A DNA stretch of 47,495 bases from Patescibacteria group bacterium (lineage in GTDB: Bacteria > Patescibacteriota > Microgenomatia > UBA1400 > PJMF01), in the NCBI GenBank assembly GCA_039934415.1, contig JBDTME010000001.1, forward strand, positions 1 through 47,495. The letters are read 5' to 3'. How positions within the stretch are numbered: the first letter of the stretch is position 1; the number at the start of each line of letters is the position of its first letter. This document shows positions 1 through 47,495 of the stretch, in pieces. Both the position numbers and the translations under genes were made by a program. Below the pieces are notes generated by a model, which searched no databases, was not told where the DNA came from, and saw nothing but the letters and a program-made list of their open reading frames with translations.

Positions 1-23
1 CAAACTAAGCACAGCTCAGTTGG

Positions 24-55
24 GAAGCTCCGGGCTTTAGCCCGGTGAGCTTCAC
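24..55 (+). mobile_element. Probable right end of an IS200/IS605-family element (subterminal hairpin, then TTCAC); the element body lies upstream of the window
   Basis: GAAGCTCCGGGCT-TT-AGCCCGG-TG-AGCTTC forms a bulged hairpin at 24-53, followed by AC. This resembles IS605-group right ends. The methyltransferase frame is open immediately after it. Confidence 0.6.
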
Positions 56-1123
56 AGAAAGATTTACTCTGACAGTTATAAAGGACAATTGATTCAAAAC
101 TTATGGCTAGACATACCAATTGTAAATCCAATGGCAACTGAGCGATTAGATTATGCTACGCAAAAGCCAGAGGCACTTCTCAGGAGGATTATAAACTCCA
201 GTTCAAATGAAAAAATGGTAGTAGCAGACTTCTTTGGTGGCTCTGGTGTAACCGCAAAAGTCGCTCATGAACTCGGTAGAAAGTTCATCACTGCTGATGT
301 GGGCATCAATGCTATTCAAACCATGCGTGACCGTTTAGTAGAAGTTGATACGAGCTTCGACATTCTCAAGATCAAGGACGGCATTGATCTGTTCCGCAAC
401 CCACAACAAACGATGGACAAGCTAGCTAGTATCGTCCCTGGTCTATCTACCAAACATGACTTCGGCACATTCTGGTTCGGAGCAATAACTGACAAAGGTT
501 CAGTCTGCCCTTGCTGGATGCCCAACCTCAAAGATAAAGGTCAAGCTATCCTCAACCCTGCCTTGTTTAGCAAAATCATGGATGAAACCGCCAAGCTGGA
601 TGGGATTAGTAAAGTCGTGATCTGTAGTGTGGACATCACAGGTCAGGCTGAGATCGACAAAATGAGAAAAGACTATGATCTGCGTGATGCTGATGGCAAG
701 CCTGTTCAGTTCGTTTTCAAAGACCTCAAGGAGTTGATCGACCTGATCGTTAGCCCTGACGTGGTGGAATACACCATCAAGGAGCAATCGGGTAAGTTTG
801 TCATCGCTTTTGATCGTTTCATCTCTGATGCTTTGATTCAAAAAATTGCTGAGTTCAATGCCAAGAAAACGGCAAATGAGAAAAAGATCGAGATCAGTGA
901 CAATGGCTTGGAGCTAATCGAGTTCATCAGCGTAGACTGCACCAACGTTGACGGCGTTTGGGTGTCTGACTATGAGGTCAAAATTGATAAGAACGGTTAC
1001 ATGATCGTCAATGGCGAGCAAACAAAGCAGTTCTGGGATGGCACAGTCACAGTGAGTAGAAAGCCTTTGCGAATCAAAGTCAGAAACATTGCTGGGGATG
1101 AGGTAGTGGTCGTGACTGACTGA
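56..1123 (+). pseudogene. 3' part of an N4/N6 DNA methyltransferase (Mod-like), 5'-truncated at the IS-like end
   Basis: Motifs LWLDIP, YATQKPEALLRRII and the SAM-binding VADFFGGSGVTA. The frame continues upstream of the called TTG (RKIYSDSYKGQ from 56) and hits a TAG at 38-40 inside the hairpin. No DPPY-type catalytic motif is present in the window. Confidence 0.8.
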
Positions 1124-1124
1124 A

Positions 1125-1484
1125 ATGAAGATGTATAATGAACGTAATATGAAAGAACTTAGTCAAGATCAATTACAATCTATTTTAGATAATTACTCCG
1201 TGGGAAAAATCATTGACTCGTGGGTATTATCAAATGTTTCAGTTGACGGTCATGCAGGAGTAAATCTTTCAAGAAGTTTGGCTGAAACCAATCAGGGCTT
1301 GTATATTATCACTTTCACTTCAAATGATGATCTTCACGGTTTATGGTGGAGTTCTGATGCAAAAGACTTTGTGGCAACACTAGCTAAAGCCCTGAAGCTG
1401 AAAAACGCAAAATTACTTCTTACTAATGAGAATAGTAGCACTGTTCATAAATTTGATTTGCGAATTTCAGTATTTTCACTCTAA
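1125..1484 (+). CDS. Hypothetical protein, 119 aa; N-terminus loosely resembles an APH/type II homoserine kinase N-lobe
   Basis: Starts 1 nt after the MTase stop and ends just before a hairpin. The resemblance is by eye only. Confidence 0.6.
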   Translation: MKMYNERNMKELSQDQLQSILDNYSVGKIIDSWVLSNVSVDGHAGVNLSRSLAETNQGLYIITFTSNDDLHGLWWSSDAKDFVATLAKALKLKNAKLLLTNENSSTVHKFDLRISVFSL

Positions 1485-1490
1485 CAAAGG

Positions 1491-1520
1491 AATAGCCCCC
1501 AACCGAAGTCAGGGGCTATT
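1491..1520. terminator. Likely bidirectional intrinsic terminator
   Basis: AATAGCCCC / GGGGCTATT 9-bp inverted repeat between convergent genes. Confidence 0.7.
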
Positions 1521-1547
1521 TGAGTGACGAACAACACTTTCCGCGAC

Positions 1548-1778
1548 TTAGTCCCAGTAACCCGATGTTACAGCGACTGCAATCATGCGCCAAGCACCTT
1601 TGTCTGTGCCTCGCGAGCGGATAGCACTGATGTCTGCGTAATCCCGATCCACGATAAACGTGGTGTGGTCATAACGCGAACCAATCGAAACGAACTTCTT
1701 GCCAGGATAGCGAGGGTCTTCACAGTCACCGTAGGTAACTGTTTCACCGCCGATTTGTACCTGCTGTGAGTTTGCCAT
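1548..1778 (-). CDS. Hypothetical protein, 76 aa (MANSQQVQIGGET...)
   Basis: AAGGAG lies about 9 nt upstream of the ATG at 1778, and the gene converges on the 1491-1520 hairpin. Confidence 0.6.
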   Translation of the reverse strand: MANSQQVQIGGETVTYGDCEDPRYPGKKFVSIGSRYDHTTFIVDRDYADISAIRSRGTDKGAWRMIAVAVTSGYWD

Positions 1779-2134
1779 TTGCTTGTTCTCCTTTATTCTA
1801 GAGGAACAAGTCGCATGGGTGAAGTTCGTCACTCGTTTAGATGACTCATCTTTTCCCCGTACTGGAGTGAGATAAGCTTCTCTAAGCCTGGTATTATATC
1901 AAAAGATACCAAAAAATACCAGAGAAACATACTAAGTTAGGACTTTGCGCACCTATATTCTCAGCCTAAGTAAGCAACATTCAAAGCATTTGGTTGGTTT
2001 TCATCAAGTAGATAACACTGGTATAATTTTCTAACACACTCCCTTACTCTACCCATACTCTTTTTTCACTCTGTTAATTCAGACAACCCTCACCTGAAGA
2101 TTGAACATATCTTCAACTTTGTTACAATCAAATC

Positions 2135-2548
2135 ATGAATAAACTAACTGTTGAAACTACCGTGAACTCTCCTATAAAAAAAGTCTGGGAGTGTTGGACG
2201 ATGCCAGAACATATTACACAGTGGGCATTCGCAACTAATGATTGGGAAGCACCATCCGCTGAGAATGATGTTCGTGTCGGTGGGAAATTTAAGACTTCGA
2301 TGTCTGCTAAAGACAAAAGTGCAGCTTTTGATTTCAAGGGTGTCTACACAGCAGTAGAAGAATTCTCCAATATTGAGTATGACATGGAAGATGGACGACA
2401 CGTGAGCATTACGTTTACAGAAACGCCAACAGGTGTAAAAATCATTGAGATTTTTGATCCGGAAAGTGAAAATCCTGAGGATGCTCAAATAGCGGGCTGG
2501 CAAGCTTTTTTAAATAACTTTAAAAAGCATACCGAACAAAGTAAATGA
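2135..2548 (+). CDS. SRPBCC/AHSA1 (START-like) domain protein
   Basis: VETTVNSPIKKVWECWT, DVRVGGKF and GWQAFLNNFKKH pattern. A TACAAT -10 sits 6 nt before the ATG. Confidence 0.9.
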   Translation: MNKLTVETTVNSPIKKVWECWTMPEHITQWAFATNDWEAPSAENDVRVGGKFKTSMSAKDKSAAFDFKGVYTAVEEFSNIEYDMEDGRHVSITFTETPTGVKIIEIFDPESENPEDAQIAGWQAFLNNFKKHTEQSK

Positions 2549-2681
2549 TTGAATTTGGTCATCCATTTCAAGAACAGTTCGGAACTTCATCAATCATCAC
2601 ACCCAAAACCTTTTCTGTTATCTTCTGCCACGAGGATTGTTTAACTTTGCCTAAATCCCCTGACGGAGTCTATACTAATGT

Positions 2682-3059
2682 TTGTATATGAAAATTTCTT
2701 TCAAAAGTTTCTTTCAAAATCCAGCGATACGATTGGTACTTGGTGTGTGTGCAATTGGGTTCCTACTCACAAGTATTCGATTTGGCAGATTTTATTTGCG
2801 CACCACCTCAGGAGTACTCGATTTCTCAGGTAAAATAATTTCAGTAGAGCCCAATGTACTTAGAATACAAAATAGGAGTGGAAAAGTAGCGACTGTCTAT
2901 TTAGATGACAGTACGACATATCAGCTTGATGAAGGGCAATCTTCAGAAAATTTAACTGTTGGCTTGTTTATTCTGGTATCTGGAAAAGTAGAAGTGCCTG
3001 GAGAAATTCACGCTACATACATCCAGAGTCTAGCGCCTCCTCGTGAGCCATTTCCATGA
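2682..3059 (+). CDS. Membrane-anchored small beta-barrel protein (DUF5666-like)
   Basis: One N-terminal TM segment, then GKIISVEPN...LTVGLFILVSG...IHATYI. Its stop overlaps the next start (ATGA). Confidence 0.6.
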   Translation: MYMKISFKSFFQNPAIRLVLGVCAIGFLLTSIRFGRFYLRTTSGVLDFSGKIISVEPNVLRIQNRSGKVATVYLDDSTTYQLDEGQSSENLTVGLFILVSGKVEVPGEIHATYIQSLAPPREPFP

Positions 3060-3658
3060 AATTTTTATCAGCACACATACTGAAACGTTCAACAATTATC
3101 ATCACGATACTTTTCTTCCTGAGTATTTCTTTTGGTTTGTCCTTCTTTTCATCTGATCAAATACTCGGATATATAGGCATACAAAACGCCTACCTGCTCA
3201 TGTTTGTGCTGGCGATCATTGGAGGCATGTCCACATTTACTGGCATTCCTTACCATTTTATTTTAATGAGCTTAGCTGCTAGCGGCTTGAATCCTCTACT
3301 TTTGGGGATGGTCACTGCATTTGGTGTCATGCTTGGTGATACGACTTCATACATGTTAGGTAAACAAAGTTCAAAAATATTACCCAAACGATTTGAAAAA
3401 CCTTTAAACCAACTGGCATCCTGGTTAGCATCACATCCTAAACTCATCACACCCTCATTAATTTTATATGGAGCTTTTTCTCCATTCTCAAATGATTTCA
3501 TTGTCATTTCTATGGGATTAATTCGCTACCCCTACAAGAAACTGATTCCACCTCTAACCATAGGGAACATTTTCTACAACGTAGCATTAGCGTATCTCGG
3601 CTTTTATGCATTTGATTCAATTCAAGCATGGTTTGGTACATTGTCACTCTTTCACTAA
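3056..3658 (+). CDS. DedA/VTT-family membrane protein
   Basis: Hydrophobic throughout; GVMLGDTTSYMLGK and SPFSNDFIVISMGL motifs. Confidence 0.75.
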   Translation: MKFLSAHILKRSTIIITILFFLSISFGLSFFSSDQILGYIGIQNAYLLMFVLAIIGGMSTFTGIPYHFILMSLAASGLNPLLLGMVTAFGVMLGDTTSYMLGKQSSKILPKRFEKPLNQLASWLASHPKLITPSLILYGAFSPFSNDFIVISMGLIRYPYKKLIPPLTIGNIFYNVALAYLGFYAFDSIQAWFGTLSLFH

Positions 3659-3674
3659 AGGCCAATAGGCATTC

Positions 3675-3932
3675 TCACTTTTCGATAAGAGTAAATTTTG
3701 CTCTGGGCTTAATTAGTAAGAAGCTTATGCCAACTTTTTGAGCTCCTTCGCAGTCAGATACTGAATCGGTCAATAATAAACAATCTTGATATCTTTTTAA
3801 GATCCTCTTGAATGGAAGTCCAGTCCTCTTAGAAAATGGACATCTTGTTTTATCAACAGAGTTTTGAACATCGAAAAGTTGCAGGATACCTAATTGCTGA
3901 AGTGCATACGATGATTCTGGTTTTATTGAAAT
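3675..3932 (-). pseudogene. Startless HAD-hydrolase-like fragment (not in the ORF track)
   Basis: My manual translation is ISIKPESSYALQQLGILQLFDVQNSVDKTRCPFSKRTGLPFKRILKRYQDCLLLTDSVSDCEGAQKVGISFLLIKPRAKFTLIEK*. It has a HAD motif IV-like DSVSDCEGA and an in-frame TAG upstream. Confidence 0.45.
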
Positions 3933-4086
3933 CTATTCATTGCAGATGTAATTAGCACATCAGATCGAAAAAAAAATGCATTCGAGTTCGAGTGAATGAG
4001 CTTGAAATTTAACAGCATAATGACTATAAATGCCACTATTGTTAGTTCGAAAGTATTTTCGAAATATCCAATATATACTACATGAA

Positions 4087-5256
4087 ATGCGTCGAACTAT
4101 TCGCCTTCTCTCTCTCTGGAATTTTTTAACAGACTTTAGTCTGTTTGCGCCAGTGGCTGTCTTATATTTTGCTCGTGTTTCTGGATCATTTGCGCTTGGG
4201 ATGAGTGTTTTCTCGGTGATTTTCCTGACTTCAGCAATTGCAGAGGTTCCAACTGGAATTTTTTCAGATCGAATTGGAAAAAAACAGACCATGATTGTAG
4301 GAACAGCCTTCGGTTTACTATCGACCATTATGTATGCTATTGGTTTATCATATTGGTGGTTAATTTTAGGAGCAATACTTGAGGGAACTGCCAGATCATT
4401 TTACAGTGGGAATAATGATGCGTATCTTCATGATGTCCTGACAGATCACCATCTCGAACATGAGTTTCATGCTTATCTAGGGAAAGTTAGCGCTCTTTTT
4501 CAAGTAGCGTTAGCTGTGTCAGCCTTGCTAGGTGGGTTTATAGCCCAATTATCTTTTACTTTAGTCGTTTGGCTGAACGTAGTTCCTCCGCTCTTAAAAC
4601 TAATCGTGAGTTTTTTGTTGACAGAACCAAGAAAGCGCTCGGTGAAAACGACGAATGTGTACAGTCATCTCTATGAAGCAGTTGAACTTTTTATAAAGAA
4701 CAAAGAACTACGTTTATTAAGTCTCGCGTCTATGCTCAATTACGCTCTGGGAGAATCTCGATATCAGTTTCGAGCTGCGTTTGTAGGGACACTGTGGCCA
4801 GTTTGGGCGATAGGTATATCAGCCATGTTATCTAATGTTGGAGCTGCAGTGAGTTTCTATTTTAGTGGGAAAGTAATAAGCAAGTTCAAAGAACATGCAT
4901 CGATAATTGGCAGCAACATCATCAGTCACGCAGTGAGTTTCATTGCTCTACTTTTTCCCACTGTGCTTTCACCCGTGCTTTTAGCGAGTACTTCATTGTT
5001 ATTCGGAGTTGATACTGTGGCACAAAGTTCATTATTTCAAAAACACTTTTCCGAACATCAGAGATCAACGATGGGATCTCTGAATGCTTTAGGTGGGAGT
5101 TTGATGCTGGCTATTTTCGCATTTGGACTAGGGTCACTTGCAGATAAAATCGCTCCCGCGCAGGGTTTATTAGTTTTTCAAATCCTGGCGCTCTTCCCTA
5201 CACTCTTATTTTTCGTACTAGCTTGGAAACAGAAAAGTTTGAGTACTGAAATATGA
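4087..5256 (+). CDS. MFS transporter
   Basis: About 12 hydrophobic segments and motif A (EVPTGIFSDRIGKK). Start moved from 4030 to ATG 4087 because TATACT lies 7 nt upstream of it. Confidence 0.9.
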   Translation: MRRTIRLLSLWNFLTDFSLFAPVAVLYFARVSGSFALGMSVFSVIFLTSAIAEVPTGIFSDRIGKKQTMIVGTAFGLLSTIMYAIGLSYWWLILGAILEGTARSFYSGNNDAYLHDVLTDHHLEHEFHAYLGKVSALFQVALAVSALLGGFIAQLSFTLVVWLNVVPPLLKLIVSFLLTEPRKRSVKTTNVYSHLYEAVELFIKNKELRLLSLASMLNYALGESRYQFRAAFVGTLWPVWAIGISAMLSNVGAAVSFYFSGKVISKFKEHASIIGSNIISHAVSFIALLFPTVLSPVLLASTSLLFGVDTVAQSSLFQKHFSEHQRSTMGSLNALGGSLMLAIFAFGLGSLADKIAPAQGLLVFQILALFPTLLFFVLAWKQKSLSTEI

Positions 5257-5468
5257 TGCTACTTGCCATTTAAAAGATGAGCTGGGTTTTTCCAGAACTC
5301 CAAATTTTCTGGTCCTTTTTTTCTTCCAGTAGTTATTTCTTCTGCAATTAAAAAATCATTGCAGAATTTTATTCTTGATTAAACTTTTTTTCGTTGTAGT
5401 TATGTTTAAGTTTGGATTCATTATTCAGTCATATTAAATGAATGAAGTTCCAACTAACTCTCAACCAA

Positions 5469-5493
5469 AAACCCCGAGCTGTGCCCGGGGTTT
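5469..5493 (-). terminator. Intrinsic terminator of the GH16 gene
   Basis: AAACCCCG / CGGGGTTT inverted repeat, with a minus-strand T run, about 24 nt past the stop. Confidence 0.65.
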
Positions 5494-5516
5494 GATTTAT
5501 TATTTTTTTTAACTGC

Positions 5517-7385
5517 TCACGGTACTCTTGCGTAAGCTGTGATCCAGTCGATTTCCACGTTTCCGTTAGCATTTGCGTTCGGACAGGCTGTCGAAAGACA
5601 GGATTCAGTTTGAATAACCCAGAACATTGGTGTATTTGGTACTCTAGTCTTTGGGTTGCCCAAGAGTTTACCGTCTAGAATAAATCTGGTGTCATTTGGT
5701 AACCATTCGATACTGGCTGTGTGCCATTGAGTATCATCAAAACGTGTATTTGAGAAATAAACGTCTTGATCATCACCTGAACTACCATTTTGTCTGTGGT
5801 GAGCAGCAAAGATGCGGTCACCAAAATCACCTTCCGGGAAATCAATCTCACCATCTCTCGGCCACTGTTGACTCTTAGGCCAAAGTAACCAAGCCATCTT
5901 AAAACCTTTTAGTGATGTGCTGTTATTTTGATAGACACGGAAGCGAACGGTGTATTTACCATAGAGTTGTGCGCCTTCTGGATCACTTCCCATTTTAACA
6001 AACAAGCCCGTGCCCATTGGTGTTCCACCTTCGGTATGAACATTTTCAATGAGTACTCCATTTTTGACATACATAACTTTGGATGGGTAGTAGCGCGATG
6101 GTTTACCTTCAAACTTACCAGCGGTATCACCTTCTCCATCACCATAGATGCGGGTGAAGGAATCTTTATAAACGCTCATAAACTTACCCGGCCCTAAATC
6201 AACATTTCGGCTAAAGTTTTCTTTCATGATTTGTTTCCAACCTGGGAGGTCACCGACTGGCATTGCTTCTCCAGAAGGATCAACTCCTGAAGTGGATCCT
6301 GGCGTTGGAGTCGGAGCAGTGGTCACTGAAGGTGCGGGGGTTGGCGTTCGAGTTGGCGTCGAGCTAGGTGTTTTAGTAGCTGTTGGATTACTGACACCTG
6401 TAGCTGATGGTTTGACCGGTGTAGATGTTGCTCCAGTGCTCGAACACGTCATCAAAAATTGCGAGACAAGTATTGAATAATCAGTTAAATCAACTTGGCC
6501 ATCATTATTAATATCAGCCCGAGGATTGGTAGGTGGTACTTTAAAGAAGTTTTGTGCCAAAATACTGTAATCACTCAAATCAACAACTTGATCTTGATTA
6601 ATGTCACCGGTACACGACGATGGGGAGCCGTTCGGAGTTGCCGTTGGAGGAGTGCTGATGTTGGCATCCACTCGTAAATTATCAAAGGACAAAACACTTG
6701 ATGACGAAGTACACGTTCCTCCAAGATAAGATCGAAGGCCGACCTTACCTGCATTTTGGAGTTCAGCTTGGGAATCAGTCACATCGATCATCCAGCCGGT
6801 TGGCTCAGTCGTGTTCTCTGCCCATACCTTTGCACGGAGCGTGGTTGGATTGGTACCTGTAACAACGACACGAAGCTTGTAATTCTTGTTCGCTGAGATT
6901 GTGCCCAAAGGAATGCTAGGGGTAAAGGTAGCAGTCTGTGTGGAGTTGATCAGTTTGCCCCAATACATTCTACCGACACCACTTGAATTTACTCCAATAT
7001 CTAGACGATATGACAAATCAACCTTTTGATAGCGTGAGGTGTGGAAGAGAAAATGTTCACCGCTCGCTGGCAAACTTTTAAAATTAAACGAAACTGTAGT
7101 ATCAGAGCTTGTATCACTCAGATTGAGTAACTCGAAACCGATTGTTGAATTACATTGTGCGAAATTGAAATTTGCAGTTCCCCCACTCACATTCATTCTC
7201 GATTCATTTGTCAGTGCATAATTCGTATTTGCTACTGATTCCAGTCCACTGCTCACCGGTGTATCAAACGCATCGGTAAACACAGCCATGACTCGTGCTG
7301 GAGAAAAACTGAAAAATATCACGGCTATACCGCAAATAACAACTGAACGAGAAAATGAGTGTTTGAGGGAGTCTTTGAATTGCAT
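5517..7385 (-). CDS. Secreted modular protein: signal peptide, beta-jelly-roll domain, type I dockerin, P/T/S linker, GH16 catalytic domain
   Basis: Duplicated Ca-binding repeats GDINQDQVVDLSDYSIL and ADINNDGQVDLTDYSIL (about 6444-6614); TPTRTPTPAP linker; GH16 ExDxxE motif EIDFPE at 5832-5849. Confidence 0.85.
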   Translation of the reverse strand: MQFKDSLKHSFSRSVVICGIAVIFFSFSPARVMAVFTDAFDTPVSSGLESVANTNYALTNESRMNVSGGTANFNFAQCNSTIGFELLNLSDTSSDTTVSFNFKSLPASGEHFLFHTSRYQKVDLSYRLDIGVNSSGVGRMYWGKLINSTQTATFTPSIPLGTISANKNYKLRVVVTGTNPTTLRAKVWAENTTEPTGWMIDVTDSQAELQNAGKVGLRSYLGGTCTSSSSVLSFDNLRVDANISTPPTATPNGSPSSCTGDINQDQVVDLSDYSILAQNFFKVPPTNPRADINNDGQVDLTDYSILVSQFLMTCSSTGATSTPVKPSATGVSNPTATKTPSSTPTRTPTPAPSVTTAPTPTPGSTSGVDPSGEAMPVGDLPGWKQIMKENFSRNVDLGPGKFMSVYKDSFTRIYGDGEGDTAGKFEGKPSRYYPSKVMYVKNGVLIENVHTEGGTPMGTGLFVKMGSDPEGAQLYGKYTVRFRVYQNNSTSLKGFKMAWLLWPKSQQWPRDGEIDFPEGDFGDRIFAAHHRQNGSSGDDQDVYFSNTRFDDTQWHTASIEWLPNDTRFILDGKLLGNPKTRVPNTPMFWVIQTESCLSTACPNANANGNVEIDWITAYARVP

Positions 7386-7441
7386 TATGTACCTAGCATG
7401 TCATGACAAGGTAGGAAAGGTCAAGCGTAAAAATGATCATT

Positions 7442-8095
7442 CTATCGCTTCCATCTCGAAAAGAAACCAGCGAAGCTCCAAGTTTCGAGCACACTCAATT
7501 TATGAGGTAATTGCATTCCCAACTTTGCAGGGAAGGTTACACTCTTAGGTGTGAGGATGTATATGAAATGTTTGGTTTCAATCGACTCTATTCTTCCTGA
7601 TTTTGGATTCTTATCACGAGCTGAGTCCCACCATCTTTTCTCAAACCATTCGAGTGAAAAAGTGCGGGGCTTGCGAGCAAAATCGGGATATGGATCAGCA
7701 ATCCGAATACTGTCTTTGCGAGGATCAATATTAATTACCACGCTATAGTGTCCTCTATCTCCTGATGATCGTCTTTCTTCTTCTGGAGTGTTATAAAACA
7801 AACCTTGCCAATTTATGGCCACAGGCAATTTGTATTTTTTGATGAGTGTGTGTAAGTCCTCGGAAGTAGCACCTTGCTTAAACCAGAACTGGAGGTTGGG
7901 GGTTAATTTTTGTACAGCCTTGGCTAATTGTTTTGGTCTACTCCCTCTACTTTTGATCAGCTTACCAATTCGTGCTGCCGCCACAATTTCGTCTTGAGTG
8001 AAGTTTTTTTTCCGATGGGCATACAGCAATTGAAGCACTGCTGGACCACAGTGAGAGTCAGTTTGCTGGACTACTCGAGGTAGACGGATACTCAT
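7442..8095 (-). CDS. Peptidase C39-like (papain-fold) protein
   Basis: QQTDSHCGPAVL catalytic Cys, GHYSVV His and IADP Asp. Confidence 0.75.
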   Translation of the reverse strand: MSIRLPRVVQQTDSHCGPAVLQLLYAHRKKNFTQDEIVAAARIGKLIKSRGSRPKQLAKAVQKLTPNLQFWFKQGATSEDLHTLIKKYKLPVAINWQGLFYNTPEEERRSSGDRGHYSVVINIDPRKDSIRIADPYPDFARKPRTFSLEWFEKRWWDSARDKNPKSGRIESIETKHFIYILTPKSVTFPAKLGMQLPHKLSVLETWSFAGFFSRWKR

Positions 8096-8103
8096 AGGCG
8101 GTA

Positions 8104-8871
8104 TTATACCGCATGATTTGATTCCTGGACTGGTAGAGATGCTAGCAGTTTCTGGCGAATCTTGTTCTGTAAGAGCTCCCAGTTGAGGAAATAGAGGTAA
8201 CTTTCAACAGGTGAATCCCAGTCGTATTTCATTTGACCTTTCTTTTCAAATCCCGAGGCTTCTAGGGTCCGTTGGCCACCCATATTTTCTACATCTACCA
8301 TCGCAAAAAGCTCCACAACCGGCTTTTGAGGTGAGTCCAGCAGCATCTTCACCTGTAAGCAAGATTGCCGAAGAGCGCTCGACATGAGGCCTGAGCCTGA
8401 CTCAGGTCCGTCTTGAAGCGGTCGTGCCGCAAAGCTGACCTCAAGTACATAGCGTTGGCCTAGAGCAGTCTGGAGGAAACCTTGTTTCTCCATACGCCTT
8501 ACTCTAAATTTTTCTTCTCGTTCAGAGTAAAAATAGATGAAGCCTCGAAGGAATTTTGTTTCTTCAGGATCGGTCTTGCGTGAGTCATGAATTGCGAACA
8601 GGAATGAAGTATCACTTTCGGTTCCTGCCCATTCTCGATACTCTGATTCAGAGACTTGGCGGGTATCATCCATCCATTTTTTTACTTGTTTACTTTGGAG
8701 AATTGCTCTGACAGCGAATAAGTCTTCTTTGGAATTTGGATCAAAAAAACGAATCGCCGCATTCTCACCAGGAGAGTGATAGACATTCTCGAAAGGAAGT
8801 TGGGCATGTTCTGGGAGCGTTATTCCCTCAGGGAGTGGAAAAGGTTGCTTGTGAAGAGGGCGGTTAAACAT
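8104..8871 (-). CDS. GNAT (RimJ/RimL-like) acetyltransferase-fold protein
   Basis: GSGLMSSALR, and AMVDVENMGGQRTLEASGF resembling RimL motif B. Confidence 0.6.
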   Translation of the reverse strand: MFNRPLHKQPFPLPEGITLPEHAQLPFENVYHSPGENAAIRFFDPNSKEDLFAVRAILQSKQVKKWMDDTRQVSESEYREWAGTESDTSFLFAIHDSRKTDPEETKFLRGFIYFYSEREEKFRVRRMEKQGFLQTALGQRYVLEVSFAARPLQDGPESGSGLMSSALRQSCLQVKMLLDSPQKPVVELFAMVDVENMGGQRTLEASGFEKKGQMKYDWDSPVESYLYFLNWELLQNKIRQKLLASLPVQESNHAV

Positions 8872-8880
8872 ATCAATATT

Positions 8881-9357
8881 TTAATTTATCCACTGAATGA
8901 ATGTACAGCCCGTGGCTTGGCGGAACTCGCGATCCCAACCAGCTGTGGAACATTTCTTCATTTTCTTGCCTCCACTGGTTTTCACTTCTACGAGTTTGGC
9001 ACCGCATAACGGACAATCTTCTTTGAGCTCTTTTCGACTGTCGTCGATCCATTCAACATAGTCACAACCAGTTGCCACCATATTCTCTTTATCCCAGCCT
9101 GCGGTAGCACATTTTTTCATTTTTTTACCACTACGCGTTTTTTGTAACACTAATGAACTGCCACATTTGGGACAGTTTTCTTTCAAAACTTTTTGATCAT
9201 CATTGAGCCATTTCACGTACAAGCAACCTTCAGTTTGACGAGTCGTGGGGTTCCATTGTGATTTAGAACAACGTTGTAGTTTCTTGCCCGATTTTGTTTC
9301 TTCAACATCTTTAAGTTGAGAGTGACAGAGTGGACAGATGTCTTCGGTATTTGGCAT
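8881..9357 (-). CDS. Stand-alone protein of three tandem topoisomerase-I-type C4 zinc ribbons
   Basis: Three repeats of about 53 aa, CPxCxxxL...GKKxxxC...W......GCxxxxW, with 12 Cys. ATG 9357 chosen because extended -10 TGATACACT lies 8 nt upstream. Confidence 0.8.
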   Translation of the reverse strand: MPNTEDICPLCHSQLKDVEETKSGKKLQRCSKSQWNPTTRQTEGCLYVKWLNDDQKVLKENCPKCGSSLVLQKTRSGKKMKKCATAGWDKENMVATGCDYVEWIDDSRKELKEDCPLCGAKLVEVKTSGGKKMKKCSTAGWDREFRQATGCTFIQWIN

Positions 9358-9382
9358 AGGAAGGTAGTGTATCACTTTCTTG

Positions 9383-10189
9383 CTAAAATGAACTGACTTT
9401 TTTTGTGAACCAACTTCCACCAAAGAACAGCAAAGTCACTTCGACGATTGTCCCGCCAGCAGATAAATTTAAATAGTACGATGCGAATAACCCGATCAAC
9501 ACTGAGACTATGGAAAAGAAAATGGACAGAAATAGTGAAGACTTAAAACTTTTTGTCCACTGCATCGCAGTTAAAACTGGGATGATCATCAAGGCACTCG
9601 TTAACAAAATACCTACGATTCTCATCGCTAACGAGATCGCTACAGCAGCTAATGCGATGAGTAAAGTGTTGAGAAAAGTGATCGGTATACCTTGCACTTG
9701 AGCCAGTTCTTCGTCGAATGCAGTCAAAAACAATTCTTTGTAAAATAACCAAACGGCAGTGATTGTCAGTACTCCAAATCCAAAAATGATGAATAAATCT
9801 TGTTGAGTTACTGTTGTGATACTGCCAAATAAATAACTGAATAAATTGACTGTGAAACCATGGCCAAATGAAATGATAATGAGAGCTGTTGCTAGACTTC
9901 CGGATAAGAACACAGCTAAAATCGATTCTTCAAAAATCATTTTTGATTTTCGAATTTTCTCGATACCAATTGATGCGATAAGAGTTGTTGCCAATGCTGT
10001 GAAGACAGGATTGATATTGAAGAGCAAACCAATTGCGATGCCTACCAAAGATACATGTGATAATGTGTCAGCGATCAATGAAAAACGTCTGACCACGAGA
10101 AAAATTCCGATCAATGGTGCAATAATTGCAATCATTAAACCTGCTGCAAAAGCTCTCCACATGAAGTCGTATTGTAATATTTCAAGCAT
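9383..10189 (-). CDS. znuB: Zn/Mn ABC transporter permease
   Basis: RRFSLIADTLSHVSLVG and GILLTSALMIIP motifs. The ATG at 10189 overlaps the znuC stop. Confidence 0.92.
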   Translation of the reverse strand: MLEILQYDFMWRAFAAGLMIAIIAPLIGIFLVVRRFSLIADTLSHVSLVGIAIGLLFNINPVFTALATTLIASIGIEKIRKSKMIFEESILAVFLSGSLATALIIISFGHGFTVNLFSYLFGSITTVTQQDLFIIFGFGVLTITAVWLFYKELFLTAFDEELAQVQGIPITFLNTLLIALAAVAISLAMRIVGILLTSALMIIPVLTAMQWTKSFKSSLFLSIFFSIVSVLIGLFASYYLNLSAGGTIVEVTLLFFGGSWFTKKVSSF

Positions 10190-10964
10190 GATGATGAGGG
10201 TAGTGTTCATGTGGCACAACATGGACATGACCGCCGTATAAATCTTGTAAGTAATTTCCGTACAGCAATTGAGTCGATGGAATGTGACAGAGTAACTTTC
10301 TGTTCAGACAAATCACTGATTTTGCTCGGTGAACTGCCACGTCCACTTCGTGGGTGACGATCAAGATTGTTATACCGAAATCTTTATTCAGCGTTTTGAT
10401 AAAGTCATAAAATTTTTCTTGAGTTTCTAAGTCTACGCCCACAGTCGGTTCATCCAAAAATAAAATTTTGGGTTCACTCGCTAATGCCCGAGCTATGTAG
10501 ACACGCTGTAGTTGTCCTCCTGAAAGTTGATTAATTGATGTGTTTCTTAGTTTTTCTACACCTGCAATATGCATGGCCCAATCCATTTTTTGACGATCTT
10601 TTTTATTTATATTATGGAAGAGGCCAGTTTTTGCAGTGCAACCACTTTCGATGACTTCAGTCACCGTGCATGGGAATTGTATTGAACTTGCTGATATTCG
10701 TTGTGGAACATAACCGAGTTGAAATTTTTTGTCGAATGAATTGATTGGCTGACCGAACAGTCGAATGCTTCCAGTTTGCGGTGATAGTAAACCTAAAATT
10801 GCTTTGAGTAATGTGCTTTTACCAGCGCCATTCGGTCCAATGATGGCAACGTACTCCCCCTCTTTAATACTGAGTGAGACATGGTCCAATGCTTTGACGC
10901 CGTCGTATGAATAACTGACGTCTTCGACTTCTATTGGAAATGGTATGGGCGCATTCGTGTTCAT
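10182..10964 (-). CDS. znuC: Zn/Mn ABC transporter ATPase with His-rich tail
   Basis: GPNGAGKST, LSGGQLQRV, LFLDEP and VTHE; ends HVHVVPHEHYPHHHA; ATGA overlap with znuA. Confidence 0.93.
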   Translation of the reverse strand: MNTNAPIPFPIEVEDVSYSYDGVKALDHVSLSIKEGEYVAIIGPNGAGKSTLLKAILGLLSPQTGSIRLFGQPINSFDKKFQLGYVPQRISASSIQFPCTVTEVIESGCTAKTGLFHNINKKDRQKMDWAMHIAGVEKLRNTSINQLSGGQLQRVYIARALASEPKILFLDEPTVGVDLETQEKFYDFIKTLNKDFGITILIVTHEVDVAVHRAKSVICLNRKLLCHIPSTQLLYGNYLQDLYGGHVHVVPHEHYPHHHA

Positions 10965-11860
10965 CGGCATTCTAATGCTAAGCGCAGGGTAGCTAGATTT
11001 TCTTTCATGACGGAAAAGTAATCACTCCCTGATTGTATCTCGTCATCACTCAAACCTTCTAGTGGATTTAGTACTGCAGTGCGAGCGCCCGTTTCTCGAG
11101 CGATTGTTTCTGATAATTTAGGACTGACTAAACTTTCAAAGAAAATAACTGTAACGTGATTTGCCTTTACAAAATTAGCTACTGTGGCAAGTTGTGCTGG
11201 TGAAGGTTCTTCGTCAGGTGAGATTCCAGATATCGAAACTTGATTCAACCCATACGCTTCAGCCAGATGGCCGAAGGCAGCATGGGAAGTGACAATGTTA
11301 TTTTGTTTGCAGTTTGTTAGTCCTTTTTTATACAGTGTGTCCAGCCCCTCAAGCTGTTCAGTTAACATCTGAGCATGTTGTTCATACTGGGTTTGATGAG
11401 TTGGATCAACTTGGAGAAAGCCTTGGAGTATTTTCTGAACTTGCTTTTTTGCCTGAATGGGACTGAGCCAGAGGTGTGGATCAGTAGCTTTGACATCTTC
11501 ACTCGTGGTGATGACGAGGACAGGTTTTCCTTGCAGATTTTGTTTGATTTTCTCACTCCAGGCTTCCAATCCTTTCCCATTGAGAATCAACAATTTACTT
11601 TGCACGATGTTGCTGATTTGTTGTGGAGATGGGTCGTAATCGTGTGGTTCGCTGCCCGCTGGCGTTAGGTTTGTAACTTTTGCAAAAGAGCCACCAATGT
11701 TTTGGGCAAAAAAGTACAGAGGATAAAAAGAAGCGACTACTGAAATTTTTTTCGGGTCAGTCTGTGACGTTTGTTGCACTGCAAAGAATCTTTGTGTCAG
11801 CAGAAAGCTGAGTACAAAAAAAGCTCCGACAAATAGTATGGCAAAGAGTAATTTCTTCAT
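10961..11860 (-). CDS. znuA: Zn/Mn ABC transporter solute-binding protein
   Basis: GSEPHDYDP, DPHLWLSP, VTSHAAFGHL and LNPLEG metal-ligand motifs of cluster A-I binding proteins. Confidence 0.93.
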   Translation of the reverse strand: MKKLLFAILFVGAFFVLSFLLTQRFFAVQQTSQTDPKKISVVASFYPLYFFAQNIGGSFAKVTNLTPAGSEPHDYDPSPQQISNIVQSKLLILNGKGLEAWSEKIKQNLQGKPVLVITTSEDVKATDPHLWLSPIQAKKQVQKILQGFLQVDPTHQTQYEQHAQMLTEQLEGLDTLYKKGLTNCKQNNIVTSHAAFGHLAEAYGLNQVSISGISPDEEPSPAQLATVANFVKANHVTVIFFESLVSPKLSETIARETGARTAVLNPLEGLSDDEIQSGSDYFSVMKENLATLRLALECR

Positions 11861-11876
11861 TTGAATTGTTCAGATT

Positions 11877-11915
11877 ACTATATCATGGCTCACTATTTTA
11901 CGCAACTGAGTTGCG
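11877..11915 (-). promoter_or_regulatory. sigma70 promoter of znuA with an overlapping 7-1-7 palindromic operator
   Basis: On the minus strand, TTGCGT (11900-11905), 17 nt, then TATAGT (11877-11882) with an extended TG. The perfect palindrome CGCAACT-G-AGTTGCG at 11901-11915 covers the -35 box. Confidence 0.7.
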
Positions 11916-11963
11916 AATTAATTCAGGCAGAAAATGACAAGCTGAATTTACAATCTGAAACAA

Positions 11964-11989
11964 GAAAAAAAGCGGTCCCAAAGTCGCTT
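11964..11989 (-). terminator. Weak candidate terminator after efp
   Basis: Minus strand AAGCGA-ctttggga-CCGCTT followed by a T run; the stem is short and imperfect. Confidence 0.35.
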
Positions 11990-12040
11990 CAGGAATTATT
12001 TACGTCAGGAAGATCTCGCGCAGAACAACGATGTTGTAGA

Positions 12041-12610
12041 TTACTCGTTTGCTCGAGAAACGTACTCTCCAGTATCTGTGTCGATAATGAGGTAATCGCC
12101 TACTTTACTGAATAGCGGTGCTTGGACGATCAGCCCTGTTTCGAGTGTCACTGGTTTCTTTGGCGCATTGACCCGATTACCTGCCGTAGCGTCTTCAGTG
12201 TATGTGACTTTGAGTCGGACTTTGAGTGGGACTCGAACACCGATAGCTTTTTCATCGTAAAAAAGAATGTACACCTCACTGTCACTGGTTAAGTAACCGA
12301 GTTTGTCTTCGATTAGTGCTCGAGGAATGGTGACTTGTTCGTAGCTTCGAGGATCCATGAATGCTACTTCTTCTTGATCAGAATACAAGAACTGCATTTG
12401 TCGGGTATTTACATCCAATTCTTCTACTGACTCGGTCGATTTGAAAGTGAAGTCGATCGAATTGCCAGTTTTGACACTTTTCAAACGTGCGCGGGTAAAA
12501 GCAGAACCTTTGCCAGGACTAACGAACTCCGTTTTGGTGACGATGTGTGGGTCGTTTTTGAATAGAATGTAACTGTTTTTGCGGATATTCCCGCCTTTAA
12601 TGATTCCCAT
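12041..12610 (-). CDS. efp: Elongation factor P
   Basis: SPGKGSAFTR loop with the modifiable Lys (codon 12509-12511); KPVTLETG and IIDTDTGEYVSR. Confidence 0.97.
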   Translation of the reverse strand: MGIIKGGNIRKNSYILFKNDPHIVTKTEFVSPGKGSAFTRARLKSVKTGNSIDFTFKSTESVEELDVNTRQMQFLYSDQEEVAFMDPRSYEQVTIPRALIEDKLGYLTSDSEVYILFYDEKAIGVRVPLKVRLKVTYTEDATAGNRVNAPKKPVTLETGLIVQAPLFSKVGDYLIIDTDTGEYVSRANE

Positions 12611-12679
12611 ACCATTCTTCCTCAGTTGTTTTGTGTATCTGAAGCTTACATCTTACTCGAGGTTTTTACAAAAAGCAAT

Positions 12680-13726
12680 TCAAGAAGGAAACAATTCATT
12701 GATGGGAAACAACAAGGTGTCTTCAATGGAAGGTACGTTTGCCAGAAGCATTACTAATCGATCTACTCCAATAGCAATGCCCGTGCATTCTGGTAAGCCT
12801 GATTTCAAGGCATCTATAAAGTCTGTATCTAGTTCGTACTTTGTTTTACCCAGAGCATCACGCTCTCTAAGTTCTGCTTTGAGTCGTTTTTCCTGTTCTT
12901 CTCCGTCGATTAATTCTGAGAAAGCATTTCCGAGCTCGATTCCAGCAAGATATATTTCAAATCGTTCAGCGAATTCAGGGTCGCTGGCTTTACGTTTGGA
13001 TAGGGCCGCTTGTGAAAGTGGATAGTCATAGATGATGGTAGGGCGAGTTTTATCGAGTTTTGCTTCTATCTCATTGAGAAAGATTTGGTTGTAGACCTGT
13101 TCCCAGGTTGTGTCAGAAGTGACTTGGTACCCTTTCTTTTTGGCAACTTCAATCAGTTTTGTCTCTGAGAGTAACTCTTCTCTGCTTACTCCGGCAAACT
13201 TGAGAAATGCTTGTTCGACTGAGTAACGGGGAAAAGGCAGAGTTAAATCAATGTCCAGATCTTGATACTCAAAACCATTGCGTCCCTCTTTCCCATACCT
13301 CGCCTCGGCAAGGGCTGGTAACATTTCTTCCATGTCTTTCATCAAGGCCGTGTAATCAGCATTTGCTCGGTAATACTCTAAAATAGTGAATTCGGGATTG
13401 TGTCTACTACTTCTCCCCTCTTTATTGCGAAAACTTTTGCAAATCTGAAAAATATCCCCAAACCCAGCCGCAAGCAGTTTTTTCATGGCATATTCAGGAC
13501 TAGTTAAAAGATAAGCTGGATATGAGTCACCTTCAGCAAACTTCACTGTTGTATCAAACACTTCTAAATAAGGTTCCGTCCCTGGAGATTTGACTAATAA
13601 TGGAGTCTCCACCTCATGGAAACCCCGAGTTTTGAAAAAGACACGTAAACTATCAATAACCTGTTCGCGAACCAAAAATTGCTGTTTCAATCCATCATTT
13701 TGTTTGATCTTTTGCCAGTTTTTCAT
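12680..13726 (-). CDS. epmA: EF-P lysine aminoacylase (GenX/PoxA)
   Basis: LLTSPEYAMKKLLAAG, FRNKEG..RHNPEFTILEYY, ERFEIY..GIELGNAF and GIAIGVDRL. It has no anticodon-binding domain and lies next to efp. Confidence 0.95.
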   Translation of the reverse strand: MKNWQKIKQNDGLKQQFLVREQVIDSLRVFFKTRGFHEVETPLLVKSPGTEPYLEVFDTTVKFAEGDSYPAYLLTSPEYAMKKLLAAGFGDIFQICKSFRNKEGRSSRHNPEFTILEYYRANADYTALMKDMEEMLPALAEARYGKEGRNGFEYQDLDIDLTLPFPRYSVEQAFLKFAGVSREELLSETKLIEVAKKKGYQVTSDTTWEQVYNQIFLNEIEAKLDKTRPTIIYDYPLSQAALSKRKASDPEFAERFEIYLAGIELGNAFSELIDGEEQEKRLKAELRERDALGKTKYELDTDFIDALKSGLPECTGIAIGVDRLVMLLANVPSIEDTLLFPINELFPS

Positions 13727-13943
13727 GAGGTGATTGTATCACTATCTTGGCAGTTACTGGCTTTTTTCGATCTTTTATTTTACAATTTATGGCAATCAAA
13801 TCCGATTAACTGTTCTTGTTATTCAAATTTCTATTAAAATGGTGTAAAATTCTATTTTAATGAGAGTTTTTTTGTTCTTTATCACAAAAACGGAGACTTT
13901 TTTGCGGGATTTGCAGTAAATCCCCAATAAATTAAATACAAAT

Positions 13944-14375
13944 ATGAACATACTTTCAAAAGCCTTTCCAACTGAGGGTGGTCAGACAACTTTCGGTCTA
14001 CATCTTATGCTCGACGCATACGGGGTGGATCCTTCAAAACTCAGTGACATGAAATTGATATTTAAATATTTGAATGATCTTCCTAAAATTATTGACATGA
14101 AAAAATTGACAACCCCCTACGTTGTTGATTGTGACGCAACAGAAAGCGGAAAAGATCCTGGCGGTATTTCAGGATTTGTGATGATTGCAGAATCCCATAT
14201 CTCAATACATACATTTGCTAAGCGAGGTTTCTTCACGATGGATTGTTACTCATGCAATAACTTTGAAGAAGAAGTTGAAGAGTTACTCGCTTACACGAAA
14301 CAAATATTTCCTTACACTGACTCTGAACTCCAAGTTGTGAAACGTGGATTGAAGTATCCAGTGGAAAATGTGTAA
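13944..14375 (+). CDS. speD: Pyruvoyl-dependent S-adenosylmethionine decarboxylase family proenzyme
   Basis: GLHLMLD and GISGFVMIAESHISIHTF (E-S self-cleavage site); DCYSC. Confidence 0.85.
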   Translation: MNILSKAFPTEGGQTTFGLHLMLDAYGVDPSKLSDMKLIFKYLNDLPKIIDMKKLTTPYVVDCDATESGKDPGGISGFVMIAESHISIHTFAKRGFFTMDCYSCNNFEEEVEELLAYTKQIFPYTDSELQVVKRGLKYPVENV

Positions 14376-14379
14376 AAAC

Positions 14380-15291
14380 ATGTTGCCAATTTTCCCAAAT
14401 TTTAAAAATTTAGAAATTACTGATAAACCAGATCTTGAAAAAATTACTGCACAGTTCCCTCCTTATTCTGATTTTAATTTCGTAAGTCTCTGGAGTTACA
14501 ATACTCTAGAAGATTTTCAACTTTCTTTATTAAATGGGAATTTGGTTTTAAGAATGAATGACTATATCACTTTGGAACCCTTCTATACCTTTATAGGTAT
14601 TGAAAACGTTACTGAGACGATTAGAACGTTGTTACAATTTTCACAGGACAGAATTCAACGCTCAGAACTAAGAGTGATCCCAGAGATAGATCTGTCAAAA
14701 GATGCTCAGAGACTCCATGCAGAATTTGACATTTTTGAAGATCGAGATTGTTTTGATTATATCTATTCATTAGATTTGTTAGTTGCAGCTGAAGGCGGAC
14801 AGTACAAAGTTTTAAGAAATATGTTGAGTAAATTTGTAAGAACTGTTTCTTCATATTCCTTGACTTTAGTTGATTTGCAAGATGAAAATGTGCAACAGCA
14901 AATAATAGAGTTAATACACGTGTGGGGTGCTGCTCAAGGCAGAGAGAAAGATGAGATAGAGAACGAATTAAATGGAGTAAAAAGATTGCTGGATTCTTCT
15001 CAGTACTTAAACTTAATTTGTTTATGCTTATATATTGAAGATCATTTAAAAGCTTTTTTTATTTCAGAAAAGACTCACGATGAATATGCTATGGCACACT
15101 TTCGTAAGGCAGATCCCTCTTTTCCTGGTATCTTCCAGTTCATTGATTATGAAAATGCGAAGTATATGAAGCTTTTAGGTTGTAAGTTTTTAAATTACGA
15201 GCAAGATCTAGGTATCCCTAATTTAGTTAAATCAAAACAATCCTTACATCCAGTAAAATACTTAAAGAAATACAAAATTACTCTAAAATAA
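14380..15291 (+). CDS. Stand-alone DUF2156 (aminoacyl-phosphatidylglycerol synthase C-terminal-like) protein
   Basis: DYIYS, AHFRKADPSFPGIFQFI and LNYEQDLGIPNLVKSKQSLHP; no membrane flippase domain. Alternative start at 14368. Confidence 0.8.
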   Translation: MLPIFPNFKNLEITDKPDLEKITAQFPPYSDFNFVSLWSYNTLEDFQLSLLNGNLVLRMNDYITLEPFYTFIGIENVTETIRTLLQFSQDRIQRSELRVIPEIDLSKDAQRLHAEFDIFEDRDCFDYIYSLDLLVAAEGGQYKVLRNMLSKFVRTVSSYSLTLVDLQDENVQQQIIELIHVWGAAQGREKDEIENELNGVKRLLDSSQYLNLICLCLYIEDHLKAFFISEKTHDEYAMAHFRKADPSFPGIFQFIDYENAKYMKLLGCKFLNYEQDLGIPNLVKSKQSLHPVKYLKKYKITLK

Positions 15292-15524
15292 CTTGGTTTA
15301 CCTAAGCAGTGTTTACTCTCAGAATCGCAAAATTTGTCTTGATAAAGCATTAGACAATTTCAAACATACATTTGTTTGAATATTTACTTGTCGTACTTGT
15401 CTATCAAATTTGCCAATGGATTTGAGGGATCCAAATCCCATTTAAACAGTTCAAAGTGTTTCCTTCTTTACACGCTCTTGTCTTTATTGATATGCTCTTG
15501 TGAAGTGATCTGTTGGTACCACAT

Positions 15525-16337
15525 ATGTTGCAAAATTTAAAAAAAGAATTCACAGCAAAAGTCGCTCTCCTAATTTTTTTGTTCTTCACAGCGTTTTGGT
15601 TAACCCTTTTTCTTTTCGAGAAAGATAGTATTTGGCATGCAGCTTTTGGCAGTAGCTATGGTGTTTTGGCTGCATTTGGTGGGTTTATTGGTCTGAGTAT
15701 TGCTCAGAGATGGGGTGGATTTAAAAGTATTATGGGAAAGTCAGTCTTGTTCTTTTCTTTCGGTTTACTGCTTCAAACTTTTGGACAAATTGCCTACACA
15801 CTTTATATATATGTACTAAAGATCGAGTTGCCATATCCTTCGATTGGAGATATTGGTTATTTCGGGAGCATACCTTGTTATGTATATGGAGTCTTTTTAT
15901 TAGCAAAAGCCTCTGGTGTTAGGTTATCAATTCAAAGGCTTAGAGGACAACTTCTCTTCTTAATTCTTCCTGGTGTTTTGTTATTGCTTTCTTATTTCAT
16001 GTTTTTGCAAGGATATGTTTTTGATTGGTCTAACCCATTGGCTATATTTTTGGATTTTGGTTACCCATTTGGTCAAGCTATTTATGTTTCACTTGCTTTT
16101 TTAACATACCTGCTTTCAAGAAATATTCTTGGAGGTATTATGAGAAACAAGATTTTGTTTTTGTTGTTTGCTCTAGTAATTCAATATCTATCTGATTTCT
16201 CTTTCTTATACTTAGTTGATAAAGGTTGGTGGTTTGTTGGTGGAGTTAATGACTATATCTATTTAGTAGCATACTTTTTAATGACACTTGCACTGATTCA
16301 ACTAAAGACTGTTTCTGATACGTTAACAAAGAAATAA
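15525..16337 (+). CDS. Stand-alone multi-TM sensor-like membrane protein (7-8 TM)
   Basis: Hydrophobic throughout; the PYPSIGDIGYF motif resembles membrane domains usually fused to kinases or cyclases. Confidence 0.75.
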   Translation: MLQNLKKEFTAKVALLIFLFFTAFWLTLFLFEKDSIWHAAFGSSYGVLAAFGGFIGLSIAQRWGGFKSIMGKSVLFFSFGLLLQTFGQIAYTLYIYVLKIELPYPSIGDIGYFGSIPCYVYGVFLLAKASGVRLSIQRLRGQLLFLILPGVLLLLSYFMFLQGYVFDWSNPLAIFLDFGYPFGQAIYVSLAFLTYLLSRNILGGIMRNKILFLLFALVIQYLSDFSFLYLVDKGWWFVGGVNDYIYLVAYFLMTLALIQLKTVSDTLTKK

Positions 16338-16339
16338 GC

Positions 16340-16618
16340 ATGCCCGACATTTATGTCTCGTTAGCCAGCAAAATAATTAAGGATCAGGAAGCTGTGATTG
16401 GTCCGCTTGCTTGGAGTGAGGCTGGTAAGGTGAAGGGTATCAAGGTAATTGATCATACTGTGGAAATCAGTGGAGATGGAAAACAGACGCTTGGGAAATT
16501 AGTGAGTCAATATGAAGGGTTGTTTGGCAGAGCATCAGTCGAGGTGTGTAGAGATGCAATCCGAAAACTGATTGTAGATGTTGATCCAAAAGAGTTACCT
16601 GATATTCTTCTTCAATAG
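16340..16618 (+). CDS. Small soluble hypothetical protein, 92 aa
   Basis: Starts 2 nt after the upstream stop; IIKDQEAVIGPLA...YEGLFGRASVEVCRDA looks like a conserved fold. Confidence 0.8.
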   Translation: MPDIYVSLASKIIKDQEAVIGPLAWSEAGKVKGIKVIDHTVEISGDGKQTLGKLVSQYEGLFGRASVEVCRDAIRKLIVDVDPKELPDILLQ

Positions 16619-16673
16619 TACAATTTTTTCCTTAATGGTCCACAACTTTGATTCTTAAACATAGTATACTGGT

Positions 16674-18041
16674 ATGATCATGGCCGATCAATCAACTTCT
16701 CAGCTTCAGAATGTGACTCAAGAGCTGTACAAGAAGAACTTGGAGTTGGTGAATGCAAACAAAGAGATGACTTTGTTGCAAAGGCTGTATGAATCGATGG
16801 CGGTGAAATTAAACCTCGAAGAGTTAACTCAAGAATTTATCGAAATCATTGTGAAGCAATTAAACTTTCCAGGGGGTTTGGTTACGATTCGCCAACCAGG
16901 AAAACAAAGTTTACAATACCTCGCGTCTGACTTCGAAAAGAAGAATCAAGATATCCACAAAATATTTCATTCGAAACAGGCTGATATGCACGTAAGCCTT
17001 CATCATGATACAAACCTGTTGGTGAAAGCATTCCATCAACAGAAAGAACTCACAACTGAAGATCCTTTAAAAGTGCTTGTACCTCTTCTTTCTCCTGAAA
17101 ATGCAAAGATCATTGCTGAAAAAGGAGAGTTTACTTCTGCTATTACCTATCCTTTGAGCTTCGGTACCCATCAAATTGCCGCATTGTCTATTTTTTTCAG
17201 ACGAAATGTTTCAGAGCTTTCACACTTTGAGCGAGAAGTCCTCAATCGAGTTGCGACAGTGTTTGGAGTGGCTCTGGATCGTGTGATGATTTACCAAGAT
17301 TTAAAATCTGCAAATAAAAAACTCAAGATGCTGGATAAACTCAAAGACGAGTTTGTTTCTATAGCGTCACACGAGTTGCGCACTCCCCTGACTGCTGTCA
17401 AAGGATATTTATGGCTGGCATTGAACAAGTCTCCCACTCCTCTAGCAAAAGAAGTCGAAACAAACTTGAAGATTGCTCACGACTCCACTGAGCGGTTATC
17501 ACGTATGGTGGAAGACATGTTAACGATCTCACGTATTGAAGGAAATCGTTTGAAGTTAGAAGTTGAAGAGTTCGATCTCAGTGAGTTGACCAAGCAGGTC
17601 TATGACGAATTGTCGATCCGAGCATCAACCAAACACATTGACTTTACGGTTAATTTGCCCCCTACACCCATTCATTATAAAGGTGATAAGGAAAAAATTC
17701 GAGAGTGTATCATCAATATTACTGGTAATGCGCTCAAGTTTACCCCAGAACAAGGTAAGATCAGTATCACGCTTGCCCAAGTGCGTGAGTCAATTACGAT
17801 CAAAATAGCAGACACTGGACCTGGTATTTCAGCAGAAGATAAACATAAATTATTCCAAAAGTTTTCGAAGCTGGACAGTTCATATCAAAAAGTCAAAGAG
17901 AGTGGCACTGGACTAGGTTTGTATATCACGAAACAAATTATCGACATGCATGGAGGTTCAATTACCGTTGATTCGCAACTCGGCGAAGGCACTACGTTTG
18001 GCATCGTTTTACCCTTAAAATCCAAATTGGAGGCACAGTAG
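16674..18041 (+). CDS. Soluble GAF-HisKA-HATPase sensor kinase
   Basis: H-box SIASHELRTPLT, N-box NITGNALKFT, DTGPGI and GTGLGL; no TM segment. Confidence 0.93.
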   Translation: MIMADQSTSQLQNVTQELYKKNLELVNANKEMTLLQRLYESMAVKLNLEELTQEFIEIIVKQLNFPGGLVTIRQPGKQSLQYLASDFEKKNQDIHKIFHSKQADMHVSLHHDTNLLVKAFHQQKELTTEDPLKVLVPLLSPENAKIIAEKGEFTSAITYPLSFGTHQIAALSIFFRRNVSELSHFEREVLNRVATVFGVALDRVMIYQDLKSANKKLKMLDKLKDEFVSIASHELRTPLTAVKGYLWLALNKSPTPLAKEVETNLKIAHDSTERLSRMVEDMLTISRIEGNRLKLEVEEFDLSELTKQVYDELSIRASTKHIDFTVNLPPTPIHYKGDKEKIRECIINITGNALKFTPEQGKISITLAQVRESITIKIADTGPGISAEDKHKLFQKFSKLDSSYQKVKESGTGLGLYITKQIIDMHGGSITVDSQLGEGTTFGIVLPLKSKLEAQ

Positions 18042-18044
18042 TAT

Positions 18045-18437
18045 ATGTCAGACAAAAAAAAGATTTTTCTCGTTGAAGACGATGATCGGTTATTACAACT
18101 CTATAACCAATTACTCGTGGCAGATGGTTATGAAGTAGAAACATGCAACAACGGTTTGGATGCTTTGACCAAAATGCAGGAAGGTGGTTTTGATTTGGTG
18201 CTGCTTGATATCATGTTACCAGGAAAAGATGGTTTGGAAATTCTGGAAGATATTCAAAAGAAAAAACCAAAAAATCCTATTCGCTCGATTATCTTACTCA
18301 CGAATCTCGCAAAAAATGAAACTATTGCGCGTGCCCTAAAAAACGGTGTTGACGGGTATATTATCAAAAGTCGTTACTCACCAGAGGAATTTCTCGCTGA
18401 AGTAAAAAAAACACTTGAAGGAAAACCGATTTCTTGA
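18045..18437 (+). CDS. Single-domain response regulator (REC only)
   Basis: LVEDD, LLDIMLPGKDG, LTN and YIIK. Confidence 0.93.
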   Translation: MSDKKKIFLVEDDDRLLQLYNQLLVADGYEVETCNNGLDALTKMQEGGFDLVLLDIMLPGKDGLEILEDIQKKKPKNPIRSIILLTNLAKNETIARALKNGVDGYIIKSRYSPEEFLAEVKKTLEGKPIS

Positions 18438-20521
18438 TCTCAATGACTGCTGCCCAACGTCTTCAATTACATGAAGACCCAGATCTCTATAAAAAAGTAT
18501 TTCAACTCTCTCCAGAGGCTATTGTCATCATTGACCGTACTGGCCATATCATAGAGATGAATGATCGGATGACTGAATGGTTGGGATACCCAAAAAAAGA
18601 CGTACTCCATAAGCACCTCCTCCAATTACCATTTCTGACACTCAAAAATAAACAGCTACTGATCAAGAACTTTTTAACACGAATATCTGGTAAAGAACGA
18701 TCAGAGTATCAAGCTGAATTTTTGACAAAGGATGGACATGTTCGGATAGGCAAGATCAAAGGCGCATTGATTCGAGATGCCTCAGGTCATGTTGTGGCTG
18801 ATTTGGCAATGATCACTGAAGCGACCCAAGAACTCCGAGAAGAAACAGCAATTCGGAAAAAAGAAGAAATTCTGGAAGCAGTGAACTACTCTGCCCGTAC
18901 CTTCTTAAAATCACAAGCAAATCAAGCAGATTATGAAAAAGTACTCAAATCAATCGGTGAATCTGCTTCTGCTAGTCGAGTAGTATTGGTGATTAATGAC
19001 CTCTTGGGTCAACGTTACGAGTGGGCTGCCCCAGGAATTGCATCAATTGTCTTAGATAAGAAATATCCCAATCTTTTTCAAAAAGCAAACGAGTTATCAG
19101 AGTTTTCTAAGAAGCTGGAGGACAATAACATTATCTTCGGTATTGAATCAGATTTTGACAAAGATGTTCAAGCTGTTTTAAAGCGATATAAAATAAAGTC
19201 GTTTGTTCTACAACCCATTTTTGTCAACAAAAAGTGGTGGGCCTACTTGTGTATCCATGACTGCTTAGAAGAAAGAAAGTGGTTGTCAGAAGAGATTGAT
19301 GCGTTGGTTGTCGCATCCAAAATCATCGGTGCTGCGATGGAGAAAAACTTGGTTGAACTGAAACTGCGAGAAACTGTTGAGTATTGGAGACATGAAAAAG
19401 AGCGAGTGACGGAAGAAATCGCAAATACCCAAAAATTCAAGCAAGCAGTGGATAGTGCTACTGACGGGGTGGTAATTACGACAGTTGATCGAAAGATCAT
19501 TTATATTAACCGTGCATTAGAAAACATGACTGAGTACTCGTCGGCAGAAGCAGTCGGAAAAAATTCTGATTTTCTGACAATAGCTAAGACACCTCATCAA
19601 ATTTTAACGAAGTTATGGGAAACACTTGATGCTGGTCAACCGTTCAACTCTGATGAAGTTGTGATGAGTAAGAAGGATGGAACTGAACTGCCAGTTCGGT
19701 TATCTGTGTTTGCGATCAATGAGAAAGGCAAACCTCAATTTTTTGTTGGAATACTTGAAGACATCACACGACGTCGTGAAATTGATCGCATGAAAACTGA
19801 ATTTATCTCGATTGTTTCTCACCAACTCAACACTCCTCTATCAGCCATGAAATGGTTTTTGGAATTGCTACAGATGGGAAAAGCCGGACCTCTCTTACCG
19901 AAACAACAAGAGTTTGTCCAAAATTTGATCGATTCTAATATTCGAATGATTGCGTTAGTACGGTCATTACTCAATATTAGTCGCATTGAATCAGGCCGGA
20001 TAATTATCGATCCTCACTTGACTGATATACGGGTGTTAATTGATGATGTCTTAAAAGAAGTAGCACCTTTTTTTGAGAAGAAGTCTCAGAAGATCAATGT
20101 GAATATCGATGAAAATCTGTCAAAAGTGATGCTTGATCCTCGTTTGATTAGGAATGTGTACTTAAACCTGCTTACCAACTCCTCAAAATACTCACCAGAA
20201 GGAACGGAAGTAGATATCAATATTTTTCAAAAAGATGACGAGCTTGTTTCTCATGTTATCGATCATGGATATGGGATACCCAAAAATGATCAAGATAAAA
20301 TCTTCACTAAATTTTTTAGAGCAGCGAATGTTGTTCGATTGGAAGCTGACGGCAGTGGTTTAGGTATGTACTTGGTCAAAATAGTGGTAGAGTCATCAGG
20401 TGGGGAAATTACATTGAACAGTGAGGAAAATAAAGGTACAGACGTCGGTTTTGTACTGCCACTTAAGGGTGTGAAACCAAAATCAGGTGATGTCTTCCTT
20501 GATCAAAACGCTTATTCGTGA
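18434..20521 (+). CDS. Soluble PAS-GAF-PAS-HisKA-HATPase sensor kinase
   Basis: Two PAS-like segments, H-box SIVSHQLNTPLS, NLLTNSSKYS, DHGYGI and GSGLGM. Alternative ATG at 18443. Confidence 0.92.
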   Translation: MISMTAAQRLQLHEDPDLYKKVFQLSPEAIVIIDRTGHIIEMNDRMTEWLGYPKKDVLHKHLLQLPFLTLKNKQLLIKNFLTRISGKERSEYQAEFLTKDGHVRIGKIKGALIRDASGHVVADLAMITEATQELREETAIRKKEEILEAVNYSARTFLKSQANQADYEKVLKSIGESASASRVVLVINDLLGQRYEWAAPGIASIVLDKKYPNLFQKANELSEFSKKLEDNNIIFGIESDFDKDVQAVLKRYKIKSFVLQPIFVNKKWWAYLCIHDCLEERKWLSEEIDALVVASKIIGAAMEKNLVELKLRETVEYWRHEKERVTEEIANTQKFKQAVDSATDGVVITTVDRKIIYINRALENMTEYSSAEAVGKNSDFLTIAKTPHQILTKLWETLDAGQPFNSDEVVMSKKDGTELPVRLSVFAINEKGKPQFFVGILEDITRRREIDRMKTEFISIVSHQLNTPLSAMKWFLELLQMGKAGPLLPKQQEFVQNLIDSNIRMIALVRSLLNISRIESGRIIIDPHLTDIRVLIDDVLKEVAPFFEKKSQKINVNIDENLSKVMLDPRLIRNVYLNLLTNSSKYSPEGTEVDINIFQKDDELVSHVIDHGYGIPKNDQDKIFTKFFRAANVVRLEADGSGLGMYLVKIVVESSGGEITLNSEENKGTDVGFVLPLKGVKPKSGDVFLDQNAYS

Positions 20522-20564
20522 TGTAGTATACAAGAAACTTTTTTGTTTCATTTGAAAGGTATTT

Positions 20565-20930
20565 ATGAAAAAAGTGTTAGTCGTCGAAGACGATAAATTT
20601 TTAGCCAATGCATATCGAGCTGGATTTGAAGGTGAAGGCCTCGAGGTAAGTCTAGCCTTTGATGGTGAGGAAGCGCTGGCAATGGCTAATCAAACAAAAC
20701 CAGATGTGATTATTTTAGACATTTTAATTCCTAAAATTGATGGATTTAGCGTACTCCAGCAGTTGAAGGCGAATAAAGAGTTAGAGCACATTCCTGTCAT
20801 CATTGCTTCAAATCTTGGTCAAAAACAAGATATCGATAAGGGATTGGAATTGGGAGCGACCGATTTTATTATCAAAAGTGAGTCGTCAGTGACAGAGATT
20901 TTGAATAAAATCAAAAACGTATTGAAGTAA
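20565..20930 (+). CDS. Single-domain response regulator (REC only)
   Basis: VVEDD, ILDILIPKIDG, ASN and FIIK. Confidence 0.93.
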   Translation: MKKVLVVEDDKFLANAYRAGFEGEGLEVSLAFDGEEALAMANQTKPDVIILDILIPKIDGFSVLQQLKANKELEHIPVIIASNLGQKQDIDKGLELGATDFIIKSESSVTEILNKIKNVLK

Positions 20931-21012
20931 AGTAAGTCAAAATCTTTTTTCAACAAAAATTTCTACCTGAATTTTTTGAAAGTTGCCTCAAATGAATGAA
21001 GTGAACACTTAC

Positions 21013-22854
21013 TTATCTGGAAACTGCTTTTTGCAAATCTCGTTTGCGTAGTCGCAAATGATGTGGAGTAACTTCTAGCAACTCATCAGGACCGATGAAG
21101 TTTAAGCATTGTTCAAGTGATAACTTCACTGCTGGTGCAATTCTCACCAAAACATCTGCATTACTTCGAACGTTTGTTGCTTTTTTACCGCGAGTTGCAT
21201 TCATTACCATGTCTTGTGGACGAGTATTTTTGCCGACAATCATGCCGCCATACACTTCTTCTCCTGGTTCAACAAAGGTGTCCCCTCGCTCTTGAATGTT
21301 GGAGAGACTATAAGTGATCGCAGTTCCAGTGTCGGATGAGACAATAACGCCATTTCGCATCCAAGGTGTATCTGGACCTTTTGGTTCATAACCTAATGGC
21401 ATTGAATGAATAAGGGCACTTCCTGAAGTGGCGGTCAAAATGTCATTTCGATAGCCAATCAAGTTACGTGTTGTAATTTTGAACTCAAATTTAACACCAT
21501 TCTTACCTGTGACCATATTGATCAGTTCACCACCTCGTTGTCCCATACTGGTTGTAACAAATCCAATAAACTCTTCCATGACCTCAATCGTGACTTTTTC
21601 CCAAGGTTCCATCGTCACACCGTCGACTTCTTTAAAGACGACTTCAGGACGAGAAACAGAAAACTCGTATCCTTCTCTGCGCATCGTTTCAATCAAAATG
21701 GACAAATGCAATTCACCTCGACCGGCCACGATGAAAATGTCAGCTGTTGCTCCAGGACTGATTCGAAGACCGACGTTTGTTTCAAGTTCTTTAGTTAATC
21801 GAGCTCCGATTTGACGAGAAGTTGTGAACTTGCCATCTTTTCCAACAAAAGGTGAATCCGACACTGAGAACTGTATTTGCACGGTTGGCTCAGTAATATC
21901 GAGTTTACGTAAACCTTCTGGGGCGGTTGGATCACAAAGTGTGTCACCGATTTTGGTTTCTGGAAAACCTGTCAGTGCAATGATATCGCCTGCTGATGCT
22001 GAATCGACTTCAACTTTATTTAAGCCGAAAAAAGTAAATAAATACTCAACTCGAGCCATTGTAAGAGGATCATCACCTCTCATGATTTGCAATTGTTCAC
22101 CTTTTTTTACTTGACCACGTTGAATTTTACCAATCACATAACGACCTTTGTAGTTATCAAAGTCAAGTGAAGTGATCTGCATTTGGAATGGACCTTCAGG
22201 TTGTACATTTGGTGCCGGAATAGTGTCTACGATAGTTTGAAAAAGAGGAGTTAAATCTGTACTATCAGTGATTCTGAGAGAATGTTCTGGGTTTGATTCG
22301 ATGACTTTACCAACAATGCCATTTCTACCAATGCCGTAGAGAATCGGGAATCGAAGTTGATCATCTGTAATTGCAAGGTCGAGGAATAAGTCGTTGACTT
22401 CTTCGATGACTTCATCTGCACGCTGGTCTTTTCGGTCGACTTTATTAATTAAAACAATTGGTTGCAGTCCATTTTTGAGTGCGAGTGAAAGAACGTAACG
22501 AGTTTGTGAGAGAACACCCTCTGCAGCATCTACTAATAGGATGCAGCCATCAGCCATGTTTAAGACGCGTTCTACTTCGCCTGAAAAATCAGCGTGGCCG
22601 GGAGTATCTAAGATATTGAGTTTATACCCATTCCAATGCACGACAGTATTCTTGGCTAAAATAGTCACACCTCTTTCTCGTTCCAAATCATTGGAGTCAA
22701 GAATGGTGGTTTGTTGCATCTCTGCTTGGTGCTCAGCAAATACATGGGCCTGTTTCAACATGCCATCAACCAAGGTAGTTTTACCGTGGTCAACGTGAGC
22801 AATAATAGCGATGTTTCGAATGTGTGCGATATCCATATCTATCCATTTTTCCAT
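21013..22854 (-). CDS. typA: Translational GTPase TypA/BipA
   Basis: RNIAIIAHVDHGKTTLVD, DTPGHADFSGEVER, NKVD and GRGELHLSIL. Alternative start at 22836. Confidence 0.97.
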   Translation of the reverse strand: MEKWIDMDIAHIRNIAIIAHVDHGKTTLVDGMLKQAHVFAEHQAEMQQTTILDSNDLERERGVTILAKNTVVHWNGYKLNILDTPGHADFSGEVERVLNMADGCILLVDAAEGVLSQTRYVLSLALKNGLQPIVLINKVDRKDQRADEVIEEVNDLFLDLAITDDQLRFPILYGIGRNGIVGKVIESNPEHSLRITDSTDLTPLFQTIVDTIPAPNVQPEGPFQMQITSLDFDNYKGRYVIGKIQRGQVKKGEQLQIMRGDDPLTMARVEYLFTFFGLNKVEVDSASAGDIIALTGFPETKIGDTLCDPTAPEGLRKLDITEPTVQIQFSVSDSPFVGKDGKFTTSRQIGARLTKELETNVGLRISPGATADIFIVAGRGELHLSILIETMRREGYEFSVSRPEVVFKEVDGVTMEPWEKVTIEVMEEFIGFVTTSMGQRGGELINMVTGKNGVKFEFKITTRNLIGYRNDILTATSGSALIHSMPLGYEPKGPDTPWMRNGVIVSSDTGTAITYSLSNIQERGDTFVEPGEEVYGGMIVGKNTRPQDMVMNATRGKKATNVRSNADVLVRIAPAVKLSLEQCLNFIGPDELLEVTPHHLRLRKRDLQKAVSR

Positions 22855-22975
22855 TTTTCAAGAAAGTCAATTATACGCTGGAAAAGCTGGTTTGCCAATC
22901 TAGAGAAGTATTGCCATTCGTCACGATACACTCTCGATCATTGACTCCTGAGTCCAAAAGGTCTTGAATGAAGTA

Positions 22976-23923
22976 ATGATAGACACCTTTAACGCTCCCA
23001 CTCCAATGCAATCAGGCCCGACTCCTTTGCCTACACGACCTGATCCTTGCAAGGACGGGACCTGTGATAAGTGTCTTAAAGGTGGAATGCCGATGAAGAA
23101 GGAAATTCTGTCATTTTTATTGATCTTATGTATTGGTGCAATGACGGTATTGTTTGTGTTGTGGGTAAATGAGAAACGCCAGCTCTCTCAGCTGACCAAA
23201 CAAAATGCAAGTATGTCACAAGATTCCACCACTTCAGAAATGGATGCTGATAAAGTTGTCAGCACTGCTGTTCCCAGTCCTAAAGTTATGAGTCAACTTA
23301 TTGATTTACCTAAACCGAACTTCAAAGGTGTTTTAAGCGTTGAAGAAGCTCTTTTTACTCGTCGAAGTCGTCGAGAGTTTTCATCTCAACCAGTTTCTCA
23401 GTTTGAACTCGGTCAAATATTGTGGTCTGGTCAAGGTGTGACTGATGACTTAGGTCATCGTACTTCTCCATCGGCTCGCGAAGGTTATCCATTTACGGAG
23501 TACGTTGTCGTTCGTAATGTAGAAGGTCTTCAGCCTGGTTTGTATCAATATCTGCCAGAGAAACACCAAATCGGTTACATCGGATTGGCAAATGCTGGGG
23601 AATTATTAACAGCCGCAGGAGTTCAAGATAACTCCCAAAATGCTCCCGTTGTGATTGCCTTAAGTGGAGCGATTGGGAAGATGGTCAAGAACTTTCCGAC
23701 GAACGCAACTGAAGTGACGATGATTGAAGCCGGTCACATTGGTCAGAACATTTACTTGCAAGTGGAATCAATGGGAATGTCCACCGTCGTGACGGCGGGA
23801 TTTGATGTTGCTAAAGTTGGTCAGGCTTTGCAGTTAGATCCATCTGAGACTGTAGTCTATTTAATTCCATTGGGTCATCGATCAACTGTTACACCAACTC
23901 AATCCCCGGAAAATCAACTATGA
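22976..23923 (+). CDS. Membrane-anchored SagB/ThcOx-type nitroreductase (FMN) domain protein
   Basis: TM segment ILSFLLILCIGAMTVLFVLWV, then RRSRREFS, RTSPSA and IEAGHIGQNIYL. TTGACT-17-TTGAAT-6-ATG favours a start at 22976. Confidence 0.85.
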   Translation: MIDTFNAPTPMQSGPTPLPTRPDPCKDGTCDKCLKGGMPMKKEILSFLLILCIGAMTVLFVLWVNEKRQLSQLTKQNASMSQDSTTSEMDADKVVSTAVPSPKVMSQLIDLPKPNFKGVLSVEEALFTRRSRREFSSQPVSQFELGQILWSGQGVTDDLGHRTSPSAREGYPFTEYVVVRNVEGLQPGLYQYLPEKHQIGYIGLANAGELLTAAGVQDNSQNAPVVIALSGAIGKMVKNFPTNATEVTMIEAGHIGQNIYLQVESMGMSTVVTAGFDVAKVGQALQLDPSETVVYLIPLGHRSTVTPTQSPENQL

Positions 23924-24594
23924 AGAAATATATTACTTTAGTGAGTTTCACGTTATTTCTTGGATTGCTTTTTGTCTCTACTCAAGCTGTTTTTGCCCAA
24001 GCCAAACAGTTTACGACTGAAGAGTTGAAGCAGTTTGATGGAAAGAGTGGTCATAAGGCTTATTATGCCTACGAAGGTAAAGTCTACGATGTGACAGGTA
24101 GTCGGCTTTGGAAAGAAGGTGAACACTACGGGTTGCAGGCAGGTGAAGACTTAACTGGGAAAATGACAAGTGCTCCACATGGGACTGAAGTCTTTGCTGG
24201 ATTTGAGGTCATGGGGACATATGGTGCAATGCCAACAACATCAGCAGTACAAACCCCGGTCGTCACTCAATCTCCACTTGGTGTCCCCTCAACAACTCCT
24301 CAACGGGCATGGTTTGAAAGTCCTATTCGTTTGCTGAACATTTCAATTTTGGGGTGGACTGGCATTGTATTAGGTATCTTCTTTGTTTTAACCTTTGCCA
24401 CTTGTTTTGCGATGCCTTGGGCAAAATTACCTTTGCCATGGGTTGGCTCTCGACCAGGTCCTGATCCATTAGATGCTTCATTCCGACACATGACTTGGAC
24501 GTATATTCACAAATATTTCGTTTGGATTACCGTTATTCTCGGTATCGTTCACGGCATCTTAGGATTCATGCAAATACTGGGTATCTACCTCTAA
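23920..24594 (+). CDS. Cytochrome b5-like heme domain with signal peptide and C-terminal His-bearing TM helices
   Basis: FTTEELKQFDG, GKVYDVT, GEH...AGEDLT...APHG; the TM helix HKYFVWITVILGIVH has two His 14 residues apart. Confidence 0.85.
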   Translation: MKKYITLVSFTLFLGLLFVSTQAVFAQAKQFTTEELKQFDGKSGHKAYYAYEGKVYDVTGSRLWKEGEHYGLQAGEDLTGKMTSAPHGTEVFAGFEVMGTYGAMPTTSAVQTPVVTQSPLGVPSTTPQRAWFESPIRLLNISILGWTGIVLGIFFVLTFATCFAMPWAKLPLPWVGSRPGPDPLDASFRHMTWTYIHKYFVWITVILGIVHGILGFMQILGIYL

Positions 24595-24599
24595 CTGAG

Positions 24600-26264
24600 T
24601 TAGTTGATGTATAACTTTTCCTTGTAATCTTGAAGCATACGAGTGGCACTATATTTTTCACGAATCGTTTGTGCTGTATCGATCATTCTTTGCAACCATT
24701 GTTGAGGAATGGCATTTTGATCCCTGTCTAAAAACAACGGAATGATTTCTTTTTCAATTGTGGCATACAGTGATTCAGAAATATGATCATTGTCCAATAT
24801 CCAACCCATATTTTCCCAAGAAACTTCCCGTACCCACCCATCGTTTGTACTGCACTGTAGGACGCCGTTTACGCCAGCTTTCATGCCACTCGTTCCACAT
24901 GCCTCAAAACCCTCGATTGGAGTGTTTAGCCACACATCACTTCCCTGGACAAGGTACTCTGCAACCTCAAGATTGTAATTAGGTATGTATGCGATACTTT
25001 CAGAAAATATGGGATTTTGAGTGATAGAGTACACATGCTTGATCATGTCTTGAGCTTGCTGGTCATGTGTATGGCCTTTACCTGAAAATACTAAGTACAC
25101 AGGCAAGTTGGCGGAATTGAGAATGTGTTCTAGCCGTTCAAGCAACCAAAACAACACCTCTGGCCTTTTGTACTGAACGAATCTTCTCGACCAGGTGATA
25201 ATGAGTCCATTGCTGGAAAAGGTCTTGCCAGTCTTTGCTTTGATGTATTTTACAAGTTTGTCTTTGGATTCTTGGTGAGCATGCCAAAAATCAAGTGGGC
25301 TAGGAGGAGCTTTTTCGTTTAAGTTCCACACTTGGTTTTTTTCTGCTGCATACCAGCGAGGCAAGAAAATCCCATTTGTTATCGACAACAGTCGATAGTC
25401 TGGCCAGATTGCTGTCGCTTTTTGCGCATGATACTCACTGACAGCATTGGTTTTTCCTGCTGTACGTAGACCAAGAAAGGTCATGGAAAACAGAGAGCTG
25501 CCGGGAATATTGCCTAGATCTAATAACTTTGAGATGACGAGGGCTCGTTCTTCTGCGAATGATGCCAGAAAAACGGTGACCAGTTCGTTGGTAAAGTTAT
25601 CATTTCCAGCTGGGATGAGGGTGTGATTGGTGAATCTTAGTTGCTCTTTTCCTTTTTCAAGTGCTTCATTGAAACTCATTCCTAATTTACCCATCAAATC
25701 TGCAATATGTTCAAAAGCACAGAATGCCGCATGACCTTCGTTCATATGAATAAATTGAGGAGTAAATTTTAGCGCTTTGAGTAACCGCATTCCTCCGATT
25801 CCCAAAACGAGCTCTTGGGCCAACCGATGTTCTTTATCACCTGAGTACAAACGATCTGTGATATTTTGAAACTCCGTAGTATTCCCTACCAGGTTGGTGT
25901 CTAATAAATACAAATTGAGGTGCTGATATTCTTTTTTCCAGACCTGGATTTTGAGCAGTTTTTCTTGAAATGGAATAGTAACAATGACTCTCTCGCCTGT
26001 TTCATCCACGACAGGGATCAGACCAGCTTGTTGCGGAGAGATTTGTTCGATCGTGTTTGTAATCTCATTACCTTCTAATGCCTGTTTATAGACTGACGAG
26101 TACAAGAGTCCGATTCCTACTACGGGAAAGCTTTGTTGGTCAGCTTCTAGCAGAAAATCCCCTGCCAGTACTCCTAATCCACCTGAGTAGATATGGACAT
26201 CGTCTCGTAGAGCGAACTCCATACAAAAATAAGCTACAGTTGGTTGTGTATTAGCTTCTGGCAC
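24600..26264 (-). CDS. glgP: Alpha-glucan (glycogen) phosphorylase, short form
   Basis: YSGGLGVLAGD, HMNEGHAAF, RRFVQYKR and the PLP site EACGTSGMKA. Confidence 0.92.
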   Translation of the reverse strand: MPEANTQPTVAYFCMEFALRDDVHIYSGGLGVLAGDFLLEADQQSFPVVGIGLLYSSVYKQALEGNEITNTIEQISPQQAGLIPVVDETGERVIVTIPFQEKLLKIQVWKKEYQHLNLYLLDTNLVGNTTEFQNITDRLYSGDKEHRLAQELVLGIGGMRLLKALKFTPQFIHMNEGHAAFCAFEHIADLMGKLGMSFNEALEKGKEQLRFTNHTLIPAGNDNFTNELVTVFLASFAEERALVISKLLDLGNIPGSSLFSMTFLGLRTAGKTNAVSEYHAQKATAIWPDYRLLSITNGIFLPRWYAAEKNQVWNLNEKAPPSPLDFWHAHQESKDKLVKYIKAKTGKTFSSNGLIITWSRRFVQYKRPEVLFWLLERLEHILNSANLPVYLVFSGKGHTHDQQAQDMIKHVYSITQNPIFSESIAYIPNYNLEVAEYLVQGSDVWLNTPIEGFEACGTSGMKAGVNGVLQCSTNDGWVREVSWENMGWILDNDHISESLYATIEKEIIPLFLDRDQNAIPQQWLQRMIDTAQTIREKYSATRMLQDYKEKLYIN

Positions 26265-26314
26265 GAAGTTTATTGTGGCGGATCAGAAGGTGGTTGTGAA
26301 GGCTGAAATACAAA

Positions 26315-26338
26315 AACCCCGACTTGGAAGTCGGGGTT
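26315..26338 (-). terminator. Intrinsic terminator after the RRM gene
   Basis: Perfect 10-bp stem AACCCCGACT-tgga-AGTCGGGGTT with a minus-strand T run. Confidence 0.85.
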
Positions 26339-26362
26339 CTAAATTCTTTGTTTAAAAAAATT

Positions 26363-26755
26363 TTAACGATCGTTATCACCATAAGAGCGTCGTTGGTAAC
26401 CACCGCGATCACCACCTCGGTCACCGCCACGATCATTTCCACCACCTCGACGATCGTTAAATCGTGGTTGGCGTGGTTGTGGAGGTCGAGCAATAGAAGC
26501 GAAAATTTGTCGTTCCATTACTTCTTTACCATTGAGACCTTCAACAGCTGCGTTTGCTTGATCTGCAGTAGCGTAAGTAACAAAGCCAAAGCCTTTTGAA
26601 CGGCCACTGAACTTATCAGTCATGACGATGCATTCGACTACGTCACCAAACTCGGCAAAAGCTGCCTGTAGGTCTTCGGAGGTCATCCGATAATTAAGAT
26701 TCCCAACAAATAATTTTGCTGGATTTGCTGCGGGAGCAGCGGAAAAGTCTGACAT
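26363..26755 (-). CDS. RRM RNA-binding protein with RGG tail
   Basis: RNP2 LFVGNL, RNP1 KGFGFVTY and DRGG repeats; GGGAG lies upstream of ATG 26755. Confidence 0.93.
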   Translation of the reverse strand: MSDFSAAPAANPAKLFVGNLNYRMTSEDLQAAFAEFGDVVECIVMTDKFSGRSKGFGFVTYATADQANAAVEGLNGKEVMERQIFASIARPPQPRQPRFNDRRGGGNDRGGDRGGDRGGYQRRSYGDNDR

Positions 26756-26899
26756 GGAGACTCCCAAAGTTCTTTGCACATCTTACAACTTACTTAAGGA
26801 AAACCTTGGCAGTGAAGAATGTATGAAAGATACTAACTACTAATAATCCGGCTATTATAACACACATCCAGTCTGAAGACCACCTGATAGTACTCGAGC

Positions 26900-28045
26900 C
26901 TAATGTGAGTGCTGATTTGAGTGATGGTCAAGTGACTTGAGCGTCTTTTCCGAGAGTCTTTCGACCACTAATGCAGCCACTAAGGTGCTCAGCGGTACAG
27001 CTAATACTAGTCCAATCGAGCCGGTGAGGGTACGGATAACCTCTTCGAGAATGATTTCACTATTCAACGTTACCCACATTGGTACCTGTTTATTGATCGT
27101 GAAAAGAATAAATAATGGTAGGTTAGCGCCAGCGTAGGCTAAGATGAGCGTGTTAACCAATGACGCAACGTGATCTCGACCAATATCGAGGGCTCGTGCG
27201 TACAACTCAGCTATATTTATATCCTTTTTCAGCGCTTTTAACTCAAAGACTATAGCAATCTGAGCTATGCAGATATCATCCAGCACGCCCAAAGCACCTA
27301 AGAGTATTCCTGCTAAGAGTAACCCCTGTAAATTGATTTTTGAAGTTGAGCCAAATTGTAAGTAATACGCTTCTTCACTCCCTAGTCCCACGACCTGAGC
27401 TGCACTGACTGAAATCTTTGAAAGTAGGGCGACAGCAGCCAAAACAGTCAGAATTGATAGGAGTGCCAAGTGAGATTTTATAGACCAACCATGACATAAG
27501 TAGATACTCAATGCGGCAATGACAGCAGAACCGATCATGGCGATTAAGATTGGATCATCACCTGATAGGATGTGAGGCACAATGAAAGTGGTGAGCACGA
27601 GCAAACTGACTAACATTCCAATGATAGATAACAGACCCTGCCATCGGGCGACGATAATGACTAGGACAAAAAATAACCCCAACAACCAATAGAAGGTCGG
27701 CGCTCGGTAAATATCTACAACCACAATTTGTAGACTATCATCTGCAATTTTCTGTTCTGCCAAAATGACGGTAGAACCAGTTCTTAATCTTTGATTGTCA
27801 TTTAATGGTTGGTATTGTGTCCCAACATCAACACTTACTTCTTGATTATTATCTAATCGTTTTATTTGTACTTTTTGTGTATAAAACTGTTCTTGGTCTT
27901 GGAATATTGTTTGTTCTTCTACAATCTTCTCTACCTTTCCTAACAGGTACTTTTGAATAGGAGAGTTACCTTGTGCGAAAACGTTCTTTGGTGCTAGTAA
28001 AGTGATGAGTATGAACAGGAAGGTGACGAACAAAATCTTTTTCAT
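26900..28045 (-). CDS. YibE/F family membrane protein with His-containing tail
   Basis: GALGVLDDICIAQ, GRDHVASLVNTLILAYAG and EEVIRTLTGSIGL; ends DHHSNQHSH. TATACT lies 7 nt before ATG 28045. Confidence 0.9.
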   Translation of the reverse strand: MKKILFVTFLFILITLLAPKNVFAQGNSPIQKYLLGKVEKIVEEQTIFQDQEQFYTQKVQIKRLDNNQEVSVDVGTQYQPLNDNQRLRTGSTVILAEQKIADDSLQIVVVDIYRAPTFYWLLGLFFVLVIIVARWQGLLSIIGMLVSLLVLTTFIVPHILSGDDPILIAMIGSAVIAALSIYLCHGWSIKSHLALLSILTVLAAVALLSKISVSAAQVVGLGSEEAYYLQFGSTSKINLQGLLLAGILLGALGVLDDICIAQIAIVFELKALKKDINIAELYARALDIGRDHVASLVNTLILAYAGANLPLFILFTINKQVPMWVTLNSEIILEEVIRTLTGSIGLVLAVPLSTLVAALVVERLSEKTLKSLDHHSNQHSH

Positions 28046-28117
28046 ACGTGTGAGTATATCGTTGTTTTCACAATTTTTAAAAGCGCAGAGTAGGCGTTGA
28101 TGTGTTAAAATAGCCGT

Positions 28118-28507
28118 ATGGCCAGACACATGACAGAGATCAGAGCTGAGATCATTTCCCAATTTGAGAAGCATCATCTCCTATCAGCAACAGAAATACA
28201 GAGTTCTCTAGAAAAGAAATTTCCTTCACTTAATAAGACAACTGTCTATCGTTCCCTTGATTTCTTTATTCAGACTGGACTCATTTGCCAGCACCAATTT
28301 GGTTTGAAAGAGGCTCTTTTTGAACTAAGAACACACCACCATGACCACCTAGTTTGTACTCACTGTGGACGTCTTCAAACTACTTCGTGTTTAACAGAGT
28401 TGCCAAAAGTGATTGATGGTTATCAAGTTGAACACCATCATCTAACTGTTTATGGGACATGTTTGGAGTGTCAAAAGAAAACACAGCCTACTATTTTTCA
28501 GGGATAA
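28118..28507 (+). CDS. Fur-family metalloregulator (Zur candidate)
   Basis: KTTVYRSLDFF helix, HHHDHLVCTHCG and YGTCLEC (two CxxC). Confidence 0.9.
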   Translation: MARHMTEIRAEIISQFEKHHLLSATEIQSSLEKKFPSLNKTTVYRSLDFFIQTGLICQHQFGLKEALFELRTHHHDHLVCTHCGRLQTTSCLTELPKVIDGYQVEHHHLTVYGTCLECQKKTQPTIFQG

Positions 28508-28688
28508 TCCATGCTGCGATGAAGTAGAGTGCAAACATAGGAACGAAGCCCGTTGATATGGTGATGATCATGACGGCTAATCGAATCAGCGAAACGTCTT
28601 GATTCATGTACTCAGCAACACCACTACAGACTCCAGCAATCATTTTTTCTTTACCAAGTGTCAGTTTTTTAGGTGATGTTTTTGCCAT
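28491..28688 (-). CDS. PspC-domain membrane protein
   Basis: KMIAGVCSGVAEY...IRL...ALYFIAAWIIPE. Confidence 0.9.
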   Translation of the reverse strand: MAKTSPKKLTLGKEKMIAGVCSGVAEYMNQDVSLIRLAVMIITISTGFVPMFALYFIAAWIIPEK

Positions 28689-28698
28689 ATAAGCTATT

Positions 28699-29004
28699 CT
28701 AGTTCTGAACGGTCGAGATTTCAACACCAACCAGCTCGATTAGAGGGTAATCTTTTTTGATTCTGTCCCAGAACTTTTCTGCAACTTTGTCAGAGTACTT
28801 CCCAAACATGCCGCGTTCCATACCTGAGCATAATCTATCTTCATACTCACGGATAATTTCCATGACTTGTTTCCCGATCTCATTGAACTCTTTTTGGAAC
28901 AATTTTCTATCTTGACGGTAAGTGTCATGAATCGTTTTAAACTGTTTGAAGAGTTCGTTATGCTCTTCTACCATTTGATTAAACGTTTGTGTGAATTTTG
29001 GCAT
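28699..29004 (-). CDS. Hypothetical helical protein, 101 aa
   Basis: Clean ORF upstream of the pspC-like gene, with conserved-looking EDRLCSGME..FGKYS..AEKFW. Confidence 0.7.
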   Translation of the reverse strand: MPKFTQTFNQMVEEHNELFKQFKTIHDTYRQDRKLFQKEFNEIGKQVMEIIREYEDRLCSGMERGMFGKYSDKVAEKFWDRIKKDYPLIELVGVEISTVQN

Positions 29005-29026
29005 TCAAAAATTGTACAATATGCCG

Positions 29027-30448
29027 ATGCCAATGCAAGCGGTGCTCATCATTTGTGTCTTGACGATTGTCTCGTCGGGTTTCGGGTTACTTGGTTTGTG
29101 GTATCCCCTCTTTAGTGTCGTTTTATTTGTTGTGCTCCTTTTTGCTGGAATTTGCTTGTTTCTGTATTTCTGTAAAGATTTTTTGACTCAGTTACGTTTT
29201 GGTGCATTTCACTATCTCCTTTTCTTGATGTTCGTTTTCACTGTATTTTTTCACTCGATTGGAATACTGGTGCCGGAGACCGGTTTCGATGCGTTGTGGT
29301 ATCACCTTCCACTCATTCAAGAATACTCGACTCAACACGCGTTAGTTCATGATGAACAGTTTTATCAAAGTTTATATCCACAGTATGGTGACGGGGTACT
29401 CTTACTGGGTTACATCTCGCTCGGCGTTATAGGGGCAAAATTAGTCTCGTTCATTTTTTTTCTCATCCTCAGTTTGACTGTATATGCTTGGCTGCGAAGA
29501 AAATTGAGTGTAGGAGATGCTTTACTTGGTGCCTTGGTTGTTGACCTTTTCCAAGTGGTGTCTTGGCAATCATCAAGTGCCTATGTCGATGTGATCAGTG
29601 CGGTTTTCTTTTTATGGTCCGTTGAGTATTTTTTCCTGGAAAAAAAAGAGTCAGGACTTTCTATACATTTTTTCACAGCAGCTTTGGCAACAGGTGTTTT
29701 TCTTGGAACAAAATTTATAAATTTGGGATTTTTACCACTCTACGTGTTACTCTCTTTCTTTCACATTCTGATGAAGTCAAGAGACAAGTCTGTTCAGAGA
29801 CAGATATCTGAGTTGATACTATTTTGGCTAGTCACCGTTAGTCTTGCGTTACCATGGTATTTGAGATCATGGTGGTTTACAGGCAGCTTAATCTATCCAA
29901 TTGGGACGATTTATGCAGTGCCAGTCATAGCACAGATGGGTGTGATCGGCTGGAAGGAATGGATTATGATCCGTGTTCAGAGTATCTGGCAGTTACCTTT
30001 TGAGTTCTTTTTCCGAAATGATGGCTACGTTACTCCATTACTCTTGCTATTCTCACTAGTTCTTTTAATGAAAAAAAGTTGGTCTCGCGAATTATTTCTG
30101 GGTACACTAACCGGTGGATATGGACTATTTTTTTGGTACTTCTTTCCTCCACCTTCTACCCGCTACGTATTAGGTCCAGTCATTGTGTTTTGGATTGTGA
30201 TGTACCAGGCAATCATTCATTTTTTTCAAAAGAGGCTAGTTTGGGTTCGTTTTATTAGATTATTGTGTGTGTTAAATGTGATGATGTTTTTATTAGTGAG
30301 AGTGTTTGTTACCACACGATCTGTCCCCTACCTTCTCCATTGGGAGAATCAGCAGCAGTATCTAGATCGATTCAGGAACGGTTTTTTGGATGAGAAAATT
30401 GATGCTTGGTACAGTAAAAGTGCTAAAGAGCGTACTCGTGCTCTTTGA
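29027..30448 (+). CDS. GT-C-like (PMT/ArnT-type) integral membrane glycosyltransferase
   Basis: Many TM segments; FDALWYHLP loop, [17 protein letters not shown] and RYVLG. TACAAT lies 6 nt before ATG 29027 (the ORF track starts at 28991). Confidence 0.7.
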
Positions 30449-31478
30449 CTTTTTCAATCAAGGGCCGATTGAAATCGACGATCTTGCGCATCAATGTCAC
30501 AGTTTCTACAGGATAAGTACCATTGGTGGTTTCCTCTGACAGCATAACTGCGTCGGTGCCATCGAACACTGCGTTCGCAACATCACAAACTTCGGCTCTT
30601 GTTGGACGCGGATTTAACTCCATTGATTTCATCATTTGGGTGGCTGTAATCACAAATTTTTTGGCAGCGAGTGATTTAAAAATAATCTCTTTTTGCCGGA
30701 ATGCCAGCTCTTCCATGGGAATTTCTACTCCTAAATCGCCTCGCGCTACCATGATCGCATCTGCGTTTAAAATAATTTCATCAAGGTGATCTAATGCTGA
30801 CCGGTTTTCAATCTTGGCAACAATAGCAGAGTTAATCTTTCGTTTTTCCAGTTCAGCTTGCAACGCAGCGATATCAGTTTTATCCCTAACGAAAGATAAT
30901 GCTACTAAATCTACCGGATGATCATGAAGCATCTCTAGCTTTTCTATATCTGGAGGAATGAGTGATGGCATGTCAACAACTACACCTGGAGTGTTCATGG
31001 TTTTTCGATCTCTACAAACACAATTTCCTAAAGCTTTGGCTACAATCCGGTCTGGCTTCTTTTCAGTCACCTCAAATTCGCACATGCCATCTTCCAATGA
31101 GATAGAATTATTCATGTTCAATGAGTCAATAACTTTTTGAGGAATTTTAATCTGATTTTGGAGGTCAGATTGAAAAGTGGAAACAAAGTGAACCTGATCT
31201 CCTGTGCTGACGTCAAATGGTTTTTTATCAAGTAGATCTGTACGAATTTCTGGACCTTGTAGATCGAGTAAAATATCGACGCGTTTACCGAGCTTTTTAG
31301 CAGCAGCTCGAATTCTGTCAATTCTTTCTGCATGCCACTCAGTTGTTCCATGCTTTGTATTCAGGCGTGCCACATTCATGCCCGCTGAAATGAGAGCTTC
31401 TAACTTTTCTGGTGTGTCACTAACTGGACCAATCGTCGCCACTATTTTTGTAAACGCACCAGTTTGGGTATATTGCAT
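30423..31478 (-). CDS. pyk: Pyruvate kinase lacking the C-terminal regulatory domain (351 aa)
   Basis: [44 protein letters not shown] and [13 protein letters not shown]; AGGAG SD. Confidence 0.95.
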
Positions 31479-31553
31479 ATGTATCTCCTGTTGAAAAATC
31501 GCTTAAACACTGTTAAGTTGTAGTGTCTTTACTGATATATGTCAAGGAGCTCT

Positions 31554-32093
31554 ATGGCTGATGATACCCAACAAAACTCTGATCAACCAATCAAATCTAC
31601 TAGTATGGCCGACACCGTTGATGAGCTGGTTGATAATGCTCTCAAAAAAGTGACTTCTAAAGATTCAAGTGATGAAGTGGAAGAGTCGGATAAACTGGCG
31701 GAGAGTTTAACTTCCTTGCAGAACCTGATCGAGCGCAATGCTAATGAACTAGATCGATTGAAGTCTGCTCAAAAAGAGTTGCGCGAAGGACTCAAGAACA
31801 TCTTCGAGAATGATGCCCAACTTGCTGAGGCTGAACAAAAAGCTCAGGAGTTGACTCAACAACTTCGACAACGCAAGGAGTCATTAGACAACACAACAGA
31901 GGTTCGTCAACTCAAGTTAAAACTGAGTGAACTCAAAGAGGAAATGAAAGAAATTGAGGAGACTTTAAATAATCACTTGATTAACCTGTTTCAGTTAACT
32001 GGCTCAAGTTCATTTGACACGAGCGACGGGGACCAACGTGAATTTGTTGTTCGCGCCAAAGTGAAGCCAAAAAAACCCTCAGCAAAAGAGTAA
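31554..32093 (+). CDS. Coiled-coil hypothetical protein
   Basis: Heptad-rich sequence; AAGGAG precedes ATG 31554 (the ORF track starts at 31539). Confidence 0.75.
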   Translation: MADDTQQNSDQPIKSTSMADTVDELVDNALKKVTSKDSSDEVEESDKLAESLTSLQNLIERNANELDRLKSAQKELREGLKNIFENDAQLAEAEQKAQELTQQLRQRKESLDNTTEVRQLKLKLSELKEEMKEIEETLNNHLINLFQLTGSSSFDTSDGDQREFVVRAKVKPKKPSAKE

Positions 32094-32122
32094 TCCTTTT
32101 AGATGACGAGCAAAGTTTGTGA

Positions 32123-33355
32123 TTAGAGTGCTTGAACCTGCTCTATAGTCTTTGCTGTTTTTTTGTGCATTATGGTTTCAGTAAATGTTGTCGATAGCGT
32201 TTCTCTCCCTGCTTTAGCTAGCTTGTGCCGAAGTGCAGCGTCTAAATGGAGTAAACGTATCTTGTTTGCCAGGTCATTTGCGCTATGTGGGATAAAGTGT
32301 AAGCCGTTTTTGTTATTTGTGATAATTTCTTTTTGTGGTCCGAAATGTGTAGTAATGATGGGAACTTCTACCGACATTCCTTCCAAAGGTGTCATCCCAA
32401 ACCCATCCAGCTCCCAAGCTCTCGCAAAGATAAATAAGTCTGAAGTTGCAACCAAAGCCAGCTTTTTTTGCTGTGAAACAAATCCTGTGAAAACAATGTC
32501 GCTGTCTATTTTTAGTGATCTGCTTAGTTCTTGAAACCTTTTTTTGTCCGGACCATCTCCAATCACAACTACTAATAATCTCTGGTGAAAATTCTTGTGA
32601 AAAATTCCAACTGCTTTAAGTAGTACATCTACTTCATTTTCTTGCGCCATGCGGCCGATGAAGCTAATCACGAACACCTTTTCAAATTTGAAGGTTTTTC
32701 TCCATTTCATTCCAAGCTGCTTAAATTTTTGTATTTCTTTCAAATTGGGGGAAGTAACCCCAGGATAAATAACTTCAATTTTATCTCCACAGATTTCGCC
32801 GGTGCTCATCATGCTCTTTTTTGTCCATAGCGAGGTTGTTATAAAATGATCTGGTAGATGTTGGGTTTGTCGATAGAGTAGTTTTGGAAATCCCCAATTT
32901 TTTTTGAACGTTGACTCAAGTGGCCCAATCTCAATCCAGATTAGCTTGCACTGAAAGAGCTTTGCCAATGGGGAGAATAGTAATCGGTCGCTGAAGCCAG
33001 CCCAGTAGCAAATGAGTTCAGAGTGGTTCTTTGTTAAGTGCCAGAGTATACGTATTTGCCAGATTAGAGCAAAAGGAGCCCAGATTAAGAACTTGACCAG
33101 TCCTTTCCAGTTCCCTATCGCATCGAGTACAAATGGAAATGAGATAATACTAAAGTCGGTCAAGTGAAATTGCTTTTTGGCGTTTTCAAATTGTTCCCGA
33201 ACTTTAGCATTATTTGTCGCAAGGCAAATAGGGTGACCCAATTGTGATAAATAGCATAGATTTGAGAGCATGTACTGCTCTGCACCCCCAAAAGCTGGGC
33301 TATCCAGAATGCTATAGATTTGTGGAAGTCTTTTTTTTCTTTTTAAAATAGGCAT
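32123..33355 (-). CDS. GT4 family glycosyltransferase
   Basis: FGGAEQY, GRMAQENEV and DGFGMTPLEGM (variant of the ExFGxxxxEA motif). Confidence 0.9.
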   Translation of the reverse strand: MPILKRKKRLPQIYSILDSPAFGGAEQYMLSNLCYLSQLGHPICLATNNAKVREQFENAKKQFHLTDFSIISFPFVLDAIGNWKGLVKFLIWAPFALIWQIRILWHLTKNHSELICYWAGFSDRLLFSPLAKLFQCKLIWIEIGPLESTFKKNWGFPKLLYRQTQHLPDHFITTSLWTKKSMMSTGEICGDKIEVIYPGVTSPNLKEIQKFKQLGMKWRKTFKFEKVFVISFIGRMAQENEVDVLLKAVGIFHKNFHQRLLVVVIGDGPDKKRFQELSRSLKIDSDIVFTGFVSQQKKLALVATSDLFIFARAWELDGFGMTPLEGMSVEVPIITTHFGPQKEIITNNKNGLHFIPHSANDLANKIRLLHLDAALRHKLAKAGRETLSTTFTETIMHKKTAKTIEQVQAL

Positions 33356-34514
33356 GGATGGTATCGGAAATGTAATGCAAATCTTGCTGATTTAAATACT
33401 GATGACAACCAATGTAAAGTCCTGAACGATTAATCTTTTTTGCTTGAGGAAATTGATGTTCAATATTGCCAAATAACCTTTTATAGATGGGTTGGGTTAA
33501 TAGGGGCATAAGGTAACGTGTCTCGATCTGATGTGACTCTAGATAACGAATAAAAGCAGCTTTTGATTCTTTTTTCAATAATAATGGAAAGAGCATGAAC
33601 GAGTGTGTTCTACCTTCTGGTATTGATGGAAGTTGGAGCTCCTCTTGTAGGTCATTTAGTAATTTGATGAGTGTCAACGCATTTTTTTGACGTGAGGATA
33701 CAATATCTGGCAAATCAGGTAACTGAGCGCAACCCAGTGCAGCTTCCAACTCGGTACAGCGCGCACTGTGACCGACGGAAGTGTAGCGAAATCGTCTCTC
33801 AACAATGTCAAATAGCTTATTCCCTTTTGCAACATCATCTTGGTCAATATTCAGGTAGGCGAAGTCGCGACCATGATTCATCAGACTTCTCATCCTCAGT
33901 GCTAGATTCTCATCGCTAGTGGTGGCTAATCCCCCCACACCTGTGACAAGCAAATGAGCAACGTATGTAGAGAAGCAGCCGATATCACCGAGTGAACCCA
34001 CTTTTTTACCATGATACTCAGCCAACATTGATTCACAGCTGTCCTCTACTATTTTCAAGTGATGTTTTTTGGCTATTGCCCAAAGAGGATCCATATCACA
34101 TGGTAAACCCATGAGGTGAACTGGCATGATTGCTCGTGTTCTTGGAGTAATTGCGTTTTCTACAGCAACGGGGTCAATATTGTAAGTCGCCAGGTCTACG
34201 TCTACAAAAACAGGTTTCAGATTATTCTGTAAAATGACATTGGATGAGGCAATGAACGTGATGGCAGGGACTATGACCTCATCATCATCTCTCCACTTTT
34301 CTCTTTCTTTTAGCGCTTGAACTGCAATTTGAAGTGCTGTGGTCCCACTATTGCAAAACACTGCATACTTAGAATCGTGCATTGTTGCGAATTCTTGTTC
34401 AAATTGTCTACTCAACGGTCCGTATGAAAGTCTATTATTCTCTAGAACTTGGTTAACAAGTTGCTTTGCTTTCTGGCTAATGATGAGTCCACCAACTGCA
34501 ATTTTGTTATGCAT
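33312..34514 (-). CDS. DegT/DnrJ-fold PLP enzyme, probably a ColD-like 3-dehydratase
   Basis: NSGTTAL, PVHLMG and EDSCES; the catalytic position reads STYVAHLLVTG, with His (33954-33956) instead of Lys. Confidence 0.85.
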   Translation of the reverse strand: MHNKIAVGGLIISQKAKQLVNQVLENNRLSYGPLSRQFEQEFATMHDSKYAVFCNSGTTALQIAVQALKEREKWRDDDEVIVPAITFIASSNVILQNNLKPVFVDVDLATYNIDPVAVENAITPRTRAIMPVHLMGLPCDMDPLWAIAKKHHLKIVEDSCESMLAEYHGKKVGSLGDIGCFSTYVAHLLVTGVGGLATTSDENLALRMRSLMNHGRDFAYLNIDQDDVAKGNKLFDIVERRFRYTSVGHSARCTELEAALGCAQLPDLPDIVSSRQKNALTLIKLLNDLQEELQLPSIPEGRTHSFMLFPLLLKKESKAAFIRYLESHQIETRYLMPLLTQPIYKRLFGNIEHQFPQAKKINRSGLYIGCHQYLNQQDLHYISDTIHAYFKKKKKTSTNL

Positions 34515-34709
34515 ATTGAGGCTTATAGTAAATAAGTTTCTAATTTTGGCAATAAATGAAGTTTATTGCTAGATGCTTTGAAACGGTATTTTTGTTTGAT
34601 CAACCAGTGTAAAAAACTAGGCTAACTTGGCATCAACTCTCAAGCAAGCATTCTTCGTCCTATAATATTTCTACCACTGCAGTGATGTTTTAAGTGATAT
34701 TTCAATTCA

Positions 34710-35441
34710 TTAAGACTTCTTTTTGAGTAGTAATAATTTTTCTAATTCTTCGTCTGTTAATACTCTAAATTCACCCTTTTTGAGCTCGCCTAACTCTAAT
34801 GGGCCCATTTTAACTCGAATGAGACGTAGTACTTCATATCCAATCCTATTCACCATCCGTTTTACTTGGTGCTTTTTCCCCTCAGAGATTACTATCTCAA
34901 GCCAAGTGTTCTTGTTTTCATGCTTCATTATGGTAATTTTCACGGGTTTGACATACTCGTCTTTTAACTTCACTCCTCTTTTGAGATGGTCTAATGCGCG
35001 AGTTGAAGGAATACCTTGTAAGAGTACCTGGTATGTTTTTTCAATTTCAAATTTAGGATGAGTGAGAATATACGTCAAATCTCCATCATTTGTCAGCAGT
35101 AAGAGCCCTTCACTATCTTGATCTAATCTACCGACAGGGTATAAACCTGTCCTGAGCTCTTCAGGAAGTAGCTCTAAGACTGTTTTCCGTTCCAGTTCGT
35201 CACTGGTGGTTGAAACGAAGCCAACCGGTTTATGGATGATATAGTACGATAAAACACTAGAGACTGAAATCAGTTTTCCTCTATATCGAATCTTATCTTT
35301 TTGCACTGAAATTCGTTGCCCGATATGGGCAGGTTGATCGTTTACTGTCACTAGAGCTTCTTCGATGAGCTTTTCAGCGCCTCTTCTTGAAGAAACTCCA
35401 GAGTGAGCAAGAAATGATTGTAGCTTAATTGTAGTTTGCAC
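34710..35441 (-). CDS. rRNA pseudouridine synthase (RluB/RsuA family, S4 domain)
   Basis: SRRGAEKLI, HKPVG, PVGRLDQDSEGLLLLTNDG and EGKKHQVKRM. Confidence 0.95.
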   Translation of the reverse strand: MQTTIKLQSFLAHSGVSSRRGAEKLIEEALVTVNDQPAHIGQRISVQKDKIRYRGKLISVSSVLSYYIIHKPVGFVSTTSDELERKTVLELLPEELRTGLYPVGRLDQDSEGLLLLTNDGDLTYILTHPKFEIEKTYQVLLQGIPSTRALDHLKRGVKLKDEYVKPVKITIMKHENKNTWLEIVISEGKKHQVKRMVNRIGYEVLRLIRVKMGPLELGELKKGEFRVLTDEELEKLLLLKKKS

Positions 35442-35555
35442 GAGAGCTATCTTACCATGAATGGGTATTAGCCAAGCAGACAGAAAAGATCTAGTTGATC
35501 TTTTCTTGAGAAATTTTTACTATTATACATGTAATACTATCTACTCACTTTATTT

Positions 35556-35837
35556 ATGCCTGCCAAACGCAAAAGTACACCACCACACTCAAAGAAAAAA
35601 AACAGAACCTCTTCCAGAAACAATGCACTTGTTCATCACTACGTTGAACAGCGAGACGAGTTTTACAAAACACACCCGAGAATCAGGGTTTTATTGGGTT
35701 TGTTAATCGTCTCATTTGCAATGGCGATTGGTATTTTGTACTACAACAAAACCTTGGTCTACATCGGTCTGACTCTAGATTCTGAGTACGGTATCCGATA
35801 TCCAGTGGTTGAATCAGGGGCAGTCAGTAAGAAATAG
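35556..35837 (+). CDS. Small single-TM hypothetical protein
   Basis: Basic N-terminus and one hydrophobic helix; converges on secA. Confidence 0.65.
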   Translation: MPAKRKSTPPHSKKKNRTSSRNNALVHHYVEQRDEFYKTHPRIRVLLGLLIVSFAMAIGILYYNKTLVYIGLTLDSEYGIRYPVVESGAVSKK

Positions 35838-35852
35838 AGTTTTTTTTCTCCG

Positions 35853-38717
35853 TTATCCTCTGTGTGAAGGCGCATTGACCATTCCGCACTTTTTCCATTT
35901 TTTGCCAGAACCACATGGACAGGGGTCGTTGCGTCCAATTTTTGCTTGCGCAACCCCTGGGGTAGGTTTAGCAACTGCAGTAGCCTTATTCATTGCTTGT
36001 GCAAGATCGGAAAGATTTCCCGAGCGACTCTTTGGTACAGCAATACCTTTTTGTTCTTGTTGGACAGTTTTGAGTAAGTCACTTTCATCTTTCTGTTCAC
36101 GAGTGTTTGAGATGTTAATGGCTGGCTGCATAGGTTGATTGACCTGTACGCGAAAAACTCGCTTTGCGACTTCAGATTCAATTCGGTTAATCAAAGTATC
36201 AAACATACCAAAGGCTTCTTTTTTATACTCACTGAGTACTGTCTGTTTATCACCACGTAGCCAGATTCCATCGCGCAGACTTTGGATATCGTCCAGATGA
36301 TCCATCCACATTTGATCGAGTGTGGATAAAACGACATACCGTTCTAGTTGATGTGAAGTGGCCTTACCGAGTTGTTTTTCTCGTTGCTGATATGTTTTTT
36401 CGACGACTGAACTCAGTTCGTCCACAATTGCTTCAGCACTTCCCTGTTTCAAGAGTTGTTGGCGTAACTGAGCTTGAGAAGCATCATCAAATGGGATGAT
36501 GGTGATAAACTCTTTTACAATTGCGTCCATTTCATCTTCTGTGAATTGATCAGGAGCTCGCATGGAAACTAACGTTTGAATCTCGTCTTTAATCCAGCCC
36601 ATGATCTCAGTTTTCAAAGAATCTTGTTCATCGGTCTTTTCAGATTGAGCCGCCTTTTCAGATCGTTCGAGCAGGCGTTTTCGTCGTTTGTAGATGATCT
36701 CGCGCTGTTTATTCATGACATCATCAAATTCAACTAAGCGCTTACGTTGATCAAAGAAAAACCCTTCGACCTTGATTTGGGCACTCTCGATTGCTTTACT
36801 GATCATGCCATGTTCAATTGGTTGATCTTCTTCTATCTTAAGAAAGTCCATGACTTTAGAAATCTGTTCTCCGCCGAACAGGCGCATAATTTCGTCTTCT
36901 AATGAAACGTAGAAACGCGATGAGCCTGGATCACCTTGTCGACCAGAGCGACCACGCAATTGATTGTCAATACGGCGAGATTCATGACGTTCACTACCGA
37001 TGACGTGCAGTCCACCAAGTGCAACAACCTCATCATGTCCTTTTTCCCAAGCGTCGACGGCTTTCTGATATGCTTTTTTATCGGGAACGCGTTTTTTGGC
37101 ACTGTCACTTACTGGAGTGAAATCTTTGATTTCAGGTCTTGAACCACCTAGTACGATGTCAACACCGCGGCCAGCGATATTAGTTGCAACAGTGATCTGA
37201 CCTTTTTTACCAGCGTCAGCAATTATAAATGCTTCTCGCTCGTGATTCTTGGCATTTAATACTTCATGGGGAATACCTTTACGTTTCAGATAATCTGAAA
37301 TGATTTGGTTATGATCAATGGATCTAGTTCCAACCAATACTGGCTGTCCCATTTTTTGTTTTTCTGCAATTTCTTGGACGATAGCACCATACTTTGCTCT
37401 GGTTGTTTTATAGATCATGTCAGGGTGATCGATACGCACAATCTTTCGATGAGTGGGAATAGGTAATACGTCAACTTCATAAATCTTTTTGAATTCTTCG
37501 CTCTCAGTAATGGCTGTTCCAGACATACCTGATAACTTGTCATATAAACGGAAGTAATTCTGCAGGGATATTGTCGCTAGTGTCCGAGACTCTTGTTGAA
37601 TAGTAGCGCCTTCTTTTGCTTCAATTGCTTGGTGCAGTCCATCAGAGTACCGTCGACCATACATGAGACGACCGGTATGTTCATCAACGATGATGACTTC
37701 ATTCTCTTTGACAATGTACTCTTTATCACGATGGTAGAGCGTTTTAGCTTTTAAAGCAGATTCAACATGGTGAATGGTGTCAAAGCTTTCTTCGTACAGA
37801 TTCTTGATACCCAGTTTTTGCTCAACTCTTTTGACACCAAGGTCAGTAAGTGTGACGGATTTCATTTTTTCATCAACTTTAAAGTCACTCTCTTCTGATA
37901 ACGACTGAATCAAACGTGCAAAATCGTAGTATTTATTGGTTGGTTCTGAATCCGGAGCTGAAATAATCAAAGGAGTGCGGGCTTCGTCAATCAAGATAGA
38001 GTCAGCTTCGTCTACAATAGAATAGTAGTGCTCACGCTGAACCATGTCTTCTTTGCTTTGTGCCATGTTGTCGCGCAGATAATCAAAGCCAAATTCGTTA
38101 TTTGTTCCATAGGTAATATCCGCAGCGTACGCTTCTTTACGTGTAATTGGTTTGAAGTGTTCGAGACGATCATCTCCTTTTTCAGGACCATAGAAATCAG
38201 GATCGAAAAGATAGGCTGCGTCATTGATAATGACGCCGACAGTGACATCTAATGCGTGATAAATTGGTCCCATCCAACCAGCGCCAATTTGTGATAGGTA
38301 ATCATTGACTGTGACCAGGTGCGTACCTTTTTCTAACAAAGAATTTAAGTAGAGCGCCAGTGTGGCTGAAAGTGTTTTTCCTTCACCTGTTTTCTGTTCA
38401 GTGATCATTCCATAGTGGAATGACATACCGGCAATGAGCTGAACGTCGTAGTGACGCAGACCGAGTGTTCGTTTGCCCGCTTCACGTACGGCGGCAAAAG
38501 CTTCTGGTAAAATAATCTCGAGGGCTTGTGCTTCAGTTTTGTTTTGTTTGAGAAGACTTTGAATCTCAACTTTGAATTGTGCAGTTTTTTTCTTAAGATC
38601 TTCATCTGATAGATCTTCATATACTGCTTCGAGTTGATTAATCTGATCAACTGCAGTTTGATATTTTTTGATTTTTTTTGAATGTTCGTCAAAAAGTTTG
38701 GAGAAAATATTCAACAT
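35853..38717 (-). CDS. secA: Preprotein translocase ATPase SecA
   Basis: QKTGEGKTL, DEADSILIDEARTPLIIS, ATNIAGRGVDI, QLRGRSGRQGDPG and SEC-C motif GRNDPCPCGSGKKWKKC. Confidence 0.98.
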   Translation of the reverse strand: MLNIFSKLFDEHSKKIKKYQTAVDQINQLEAVYEDLSDEDLKKKTAQFKVEIQSLLKQNKTEAQALEIILPEAFAAVREAGKRTLGLRHYDVQLIAGMSFHYGMITEQKTGEGKTLSATLALYLNSLLEKGTHLVTVNDYLSQIGAGWMGPIYHALDVTVGVIINDAAYLFDPDFYGPEKGDDRLEHFKPITRKEAYAADITYGTNNEFGFDYLRDNMAQSKEDMVQREHYYSIVDEADSILIDEARTPLIISAPDSEPTNKYYDFARLIQSLSEESDFKVDEKMKSVTLTDLGVKRVEQKLGIKNLYEESFDTIHHVESALKAKTLYHRDKEYIVKENEVIIVDEHTGRLMYGRRYSDGLHQAIEAKEGATIQQESRTLATISLQNYFRLYDKLSGMSGTAITESEEFKKIYEVDVLPIPTHRKIVRIDHPDMIYKTTRAKYGAIVQEIAEKQKMGQPVLVGTRSIDHNQIISDYLKRKGIPHEVLNAKNHEREAFIIADAGKKGQITVATNIAGRGVDIVLGGSRPEIKDFTPVSDSAKKRVPDKKAYQKAVDAWEKGHDEVVALGGLHVIGSERHESRRIDNQLRGRSGRQGDPGSSRFYVSLEDEIMRLFGGEQISKVMDFLKIEEDQPIEHGMISKAIESAQIKVEGFFFDQRKRLVEFDDVMNKQREIIYKRRKRLLERSEKAAQSEKTDEQDSLKTEIMGWIKDEIQTLVSMRAPDQFTEDEMDAIVKEFITIIPFDDASQAQLRQQLLKQGSAEAIVDELSSVVEKTYQQREKQLGKATSHQLERYVVLSTLDQMWMDHLDDIQSLRDGIWLRGDKQTVLSEYKKEAFGMFDTLINRIESEVAKRVFRVQVNQPMQPAINISNTREQKDESDLLKTVQQEQKGIAVPKSRSGNLSDLAQAMNKATAVAKPTPGVAQAKIGRNDPCPCGSGKKWKKCGMVNAPSHRG

Positions 38718-38869
38718 AAGCTCATTATTATAGTACTAAATATCACTTGAATCTACTTTCGAAGCTTACCTACCGGCAAGGTATGGAAGATCATAGCAGA
38801 ATAGAATAGAGTTTGCCAACAGAGAATTCCTTATTATTCTGTGAATAAATTTACTGTAAAGTACAAACC

Positions 38870-39397
38870 ATGATCAAACAACTTTCAACCAAGATTGTGT
38901 ATGAAAATCAGTGGATGCGTGTTCGAGAAGATACGGTTGAATTTCCTAATGAACATCAGGGAATTTATGGAGTTGTGGAAAAATCTGATTTTGCACTTAT
39001 CATTCCTTTCGATGGTGAACATTTTTATTTAGTCAGGCAGTATCGATACCCAATTCAACAATTTTCTCTTGAATTTCCTCAGGGAAAACATGAAGAGAGT
39101 GTGAAAATCTTCCCGCTTGATTTGGCGAAAGCTGAACTAAAAGAAGAGACGGGATTAGTTACTAAGAATATAAAGGAAATTGGTTTTCTTCATGAAGCAC
39201 CAGGTTATGCTAATCAAGGTTTTCACATTTTTCTTGCCACTGAGTTATCTCAACAGGGACAGAAACTAGATTTAACTGAAGAAGGGTTGGTAATTGTTAA
39301 ACTGAGTGTTTCGGAGTTTGAACAAATGATTAGAATCGGGGAAATTACAGATGCTCCGACGATTAGCGCCTATACTCTATTCAACCTTGTTATCTAG
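38870..39397 (+). CDS. Nudix hydrolase (ADP-ribose pyrophosphatase-like)
   Basis: QYRYP, EFPQG...AKAELKEETGL Nudix box and ITDAPTI. Confidence 0.9.
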   Translation: MIKQLSTKIVYENQWMRVREDTVEFPNEHQGIYGVVEKSDFALIIPFDGEHFYLVRQYRYPIQQFSLEFPQGKHEESVKIFPLDLAKAELKEETGLVTKNIKEIGFLHEAPGYANQGFHIFLATELSQQGQKLDLTEEGLVIVKLSVSEFEQMIRIGEITDAPTISAYTLFNLVI

Positions 39398-40159
39398 AGA
39401 GAGTACTATCTTGTTTAGTTTGTTTCGGGTCTCCACTAACTCTCTAATTTTTATTTTAAGTACATTTAGCCAATCAAGATCCAAGTTTTCGAGTGAGTAG
39501 TTTTTTTGAATTTCAGACAATCTGTCTTTTATGTGAGTAAAATCTGATATATACGCTGAAGCATTGTCTTGGATATTAGTATTAGATACAAACGCTTTGA
39601 GGTATGGGCTAGCAGCAATTAAGTCAGGTGACTGCACATTTTCTCTAATTCTGGCAATTCTTTTTGCTAGATCTTTCTCGTAAGGCGGAGTGTCTGGGGA
39701 TAACGGTCTATAAATGATCTCAATCTCGAGGTATTGTTTGCACAATTTTGTGAGAGACTCAATTAAGTTTGTGCCTAAATCCTGAATGGCAAGTTCAAAA
39801 GCATGCCTTTGTAGAATTTTAGGTTCTTTTTGCCACAGCCAGAGATTTGCGTACTCTTTGGTGAAATGTTGTATTATCTCTTCGATCACTGTGCTTAAAA
39901 TGTTGATCTTCGAAATTACTGTCACAATTTTAGTTTGATAAGTCTCGGTTTCCATGATCTTCTGTAGTAATGCAATGGTGGCTTCATCATGTTCTTGGAC
40001 ATCAATGTCAGGTAAAAATTCTGGGATTTCTGCATCAAGTAACGATGATGACTCTGGGGTATTGAGTTGTGGATCAGGTTTTACTAATGCTTCAACCCCT
40101 TCGATCAGTCGCCGCTTTCGTTGAGCTAACTGATCAGTGATTTTTCTTTCTGCACCCAT
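39377..40159 (-). CDS. Hypothetical helical protein, 260 aa
   Basis: Long ORF 4 nt downstream of serS; no motif recognised. Confidence 0.7.
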   Translation of the reverse strand: MGAERKITDQLAQRKRRLIEGVEALVKPDPQLNTPESSSLLDAEIPEFLPDIDVQEHDEATIALLQKIMETETYQTKIVTVISKINILSTVIEEIIQHFTKEYANLWLWQKEPKILQRHAFELAIQDLGTNLIESLTKLCKQYLEIEIIYRPLSPDTPPYEKDLAKRIARIRENVQSPDLIAASPYLKAFVSNTNIQDNASAYISDFTHIKDRLSEIQKNYSLENLDLDWLNVLKIKIRELVETRNKLNKIVLSLDNKVE

Positions 40160-40163
40160 ATTT

Positions 40164-41423
40164 TTACCCTATTTTTTCCTTTCCCATGAACTCTCTCAGA
40201 ACTGCAGGGATTGTAATAGTGCCGTCTGCTTCCTGGTAGTTTTCAATAATAGCTCCGAGTAAACGAGGCGTCGCTGCTACGGTATTGTTTAAAGTGTATA
40301 CATACTTCAAACTGCCGTCTTTAGCTCGGTACCGAATATTGAGTCGTCGCGATTGAAAGTCATTGAAGTAACTGTCCGAATGGGTTTCACGATATGCATT
40401 TTGGCCTGCGAACCAAGTTTCGATATCATACTTTTTACGTTGGCCTGCTCCCATGTCACCTGTGCACATTAATAACACATGATACGGCAGATTGAGGGCT
40501 TGTAAAATTTCTTCAGCAAAGACGCGCATTTGGTCATGCATATTTCTGGTGACTTCTTCGTCTGCTACAGTGTAGACAACCTGTTCAATTTTTTGAAACT
40601 GATGAACACGGAAAAAACCCTGAGTATCTTTGCCGTAACTCCCAACTTCGCGGCGGAAACAAGGACTGATCCCTACCATTTTGATCGGAAGATCTTTCTC
40701 GTTTAGCGTTTCATCTTTGTAATATGCCGTCAGGGAAACTTCGGCTGTTCCAATTAATCCTTGATCATCTTGAGTGTGATAGTGATCTTCTTTCCCCCAA
40801 GGAAAGTAACCAGTTCCAGTTAAGGCTTCATAATTGACCATCCAAGGTACGGTCATGGGTGTAAAACCTTTGGCTATCATGTGCTTGAGAGCAAATTGTT
40901 GAACAGCCATTTCTAATAGTACGAGATCGTTTTTGAGGAAGTAAGCACGTCGACCGGCAATGCGAACCGCACGTTTAGAGTCGAACAGATCGAGGTCTTC
41001 TGCAAGTTCAGCATGAGTCTTTGGTTGAAAATCGAACTGACGCTTCTGTCCCCATTCAAATAATTCTTGATTGCCTGTTTCATCTTTACCAAATGGCACG
41101 TCATATGCTGCTGGGTTAGGAACTTGAAGCATCAAATCAGTAAAGGTCTCTTCTACATGCTTTAATTGCGGTTCTAAATCTTGCAATTGTTTTTTTAACT
41201 CTTTACCTTTATCAATTTGTTCTGGAGTGGGTTTCCCTTGTTGTTTAATAATTCCATTGTGTTCATTGCTCTGTTTCCGTAACTCTTCAACTTTAGTGAG
41301 CAGCTCGCGGCGTTCTTTATCAACTCGTAACACCTCATCCACAATTTGTGGATTAAATTGTTTTTGATCAATGGCAGTTTTGAGTTCATTCGCGTGTTCG
41401 CGAATATACTGAATATCTAACAT
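40164..41423 (-). CDS. serS: Seryl-tRNA synthetase
   Basis: N-terminal coiled coil, GTAEV, FRREVG..G.FRVHQF and TLNNTVAATPR; AAAGGAG SD. Confidence 0.97.
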   Translation of the reverse strand: MLDIQYIREHANELKTAIDQKQFNPQIVDEVLRVDKERRELLTKVEELRKQSNEHNGIIKQQGKPTPEQIDKGKELKKQLQDLEPQLKHVEETFTDLMLQVPNPAAYDVPFGKDETGNQELFEWGQKRQFDFQPKTHAELAEDLDLFDSKRAVRIAGRRAYFLKNDLVLLEMAVQQFALKHMIAKGFTPMTVPWMVNYEALTGTGYFPWGKEDHYHTQDDQGLIGTAEVSLTAYYKDETLNEKDLPIKMVGISPCFRREVGSYGKDTQGFFRVHQFQKIEQVVYTVADEEVTRNMHDQMRVFAEEILQALNLPYHVLLMCTGDMGAGQRKKYDIETWFAGQNAYRETHSDSYFNDFQSRRLNIRYRAKDGSLKYVYTLNNTVAATPRLLGAIIENYQEADGTITIPAVLREFMGKEKIG

Positions 41424-41439
41424 ACTTCTCCTTTATATA

Positions 41440-41609
41440 CTAAAAGACCCTCTTTCACTCACCATATCAATGATGAACGAAAGAGGGTCTTGGTAGACGG
41501 TACCACCTCAATTTTTTGCTTATCCTGCGATGACGGGCTTACCCGGCTCGATTATGACCTCGAACTGCATTGGTGAGGGCTAGTCACCTCAAACGCATGT
41601 GCTATATTA
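41440..41609 (-). ncRNA. T-box leader of serS with an apparently ultrashort Stem I
   Basis: Antiterminator GAGG-UGGUACC-GUCU...AGAC-CCUC (bulge 41499-41505); competing 13-bp stem 41479-41491/41444-41456; IIA/B block 41527-41546; AGC in a hairpin loop at 41579-41581; TG-TATAAT at 41616-41621. Confidence 0.85.
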
Positions 41610-41637
41610 GATGAAATTATAACAATTTTTTTATAAT

Positions 41638-42048
41638 ATGTCTCAACCAATTGGTGCATGTATCTTAGTTTTTAATTCCAAAGGGCAGTTGCTTTTAGGG
41701 AAACGGTTAAATAGCTATAAAGCAGGCTATTTTGGATTTCCTGGAGGCAGAATTGAGGTCGGTGAACTTGTTTTAGATTGTGCAAAGAGAGAGTTAAAAG
41801 AAGAGACCGGTCTTTCTACAAAAGAAGTGAAGTATTTGGGTCTGGTCAAAGAGAATCAAGGTGATTACGACTTTATTCATTTTGTATGCAACGTTAACGT
41901 GGGTGATCAACAACCCATCTGTATCGAACCAGAAAAATGTGAGAATTGGGACTGGTTTGATCTAAATAAACTTCCTAAAGAAATACTTGAAGGGCATTTA
42001 GCAGCAATTAAATTATGGAAAGAGAAGAAAAATTTCATAGAGATTTAA
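41638..42048 (+). CDS. Nudix hydrolase (MutT/NUDT15-like)
   Basis: FPGGRIEVGELVLDCAKRELKEETGL box; EPEKCENWDWF. Confidence 0.92.
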   Translation: MSQPIGACILVFNSKGQLLLGKRLNSYKAGYFGFPGGRIEVGELVLDCAKRELKEETGLSTKEVKYLGLVKENQGDYDFIHFVCNVNVGDQQPICIEPEKCENWDWFDLNKLPKEILEGHLAAIKLWKEKKNFIEI

Positions 42049-42052
42049 AAAT

Positions 42053-42658
42053 TTAACTTCCTATGAGTGCTTTCTTATAACCAAACTTCTCCCCGACTTT
42101 GAACTGAACGAGGCTGAAAATGAGTACATTTATCAGCATGATGTAAATAATGAAGCCGCTGTTTGCAAATGACAGTCTTTCAATAGTAAATAGTGTTATC
42201 AATACTCCAACGGAGGTTGTTAACCATGGCCATGCTACTTCTGTTTCAGGGTATTTATATGATTTTACGACTGTTGGAATTGCTGCAAGTCCATCGGCCA
42301 TAATACTAAAGAAAATTGCGACATTCCCAGTTTTAGTGATTAACCATAAAATTAAACCAATGATTGAGAAAAACCCACAGATTAGATCAAATTTCGTAAT
42401 CTTCCATTCCGCTTTTTTATTGACAAGAGAAGCGATGAAAATAAGAAAAGGAAGAAAACCCACACTAAATGTCATCAGAGATTCAAAACCTACACCTTGT
42501 TTTATTTGTGCGGCGAATGCGATGAACGGTGCGATTGACCAAAGCAGAAACGACACTCTATTTGGCTTCACTCTCCCTTTCACCGTATCAATAAGGTACG
42601 CTATTGTACCGAATGCACTGAGCACAGTACCTAAGATGACAAAGTTCTGATTTAACAT
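42053..42658 (-). CDS. Multi-TM hypothetical membrane protein
   Basis: Hydrophobic; GRVKPNRVSFLLW and ADGLAAIPTVVKSY..PETE. Confidence 0.8.
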   Translation of the reverse strand: MLNQNFVILGTVLSAFGTIAYLIDTVKGRVKPNRVSFLLWSIAPFIAFAAQIKQGVGFESLMTFSVGFLPFLIFIASLVNKKAEWKITKFDLICGFFSIIGLILWLITKTGNVAIFFSIMADGLAAIPTVVKSYKYPETEVAWPWLTTSVGVLITLFTIERLSFANSGFIIYIMLINVLIFSLVQFKVGEKFGYKKALIGS

Positions 42659-42679
42659 ATTTTTATTATAACAGCGAAT

Positions 42680-43120
42680 CTAAGTAATAGAGTTTTGCAA
42701 TGTTTGTAATTCTTCTATCATTTCTAAAGAATACGGTAATCGATCAAGGTCTTTTATTTCATCAAATGTAAACCACTTATATGAATGTGTTTCTTGGTTT
42801 AATTTGATTTCTTTATTGTTCTTTACTAATTGACAGAGATATCCAATGAGTAAGGTATGTTCAGGAACTCCAGCTGTGTGATGCCATATGTGAGTTCTGA
42901 CAGATGGACATGGCAGAATAATCTTAATATCTTGACTTATTTCTTCCTGACATTCTCGTATCACTGTTTGTTCAGTTGTTTCTCCAAACTCTACTTTTCC
43001 TCCAGCAAGCTGCCATTTCAAATGAACTTCTGGCCATTGTGGCGAATATCGCTGAGTTAGCAAGTACTCGTGGTGGTCATTTTGAATCACAGCAACTACA
43101 ACGGGGACAAATCTATTCAT
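42680..43120 (-). CDS. Nudix hydrolase (MutT-like)
   Basis: WQLAGGKVEFGETTEQTVIRECQEE box. Confidence 0.9.
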   Translation of the reverse strand: MNRFVPVVVAVIQNDHHEYLLTQRYSPQWPEVHLKWQLAGGKVEFGETTEQTVIRECQEEISQDIKIILPCPSVRTHIWHHTAGVPEHTLLIGYLCQLVKNNKEIKLNQETHSYKWFTFDEIKDLDRLPYSLEMIEELQTLQNSIT

Positions 43121-43641
43121 AGATTTTTAAACACTTCAATCAAAAATCCAATGTGTTCTTCTGGTGTTTTGTTAATGAGTTCCATACCTCGTTTGATGTC
43201 ATCTCGGCTGACATTAACTGCGAATGATTTATCTTTGAGTTTTTTCTTGACTGATTTGAGTTCCATGTCTGCAAAGCGATTTGGGCGCATCAAAGAGATG
43301 GCGTTCATGAGTCCGGAAATTTCATCGTTGGCGAAGAGATATTTTTCTATCAAAGTCTCAGGCTGTTTACCTGTTCTTTCAGGAGCGTGAGCGGCAATAG
43401 CTAATCGTAATTCTTCTGGATACTCATCTAACCATTCTTTGATTGCTTTATTAGGATGTTCCTCTGGATATTCTTCCCAATCAAGATCGTGCAACAAGCC
43501 AGCTGTGTACCATAACTCTTCGTCTTCGCCCAACTCTTTAGCATATGCCTCCATTGCTGCTGCAACCATTTCGCAGTGATGACGAAGTGCTTCATTTTTA
43601 ACGTGTTTTTCAAGCAGTGAGTAAGCTTTTGTGTTTGTCAT
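43117..43641 (-). CDS. HD-domain (HDIG-type) hydrolase
   Basis: LRHH, GLLHDLDWE, AIAAH and ANDEISG metal ligands. Confidence 0.88.
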   Translation of the reverse strand: MTNTKAYSLLEKHVKNEALRHHCEMVAAAMEAYAKELGEDEELWYTAGLLHDLDWEEYPEEHPNKAIKEWLDEYPEELRLAIAAHAPERTGKQPETLIEKYLFANDEISGLMNAISLMRPNRFADMELKSVKKKLKDKSFAVNVSRDDIKRGMELINKTPEEHIGFLIEVFKNL

Positions 43642-43645
43642 ACTT

Positions 43646-44128
43646 TTATTCAGTAAGTGGGTTCAGTACTGCGTTAATAATATGTTTAAGAAAGGCACTT
43701 GCTGTCTGGATATTCATGACTGTATTTGACATTCGCAGGAAATTATCTATACCCTGTTCGTCTTGAGATTTTGCAAGTATTGTTTCAAGATCTTCTAGGC
43801 CTTCTTGATTTAAAATTACTTGAGCATAGTTTGGAGTTTGAAGACAAATAAAAAATTGCAAATAATACTCAGGTTTTCTCTGAAATTCAGTTTTTTCTTC
43901 TTGATTCAGAAATTTACTTACTTCTTGTATTAACGCTTCCTCTAAAATTAGTCTGGGAGGTAAAATGCAATCTGGGTTGATGGGTTTTTCCAGCTTACGA
44001 AATATCCTAGTTTCAGAATCCTTTATACTTCCGGGAAATATGATTATCTTTTGATTAAGTCTTTCAGCTGTCATATGCTTATCTGGCAATACCTTGTAAT
44101 TCGCAACCACCTCAATTTTCACCGTCAT
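43646..44128 (-). CDS. Hypothetical protein
   Basis: ORF overlaps the lysS stop; no motif recognised. Confidence 0.6.
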   Translation of the reverse strand: MTVKIEVVANYKVLPDKHMTAERLNQKIIIFPGSIKDSETRIFRKLEKPINPDCILPPRLILEEALIQEVSKFLNQEEKTEFQRKPEYYLQFFICLQTPNYAQVILNQEGLEDLETILAKSQDEQGIDNFLRMSNTVMNIQTASAFLKHIINAVLNPLTE

Positions 44129-45806
44129 TATGAACACTTTTTGTGTTCAATTCTCCAATTCTTTTTTGTCTTAACTGAGGATCTATGGATAATAGAAACC
44201 AGGCTGCTCTGGGTCCATGGTTTTTGCCCAGGAATGCTTGATAAATTGAAGTAAAGGCAAGCTTAGGGCCAATCGTTTTTTTGGCTATCTCGTACAATTG
44301 AGTTTGAAGATCAAGCTCTCTGTTTTGCCAGTTTTCTTTTTCAATTAGTTCAGTGGCTTCGCGCAGAAACTGTATTTGATCGGCAGAAAGTTTTTTTGCA
44401 GCATCTGGTAGTGTTTCTTTTGGTTTAAATTGAAACTCTTCATTTGCAAAGCGATCCAACCAAATTTGTGCATATTTCTGGCGACTTTCTAACTCTTCTA
44501 GTTCTGGTTTGGTCAAAGCAGAACCTTTTACCTCTGCAAATTTTTCTGGCAAGTTCATTTCTGGGTACTGCATCCAGATAGCAATGTCCCTGAAACGAGG
44601 CAGAAAATGCTGTGAGGGAATGGTATCGGTGTGTGCAAGTTCAAATGAGCGGGTCAGTTTGGCGTCGGATTCTGTAGTGCCCCAATAAGAATTAGCAGCT
44701 TGATCGAATTCATCGAATAAGTCAGGTATCGCCATAGAACGAGGGTCGAAGTCAATGACTTGACTGGAGACCCTGTTTACGAATAAAAAGCGACCTACCT
44801 CTTTTGGAAAAAGTTGAACAAACTCTCTTGCAGAAGTTCCTACACCTTTACTCGAACTCATTTTTGTCCCGCGAATCAGGATCCATTCGTATGGAATGTC
44901 AAAAGGAACAACTGACTGAAAGATTTTTTTAACCATTTCATTAGCCATGTCCCTAGATCCTCCTGCAGAAGTGTGATCTTTACCCGCACCTTCAACATTG
45001 ACACCCATGACTTGCCAGTGAGCTGGCCAATCCACTTTCCAGAGAAACTTGCCCGTTCCGCCAAATGGAGATATTTTACTTTGAAATCCACAGCCTTTAG
45101 CCCAGACCACCTTATTTTCCTGACATTCAAAAGTGACTTGTTCGCCGTCCCAATCTGTTGTGAGTGTCGTGCCAACTTTGCCGCATTGAGGGCAGATGAC
45201 CTGAAATGGGAACCATTTACGAGGCAGTTTGTACTGAGCAACTTCTTCGTATACTTTTTTCACCTCTTCTACATGATCGAGTACAAATCGAATAATTTCA
45301 TCCATTTTGCCACTTTCATACAGTTCATGGCTCCATACGATTTGAGGTGTTGCGCCTAAATCTTGAAATGCTTGTATGAAATCTTTGGCATAGAGTTCTG
45401 CGAAATTATTGAGTGCTTCATAGGCGTGTATTTCTTCTGGACTACTTTGTGAAAAATCAATTCCTGATTGAGCCAAGTTCGGTTTAGGTATTTTAAATAG
45501 TGGCACACCCATGTACTTCTGATATATATCTTGATCTAAGTATCCAGGTAGCGAGTCCATCGGGTCCATGTCATTAAAGACATACGTGCTTTCGAGTTTA
45601 GGTTCTGTTTTTCGTAGGGCTTGAGCGACAATGTCATGAATGAGAACACCTCTTAGAGCGCCAGTATGGACTCTTCCTGATGGTGTCTTCATGTCATCGA
45701 CGTGGAGATGTGTTACTTTTTTTGCTGTTTTCCACTCCATGATTGAGTCAACTACTTTATCAACCCAATGGACGCTGGTTTGTTCTGTGCTTTTTATATC
45801 TGACAT
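44112..45806 (-). CDS. lysS: Class I lysyl-tRNA synthetase
   Basis: TPSGRVHTGALR (HIGH-like), CPQCG Zn knuckle, WKVDWPAHW, GAGKDH and KMSSSKG; GGAG precedes ATG 45806. Confidence 0.96.
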   Translation of the reverse strand: MSDIKSTEQTSVHWVDKVVDSIMEWKTAKKVTHLHVDDMKTPSGRVHTGALRGVLIHDIVAQALRKTEPKLESTYVFNDMDPMDSLPGYLDQDIYQKYMGVPLFKIPKPNLAQSGIDFSQSSPEEIHAYEALNNFAELYAKDFIQAFQDLGATPQIVWSHELYESGKMDEIIRFVLDHVEEVKKVYEEVAQYKLPRKWFPFQVICPQCGKVGTTLTTDWDGEQVTFECQENKVVWAKGCGFQSKISPFGGTGKFLWKVDWPAHWQVMGVNVEGAGKDHTSAGGSRDMANEMVKKIFQSVVPFDIPYEWILIRGTKMSSSKGVGTSAREFVQLFPKEVGRFLFVNRVSSQVIDFDPRSMAIPDLFDEFDQAANSYWGTTESDAKLTRSFELAHTDTIPSQHFLPRFRDIAIWMQYPEMNLPEKFAEVKGSALTKPELEELESRQKYAQIWLDRFANEEFQFKPKETLPDAAKKLSADQIQFLREATELIEKENWQNRELDLQTQLYEIAKKTIGPKLAFTSIYQAFLGKNHGPRAAWFLLSIDPQLRQKRIGELNTKSVHNDGEN

Positions 45807-45825
45807 AAAAACTCCAATGTTGTAC

Positions 45826-46083
45826 AAAAAAACTCTCGTTTCAACTCAAGCAGTAGCTTAAGTGTATACGAGAGTCTTTCAACTCGGTACCATCGTAATT
45901 CGTCTCGCGTTAGCTCGACCTTCATGACGGCGATGACGGGCCTACCCGGACAACTCTACTTTTCTTGTTCAGAATTTCTTTTGTCAGCTCTAGAGTCTTT
46001 TCAATTCTTGATTAATCGACTCCTTTGCAACTTCAGCGGAGCTCTCTTAGCAATTTTTTCAAGAATCTACTTGTCTCTGTCAA
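45826..46083 (-). ncRNA. Canonical T-box riboswitch of lysS, specifier AAG
   Basis: Long Stem I with AGUA/GAA loop, AGAGA bulge and GCUGAA apical loop; AAG (45997-45999) then A; Stem II UGAA/AGUA; IIA/B; antiterminator CGA-UGGUACC-GAGU...ACUC-UCG (bulge 45886-45892); terminator ACTCTCGT/ACGAGAGT plus U tract. Confidence 0.92.
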
Positions 46084-46094
46084 TGCTTTTAGTC

Positions 46095-46577
46095 TTAACT
46101 TACTTTGATAATGTTGTATTGCTGCATCCCAGCAGGAACTTCTACTTTAAGCTCTTCACCTTGTTTTTTGCCAAGTAAAGCTTTACCTAAAGGTGAGTCA
46201 CTAGAGATTTTATTTTCTACGGGATCAGCTTCCCAAGCGGTAACTACCTGATAATCCAACATTTTATTGTTATGTTTTAAGGTCACTTTTGAGCCAACTC
46301 TTATGATTGTTTGGGTATGGTGTTTGATAACTTTAGACTGGGCAATCACGTTTTCAAGTTCTTCAATGCGAGAGTCCAAGAAAGAGAGGTCTTCTCTAGC
46401 TGCCTGATATTCTGCATTTTCAGTCAAATCACCGTAGGAGCGTGCTAGGGCGACTCGATCAACTGCTGGTTGATGCTTGTTCTTGAGTTGAGCCAGCTCT
46501 GCAACCATCTCATCATAGCCCTCTTGGGTGAGTTCTATTTTCTGCATGATTGGTGTGGTTGTGGTGTTAGGTGTCAT
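46095..46577 (-). CDS. greA: Transcription elongation factor GreA
   Basis: ARSYGDLTENAEYQAARE and ISSDSPLGKALLG; start at 46577 inferred from the promoter position. Confidence 0.96.
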   Translation of the reverse strand: MTPNTTTTPIMQKIELTQEGYDEMVAELAQLKNKHQPAVDRVALARSYGDLTENAEYQAAREDLSFLDSRIEELENVIAQSKVIKHHTQTIIRVGSKVTLKHNNKMLDYQVVTAWEADPVENKISSDSPLGKALLGKKQGEELKVEVPAGMQQYNIIKVS

Positions 46578-46590
46578 AAAATCTTTACCA

Positions 46591-46618
46591 ATTGTAATGG
46601 CTTTCACTATCTTGTAAA
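46591..46618 (-). promoter_or_regulatory. Candidate sigma70 promoter for greA (and read-through into the lysS T-box)
   Basis: TTTACA (46613-46618), 16 nt, then TACAAT (46591-46596). Confidence 0.5.
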
Positions 46619-46646
46619 GGGTTTGGGAAATCTTATTATAGGATGT

Positions 46647-47060
46647 TTAGCTGATGTTTTTGCGTTTATTGTAACTTTGAATTTCCATCATGGCTTTACG
46701 CAGTGAAGCCTCGGCCAAAACAAAATCACGCTGATCAAGTTTGTGCTGCATCTGTTCTTCAGCTCTCTTTTTTGCTTCTTCGGCTTTAAGAATATCAATG
46801 TCACTCGAACGGACAGCTGTATCAGTCATAATAGTGACGACGTTATCAGGGCTGACGTCCGTAAAACCATCGGCTACGACTACGGAGTGCTCTTCACCAT
46901 CATTACGAAAAATCACTTCTCCAACTTTAATCCGAGTGAATAGAGGCACGTGATTGGCTAAAACAGTGATTTCCCCATCCACAGTAGGAATAGTGACAGA
47001 TTCGACTTCTTGTCGCAGTAATTCTTTTTCTTGAGTGATGATTTTAAGAGTGAGAGTCAT
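46647..47060 (-). CDS. atpC: F1 ATP synthase epsilon subunit
   Basis: IPTVDGEITVLANHVP and DID..KAEEAKKRAE. Confidence 0.95.
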   Translation of the reverse strand: MTLTLKIITQEKELLRQEVESVTIPTVDGEITVLANHVPLFTRIKVGEVIFRNDGEEHSVVVADGFTDVSPDNVVTIMTDTAVRSSDIDILKAEEAKKRAEEQMQHKLDQRDFVLAEASLRKAMMEIQSYNKRKNIS

Positions 47061-47073
47061 AGCTGATTTTAAA

Positions 47074-47370
47074 TTAACTTTGATTTGGGCGGTTTTTCCA
47101 CCACTCTACCCAAGTTTTTTGATTCTTTCTCATATTACCCCATTCTTCTTCAGGAACAGGATTTTCTCCAGTAATTTTAGCGAGTGCATAGAACCAGTGA
47201 TCAATTTCTACTTCTAGTTCTTCAATAATCCAAGGAATCGCTTGTTCTCCGAGCGTGATGATTTCTTGATACGCTTCATGGTTGATAATCGCATCCACAC
47301 TAGATTCAAAAAGAGTATCTACTTTCCACTCATCGACTAATTCATTAAAACGTTCTCTTGTACTACTCAT
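47074..47370 (-). CDS. Trp-rich helical hypothetical protein between atpD and atpC
   Basis: HEAYQEIITLGEQAIPWII...HWFYALAKITGENPV...WVEWW; 18-nt and 13-nt gaps to its neighbours. Confidence 0.8.
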   Translation of the reverse strand: MSSTRERFNELVDEWKVDTLFESSVDAIINHEAYQEIITLGEQAIPWIIEELEVEIDHWFYALAKITGENPVPEEEWGNMRKNQKTWVEWWKNRPNQS

Positions 47371-47388
47371 ATCTTTTTTAAATATGTT

Positions 47389-47495
47389 TTATAACGTCTT
47401 GGCTTTTTCGATTGCGTCTTCAATTGTTCCGACCATATAAAATGCCTGTTCAGGTAAGTTGTCGTGTTTACCATCCAAGATTTCTTGGAAGCCAC
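47389..47495 (-). CDS. atpD: 3' end of F1 ATP synthase beta subunit (partial, not in the ORF track)
   Basis: My manual translation is [34 protein letters not shown]. Confidence 0.95.

Follow-up and report, generated by a model that had tools for sequence, protein, structure and literature searches.

A conserved Patescibacteria module that joins a pyruvoyl decarboxylase to a stand-alone DUF2156 transferase and an apparent split membrane sensor

PvlArgDC and SpeD-like decarboxylases both depend on a pyruvoyl group and have unrelated folds. In Chlamydia, the AaxB/AaxC system consists of a PvlArgDC and an arginine/agmatine antiporter, and in the biosynthesis of valanimycin the amine also comes from an amino-acid decarboxylase, VlmD. 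For the stand-alone group of DUF2156 proteins we know of only one structure (2HQY) and one indirect genetic result. SpeDA and SpeDC are AdoMetDC homologs that have turned into arginine and ornithine decarboxylases, and members of these groups from the CPR have already been reported (Li et al. 2023, PMC10407285). A basic helix between the two GNAT halves of DUF2156 domains serves tRNA binding (PMC7334510), and double-GNAT aminoacyl-tRNA transferases that act on small-molecule amines or hydroxylamines have precedent (PMC12945691). The structure 2HQY, the closest solved relative of the protein described here, was reported with acetyl-CoA, and deletion of HPB8_1270 in H. pylori lowers RNase J acetylation (PMC10700544). 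Our literature search found no paper linking DUF2156 with polyamine.

The window analysed here is a stretch of 47,495 nucleotides from the genome of a Patescibacteria group bacterium (GCA_039934415.1, contig JBDTME010000001.1). The features discussed below are as follows.

12041-12610, minus strand: efp (TIGR00038 above cut-off)
12680-13726, minus strand: epmA (TIGR00462, 352.9 bits, cut-off 286.9)
13944-14375, plus strand: SpeD-like pyruvoyl decarboxylase proenzyme, 143 aa (PF02675)
14368-15291, plus strand: stand-alone DUF2156 double-GNAT transferase, 307 aa (PF09924)
15513-16337, plus strand: TM8, 8-TM membrane protein of an undescribed family (no Pfam or NCBIfam match)
16340-16618, plus strand: s92, 92-aa soluble protein of an undescribed family (no Pfam match)
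16674-18041, plus strand: soluble GAF-HisKA-HATPase histidine kinase (Pfam)
18045-18437, plus strand: receiver-only response regulator (PF00072, 84.5 bits)
18434-20521, plus strand: second histidine kinase, PAS-GAF-PAS (Pfam)
20565-20930, plus strand: second receiver (Pfam)
42053-42658, minus strand: f10, 201-aa polytopic membrane protein, 27 kb from the module (no Pfam match)

The first-pass annotation of this DNA had described a pyruvoyl decarboxylase coupled to an AT-rich DUF2156 gene lacking a flippase, with no spermidine synthase adjacent, and these points hold. Both ORFs are present. The speD stop codon (14373-14375) overlaps the DUF2156 frame as opened by its first ATG (14368); the second ATG (14380) lies 4 nt past that stop and is the start found in homologs and in an identical database record. 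The protein more plausibly starts at 14380, which would give 303 aa; whichever start is used, the two genes are tightly coupled. A spacer of 217 bp separates speD from the divergent epmA and efp genes. The GC content of the DUF2156 gene is 0.317 (GC3 0.273), whereas the genome averages 0.403 (900-bp windows, sd 0.032, 2.5% of windows below 0.335), and that of the TM8 gene is 0.337. Spermidine synthase is missing not only next to the pair but across the whole 1.18-Mb genome, which is 99.8% complete. An Rfam scan of positions 13000-17000 gave no match at E<=0.1, a promoter scan found sites no commoner than in shuffled sequences, and a terminator scan found none.

The neighbour genes of 80 related DUF2156 loci from genome contigs were clustered. 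The DUF2156 gene is present at all 80, TM8 at 73, s92 at 63, the GAF histidine kinase at 55, EamA transporters at 49 (plus a second EamA cluster at 5), PvlArgDC at 27, SpeD-like decarboxylases at 20, and the receiver family of 18045-18437 at 29. TM8 is the immediate neighbour of DUF2156 in 66 of the 80 loci; s92, where present, always follows TM8, and the kinase homolog follows s92. The most constant partners of DUF2156 are thus TM8, s92 and the histidine kinase, which the earlier reading had overlooked. The pairing that it did propose, of a decarboxylase with a flippase-less DUF2156 protein, is conserved across Patescibacteria with either of the two pyruvoyl folds (PvlArgDC only at 26 loci, SpeD-like only at 19, both at 1). 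Where at least 3 kb of sequence is available on both sides, 33 of 46 loci encode a pyruvoyl decarboxylase no more than 1.9 kb from DUF2156, an adjacency far beyond chance. Among decarboxylase-bearing loci, the enzyme is the direct neighbour of DUF2156 at 15, and a transporter alone stands between them at others (EamA at 18 + 3 + 1, f10 at 4); the gap has a median of 842 bp and a maximum of 1890 bp. Loci L010 and L023 have the common order HK-s92-TM8-DUF2156-EamA-X-f11-f32-f47-f46-efp-f45, in which X is PvlArgDC at one locus and SpeD-like at the other, and the same exchange is seen between L059 and L077. ODC-like SpeD copies also occupy this decarboxylase slot. An agmatinase gene adjoins the module in L028 and L033. 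In a sample of 301 genomes from the phylum, a strong DUF2156 match was found in 19, of which 7 are without any SpeD or PvlArgDC and only 6 have a decarboxylase within ~3 kb, while in about 60 genomes a decarboxylase occurs with no DUF2156; because of these counts the two cannot be regarded as obligate partners. The module occurs widely, though patchily, among Patescibacteria, and no function has been described for it.

TM8 has no match in Pfam or NCBIfam, but its AF2 model (pLDDT 91) resembles the N-terminal membrane modules of GGDEF/EAL and histidine-kinase proteins in the Atlas structure search (TM 0.73-0.81). A Foldseek search against the PDB returned nothing at E<=0.001, only weak matches to 7-TM receptors and rhodopsins. 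We rejected the idea that TM8 is a flippase or anchor split off from MprF, given the lack of a PDB match at that threshold and Atlas matches that are sensor modules. The s92 protein, without a Pfam match, is also modelled well (pLDDT 92.5) and shows weak likeness to the N-terminal half of H-NOX and to PatA_N; the PDB likeness to the H-NOX half is weak (E>0.5), and no assignment as H-NOX was made. The modelled complex of TM8 with s92 reaches an ipSAE of 0.84, compared with 0.00 for the best of 3 controls; in calibration, 58 of 80 solved complexes and 2 of 110 mismatched pairs attained this ipSAE mark. The model runs agree in 100% of contacts, the partner has a pLDDT of at least 87, and the interface is made by loops with the invariant residues W67, G68, S72, G75, G207 and G208. 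These models predict s92 to be a cytoplasmic partner that docks on conserved cytoplasmic loops of TM8. The translation of the GAF histidine kinase (16674-18041) has no membrane segment, and TM8, s92 and this soluble kinase with its receiver appear to form a three-part split membrane sensor. The second kinase (18434-20521) is not conserved at the other loci; it and the second receiver (together 18434-20930) are peripheral, and their membership in the module is uncertain.

The window carries one copy of the module, without a transporter gene at the locus, and no homolog of the module's EamA was found in its genome. Homologs of f10 adjoin DUF2156 in L028, L041, L059, L062 and L080; four of these five loci carry the decarboxylase, with f10 between the two genes, the place that EamA takes elsewhere. 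The f10 protein belongs to no Pfam family, nor did the Atlas yield an informative cluster for it. From its relatives' positions, the f10 gene at 42053-42658 is a candidate for the module's transporter, encoded 27 kb away.

The SpeD homolog matches PF02675 (AdoMet_dc) with 80.8 bits (cut-off 25). Its Ser84 (in ESH), His89 and Cys103 align to S63, H68 and C83 of the T. maritima enzyme, so that the processing serine and the catalytic histidine and cysteine of the fold are intact. Such membership and such a triad would suit a true SAM decarboxylase in ordinary spermidine-type synthesis, with its partner enzyme encoded elsewhere; some module copies also keep the diagnostic proline described below, and in one relative, L092, a neighbouring gene is weakly SpeE-like. 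The score against the AdoMetDC equivalog TIGR03330 of NCBIfam (70.7 bits), however, falls under the cut-off of 75.65. Bona fide AdoMetDC carries the motif HTWPE, whose proline is invariant in the true enzymes and not conserved in ADC forms (PMC10407285); the window protein reads HTF-A-K, with alanine in place of the proline. In a tree of 58 CPR SpeD homologs a branch with support 100/97 splits a clade of 11 rows, which includes all five BpsA-adjacent or BpsA-fused rows and has HTWPE in 9 of 11, from a clade of 47 rows, which holds the window protein and every module copy. The window SpeD belongs to clade IIa, some members of which have kept the proline, and so stands outside the BpsA-linked AdoMetDC clade. 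In addition, the genome (99.8% complete) has no match to PF01564 (SpeE) or PF01861 (BpsA), and PvlArgDC substitutes for SpeD in the same slot at other loci. A search for PF01564 across the phylum gave mostly weak matches to proteins of ~500 aa and to methyltransferase-like proteins and was left out of the co-occurrence counts. With the proline lost, a position outside the HTWPE clade and neither SpeE nor BpsA in the genome, it is very unlikely that the window SpeD decarboxylates SAM, and conventional spermidine-type synthesis is correspondingly a very improbable role.

The protein is probably an arginine decarboxylase of the SpeDA kind. It has lost the proline, it lacks the ODC signature Q-x-IETS seen in clade IIc, it groups apart from AdoMetDC, and it shares its context with an arginine decarboxylase family, PvlArgDC (PF01862), which fills the same slot. 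The SpeD copies of the module are heterogeneous, comprising clade IIa, a [YF]SH clade and the ODC-like Q-x-IETS clade (IIc), and on this evidence the amine need not be agmatine at every locus. Matches to PF01862, PF00491, PF04371, PF01916 and PF02784 are also lacking in the window's genome.

The DUF2156 protein matches PF09924 (LPG_synthase_C/DUF2156) with 83.1 bits (cut-off 27.5) over profile positions 78-296 of 298; no membrane segment and no NCBIfam model match were found. Its 434 homologs come mainly from Patescibacteria. Between the GNAT halves lies a basic helix with G143, K147, R150 and K154; across 32 homologs the conservation of G143 and R150 is 90% or higher. In the CPR family, 22 residues of the protein are invariant. 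Against the PDB, the family profile has a sole match, 2HQY (BT_3689), at E 5e-42 over the full length, and no MprF chain was reached at E<=1. Since 2HQY was reported with acetyl-CoA, aminoacyl-tRNA is not the sole candidate donor.

These results bear on two other roles for the enzyme. In the first, the locus is an envelope or acid-stress island, in which a soluble DUF2156 enzyme of the MprF type would transfer an amino acid from aminoacyl-tRNA to a membrane lipid (scavenged PG, DAG or glycolipid) and a separate exchange of arginine and agmatine would work as in AaxB/AaxC, both devices answering to the same sensor kinase with no metabolite in common. Membership in PF09924 fits this role, as does the fact that every characterised DUF2156 domain named in the literature cited here acts on lipids (PMC7334510). 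The decarboxylase is, moreover, often translationally coupled to the transporter and not to DUF2156 (in L002 the end of speD is the start of EamA), some genomes have DUF2156 without a decarboxylase, and a membrane sensor is adjacent. The only type that the profile matches, however, is the soluble one of BT_3689; the protein has neither a membrane anchor nor a flippase, and the likeness of TM8 is to sensor modules, not to MprF. No CDP-alcohol phosphatidyltransferase was found in the genome, which therefore cannot make PG, a further point against a lipid acceptor. The tightness of the decarboxylase-(transporter)-DUF2156 arrangement over two unrelated folds exceeds what co-regulation needs, and in the window speD is coupled straight to DUF2156 with no transporter present. 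We consider the lipid role unlikely. In the second, DUF2156 would use acetyl-CoA to acetylate lysines of proteins, as has been proposed for HPB8_1270, with targets such as the decarboxylase, the transporter or the kinase and a regulatory link to the decarboxylase. The acetyl-CoA reported with 2HQY and the lowered RNase J acetylation after deletion of HPB8_1270 (PMC10700544) point this way, but the evidence from H. pylori is both genetic and indirect, and protein acetylation does not account for the constant presence of unrelated amine-forming enzymes and small-solute transporters beside the gene. This role is decidedly improbable.

It had also been suggested that the decarboxylase and DUF2156 supply, or act on, the EF-P/EpmA system encoded divergently beside them. 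The divergent arrangement around a common 217-bp spacer invites this idea, and EpmA is a LysRS paralog, natural fusions of aminoacyl-tRNA synthetases with DUF2156 being known (LysX, ErdS). Among the 80 loci, however, epmA and efp adjoin the pair only in the window and in its close relative L038, whose EpmA is 86% identical to that of the window. EF-P carries the target lysine of PGKG (SPGKGS), and contig 8 has a KamA/EpmB-like gene, whose 153 bits fall short of the cut-off for the EpmB equivalog. With EpmA, this gene and the PGKG lysine all in the genome, beta-lysylation of EF-P is self-contained. EpmA activates a carboxyl group, and a decarboxylated amine has none to be adenylated. LysRS-type neighbours occur at 2 of 80 loci against about 1 expected by chance, and we likewise rejected such adjacency of LysRS or other synthetases as a pointer to a lysyl donor. 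A link to EF-P is thus hardly credible, and epmA and efp are unrelated housekeeping genes that neighbour the module by chance.

The link to epmA and efp thus falls away from the earlier interpretation. Since the pair is truly conserved and decarboxylation of SAM by SpeD is very improbable, the idea that the two proteins make an amine and acylate it survives. The best overall explanation, to which we give a probability of roughly 0.5, is a module of an amine-forming decarboxylase, an amine-acylating DUF2156 enzyme, a transporter and a sensor kinase. On fairly strong grounds, the SpeD homolog would be a neofunctionalised enzyme that forms agmatine from arginine, and the genome would hold nothing to use decarboxylated SAM and nothing to convert agmatine onward. 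The later steps have about even odds: DUF2156 would N-acylate the amine, drawing either on aminoacyl-tRNA, the donor of VlmA, Orf11 and MprF, or on acetyl-CoA, which has been suggested for BT_3689/2HQY and HPB8_1270; the transporter may move either the free amine or the acylated form across the membrane; and the sensor kinase may control or respond to acylation and transport. Several points count against this explanation: the two partners are not obligate, the module's SpeD copies are heterogeneous, the genome has no EamA of the module, the DUF2156 enzymes known to us esterify hydroxyl groups and do not form amides with amines, and a decarboxylase with an antiporter can act alone as an acid-resistance device. 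A more specific proposal is that the decarboxylase and DUF2156 build an agmatine or diamine with an aminoacyl or acetyl group, which the transporter releases and for which TM8, s92 and the kinase are the receptor. Such signalling is quite unlikely; if true, it would provide a tRNA- or CoA-derived small-molecule signal for ultra-small episymbiotic bacteria.

Patescibacteria have almost no biosynthetic capacity, and despite this many of them have kept the module. Acylation of an amine would supply the large stand-alone DUF2156 group with a defined function, and the newly recognised SpeD-derived arginine and ornithine decarboxylases with a partner pathway. The module would also introduce two new protein families, TM8 and s92, which with a soluble kinase form the apparent split membrane sensor. 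As all of its parts are small and either soluble or readily expressed, the question is directly testable.

The module can be compared with several known systems. As in SpeDA/SpeDC, a SpeD homolog with its triad kept and the diagnostic proline lost is found in a genome without spermidine synthase. The published examples cluster with SpeY, HSS, CASDH/CASDC or SpeD/SpeE (PMC10407285), whereas the window's genome has no downstream polyamine enzyme and the partner is a DUF2156 transferase. That transferase is like BT_3689 (2HQY) and HPB8_1270 in being a soluble protein of ~300 aa with two GNAT halves, and its family shares the motifs D-x-x-F, DY, E, KAD and (E/Q)DLG with 2HQY; neither of these relatives has a defined substrate, acetyl-CoA being the donor suggested by PMC10700544. 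With the C-terminal domain of MprF, the aminoacyl-phosphatidylglycerol synthase, it shares PF09924 and the basic helix between GNAT halves. Unlike MprF it is soluble, without a membrane or flippase domain, its profile falls short of MprF structures at E<=1, its partners are amine enzymes and a sensor kinase, and its host lacks PG synthesis. VlmA (valanimycin), Orf11 (BD-12), PacB and DhpH are also soluble double-GNAT enzymes, which transfer from aminoacyl-tRNA to an amine or hydroxylamine (PMC12945691); they are likened here by type of enzyme and not by sequence kinship, and they belong to antibiotic clusters of Actinobacteria, with further tailoring enzymes that the window module does not have. 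As in AaxB/AaxC, at most related loci a pyruvoyl arginine decarboxylase is coupled to a transporter gene. The transporter is of the DMT/EamA or f10 type, not an APC antiporter, and is absent from the window locus; unlike AaxB/AaxC, the module adds a transferase and a sensor kinase.

The genome to which the window belongs is of the Patescibacteria type (1.18 Mb in 13 contigs, 99.8% complete by marker genes). The predicted ORFs surrounding the SpeD homolog are arranged as follows.

9383-11860, minus strand: Zn/Mn ABC transporter
12041-12610, minus strand: efp
12680-13726, minus strand: epmA
13944-14375, plus strand: SpeD homolog, after a spacer of 217 bp from epmA
14368 or 14380 to 15291, plus strand: DUF2156 gene
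15513-16337, plus strand: TM8, an unannotated 274-aa protein with 8 transmembrane segments, after a gap of 221 bp
16340-16618, plus strand: s92, an unannotated 92-aa soluble protein
16674-18041, plus strand: GAF-HisKA-HATPase kinase
18045-18437, plus strand: receiver
18434-20930, plus strand: second histidine kinase (PAS-GAF-PAS), then second receiver

The first-pass annotation had described tight coupling of speD to an AT-rich DUF2156 gene, divergent from epmA-efp, and the ORF map and GC content confirm every particular. The DUF2156 frame has two candidate starts: its first in-frame ATG, which the speD stop codon overlaps, and a second ATG lying 4 nt past that stop, where homologs start. GC content is 0.317 in the DUF2156 gene, about 2.7 standard deviations below the genome mean of 0.403, and 0.337 in the TM8 gene that follows. 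The PAS-GAF-PAS kinase is large and cytoplasmic, and its gene overlaps the stop of the first receiver; the receivers at 18045-20930 are receiver-only, none having an output domain.

The 80 loci harbouring the closest DUF2156 relatives were taken from species-representative genomes, nearly all of them Patescibacteria MAGs; all ORFs were clustered and recurrent families were named by Pfam. TM8 is present in 73 of the 80 loci and immediately adjoins the DUF2156 gene in 66. Also recurrent are s92 (63 loci), the GAF kinase (55), an EamA/DMT transporter (49, with a second EamA cluster in 5 more), a receiver (29), PvlArgDC (PF01862; 27) and a SpeD homolog (20). Where at least 3 kb is available on both sides of DUF2156, 33 of 46 loci have a pyruvoyl decarboxylase. 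Wherever present, the decarboxylase is never more than 1.9 kb from DUF2156: it is the direct neighbour in 15 loci and is separated by a transporter gene alone in 26. Chance alone would put a single-copy gene no more than 6 kb from another in about 1% of genomes of 1 Mb. The two decarboxylase folds are unrelated and nearly exclusive (PvlArgDC only in 26 loci, SpeD-like only in 19, both in 1), and they replace one another within otherwise identical gene orders (locus L010 versus L023; L059 versus L077). An agmatinase gene adjoins the module in loci L028 and L033. Between DUF2156 and EamA, two loci encode a single-domain classical GNAT acetyltransferase (PF00583; L013:4933-5520 and L018:6890-7594). 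The record titles of many module-bearing MAGs among L006-L079 read 'uncultured Gammaproteobacteria', 'Pseudomonadales' or 'Flavobacteriales', taxon labels that are probably wrong.

Elsewhere in the window, the gene for a 201-aa polytopic membrane protein of the f10 family (42053-42658, minus strand) and a NUDIX hydrolase gene (41638-42048, plus strand) converge tail to tail. Other genomes have f10 in the transporter slot that separates DUF2156 from the decarboxylase, and in locus L060 the gene directly upstream of DUF2156 is a NUDIX homolog; some components of the module may be dispersed in the window's genome.

Within a phylum sample of 301 genomes, DUF2156 matches occur in 31 (19 of them strong and full-length), SpeD homologs in 50 and PvlArgDC in 22; the sampled relatives of the window's own family, order and class have no DUF2156 match. 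A decarboxylase is encoded somewhere in the genome of 12 of the 19 strong carriers, and within ~3 kb in 6. The association, though not obligate, is strong in the subfamily nearest to the window. Low GC and patchy spread fit horizontal transfer.

Ser84 (ESH), the self-processing residue, is retained in the window's SpeD homolog, as are the catalytic residues His89 and Cys103; the three align to S63, H68 and C83 of T. maritima. At the site of HTWPE in true AdoMetDCs it has HTF-A-K, and it scores under the NCBIfam AdoMetDC equivalog cut-off. True AdoMetDCs invariably have the HTWPE proline; arginine-decarboxylase derivatives, which are common in the candidate phyla radiation, have lost it (Li et al., PMC10407285). 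We collected 40 further CPR SpeD loci, and in a tree of 58 homologs a branch with 100/97 support splits 11 members from the other 47. The smaller clade has HTWPE in 9 of 11, and all the copies that neighbour a BpsA-type aminopropyltransferase, or are fused to one, are found there. All module copies fall in the larger clade, which comprises IIa, a [YF]SH group and a Q-x-IETS group that looks like the ornithine-decarboxylase type. Clade IIa, which includes the window's copy, has ESHISIHTF and then A, I, V or, in some members, P. Two loci encode 443-457-aa fusion proteins with AdoMetDC as the C-terminal domain and a branched-chain polyamine synthase domain of BpsA type ahead of it (L100:2987-4318, L104:2945-4318); BpsA and SpeD are separate adjacent genes in L091, L098 and L101. 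In the window's genome we found no SpeE, BpsA, PvlArgDC, agmatinase, agmatine deiminase, deoxyhypusine-synthase-like enzyme or PLP ODC/ADC. The SpeD homolog probably makes agmatine, with no known route in this organism to process it further; that it is a true AdoMetDC is very improbable.

TM8 belongs to no Pfam family and no solved-structure counterpart was found, but its model is confident (pLDDT 91). Our own model and an Atlas model both resemble the membrane modules found at the N-terminus of histidine kinases and GGDEF/EAL proteins (TM 0.73-0.81). The s92 protein, also without a family, has weak likeness to the first half of H-NOX and to PatA_N. The modelled TM8-s92 complex scored 0.84 against 0.00 for the best control; 58 of 80 solved complexes reach the 0.84 mark, as do 2 of 110 mismatched pairs. 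In addition, 100% of contacts were common to three runs, partner pLDDT was at least 87, and the predicted interface is formed by invariant cytoplasmic loops of TM8. This modelling supports, short of proof, binding of s92 by TM8. As the kinase encoded next lacks a membrane segment, the trio looks like one split sensor kinase. In two SpeD loci that have no DUF2156 gene, TM8-s92(-kinase) follows SpeD (L092:2328-6079, L110:2381-5867), suggesting that it is amine metabolism, not the transferase as such, that the sensor tracks; the cassette seems to accompany amine enzymes in general. In DUF2156's place these loci have genes with a methyltransferase fold or weak similarity to SpeE.

It had also been proposed that the pair might feed the divergent EF-P modification genes. 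This was not borne out: among the 80 loci, EpmA and efp recur solely in the closely related L038, whose EpmA is 86% identical, and EF-P beta-lysylation is complete on its own in the window's genome. Furthermore, EpmA requires a carboxyl group, which a decarboxylated amine lacks. We regard a role in the EF-P/EpmA system as scarcely credible. Contig 8 carries a KamA/EpmB-like radical-SAM gene (15539-16417) whose 153 bits fall far short of the 369 required for an EpmB equivalog; it presumably supplies the lysine 2,3-aminomutase for EpmA.

Our best reading, with a probability of about 0.5, is that the decarboxylase would make agmatine and the DUF2156 enzyme would N-acylate it, while a transporter (EamA in other loci, here perhaps the f10 protein) would move substrate or product and the split kinase would regulate or sense the process. 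The main rival, which we consider unlikely, combines lipid aminoacylation with an independent arginine/agmatine exchange device under common control. The genome yielded zero candidates for a CDP-alcohol phosphatidyltransferase (PF01066), so that phosphatidylglycerol, the classical acceptor, would need scavenging; the organism apparently can synthesize neither phosphatidylglycerol nor phosphatidylserine.

The literature searched gave no link between DUF2156 and polyamines. The window's DUF2156 protein is a soluble double-GNAT and has the basic helix between domains that is conserved in the family. When 32 homologs were combined into a profile, it matched a single PDB entry, 2HQY (BT_3689; E 5e-42); MprF chains were absent from the matches at E<=1. 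On sequence grounds this places the protein in the stand-alone group and not in MprF proper. The donor in all characterised DUF2156 domains is aminoacyl-tRNA (PMC7334510), as it is in the related small-molecule enzymes VlmA, Orf11, PacB and DhpH (PMC12945691). 2HQY is stated to hold acetyl-CoA, and its H. pylori homolog to contribute to lysine acetylation (PMC10700544); protein acetylation by the window's enzyme is a minor rival that we think improbable. By analogy with these systems, both aminoacyl-tRNA and acetyl-CoA are on the table as candidate donors.

Follow-up and report, generated by a model that had tools for sequence, protein, structure and literature searches.

The locus at 15525-20930 of the window (the whole stretch of 47,495 nucleotides analyzed here) raises the question of how a stimulus could reach histidine kinases that are encoded as soluble proteins, and which of the neighboring genes take part. 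ORF calling combined with Pfam searches reproduced the six co-oriented genes of the original prediction, together with the domain content and intergenic distances claimed for them (2, 55, 3, -4, and 43 nt when recomputed). The six genes and the two that precede them are as follows.

13944..14375, + strand: AdoMet_dc-like pyruvoyl decarboxylase (Pfam)
14368..15291, + strand: soluble LPG_synthase_C (DUF2156) protein (Pfam)
15513 (TTG) or 15525 (ATG) to 16337, + strand: ORF 1, 8-TM protein, 274 aa from the TTG and 270 aa from the ATG
16340-16618, + strand: ORF 2, 92-aa protein, acidic, pI 5.3
16674-18041, + strand: ORF 3, soluble histidine kinase HK455 (455 aa; Pfam)
16725..16748, + strand: signature N-terminal helix LYKKNLEL of HK455 (family motif LYKxNLEL)
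17370, + strand: codon of the phospho-acceptor His233 of HK455, in the DHp H-box
18045-18437, + strand: ORF 4, bare receiver RR130 (130 aa; Pfam Response_reg alone)
18434-20521, + strand: ORF 5, second soluble kinase HK695 (695 aa; Pfam)
20565-20930, + strand: ORF 6, second bare receiver RR121 (121 aa; Pfam Response_reg alone)

The ATG at 15525 is favored as the start of the TM gene by the N-termini of its homologues. Promoter and terminator scans around the six genes were uninformative.

Our answer is that genes 1 to 3 (15525-18041) probably constitute one membrane sensor histidine kinase split into three polypeptides. Across CPR, the three parts are inherited together, fused versions of them exist, and the kinase retains an intact set of catalytic residues. 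In 80 loci from non-redundant, species-level Patescibacteria/CPR genomes, the TM gene immediately preceded the 92-aa gene or was joined to it in virtually every case. The idea that these two genes usually occur without kinases does not hold, since a histidine kinase came immediately after the 92-aa gene in 52 of 67 loci (adjacent meaning a start no more than 600 nt past the 92-aa start) and was located within 5 kb in 61 of them. No kinase was located within 5 kb in the other six, two of which are Colwellbacteria loci that carry a TM+92-aa fusion. The order TM / 92-aa / kinase spans many CPR candidate phyla, and the arrangement is not due to chance. The 55-nt gap ahead of the first kinase and the uninformative promoter and terminator scans would suit a set of unrelated neighbors, namely, two ordinary cytoplasmic two-component pairs behind two membrane or hypothetical genes. 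However, this explanation is contradicted by an order kept in dozens of species, by the fusions, and by a kinase helix that is specific to the family, and we assign it a close to negligible probability.

The fusions also clarify the role of the small protein. TM+92-aa fusions were found in 20 of the 150 top family representatives and in four loci (L043, L059, L061, and L067). In addition, one protein, P0186, carries the TM (3-264), 92-aa (270-357), and kinase (357-793) parts colinearly, GAF included, with the LYKxNLEL helix directly after the 92-aa domain; HK455 is colinear with its C-terminal 440 residues. This three-part fusion is a singleton from a single contig of a short-read assembly, and a targeted search for 92-aa+kinase fusions returned none. 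Because fusion to the membrane protein recurs, the 92-aa protein appears to be a receptor domain and not a free adaptor, and it is better read as the detached juxtamembrane cytoplasmic C-terminal domain of the TM protein. Thus, the suggestion that the membrane protein senses through a small adaptor is retained as to the unit formed with the kinase, but not as to the adaptor, given the recurrent fusions.

Both window kinases possess the DHp domain with its H-box His and the HATPase_c domain of HisKA-type two-component systems (HisKA, E 1e-17 and 6e-17; HATPase_c, E 2e-28 and 2e-22). In HK455, Pfam recognized HisKA and HATPase_c; GAF_2 scored 24.6 bits, under the 28.6-bit cut-off, and the GAF domain was supported in homologues. 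The phospho-His is conserved in 58 of 58 family sequences, and the N (NITGNALKFT), G1 (DTGPGI), and G2 (GTGLGL) boxes are intact. In a Kyte-Doolittle scan, neither HK455 nor HK695 showed a hydrophobic segment, their 19-residue means peaking at only 1.21 and 1.17, which bears out the earlier claim that neither kinase has a TM helix. Intramembrane sensing of the BceS/LiaS type, which uses a two-TM anchor with a minimal loop, was rejected on the same ground. Furthermore, 19 of 56 adjacent kinases lack any sensor domain and consist just of the helix, DHp, and CA (264 to 301 aa). These sensorless kinases, together with the fusions, support the proposal that the first soluble kinase works as one functional unit with the TM and 92-aa proteins and leaves sensing to the TM protein. 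Of 57 adjacent kinases, 56 carry the LYKxNLEL helix, as do displaced cognates; it was not found in HK695 or other second kinases. It is a candidate for a docking or continuation element that comes next after the 92-aa domain.

The two nonkinase parts belong to families that have not been described, as was originally suspected. The TM family comprises 823 representatives. The AlphaFold2 model of the window protein has 8 helices (pLDDT 96.7), and the maximum Kyte-Doolittle 19-residue mean is 2.61. Both of its ends are predicted to be cytoplasmic (N-in/C-in), with K+R per cytoplasmic loop of 1.67, 0.85, 1.68, and 1.37 versus 0.17, 0.28, 0.69, and 0.13 for the outer loops. The cytoplasmic loops include the conserved WGG and GG motifs. 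A conserved Asp/Tyr/Pro cluster (Y104-P105-S106, D109, D177, Y180-P181, D224, and D243) sits in the outer half of helices 4, 6, 7, and 8, a placement derived from helix boundaries and the positive-inside rule instead of model coordinates. The protein had no match in Pfam, NCBIfam, or the PDB, and the fold search returned generic 7TM matches only (TM-score ≤0.48); 7TM receptors were the best of these, albeit weak. None of the sensor families compared by Pfam/NCBIfam model matching (MASE, 5TMR-LYT, 7TMR-DISM, MHYT, HAAS_TM, and others) matched the window protein, and 75 TM-family members gave scattered single-member chance matches only, e.g., HAAS_TM in 1 of 75 at E 0.026. A rhodopsin or heliorhodopsin identity was also discarded: there was no Pfam match, rhodopsin folds reached a TM-score of 0.48 at most, no Lys occurs among TM columns conserved at ≥85%, and 8 helices are predicted, not 7.

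The 92-aa protein has 141 homologues of 87 to 111 aa, whose alignment shows the invariant motifs GPLAW and YExLFGRAS, and its AlphaFold2 model has a pLDDT of 91.7. It matched nothing in Pfam or NCBIfam and nothing significantly in the PDB by fold or sequence; a Pfam search of 30 family members was likewise negative. An H-NOX identity (HNOB, about 180 aa) was dismissed, as the query has only 92 aa and no Pfam match, and the H-NOX Foldseek matches were at noise level (N-terminal half only, E about 1, TM-score about 0.5).

A further feature of the locus, overlooked in the original prediction, is its conserved upstream partners, a decarboxylase, an EamA transporter, and LPG_synthase_C. In the window, the decarboxylase and LPG_synthase_C genes share 8 nt, and the latter lies 221 to 233 nt upstream of the TM gene. 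Of 58 loci, 54 had at least one of the three partner types in the 5 kb upstream, and 39 had some decarboxylase there. These amino-acid decarboxylases belong to three nonhomologous families, which substitute for one another. Such neighbors hint that the signal is a cationic amine, pH, or the charge of the envelope; this ligand idea is drawn from gene neighborhood alone, a pattern of which inherited synteny could be another source.

The same neighbors invite two readings in which the membrane protein does not serve primarily as a receptor. Synthase domains of MprF normally require a membrane part, and a gene of the LPG_synthase_C family immediately precedes the TM gene in the window and in 24 of 58 loci. 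The TM and 92-aa proteins might belong with LPG_synthase_C to a split machinery of the MprF kind that aminoacylates lipids, the TM protein serving as membrane anchor or flippase and the kinase being a mere neighbor or regulator. Nevertheless, the MprF membrane domain LPG_synthase_TM (PF03706) was not matched even at E ≤1 in 75 TM-family members, LPG_synthase_C is present in fewer than half of the loci, often on the opposite strand, and the kinase is far more constant and is found fused. We consider this reading very unlikely.

It is somewhat less improbable, though still unlikely, that the 8-TM protein is a membrane enzyme or transporter acting, for example, on amines or on aminoacylated lipids of its neighbors, whose activity or flux the kinase reads or regulates. 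The BceS kinase, for instance, reads the activity or flux of BceAB. The four conserved Asp residues, with the Tyr, Ser, and Pro, could make a catalytic or transport site, and the decarboxylase, EamA, and LPG_synthase_C genes are tightly linked. Membrane enzymes fused to signaling domains also have a precedent (Lipocone preprint). On the contrary, no transporter or enzyme family was matched in Pfam, NCBIfam, or the PDB, and the weak best fold matches are to receptors. Moreover, the fusion partners of the TM domain are exclusively signaling or regulatory (kinase, wHTH, and STAND NTPase). Elsewhere, the domain is joined to TrmB wHTH and NB-ARC NTPase modules, as expected for a sensor domain, and in P0121 a paralogue carries an N-terminal wHTH.

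The remaining three genes of the locus do not share the conservation of the first three. The claim that the receivers lack an effector domain proved correct, with Response_reg the only Pfam domain in RR130 (E 7e-24) and RR121 (E 2e-24). Each has the acidic pair, phospho-Asp, Thr/Ser, and Lys of a receiver (D12/D13, D55, T86, and K108 in RR130; D9/D10, D52, S82, and K104 in RR121). HK695 has the Pfam order PAS-GAF-PAS-HisKA-HATPase_c, with His463 and the G1 (DHGYGI) and G2 (GSGLGM) boxes; the N-box pattern used gave no match. Orthologues of HK695 and RR121, and with them the full six-gene layout, were found again only in the nearest relative, L006. Contrary to the original proposal, the six genes do not form one conserved cassette: receivers occur within 5 kb of the module in just 7 of 80 loci. 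Those nearby are all stand-alone (121 to 163 aa in 9 loci), which would suit the proposed output by protein contact; they directly follow the kinase in L006, L010, and L015 and lie nearby in L024, L028, and L054. HK695 and the two bare receivers are lineage-specific add-ons to the module. In this lineage, RR130 is the likely phosphoacceptor of the first kinase, its pairing with HK455 in preference to RR121 being taken from gene order alone.

These observations also bear on a chemotaxis-like model, in which the receptor would act through a CheW-like free adaptor on the soluble kinase, the bare receivers would steer pili or secretion by contact, and all six genes would form one cassette. The architecture does parallel MCP-CheW-CheA-CheY, as labor is split over a membrane receptor, a small protein, a soluble kinase, and a single-domain receiver, and the nearby receivers all lack output domains. 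However, the two systems have no domain in common: MCPsignal, CheW, and the CheA Hpt and P5 domains had no Pfam match in the six proteins, 75 TM-family members, or 30 members of the 92-aa family. The kinase belongs to the HisKA type and is no CheA, recurrent fusion to the membrane protein marks the small protein as a detachable domain of the receptor, and the second kinase and receivers are not conserved with the module. Pilus or secretion genes were not linked to the locus in the window or among recurrent neighbor clusters. Consequently, we regard this model as quite improbable.

Returning to the split sensor kinase, the following course of signaling can be envisaged. The 8-helix membrane protein would be the input module, and the 92-aa domain a juxtamembrane relay in the place that HAMP has in ordinary kinases, with the soluble kinase joined to both through the LYKxNLEL helix. 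A stimulus at the outer face would alter the TM bundle, and the WGG/GG loops together with the 92-aa domain would convey this change to the helix of the kinase and so set the level of autophosphorylation at His233. In this Microgenomatia-like lineage, the phosphoryl group would then move to RR130, which would act by binding partners and not DNA. HK695 and RR121 may represent a second system, cytoplasmic and of the PAS/GAF kind, that this lineage has added to the operon and that RR130 perhaps cross-regulates. With low confidence, the most likely signal would be an external one (a cationic amine, an amino acid, pH, or the charge state of the envelope) tied to the upstream genes. A more specific version, which we hold to be unlikely, would make the 8-TM protein a receptor for a cationic amine (e.g., agmatine or another decarboxylation product). 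The decarboxylase, EamA, and LPG_synthase_C proteins would make, modify, or export this amine, providing autocrine or host sensing CPR-wide, with output via stand-alone receivers and not transcription factors.

The module resembles kinases with MASE-type, 5TMR-LYT, or 7TMR-DISM inputs in its DHp+CA core and phospho-His, in a multi-helix membrane input without a large periplasmic domain, and in the P0186 order of juxtamembrane transducer, GAF, and kinase. Unlike in classical HisKA systems, the 8-TM input and 92-aa juxtamembrane domains match no described family, the sensor is divided over two or three polypeptides in most genomes, and the kinase has no TM helix. Kinases that lack their own stimulus-perceiving domain (19 of 56 here) and depend on separately encoded proteins of the same operon are also known from BceAB-BceS, LiaF-LiaS, UhpC-UhpB, PstSCAB/PhoU-PhoR, and H-NOX/HnoK. 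These kinases are membrane-anchored, HnoK excepted, and rely on transporters or on sensor folds already known, whereas the partner here is a dedicated 8-TM domain that is elsewhere covalently part of the kinase. As in CadC/ToxR control of decarboxylase/antiporter loci, a membrane sensor is encoded beside a decarboxylase and a transporter, and the wHTH-TM layout of P0121 is ToxR-like. In contrast, there is no sequence relationship with CadC/ToxR, the output here is a histidine kinase, and regulation of the decarboxylase is suggested by neighborhood only.

The split sensor is real and undescribed, and it is a variant of two-component signaling whose known principles it leaves unchanged. It defines two domain families outside Pfam, NCBIfam, and the PDB and provides a clean natural example of a sensor kinase that is made in one piece, in two, or in three. 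A concrete, testable lead on the signal sensed comes from the genes constantly linked to the module, which encode amino-acid decarboxylases, a DMT transporter, and an aminoacyl-tRNA-dependent transferase. The tiny-genome CPR bacteria have very few sensor kinases, about 0.3 (0.29) per 100 genes and 0.16 in Microgenomatia (PMC10805038). Because kinases are so few and the module is conserved across many candidate phyla, it is likely one of the principal environmental or host sensors of CPR. If the amine-receptor reading is true, the module may be these episymbionts' main sense of their own chemical state or of their host.

The six co-oriented genes, their gaps (2, 55, 3, -4 and 43 nt, computed from the ORFs) and the domain content put forward in the original prediction were reproduced by ORF calling and Pfam scans, and the resulting ORFs are as follows:

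15513/15525-16337, + strand, ORF of the TM protein
16340-16618, + strand, ORF of the 92-aa protein
16674-18041, + strand, ORF of the first soluble kinase, HK455
18045-18437, + strand, ORF of the receiver RR130
18434-20521, + strand, ORF of the second kinase, HK695
20565-20930, + strand, ORF of the second receiver, RR121

According to Pfam, HK455 (455 aa) contains HisKA and HATPase_c domains with a GAF_2 match under the gathering score, GAF being clearly detected in its homologues, and HK695 (695 aa) has the order PAS-GAF-PAS-HisKA-HATPase_c. The receiver is the sole domain of both RR130 (130 aa) and RR121 (121 aa), and neither the TM protein nor the 92-aa protein had a Pfam or NCBIfam match. 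As had been claimed, neither kinase has a TM helix, no hydrophobic segment being found in HK455 or HK695. A residue check of the window proteins found the kinase residues (catalytic His and ATP-binding boxes) and the active sites of the receivers mostly intact, with no match to the N-box pattern in HK695; the proteins genuinely belong to the HisKA two-component superfamily. Promoter and terminator scans of the operon gave counts at or below shuffle expectation, and the window contained no Rfam RNA family and no tRNA.

The other genes of the window are those of an ordinary small-genome chromosome (SecA, SerRS, class I LysRS, EF-P, TypA/BipA and a Znu transporter). Judged by homologues, the source belongs to Patescibacteria/CPR and is closest to genomes of Microgenomatia type. 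On the minus strand (12041-13726), EF-P adjoins a 348-aa paralogue of class II aminoacyl-tRNA synthetases that lacks an anticodon-binding domain, an arrangement to be expected of EpmA/PoxA, the enzyme of EF-P lysylation. Also on the minus strand (5517-8095), the gene of a 622-aa protein with dockerin type I and GH16 glycoside hydrolase domains adjoins that of a peptidase C39-like protein. A nitroreductase-family protein (22964-24594) has an N-terminal extension with a hydrophobic stretch that by eye resembles a TM segment, and its gene has a 4-nt overlap with a gene for a membrane protein that contains a cytochrome b5-like haem/steroid-binding domain.

Conservation was surveyed in loci of CPR genomes carrying the 92-aa gene. 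Homologues of the 92-aa protein (n=141) were all 87-111 aa long and came exclusively from CPR-labelled or unlabelled metagenomic sources. A pattern scan with one genome per species gave 123 loci, of which 80 were kept; five were added from exact look-ups, and the set after de-duplication was 80. A TM homologue lay on the same strand directly 5' of the 92-aa gene, or was fused to it, in essentially every locus with sufficient upstream DNA. Downstream sequence of 2 kb or more was available for 67 loci; in 52 of them a kinase began no more than 600 nt from the start of the 92-aa gene, and in 61 one was present within 5 kb. Receivers, in contrast, occurred within 5 kb in only 7/80 loci, and orthologues of HK695 and RR121, and with them the whole six-gene layout, were found only in L006, the nearest relative. 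The survey thus upheld the TM/92-aa/kinase part of the proposed six-gene cassette but not the receivers or the second kinase, and its boundaries need to be redrawn: since the receivers and the second kinase pair rarely accompany the TM, 92-aa and kinase genes, the conserved unit comprises three genes, not six. As far as sampled, this module is confined to CPR bacteria. Several third-party MAG contigs with a CPR-type module (L006, L010, L024, L049 and L054) are titled Gammaproteobacteria or Pseudomonadales and are probably mislabelled bins. In three Colwellbacteria loci no kinase was found up to 10 kb downstream of a TM+92-aa fusion (L059:4508-5632 and L061:9146-10261) or of a separate TM/92-aa pair (L045); either the kinase is encoded elsewhere or the pair is able to act without one.

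The TM, 92-aa and HK455 genes would together form one sensor kinase split in three, with the TM and 92-aa proteins as the input of the kinase. In-frame TM+92-aa fusions of 371-385 aa were present in four loci and in 20 of the best 150 TM-family representatives from an exhaustive representative search with the TM protein. One representative, P0186 (796 aa), aligns colinearly with the three window proteins: residues 3-264 correspond to the TM domain, 270-357 to the 92-aa domain (39% identity to the window protein) and 357-793 to a GAF-containing kinase with HisKA and HATPase_c domains (27% identity over 444 residues). Because P0186 comes from a singleton contig, it was taken as supportive, not decisive; a chimeric query found no 92-aa+kinase fusions. 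An N-terminal helix motif, LYKxNLEL, occurred in 56/57 kinases adjoining the 92-aa gene and in cognate kinases separated from it by inserted genes, and was absent from HK695 and the other second kinases of the loci; in P0186 this helix starts immediately after the 92-aa domain. The phospho-acceptor His was conserved in 58/58 aligned sequences. Furthermore, 19/56 adjacent kinases (264-301 aa) are sensorless, consisting of the signature helix, DHp and CA, and the remaining 37 have a GAF-like domain. A sensorless kinase invariably encoded after the same two proteins would be hard to explain unless those proteins were its input. The core of the earlier claim, sensing in trans by the membrane protein, is therefore well supported by the fusions, the signature helix and the sensorless kinases; its reading of the 92-aa protein as an adaptor needs correction, as this protein is recurrently fused to the TM protein. 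Two undescribed domains form the basis of the module, which is a split two-component sensor. The cognate kinase of L014 (10624-12990, 788 aa) has about 350 extra N-terminal residues of unassigned nature before the signature helix.

The TM protein was modeled with eight membrane helices (pLDDT 96.7). Family-wide, even loops averaged 1.67, 0.85, 1.68 and 1.37 K+R and odd loops 0.17, 0.28, 0.69 and 0.13; this excess places both termini in the cytoplasm, in agreement with the fusion of cytoplasmic domains at one end or the other. The best-conserved residues (Y104-P105-S106, D109, D177, Y180-P181, D224 and D243) are predicted, by helix position, to lie in the outer halves of helices 4, 6, 7 and 8, and WGG (63-65) and GG (203-204) fall in cytoplasmic loops. 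A PDB fold search returned only generic 7TM receptors (GPCRs and rhodopsins; E 0.02-0.1, TM-score ≤0.48), and neither profile searches of PDB sequences nor Pfam scans of 75 members gave anything consistent. A rhodopsin/heliorhodopsin identity, considered in the light of PMC8612252, was rejected (no Pfam match, no conserved Lys, 8 helices), as was the MprF membrane part (no PF03706 signal). Tandem copies of the TM domain follow a TrmB winged-helix domain, and the domain is likewise found after NB-ARC/STAND NTPases, a combinatorial use typical of a sensor module. Some loci have second TM paralogues a few kb 5' of the main module; examples of these three arrangements are P0121, P0132, P0162, L054:4699-6036, L022:6396-7256, L025:6438-7292 and L077:5773-6582.

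The model of the 92-aa protein (pLDDT 91.7) is helix-helix-hairpin-helix-helix, and the family alignment contains the near-invariant motifs GPLAW and YExLFGRAS. Fold, Pfam and PDB sequence searches gave no significant neighbor. H-NOX N-terminal halves ranked top at E ~1, a noise-level fold likeness, and this relationship was rejected; DNA binding is unlikely because the protein is acidic (pI 5.3).

Every ORF up to 6 kb from the 92-aa gene was clustered, and the cluster representatives were annotated. Recurrent upstream genes encode LPG_synthase_C (DUF2156), EamA-family transporters and decarboxylases, the latter from three unrelated families (PLP-dependent Orn/Arg type, AdoMet_dc-like pyruvoyl type and PvlArgDC). 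Profile HMMs placed LPG_synthase_C, EamA or a decarboxylase within 5 kb upstream in 54/58 loci, and a decarboxylase in 39/58. That non-homologous decarboxylases replace one another favors selection for the linkage over simple inheritance of gene order. Combined with the outward acidic/aromatic cluster, the neighborhood may point, as best guesses for the sensed signal, to an amine or amino acid that is external and cationic, to pH, or to the charge of the envelope. Decarboxylase, EamA and a soluble LPG_synthase_C (aminoacyl-tRNA-dependent transferase fold) form a recurrent cluster (window 13944-15291, L001, L005, L028 and others), which may represent a CPR pathway of amine metabolism or aminoacyl transfer that has not been described. 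The literature searched on DUF2156 and decarboxylases did not describe the module.

The AdoMet_dc-like and LPG_synthase_C genes of the window share 8 nt, and the latter is separated from the TM gene by 221 nt (TTG start 15513) or 233 nt (ATG start 15525). Repeats in the 221-nt leader were limited to short two-copy matches. Just 5' of the TM gene, an imperfect 20-nt tandem direct repeat (TCCTTCTTTACACGCTCTTG / TCTTTATTGATATGCTCTTG; 15461-15500) coincides in part with a promoter-like site (15467-15496) that has an extended -10 element, and the repeat could be a candidate operator, at a level within chance expectation.

The claim that the receivers have no output domain held for RR130, RR121 and all nearby receivers of nine loci, which are stand-alone (121-163 aa). 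In the kinase subfamily of the window (H-box HELRTP/HELRAP), a stand-alone receiver usually adjoins the kinase or lies no more than 6 kb away. Genes for pili or secretion were not linked. Output may proceed by protein contact between receiver and partner; RR130 might act on HK695 in a DivK-like manner, and phosphoryl transfer to a distant regulator is a further possibility.

In how it works, the module resembles sensor kinases that are split or depend on accessory proteins (BceAB-BceS, PhoU/Pst-PhoR and H-NOX/HnoK); its likeness to MCP-CheW-CheA-CheY is one of architecture only. Tests placed it in none of chemotaxis, H-NOX, rhodopsin-linked kinases, the MprF membrane part or described membrane sensor domains; for chemotaxis, Pfam found no domain in common with the six proteins or the TM and 92-aa families. 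No description of the module was found in the literature on CPR two-component systems or in the Lipocone superfamily preprint. Kinases are very scarce in CPR genomes (PMC10805038), and this scarcity makes a conserved one more likely to be important.

Follow-up and report, generated by a model that had tools for sequence, protein, structure and literature searches.

Does this patescibacterial operon encode a route by which electrons cross the cytoplasmic membrane? Patescibacteria (CPR) are seen as symbionts that live by fermentation and have no respiratory chain; the operon bears on the open question of their redox balance and their chemical interaction with hosts. It consists of two genes, A and B, which the first-pass annotation had read as an extracytoplasmic redox module: a flavin enzyme behind a membrane anchor, followed by a cytochrome b5-like protein. 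Throughout this text, the window denotes the whole stretch of DNA that was analysed (47,495 nt).

Both genes lie on the plus strand and were confirmed as open reading frames. Gene A (22976..23923) encodes 315 aa when read from the ATG at 22976 and 319 aa from the in-frame TTG at 22964; either may be the start, whereas the other features claimed for the two genes were confirmed. Gene B (23920..24594; 224 aa) comprises a signal peptide, a cytb5M domain, a linker, and a module of two transmembrane helices with two histidines (the 2-TM di-His module). As had been claimed, the genes overlap by 4 bases (ATGA, 23920-23923), the ATG of gene B overlapping the TGA of gene A. An internal ATG at 23096, located behind AGGTGG, was considered as a start of gene A that would leave the cysteine stretch untranslated; we rejected it because homologues have L, V, or F at the Met positions and conserve the Cys motif. 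The features of both genes are not a product of chance, since they are conserved across 96 aligned homologues. Promoter and terminator scans returned sites no commoner than in shuffled sequences, and scanning the window for Rfam families and tRNAs gave no match. The sequencing runs listed comprise four DNA runs from one rhizosphere study, with no RNA among them.

The FMN nitroreductase fold postulated for gene A was borne out. Its product matches the Pfam family Nitroreductase (PF00881; 76.8 bits, cut-off 23.5) over residues 132-305 of the 319-aa form (23357..23878, plus strand) and narrowly passes the NCBIfam model of the SagB-type dehydrogenase domain (TIGR03605; 82.2 bits, cut-off 78.4). 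Among its 281 homologues, the nearest named ones are patescibacterial proteins labelled 'SagB/ThcOx family dehydrogenase'. Profile searches matched a group of stand-alone FMN nitroreductases, namely 8CQS (BT_0217), 3HOI (BF3017), 3HJ9, and 3EO7, with E-values from 3e-39 to 1.5e-30, compared with about 4e-18 for ThcOx. Foldseek searches with the model of P0228, a natural A-B fusion described below, gave TMt values of 0.79-0.87 against SagB-type and nitroreductase structures (8CQS: 0.87, rmsd 2.5 A). The fold and the FMN-type motifs are common to gene A, the FMN nitroreductases, and the SagB/ThcOx/McbC/BmdC azoline oxidases.

In the gene A alignment, the columns RRSxR, PS, and E-x-GH-x-x-(Q/E)-N are invariant (R129, R130, S131, R133, P165, S166, E251, G253, H254, and N258 in 32 aligned A sequences). 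We take the R-x-S-x-R type motif, together with the PS and GH-x-x-QN segments, to be of the FMN-phosphate-binding type, and FMN is the predicted cofactor of the domain. If the domain is exported by Sec, it must acquire its FMN outside. The ApbE flavinylation motif ends in S/T-G-A-S/T; it is absent from gene A, whose sole similar site reads SGAI (SAAY in homologues). An ApbE gene is located about 133 kb from the pair.

N-terminal to the nitroreductase domain lies the only hydrophobic helix of gene A (I44-V64 in the 315-aa numbering, followed by NEKR; 23105..23167, plus strand), which corresponds to residues 63-93 of P0228 (pLDDT 77-89). It is preceded by a conserved and presumably cytoplasmic motif, C25-x4-C30-x2-C33-L-K-G-G-M-P-M-K-K-E (23048..23104, plus strand), with Cys codons at 23048, 23063, and 23072. 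The alignment consensus is C-x4-5-C-x2-C-[LVM]-K-G-G-x-P-x-K-K-E. The motif occurs in each of the 19 genome loci in which the N-terminus of A is complete. Among the gene A homologues listed, a CxxC stands N-terminal of RRSxR in 61 of 120, and about 15 have no Cys at all. The tail cysteines are spaced C-x4-5-C-x2-C; single-chain relatives have CxxCxxC. Other Patescibacteria encode anchored SagB-like proteins with neither the Cys motif nor a b5 partner (5 loci read).

The product of gene B begins with a signal peptide of about 27 residues (23920..24000, plus strand), supported by its sequence (MKK, a hydrophobic stretch, and AQA) and by alignments, in which A26-Q27-A/G/S is nearly invariant; by the AXA rule, cleavage presumably occurs there. 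Residues 28-102 (24001..24225, plus strand) form the b5 heme domain predicted by the earlier reading. The Pfam family Cyt-b5 (PF00173) matches residues 32-91 with 27.0 bits (cut-off 23.7). The domain is 51% identical to the cytb5M structures 6VZ6 from Methanococcoides burtonii and 6NZX from Hadesarchaea (Tamarit et al. and Teakel et al., bioRxiv 2021), with phmmer E-values of 2.4e-21 and 2e-18 and Foldseek TMt values of 0.89 and 0.86, respectively. In the VIA structural comparison, 6VZ6 ranked first (Z 13.2, rmsd 1.4 A over 75 residues), followed by the MAPR-type structures 1J03 (Z 8.7) and 4X8Y (Z 8.5), with classical b5 at 8.0 or below. Sequence and modelled structure thus assign the heme domain to the cytb5M type, closer to MAPR proteins than to classical b5.

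Its predicted axial ligands, H69 (24124-24126) and H87 (24178-24180), are each present in 96 of 96 homologues, and the hydrogen-bonding S61 is conserved in at least 90%. They align with H42/H61 and S34 of 6VZ6 and 6NZX, both crystallised with a non-covalent, H42/H61-ligated heme. Heme binding by gene B is thus predicted from its heme-bound homologues. The crystallised proteins are soluble and of about 77 aa, whereas the domain of gene B is secreted, tethered to a 2-TM module, and paired with a flavoenzyme. The tether is a flexible Pro/Thr/Ser-rich linker (24226..24309, plus strand) of variable length, with pLDDT below 50 at residues 106-115. Elsewhere, cytb5M domains are fused to DUF2231, to CopD with a CxxCH motif, and to an unnamed His-rich multi-TM domain.

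The third part of gene B, the 2-TM module (24310..24591, plus strand), consists of TM1 (residues 141-166), a cytoplasmic loop, and TM2 (residues 195-222). TM1 has the invariant residues G148, F155, F159, C162 (24403-24405), and P166-W167, and the loop reads PW...LPW.G..PG.D..D. Two CAC codons in TM2 encode H197 (24508-24510) and H211 (24550-24552), 14 residues apart as previously noted. The conservation of the two His, on which that reading depended, is nearly complete: H197 and H211 each occur in 95 of 96 gene B homologues (C162 in 96/96, H190 in 77/96), and every one of the 34 module representatives has an H-x13-H pair, detected by script in 31 and by eye in the other 3.

The module also exists on its own, in proteins of 69-97 aa, and can therefore be regarded as independent. 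It is rare, with only 38 representatives among 1.84 billion proteins; stand-alone forms are found in Chloroflexota and archaea. The b5-fused and stand-alone forms have 17 invariant columns in common. Of the 34 module representatives, 27 have cytoplasmic Cys clusters as well, which lie in the N-terminal tail in 13/17 forms with an extra N-terminal TM helix (several of them CxxCxxC) and in the TM1-TM2 loop in 14/17 stand-alone forms.

Searches for relatives of the module gave leads below threshold. Family members matched Ni_hydr_CYTB (5/22; best E 2.8e-4, with the TM3-TM4 half aligned), DUF4405 (6/22), and Ferric_reduct (4/22) in Pfam; the best member reached 20.8 bits, below the cut-off of 30.1, and the copy in the window matched none of Ni_hydr_CYTB (PF01292), DUF4405, and Ferric_reduct. 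The module profile found no PDB sequence at E up to 10, and hhalign against E. coli FdnI returned a probability of 0.15%. The wide VIA-align search with the TM hairpin retrieved only generic helical hairpins (Z ~7), and ESM Atlas, queried with residues 128-224, gave only unnamed clusters of 80-93 aa, whose scores did not exceed 0.80 and which we treat as no more than leads. The helical conservation moment of TM1 was reached by 72 of 5000 shuffles; that of TM2 was reached by 1444 of 5000 and is not significant.

The module has in common with two-heme membrane cytochromes (FdnI/HyaC/CybB of PF01292, DUF4405, ferric reductase/cytochrome b561) a His pair 14 residues apart in one TM helix and small residues beside the TM His. 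In two-heme membrane cytochromes b, a single polypeptide supplies the four His that ligate both hemes. Each chain of the module, by contrast, comprises two helices and only two conserved His (H197 and H211), and all scores of the module are below cut-offs. Bis-His hemes in the module would therefore need a dimer of B. To our knowledge, neither an invariant TM Cys nor cytoplasmic Cys clusters are features of two-heme cytochrome families.

The co-occurrence of the two genes, proposed earlier as a check, is strict. Gene A stands directly upstream of gene B on the same strand in all 21 genome loci with upstream DNA; another 2 of the 23 loci with full-length B end at a contig edge and were not counted. 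Three further A-B pairs were found in metagenome loci. Seven natural fusions of the nitroreductase (NTR) and b5 domains (381-395 aa) have an N-terminal TM helix and a C-terminal TM helix with a poly-Lys tail, and lack both the 2-TM module and the Cys motif (CxxC N-terminal of RRSxR in 0/7). P0228 (550 aa) is a full fusion of A and B in the order Cys motif, TM, NTR, b5, and 2-TM, and in P0229 (149 aa) the Cys motif and TM helix of A are joined straight to the 2-TM module of B, with no NTR or b5 domain.

These fusions point to a common topology. The P0228 model contains exactly three long helices (63-93, 469-490, and 514-545) and has a coil at 331-355, with no helix between NTR and b5. This would place the two domains on one side of the membrane, opposite the Cys tail and the TM1-TM2 loop. 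Since gene B carries a signal peptide, the NTR/b5 side is taken to be the outside. In the same model, the Cys-motif region has pLDDT below 50, and the whole-model pTM of 0.53 is too low for b5 to be docked confidently on the flavin domain. The predicted topology is consistent over all architectures.

Thus, the claim that the flavin and b5 domains are both extracytoplasmic agrees with the signal peptide, the seven NTR+b5 fusions, and P0228. The description of the whole as an extracytoplasmic module holds only in part, as the Cys motif is placed in the cytoplasm, away from the flavin domain, and co-varies with the di-His module. This suggests a transmembrane unit rather than a purely extracytoplasmic one.

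We propose that A and B may form one membrane complex through which electrons cross the cytoplasmic membrane, towards or away from a surface flavoenzyme; we give this reading a probability of roughly 0.45. Outward flow is preferred. A candidate cytoplasmic donor is flavodoxin or ferredoxin reduced by pyruvate oxidation. It would pass electrons to a Cys-ligated metal or Fe-S site formed by the C-x4-C-x2-C tail of A at the inner membrane face, and from there they might move to one or two b-type hemes, which a putative B dimer would hold between its H197/H211 helices. Outside, the tethered cytb5M domain would then receive them on its bis-His heme and hand them to the FMN of the SagB-type nitroreductase domain, which would reduce an as yet hypothetical external acceptor.

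The transmembrane complex is favoured by the observed synteny (21/21), the fusions, the common-side topology, and the conservation of H197, H211, and C162. The cytoplasmic cysteines follow the module, being absent together with it from the seven NTR+b5 fusions. In addition, the b5 domain is close to heme-bound structures, the weak Pfam leads point to two-heme membrane cytochromes, and cytb5M is fused to other membrane domains elsewhere. In 7 of the 21 loci, the pair adjoins genes of flavodoxin and pyruvate:ferredoxin/flavodoxin oxidoreductase, accompanied in 3 of them by ADP-forming acetyl-CoA synthetase. Six of these 7 occurrences fall into one clade and thus count as about two independent cases, and this neighbourhood is not present in the window.

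Other observations weigh against the complex. The module shows no significant similarity to cytochromes and offers two His per protomer, the moment of TM2 is not significant, the Cys-motif region is poorly modelled, and some of the A homologues listed have no Cys. FMN would have to be picked up outside by a protein with no ApbE motif, and the window has no oxidoreductase neighbours. No match to ALAD or ferrochelatase was found in the 99.77%-complete genome, so that any heme must be scavenged, as the first-pass annotation had supposed. The module-less NTR+b5 fusions and the partnerless anchored SagB-like proteins additionally indicate that the outside enzyme does not strictly depend on such a conduit.

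The same architecture would fit inward flow equally well. Here, a surface SagB-type dehydrogenase would oxidise a substrate of the envelope or the environment and pass the electrons, by way of the b5 heme and the membrane module, to a cytoplasmic Cys/Fe-S site or thiol acceptor. The TIGR03605 assignment agrees with this, as do the nearest characterised structural relatives, ThcOx (5LQ4/8PZ5), BmdC, and McbC, which are oxidases or dehydrogenases. Moreover, in flavin-b5 pairs such as flavocytochrome b2, electrons usually pass from the flavin to b5. However, no cytoplasmic acceptor is evident, cytochrome bd has no match in the 99.77%-complete genome, and the pair has no linked genes that would suggest a substrate. 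The conserved neighbours, where present, make a low-potential reductant, not an oxidant. We consider inward flow unlikely.

It is also doubtful that the 2-TM module is only an anchor, or a Zn, Cu, or Fe site of Cys and His, beneath a self-contained surface pair of b5 and NTR that would receive its reductant externally or by diffusion and act on, e.g., oxygen, quinones, nitro compounds, or metals. The lack of a significant cytochrome match and the merely generic structural hits of the hairpin suit such a role, and so do the seven fusions with a plain single-helix anchor and the SagB-like proteins anchored with no partner. Nevertheless, a mere anchor would not be expected to retain 17 invariant columns in b5-fused and stand-alone forms alike, to keep H-x13-H in every representative, or to accompany cytoplasmic Cys clusters; in its stand-alone form, the module has nothing to anchor.

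We regard a role in heme acquisition as very improbable. In such a system, the cytb5M domain would capture external heme, the His-lined module would pass or store it, and the flavoenzyme would reduce or degrade it to obtain iron. The genome encodes two b5-type proteins yet has no match to ALAD or ferrochelatase, and the heme of cytb5M homologues is non-covalent. On the other hand, their buried bis-His heme is typical of electron carriers rather than hemophores, and the neighbours of the pair in the 21 loci include no conserved transporter. We know of no nitroreductase-fold protein that degrades heme. Finally, an azoline dehydrogenase of the TOMM/cyanobactin type, with the heme protein as its accessory, can practically be dismissed. 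TIGR03605 scores above its cut-off, but the genome (99.77% complete) yielded no hit to YcaO (PF02624), and among the genes that recur in the 21 loci none is a cyclodehydratase or resembles a precursor. TIGR04511, a full-length model for peptide maturation, gives 65.1 bits where its cut-off demands 240, and the domain is placed outside the cell behind a TM helix and a cytoplasmic Cys tail, unlike in azoline oxidases.

Comparison with known systems places the transmembrane complex near, and apart from, a proposal already made for CPR. In those bacteria, cytb5-domain genes were reported in CPR-specific clusters beside ferric-reductase-like (pFre) membrane proteins, and a membrane complex was proposed (Tamarit et al. 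2021). Both systems combine a b5-type protein with a His-bearing membrane protein. In contrast to the cytb5-pFre clusters, the membrane part described here has two TM helices and is fused to b5, its partner is a nitroreductase-fold enzyme, and PF01794 has no match in this genome. The terms 'Nitroreductase' and 'SagB' are absent from the main text of that paper, and in the literature we found no description of the A-B pairing or of its small 2-TM module.

Functional analogies, with no sequence relationship claimed, are offered by cytochrome b559, where a heme is bridged between the two small TM subunits PsbE and PsbF, and by HdrDE, which relays electrons from heme b through Fe-S to a disulfide and has its membrane heme beside a cytoplasmic Cys-ligated cluster. 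In its most specific form, the proposed complex would be a minimal transmembrane wire of five cofactors: a [4Fe-4S]-type cluster at the inner membrane face, two module hemes within a B dimer, the cytb5M heme, and the surface FMN, with the cluster ligated by the three tail cysteines of A and by the invariant Cys162 in TM1 of B. Taken jointly, these details are rather improbable.

If the transmembrane complex is real, it would offer a way, open to testing, in which CPR could dispose of electrons outside the cell, reduce iron, or carry out detoxification, and would imply reliance on scavenged heme and flavin. Its Cys/di-His module would rank among the smallest units that transfer electrons across a membrane and may interest designers of membrane redox proteins. 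Should even the five-cofactor form be true, a heme scavenger without respiration would be dumping pyruvate-derived reducing equivalents on an external acceptor, possibly its host, and the module of about 85 aa would represent a new family of membrane cytochromes.

Genes A and B lie on the forward strand of the window (22964..23923 and 23920..24594) and overlap by ATGA at 23920-23923, as the first-pass annotation had noticed. Gene A encodes 319 aa if read from a TTG start, or 315 aa from the ATG at 22976, while gene B encodes 224 aa. The pair is isolated between two reverse-strand genes, which were named by reading their translations: a typA/bipA-like GTPase gene (21013..22854) and an alpha-glucan-phosphorylase-like gene (24600..26264). 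The idea that A places a nitroreductase fold behind a membrane anchor, with a cysteine stretch N-terminal to it, was borne out by a Pfam Nitroreductase match (76.8 bits, cut-off 23.5), a single TM helix and the motif C25-x4-C30-x2-C33. Additionally, A matches NCBIfam TIGR03605, the SagB-type dehydrogenase domain (82.2 bits, cut-off 78.4). B likewise has the parts ascribed to it, namely a signal-peptide-like N-terminus, a Cyt-b5 match (27.0 bits, cut-off 23.7) and a last helix with H197 and H211 14 residues apart.

About 2 kb upstream of the pair, beyond the GTPase gene, 18434..20930 encodes a 695-aa histidine kinase with a PAS domain and a 121-aa stand-alone receiver. Histidine-kinase and receiver genes recur near the pair (clusters 3 and 8, in 6/21 and 3/21 related loci), and the main text of Tamarit et al. 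(10.1101/2021.11.17.468889) reports two-component genes adjoining CPR b5 clusters. On the other side, a reverse-strand 138-aa ORF (26363..26779), RRM-type RNA-binding-like from its translation, ends in Arg/Gly/Asp-rich repeats (GGDRGGDRGG).

At E <= 0.001 B has 108 homologues, the few named ones being assigned to Pacebacteria, Woesebacteria, Cerribacteria or 'Patescibacteria group'. In an alignment of 96 of the first 101 (partial P0082 and P0097-P0100 omitted), H69, H87 and C162 are each present in 96/96, and H190 in 77/96. The histidines of the last helix are conserved as well (H197 and H211, each 95/96); the sole exception is P0094, whose match to the profile of B's C-terminal part ends at TM1. 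A scan of species-representative genomes found 23 full-length B loci, and the two genes do co-occur: in all 21 loci with upstream DNA, B is immediately preceded by a same-strand A homologue. Metagenome contigs added three more pairs. The distribution is patchy: of 301 genomes sampled evenly across the phylum, only the window's own had full-length B.

An internal start of A at 23096, behind AGGTGG, would leave the cysteine stretch untranslated; this start was refuted by an alignment of 32 homologues, in which the window's two Met positions are L, V or F in the others. The homologues share C-x4-5-C-x2-C-[LVM]-K-G-G-x-P-x-K-K-E, then the TM helix and NEKR, which identifies the stretch as translated protein at the level of sequence. 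Among the 120 listed A homologues, 61 have a CxxC N-terminal of the RRSxR motif; several of the remainder are N-terminally truncated gene calls and about 15 genuinely lack the cysteines. The motif is present in 19/19 genome loci with a complete A N-terminus. It is missing from all seven natural fusions of nitroreductase and b5 domains, which also lack the C-terminal part of B, and from five anchored SagB-like proteins of other Patescibacteria with no b5 partner nearby. In a crude comparison by longest contig, none of the approximately 15 Cys-less homologues was matched to a B homologue, against some 30 that are Cys-bearing or N-truncated. In three same-order genomes (L124, L125, L129), TM-anchored SagB-like nitroreductase proteins of 258-267 aa, with neither Cys motif nor b5 partner, are in conserved synteny with a membrane-anchored PrsA/SurA-like ORF and trmD (names from translations).

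Modelled with AlphaFold2 (mean pLDDT 86.7), B resembles PDB 6NZX and 6VZ6 (51% identity, TMt 0.89/0.86). VIA-align superposed the b5 domain on 6VZ6 with Z 13.2 and an rmsd of 1.4 A over 75 residues, followed by MAPR-type domains (Z 8.5-8.7) and then by classical b5 (Z 8.0 or less). Both structures are placed in a 'cytb5M' class in the main text of Tamarit et al. (bioRxiv 10.1101/2021.11.17.468889). The second comes from Teakel et al. (10.1101/2021.11.30.470528), passages of which describe a red protein with non-covalent heme, ligands H42 and H61, and S34 hydrogen-bonded to the heme. These three residues align with H69, H87 and S61 of B, and thus its outer domain has the sequence hallmarks of a bis-His heme-binding cytb5M, the published class to which we assign it on sequence. 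Other Patescibacteria have further b5 architectures (L009, L011, L013, L014, L007), one with a His-rich multi-TM domain (no Pfam family) before a C-terminal b5 (197-221 aa) and another with a TM anchor, rhodanese and b5 (261 aa). In organisms of other phyla, the fusion partner of b5M is either DUF2231 or a CopD-like domain that carries a CxxCH motif.

The C-terminal two-helix module of B (residues about 131-224) is an independent and rare unit. Its profile found only 38 matches in 1.84 billion representative proteins. After exclusion of P0255 and P0259 (repetitive, spurious-looking) and of the partial P0094 and P0098, H-x13-H was present in all 34 representatives left (31 by script, 3 by eye). 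Stand-alone proteins of 69-97 aa occur in four genomes of one Patescibacteria family and have 17 invariant columns in common with the b5-fused forms, among them W, G, F, C, PW, LP, G, D, D, H, F, W and H. Cysteines are found in the cytoplasmic tail of 13/17 representatives with an extra N-terminal TM helix (several as CxxCxxC) and, 1-4 in number, in the TM1-TM2 loop of 14/17 stand-alone forms, counts that come from mutually related sequences and overstate independence. Cytoplasmic Cys clusters, as predicted from sequence, travel with the module. At L004, L005, L006 and L008 (four genomes, one Patescibacteria family) the stand-alone gene encodes 85-97 aa; a further His precedes TM1 and the loop is free of Cys. 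It is always followed by two conserved multi-TM ORFs of ~152 aa and 182-207 aa that match no Pfam family, and at 2/4 loci it adjoins a class I ribonucleotide reductase beta-like gene (name from translation).

All Pfam leads for the module are sub-threshold and all point to two-heme membrane cytochromes: Ni_hydr_CYTB for 5/22 members, DUF4405 for 6/22 and Ferric_reduct for 4/22. The best Ni_hydr_CYTB match has E 2.8e-4 and 20.8 bits, where 30.1 is the cut-off, and aligns with the TM3-TM4 half of that model. The window's copy matched none of the three. A PDB sequence-profile search was empty and hhalign against E. coli FdnI gave a probability of 0.15%; the module thus has no established place among the known cytochrome families. 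It may work as such a cytochrome does.

Fusion proteins bear on how the parts are arranged. The seven nitroreductase-b5 fusions (381-395 aa) run from an N-terminal TM helix through nitroreductase and b5 to a C-terminal TM helix and poly-Lys tail. P0228 (550 aa) combines all of A and B in one chain, with Nitroreductase at 135-315, Cyt-b5 at 360-419 and the module at 455-550. In its model, for which a 65-row alignment was used, the long helices number exactly three (63-93, 469-490, 514-545), and the soluble domains are connected by a low-confidence coil (331-355) with no helix. This places the flavin and heme domains on one side of the membrane, so that the model speaks against their facing opposite sides, and the Cys tail and TM1-TM2 loop on the other. 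Lys/Arg-rich loops mark the cytoplasmic side (the positive-inside rule); together with the signal peptide of B, such loops indicate that the domain side is extracytoplasmic. P0229 (149 aa) joins the Cys motif and TM helix of A straight to the module of B and contains nothing else. By its sequence, it is a Rosetta-stone link between parts that lie on separate polypeptides in the window.

The window's genome (1.18 Mb, 99.77% complete) has no match to ALAD or ferrochelatase, as expected from the first-pass view that heme synthesis is lacking, and none to cytochrome bd or Ferric_reduct. It encodes a second b5 protein (G000:C2:943-1383; 146 aa, N-terminal TM anchor, Cyt-b5 48.6 bits), whose HEGG and HPGG-like motifs put it nearer classical b5 than cytb5M; together with gene B, this gives a heme-auxotrophic genome two b5-type proteins at the surface. 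What looks like a separate, second extracytosolic flavin system lies at G000:C1:156562-160276 (L135 6563-10277), where an ApbE flavin transferase adjoins a 150-aa lipoprotein-like ORF (no Pfam match) and a divergent RnfD/NqrB-like membrane protein; ~2.4 kb further downstream there is a flavodoxin. There is also a single UbiA-family prenyltransferase match (G000:C1:344319-345047, 81 bits). Pyruvate/2-oxoacid:ferredoxin oxidoreductase is encoded on another contig. In 7/21 related loci the pair is flanked by same-strand flavodoxin and pyruvate:ferredoxin/flavodoxin oxidoreductase genes, 3 of them with ADP-forming acetyl-CoA synthetase too; the window lacks this association. On the B tree a single clade contains six of these seven loci, and L024 has a different gene order, which suggests about two independent associations.

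Judged by computation alone, the likeliest role of A and B is to make up a compact conduit for electrons across the membrane. Electrons would pass between a cytoplasmic Cys-ligated metal or Fe-S site, provided by the tail of A and perhaps by C162 of B, an invariant residue at TM1's inner end, and one or two hemes held between the H197/H211 helices of a putative B dimer; the path would continue outside through the tethered bis-His b5M heme and the FMN of the nitroreductase domain to an external acceptor. Several points argue against such a conduit: the module has no significant homology to known cytochromes, bis-His ligation requires the putative dimer, confidence in the Cys tail of the P0228 model is low, related enzymes exist without the module, and both FMN and heme would need to be obtained outside the cytoplasm.

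Inward flow through the same conduit is a serious rival, because SagB-type enzymes are dehydrogenases. By sequence, the flavin domain of A falls within the SagB-like branch of the nitroreductase superfamily; the closest solved structures are 8CQS (BT_0217), 3HOI, 3HJ9 and 3EO7, for which the literature searched offered no functional characterisation. A role for A as a TOMM dehydrogenase was ruled out, since the window's genome has no YcaO match.

The main text of Tamarit et al. (10.1101/2021.11.17.468889), which notes ferric-reductase-like membrane proteins encoded next to b5 genes in CPR and proposes a membrane complex, does not mention nitroreductase or SagB, and a term search of Méheust et al. 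(eLife 2021, PMC8238504) returned neither nitroreductase nor cytochrome b5. Within the literature searched on Patescibacteria b5, SagB/ThcOx, nitroreductase, COG4892 and DUF2231, we found no description of the pair. The operon, the two-TM Cys/di-His module and the module's link to a cytoplasmic Cys motif all appear undescribed there.

We assign the proposed A-B conduit to a known kind, the membrane cytochromes that feed extracytoplasmic redox enzymes. Our preference for outward flow is only weak; in that direction, the conduit would let the organism, in which no respiratory chain is visible, shed the reducing equivalents that pyruvate oxidation yields.

Follow-up and report, generated by a model that had tools for sequence, protein, structure and literature searches.

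A candidate T-box attenuator with an ultrashort Stem I upstream of serS in a Patescibacteria group bacterium

Transcriptional T-boxes generally require a long Stem I, and the elbow-binding platform that it carries is regarded as essential (PMC7583486); where Stem I is ultrashort, a Stem II S-turn is regarded as essential instead (PMC7913692). A locus in a 47,495-nt stretch of DNA from a Patescibacteria group bacterium, referred to here in its entirety as the window, raises the question of whether a T-box leader with neither feature might sense tRNA and control transcription. The gene concerned is serS, which encodes a protein of 419 amino acids with the Pfam domains Seryl_tRNA_N and tRNA-synt_2b. 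It is separated by 214 nt from a divergent NUDIX gene, and this gap contains the leader. The relatives of this SerRS among species-representative genomes are all from Patescibacteria/CPR MAGs, the best match being 83% identical, and belong to the Microgenomates, Collierbacteria, Woesebacteria, Levybacteria, WWE3 and Saccharibacteria, which points to a Microgenomates-like CPR bacterium as the source of the window. Patescibacteria have very small genomes and few known regulators.

The leader between serS and the NUDIX gene

The features of the locus, in the order in which serS would be transcribed, are as follows.

41638-42048, plus strand: divergent NUDIX gene
41616-41644, minus strand: promoter found by the promoter scan, 10 of 12 matches, TG present
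41644-41639, minus strand: -35-like GAGACA, with a 17-nt spacer to the -10 box
41624-41616, minus strand: extended -10 box TGtTATAAT, from the promoter scan
41597-41442, minus strand: T-box leader upstream of serS
41597-41566, minus strand: ultrashort Stem I hairpin UGCGUUUGAGGUGACUAGCCCUCACCAAUGCA, 32 nt, with covariation
41597-41595 with 41568-41566, minus strand: basal helix of Stem I, UGC with GCA, covarying
Between basal and upper helix, minus strand: internal loop GUUUGA / AAU, GA-motif-like
41588-41584 with 41576-41572, minus strand: upper helix of Stem I in the comparative fold, GGUGA with UCACC, 5 bp
41583-41577, minus strand: apical loop CUAGCCC in the comparative fold, 7 nt
41581-41579, minus strand: specifier AGC (Ser), predicted partner of the anticodon GCU of tRNA-Ser
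41565-41560 with 41551-41546, minus strand: Stem II, GUUCGA with UCGAGC, 6 bp, all six pairs covarying
41559-41552, minus strand: Stem II loop GGUCAUAA, purine-rich, 8 nt, no S-turn
41545-41542 with 41537-41534, minus strand: Stem IIA CGGGUAAGCCCG, CGGG with CCCG, loop UAAG, nearly invariant in the family
41536-41531, minus strand: F-box CCGUCA, nearly invariant in the family
41510-41530, minus strand: 21-nt linker without Stem III, no stable hairpin in the fold
41521-41519, minus strand: RAG purines (AAG), conserved as AAG or GAG in the alignment
41509-41483, minus strand: antiterminator of canonical form, -6.0 kcal/mol, made up of GAGG (41509-41506), UGGUACC (41505-41499), GUCU (41498-41495), ACCA, AGAC (41490-41487) and CCUC (41486-41483)
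41491-41444, minus strand: terminator hairpin, 22 bp, -31.7 kcal/mol, z-score -8.25, none of 200 shuffles as stable
41445-41442, minus strand: UUUU tract, its first two U also pairing at the stem base, followed by AGUAUAU
41433-41427, minus strand: SD sequence AAAGGAG, outside the terminator hairpin, as is the start codon
40164-41423, minus strand: serS, with its ATG at 41423

A preliminary description of this DNA had proposed a serS T-box at this place, and antiterminator, terminator, F-box, homology and covariation all agree with it. The 7-nt bulge UGGNACC lies between helices A1 and A2 of the antiterminator, and the terminator takes the 3' strands of both helices (AGAC and CCUC), which excludes the antiterminator. 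The competing hairpin had been given as 13 bp; it does have a core of 13 Watson-Crick pairs (41491-41479 with 41456-41444), but its full extent is 22 pairs. The same description was correct in reading the switch as one that leaves the SD free, and in calling the U-tract weak, the window's UUUU being among the weakest in the family. Upstream of the antiterminator, the sequence CGGGUAAGCCCGUCA at 41545-41531 constitutes the Stem IIA/B element with its F-box. The family alignment gives no covariation signal for the putative IIA/B pseudoknot pairing, since the relevant columns are invariant. The role of the RAG purines in the linker has been described (PMC11297988); at the linker position, relatives L001, L002, L012, L021 and L136 carry an inserted hairpin. 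The sensor, measured from the basal helix through the 3' strand of A1, is about 115 nt long (41597-41483).

The Stem I hairpin had been placed correctly, although its length is 32 nt rather than the 30 nt given. The specifier AGC is apical both in the thermodynamic fold, which has an 8-nt loop, and in the comparative fold, which has a 7-nt loop, as had been claimed. The thermodynamic fold (GAGG/CCUC) was rejected as unconserved, L001 and the other relatives allowing only the 5-bp stem with its 7-nt loop. Also rejected was a pairing of the 5' UGCG (41597-41594) with CGCA (41527-41524), given that only the partner proximal to Stem I covaries in L003, L032, L094, L127 and L160. The 5' strand of Stem I, GCGUUUGA, fits GCGAUGA, the consensus of the Rfam T-box; on the 3' strand the window has AAU-GCA and many relatives have GA-GCU. 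The base of the stem is called GA-motif-like here and not a strict K-turn, several relatives (L008 and L009) having A-A or U-A in place of the 5' G-A. The leader in the window contains no AG bulge, no distal-loop motif and no S-turn (AGUA/GAA) in Stem II, all of which bears out the earlier account; a specifier-loop S-turn is likewise absent.

The promoter sets a limit on what Stem I can be. Transcription is predicted from the sequence to start near 41609, about 12 nt before the base of Stem I and about 64 nt before the start of Stem IIA (41545), close to the 60 nt previously estimated. Among 28 Ser leaders, 24 have a -10 box (a match to TATAAT at five or six of the six positions, usually with TG) whose end is 9-18 nt upstream from where the basal helix begins; the other four have TATACT instead. 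A long Stem I cannot fit into such a space. That Stem I is ultrashort, as first supposed, is thus upheld by the position of the -10 box and also by Rfam alignments of the relatives, in which upper Stem I is deleted.

Conservation of the leader and its specifier

Rfam family RF00230, which has a gathering threshold of 93 bits, gave no match at the serS leader in a 501-nt search, neither at that threshold nor at E<=10, and the case for a serS T-box therefore rests on comparative evidence. The same model aligns four relatives (L002, L045, L012 and L017) end to end with 30-45 bits, far below the gathering score, deleting 71-76 upper Stem I positions and shortening Stem II. Such end-to-end alignments with a deleted Stem I indicate T-box homology, and they also give the reason why annotation pipelines miss these leaders. 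In the window, the motif CGGGNNNGCCCG-N15-45-TGGNACC occurs twice against an expectation of 0.00; the second copy belongs to the leader of lysK, discussed below. A collinear leader precedes serS in 24 of the 50 Patescibacteria genome loci with enough flank, 23 found by the covariance model R1 and one (L046) by eye, and the same leader occurs in at least six metagenome loci. The remaining serS genes have no leader, a TATAAT box being found directly before the start codon.

A covariation model from CPR serS leaders had been suggested in the preliminary description as a check. Such a model, R1, was built from A2, a structure-blind MAFFT alignment of 19 leaders; it scores the window leader at 85.9 bits and recovered further leaders (L006 and L056). 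Across the four helices of alignment A2, 93.6% of cells are paired, with double changes in 14 of 18 pairs. None of 500 shuffles reaches these values, and slid controls have at most 46% of cells paired; in the R1-fitted alignment the figure is 97.5%. Stem I itself shows double changes in all five pairs in the structure-blind alignment (96.8% paired), Stem II covaries as well, and the basal helix occurs among relatives as AGC/GCU, UGC/GCA and AAC/GUU. Automatic detection found antiterminators with covarying A1 and A2, mostly followed by a hairpin and a run of 5-8 U, in 20 of the 31 leaders; in several of the others an antiterminator with a mismatch or bulge is visible by eye. In most of the relatives detected, the hairpins are short and GC-rich and precede 5-8 U, as is typical of intrinsic terminators. 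The closest relatives with a long hairpin (L001, L160 and L167) have U5 to U7, and the U run appears to have been lost in L010 and L046.

Every one of the 30 serS leaders (24 from genomes and six from metagenomes among the matches listed) carries UCC or AGC in its apical loop, which answers the earlier concern that AGC might not be conserved in orthologues. Typical loops of the UCC type are CUUCCAA, CCUCCAA and CAUCCAA; those of the AGC type are CUAGCCC, CUAGCAC, UUAGCAG, UAAGCAA and UUAGCUA. Serine is the sole amino acid common to all of these loops, UCC and AGC coming from unrelated codon boxes. The 12 AGC-type loops have an invariant A, followed after AGC by A, C or U; the window's variant, in which CC follows AGC, is found again in L136 and L006.

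The variable base of the UGGN bulge is informative at the level of the family. Among the matches listed, Ile, Val, Pro and Ala leaders always have UGGU, and Ser leaders mostly have UGGC. The discriminator base is usually G73 in tRNA-Ser and A73 in tRNA-Ala; UGGC suits the G73 of tRNA-Ser, and UGGU would face it with a G-U wobble. The UGGN base appears to follow the discriminators expected from general knowledge of tRNA. A tRNA-Ser gene was sought for its discriminator base in the window and in 59 loci, and none was found there. UGGU is found in the Ser leaders of the window, L012, L017, L048 and L050 and likewise in some Trp and Asp leaders, so the window's bulge, which had been described as a wobble, would be a tolerated variant.

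A metagenome scan with CGGGTAAGCCCG-N15-45-GGTGGNACC returned at least 120 loci. Many leaders with the same short Stem I lie upstream of other synthetase genes, which were identified with NCBIfam and blastp, and the codon in the loop matches the gene. The match holds for at least eight amino acids, serine included. Besides serine, the scan gave the following.

Loop codon AUC: IleRS, at least 14 leaders
Loop codon GUC: ValRS, L115 and L126 among the matches listed
Loop codon GAC: AspRS, L085, L086 and L178 among the matches listed
Loop codon UGG: TrpRS, L062, L128 and L176 among the matches listed
Loop codon CGC: ArgRS, L148 among the matches listed
Loop codon CCU or CCC: ProRS, L089 and L065 among the matches listed
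Loop codon GCC: AlaRS, L097 among the matches listed, GCC followed by G

The codon usually occupies loop positions 3-5 and is found at positions 4-6 in Pro and Saccharibacteria Ser leaders; in the Ala leader (L097), which has a 9-nt loop, a single base likewise separates it from the 3' strand. Among the matches listed, every Ile and Val leader of the family has the S-turn signature AGAA...AGUAGA, and no others do. In Ser, Trp and Arg leaders, Stem II is a hairpin of 5-6 bp with a purine-rich loop and no S-turn signature; the loop consensus in Ser leaders is GGUNANAA or AGGAAAUG. The leaders without an S-turn thus have comparatively GC-rich codons (AGC, UCC, UGG and CGC), and those with AUC and GUC retain it. 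This distribution agrees with a proposal in the literature, by which codon-anticodon helices that are AU-rich and weak are buttressed by the S-turn and GC-rich ones can do without it. It may be that the conserved purine loop of Stem II takes the place of the S-turn.

The preliminary description had suggested that the reduced form was suited to the long variable arm of tRNA-Ser. This did not survive comparison: the same design serves many amino acids, and L074 has a serS T-box whose long Stem I shows an AGAGA bulge and the distal loop GGUG, with UCC as specifier and with UGGC. Since tRNAs with a short arm use the design and L074 is long, a long variable arm is neither necessary nor sufficient for truncation. 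The only other T-box in the window (45865-46092, minus strand) lies upstream of lysK, which encodes a class I LysRS, and its score with RF00230, 85.6 bits, falls slightly short of the threshold. This near-canonical leader combines a full-length Stem I with the specifier AAG, a Stem II with S-turn and a U7 terminator, and the two forms of Stem I therefore occur in one genome. For this reason, a gene-specific cause of the ultrashort serS Stem I in this genome is possible.

A proposed mechanism and its alternatives

We propose, with a probability of about 0.8, that the serS leader is a reduced T-box transcription attenuator that responds to tRNA-Ser(GCU) by antitermination. Transcription would start about 10 nt upstream of the short Stem I, and the apical 7-nt loop would offer AGC to the anticodon of tRNA-Ser(GCU) in the manner of two anticodon-like loops kissing. 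The Stem IIA/B element and the purine-loop Stem II would probably organise or buttress this codon-anticodon contact. With uncharged tRNA, the 3' NCCA would pair with the bulge UGGU and stabilise the weak antiterminator (-6 kcal/mol), resulting in read-through into serS. With charged tRNA, or with none, the 22-bp terminator (-32 kcal/mol) would form and transcription would stop before the SD. The leader in the window is without three elements regarded as important, namely the elbow-binding platform, an S-turn in Stem II, and Stem III, so the mechanism supposes that tRNA can be bound without them. Two base-paired contacts may capture tRNA too slowly during transcription, and the window's 4-U tract may terminate inefficiently.

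The window copy is in several respects suboptimal: the codon is followed by C and not by a purine, the 3' strand of the GA motif has AA instead of GA, the bulge is UGGU, and only UUUU follows the hairpin. These weaknesses would be expected of a relic T-box, with the tRNA response lost and serS expressed constitutively or damped by a leaky hairpin; the element is dispensable in the lineage, roughly half of the related serS genes carrying no leader and having TATAAT immediately in front of the ATG, and the apparently missing U runs of L010 and L046 point the same way. Even so, a relic is improbable. All helices in the window are intact, the antiterminator is canonical and the R1 score is high, and the individual oddities recur elsewhere, AGC followed by CC in L136 and L006 and UGGU in other Ser, Trp and Asp leaders that have good terminators. 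The feeble U-tract could also be explained if the hairpin, unusually long and perfect and ending 10 nt before the SD, acted after transcription, setting ribosome access or the stability of the mRNA (perhaps by offering RNase III a substrate) until relieved by the tRNA-stabilised antiterminator; the known ultrashort class is, after all, translational. This we consider quite unlikely, given that SD and start codon both lie outside the hairpin, that the hairpins of most relatives are of the short, GC-rich kind with 5-8 U, and that even the long-hairpin relatives L001, L160 and L167 have U5 to U7.

The specifier might also be read one base further on, as GCC (Ala), or something other than tRNA-Ser might be bound. 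Two registers do exist in the family, with Pro, Ala and Saccharibacteria Ser codons one base further 3'; within every AGC-N there is also an Ala codon, GCN, and UGGU would be a good match for the A73 of tRNA-Ala. The downstream gene, however, is serS, orthologous leaders use UCC, and the sole alaS leader among the matches listed (L097) uses GCC followed by G. The invariant A of the AGC-type loops, the varying base that follows AGC and the UGGC of most AGC-type relatives, which fits the G73 of tRNA-Ser and not A73, therefore argue against an overlapping GCN reading. The GCC register of the window's loop was rejected on the strength of the invariant A, the UGGC of the AGC relatives and the UCC orthologues, and a ligand other than tRNA-Ser(GCU) is very improbable. 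Least credible of all is a start site far upstream, from which sequence within the NUDIX gene or past it would contribute to a long Stem I of the conventional type; a distant start site with a full Stem I was a concern that the preliminary description had raised. The start site used here is a prediction from the sequence, but the -10 box keeps its place in 24 of the 28 Ser leaders despite different upstream genes, and in two relatives (L002 and L009) a terminator immediately precedes the leader promoter. Nor does the leader contain AG-bulge or distal-loop motifs, and upper Stem I is deleted in the RF00230 alignments of relatives.

Relation to known T-box systems

Ultrashort Stem I has been reported in translational leaders, mostly of Actinobacteria (PMC7583486), and all ultrashort T-boxes are stated to regulate ileS and to respond to tRNA-Ile (bioRxiv 10.1101/2023.02.28.530422), a picture repeated in PMC12990946 (2026). 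Examples are those of M. smegmatis, M. tuberculosis and N. farcinica, from the work of Sherwood et al. 2015 to the extent that it is described in PMC7583486, bioRxiv 10.1101/2023.02.28.530422 and PMC12990946. The class II model of TBDB was run only on Actinobacteria and on class I matches with a truncated Stem I. A search for full-text literature on T-boxes in CPR, Patescibacteria or Saccharibacteria found none, and an earlier description elsewhere is possible.

In the actinobacterial ileS class, as in the leader in the window, the specifier stands in the terminal loop of a short Stem I that has no elbow platform, and there are also a Stem IIA/B element, the F-box CCGUCA and a UGGNACC bulge; the F-box of N. 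farcinica is identical to that of the window (PMC7583486). High-GC ileS leaders of the known type were also found in the scan. In L077, for instance, the loop is CCAUCAC, the sequestrator includes the SD and a U run is absent; its Stem I is that of the window, with a GA-motif-like base, about 5 bp and a loop of 7 nt in which the codon takes up positions 3-5. Because the known ileS leaders have the same Stem I, that of the window is, as judged by its sequence, of the known ultrashort kind and not an independent invention. The known class is described as translational, with an SD sequestrator, and as confined to ileS and Actinobacteria, with an S-turn that is needed for tRNA binding and a Stem III. 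The leader in the window, by contrast, has a hairpin of the intrinsic-terminator type, precedes serS with the specifier AGC, comes from the Patescibacteria and has a 6-bp Stem II, with neither S-turn nor Stem III. The literature covered describes ultrashort Stem I only for translational ileS leaders of Actinobacteria, and the combination of an ultrashort Stem I with a terminator and serS, lacking S-turn and Stem III, looks new. The independent minimal class of the preliminary description is therefore not upheld as such; what sets the leader in the window apart is the terminator, the gene and codon, the phylum and the loss of S-turn and Stem III.

At the sequence level, the serS leader contradicts both of the review statements with which we began, and it does so in the company of about 30 relatives with strong covariation. 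We put at roughly even odds the broader proposition that a natural transcriptional T-box senses tRNA by two base-paired contacts only (codon-anticodon and UGGN-NCCA), within a broad, unannotated ultrashort group that spans Patescibacteria and metagenomic contigs and at least eight amino acids. If this is true, neither the co-transcriptional need for a long Stem I, which is fast capture of tRNA, nor the need of an ultrashort Stem I for an S-turn is general. It would also have to be asked of a functional leader how, with no elbow contact, it keeps pace with RNA polymerase in kinetic competition. Because the standard Rfam model misses such leaders, T-box regulation in Patescibacteria is under-annotated. 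The constructs with solved tRNA complexes measure 169 nt (glyQS) and 167 nt (ileS) (PMC12990946); a functional sensor of about 115 nt would be shorter than either and might serve as a minimal scaffold for structures and for engineered tRNA sensors.

The canonical RF00230 leaders, among them those of Bacillus tyrS and serS, lysK in the window and serS in L074, follow the same logic of specifier-anticodon pairing, NCCA-UGGN pairing and competition between antiterminator and terminator. F-box and RAG purines are common to them and the serS leader of the window, as are a Stem I base with a GA motif (GA-motif-like in the window) and an aminoacyl-tRNA synthetase as target. Unlike the serS leader of the window, the canonical ones have about 90-100 nt in Stem I, which holds the specifier in an internal loop and stacks on the tRNA elbow by its AG bulge and distal loop, and they possess an S-turn Stem II and Stem III. 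The glyQS T-box represents the minimal canonical class, without Stem II and IIA/B, and its platform is transcriptional, like that of the leader in the window. The two differ, however, in what they have kept: glyQS has Stem III and the platform of a long Stem I and lacks the IIA/B pseudoknot, and the leader in the window, with its IIA/B element, is the reverse.

Other leaders of the ultrashort Stem I design

Four of the loci gathered for comparison carry the following leaders or hairpins.
L046, about 1372-1500: Saccharibacteria serS leader
L010, 1344-1500: Ser leader
L021, about 627-700: two tandem hairpins ahead of Stem II
L166, 8865-8977: leader that shares this design and precedes an AspRS-like gene

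The Saccharibacteria leader (L046) retains the ultrashort Stem I, with AGC in its loop, and a Stem III-like hairpin, is without any Stem II or IIA/B and has no obvious terminator U run. This layout is even more reduced, and the leader may act on translation. A terminator U run is absent from the L010 leader, where the serS start codon directly adjoins the T-box domain; this leader may have lost its terminator or switched to a different mode of control. Both tandem hairpins of L021 present UCC in their apical loops (CCUCCAA and AUCCAAC), and may represent a duplicated specifier hairpin. In L166, the apical loop is UCAACAA, which in the usual register reads AAC (Asn), and the downstream gene could encode a non-discriminating AspRS under tRNA-Asn control.

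Genes around serS and record labels

In the window, serS has three NUDIX hydrolase genes clustered around it.
38870-39397, plus strand: NUDIX hydrolase gene
41638-42048, plus strand: NUDIX hydrolase gene
42680-43120, minus strand: NUDIX hydrolase gene

In two relatives, a NUDIX gene (L006 1050-1514; L094 5273-5725) separates the Ser T-box leader from serS, and is therefore predicted to be co-attenuated by tRNA-Ser. In two others, an ORF of 70-78 aa that matches no Pfam family follows the Ser T-box terminator and precedes serS (regions L012 1250-1486 and L017 1275-1487). Many of the retrieved SerRS loci (L001, L005 and L008, among others) come from MAG records titled 'uncultured Pseudomonadales bacterium'; both the SerRS and the leaders in them clearly belong to the Patescibacteria type, and the titles look like mislabelling of public records.

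A second T-box leader in the window

The window holds another T-box leader, predicted to regulate a class I lysyl-tRNA synthetase gene.
45839-46092, minus strand: T-box leader matching RF00230
44112-45827, downstream of it: ORF for class I lysyl-tRNA synthetase (Pfam tRNA-synt_1f)

This leader escaped the default Rfam scan because its full-length match to RF00230 scores 85.6 bits, just below the gathering score of 93. Its Stem I is long, with an AGAGA bulge and the specifier AAG, its Stem II carries an S-turn, and a UGGUACC bulge is accompanied by the terminator ACUCUCGU...ACGAGAGU, followed by U7.
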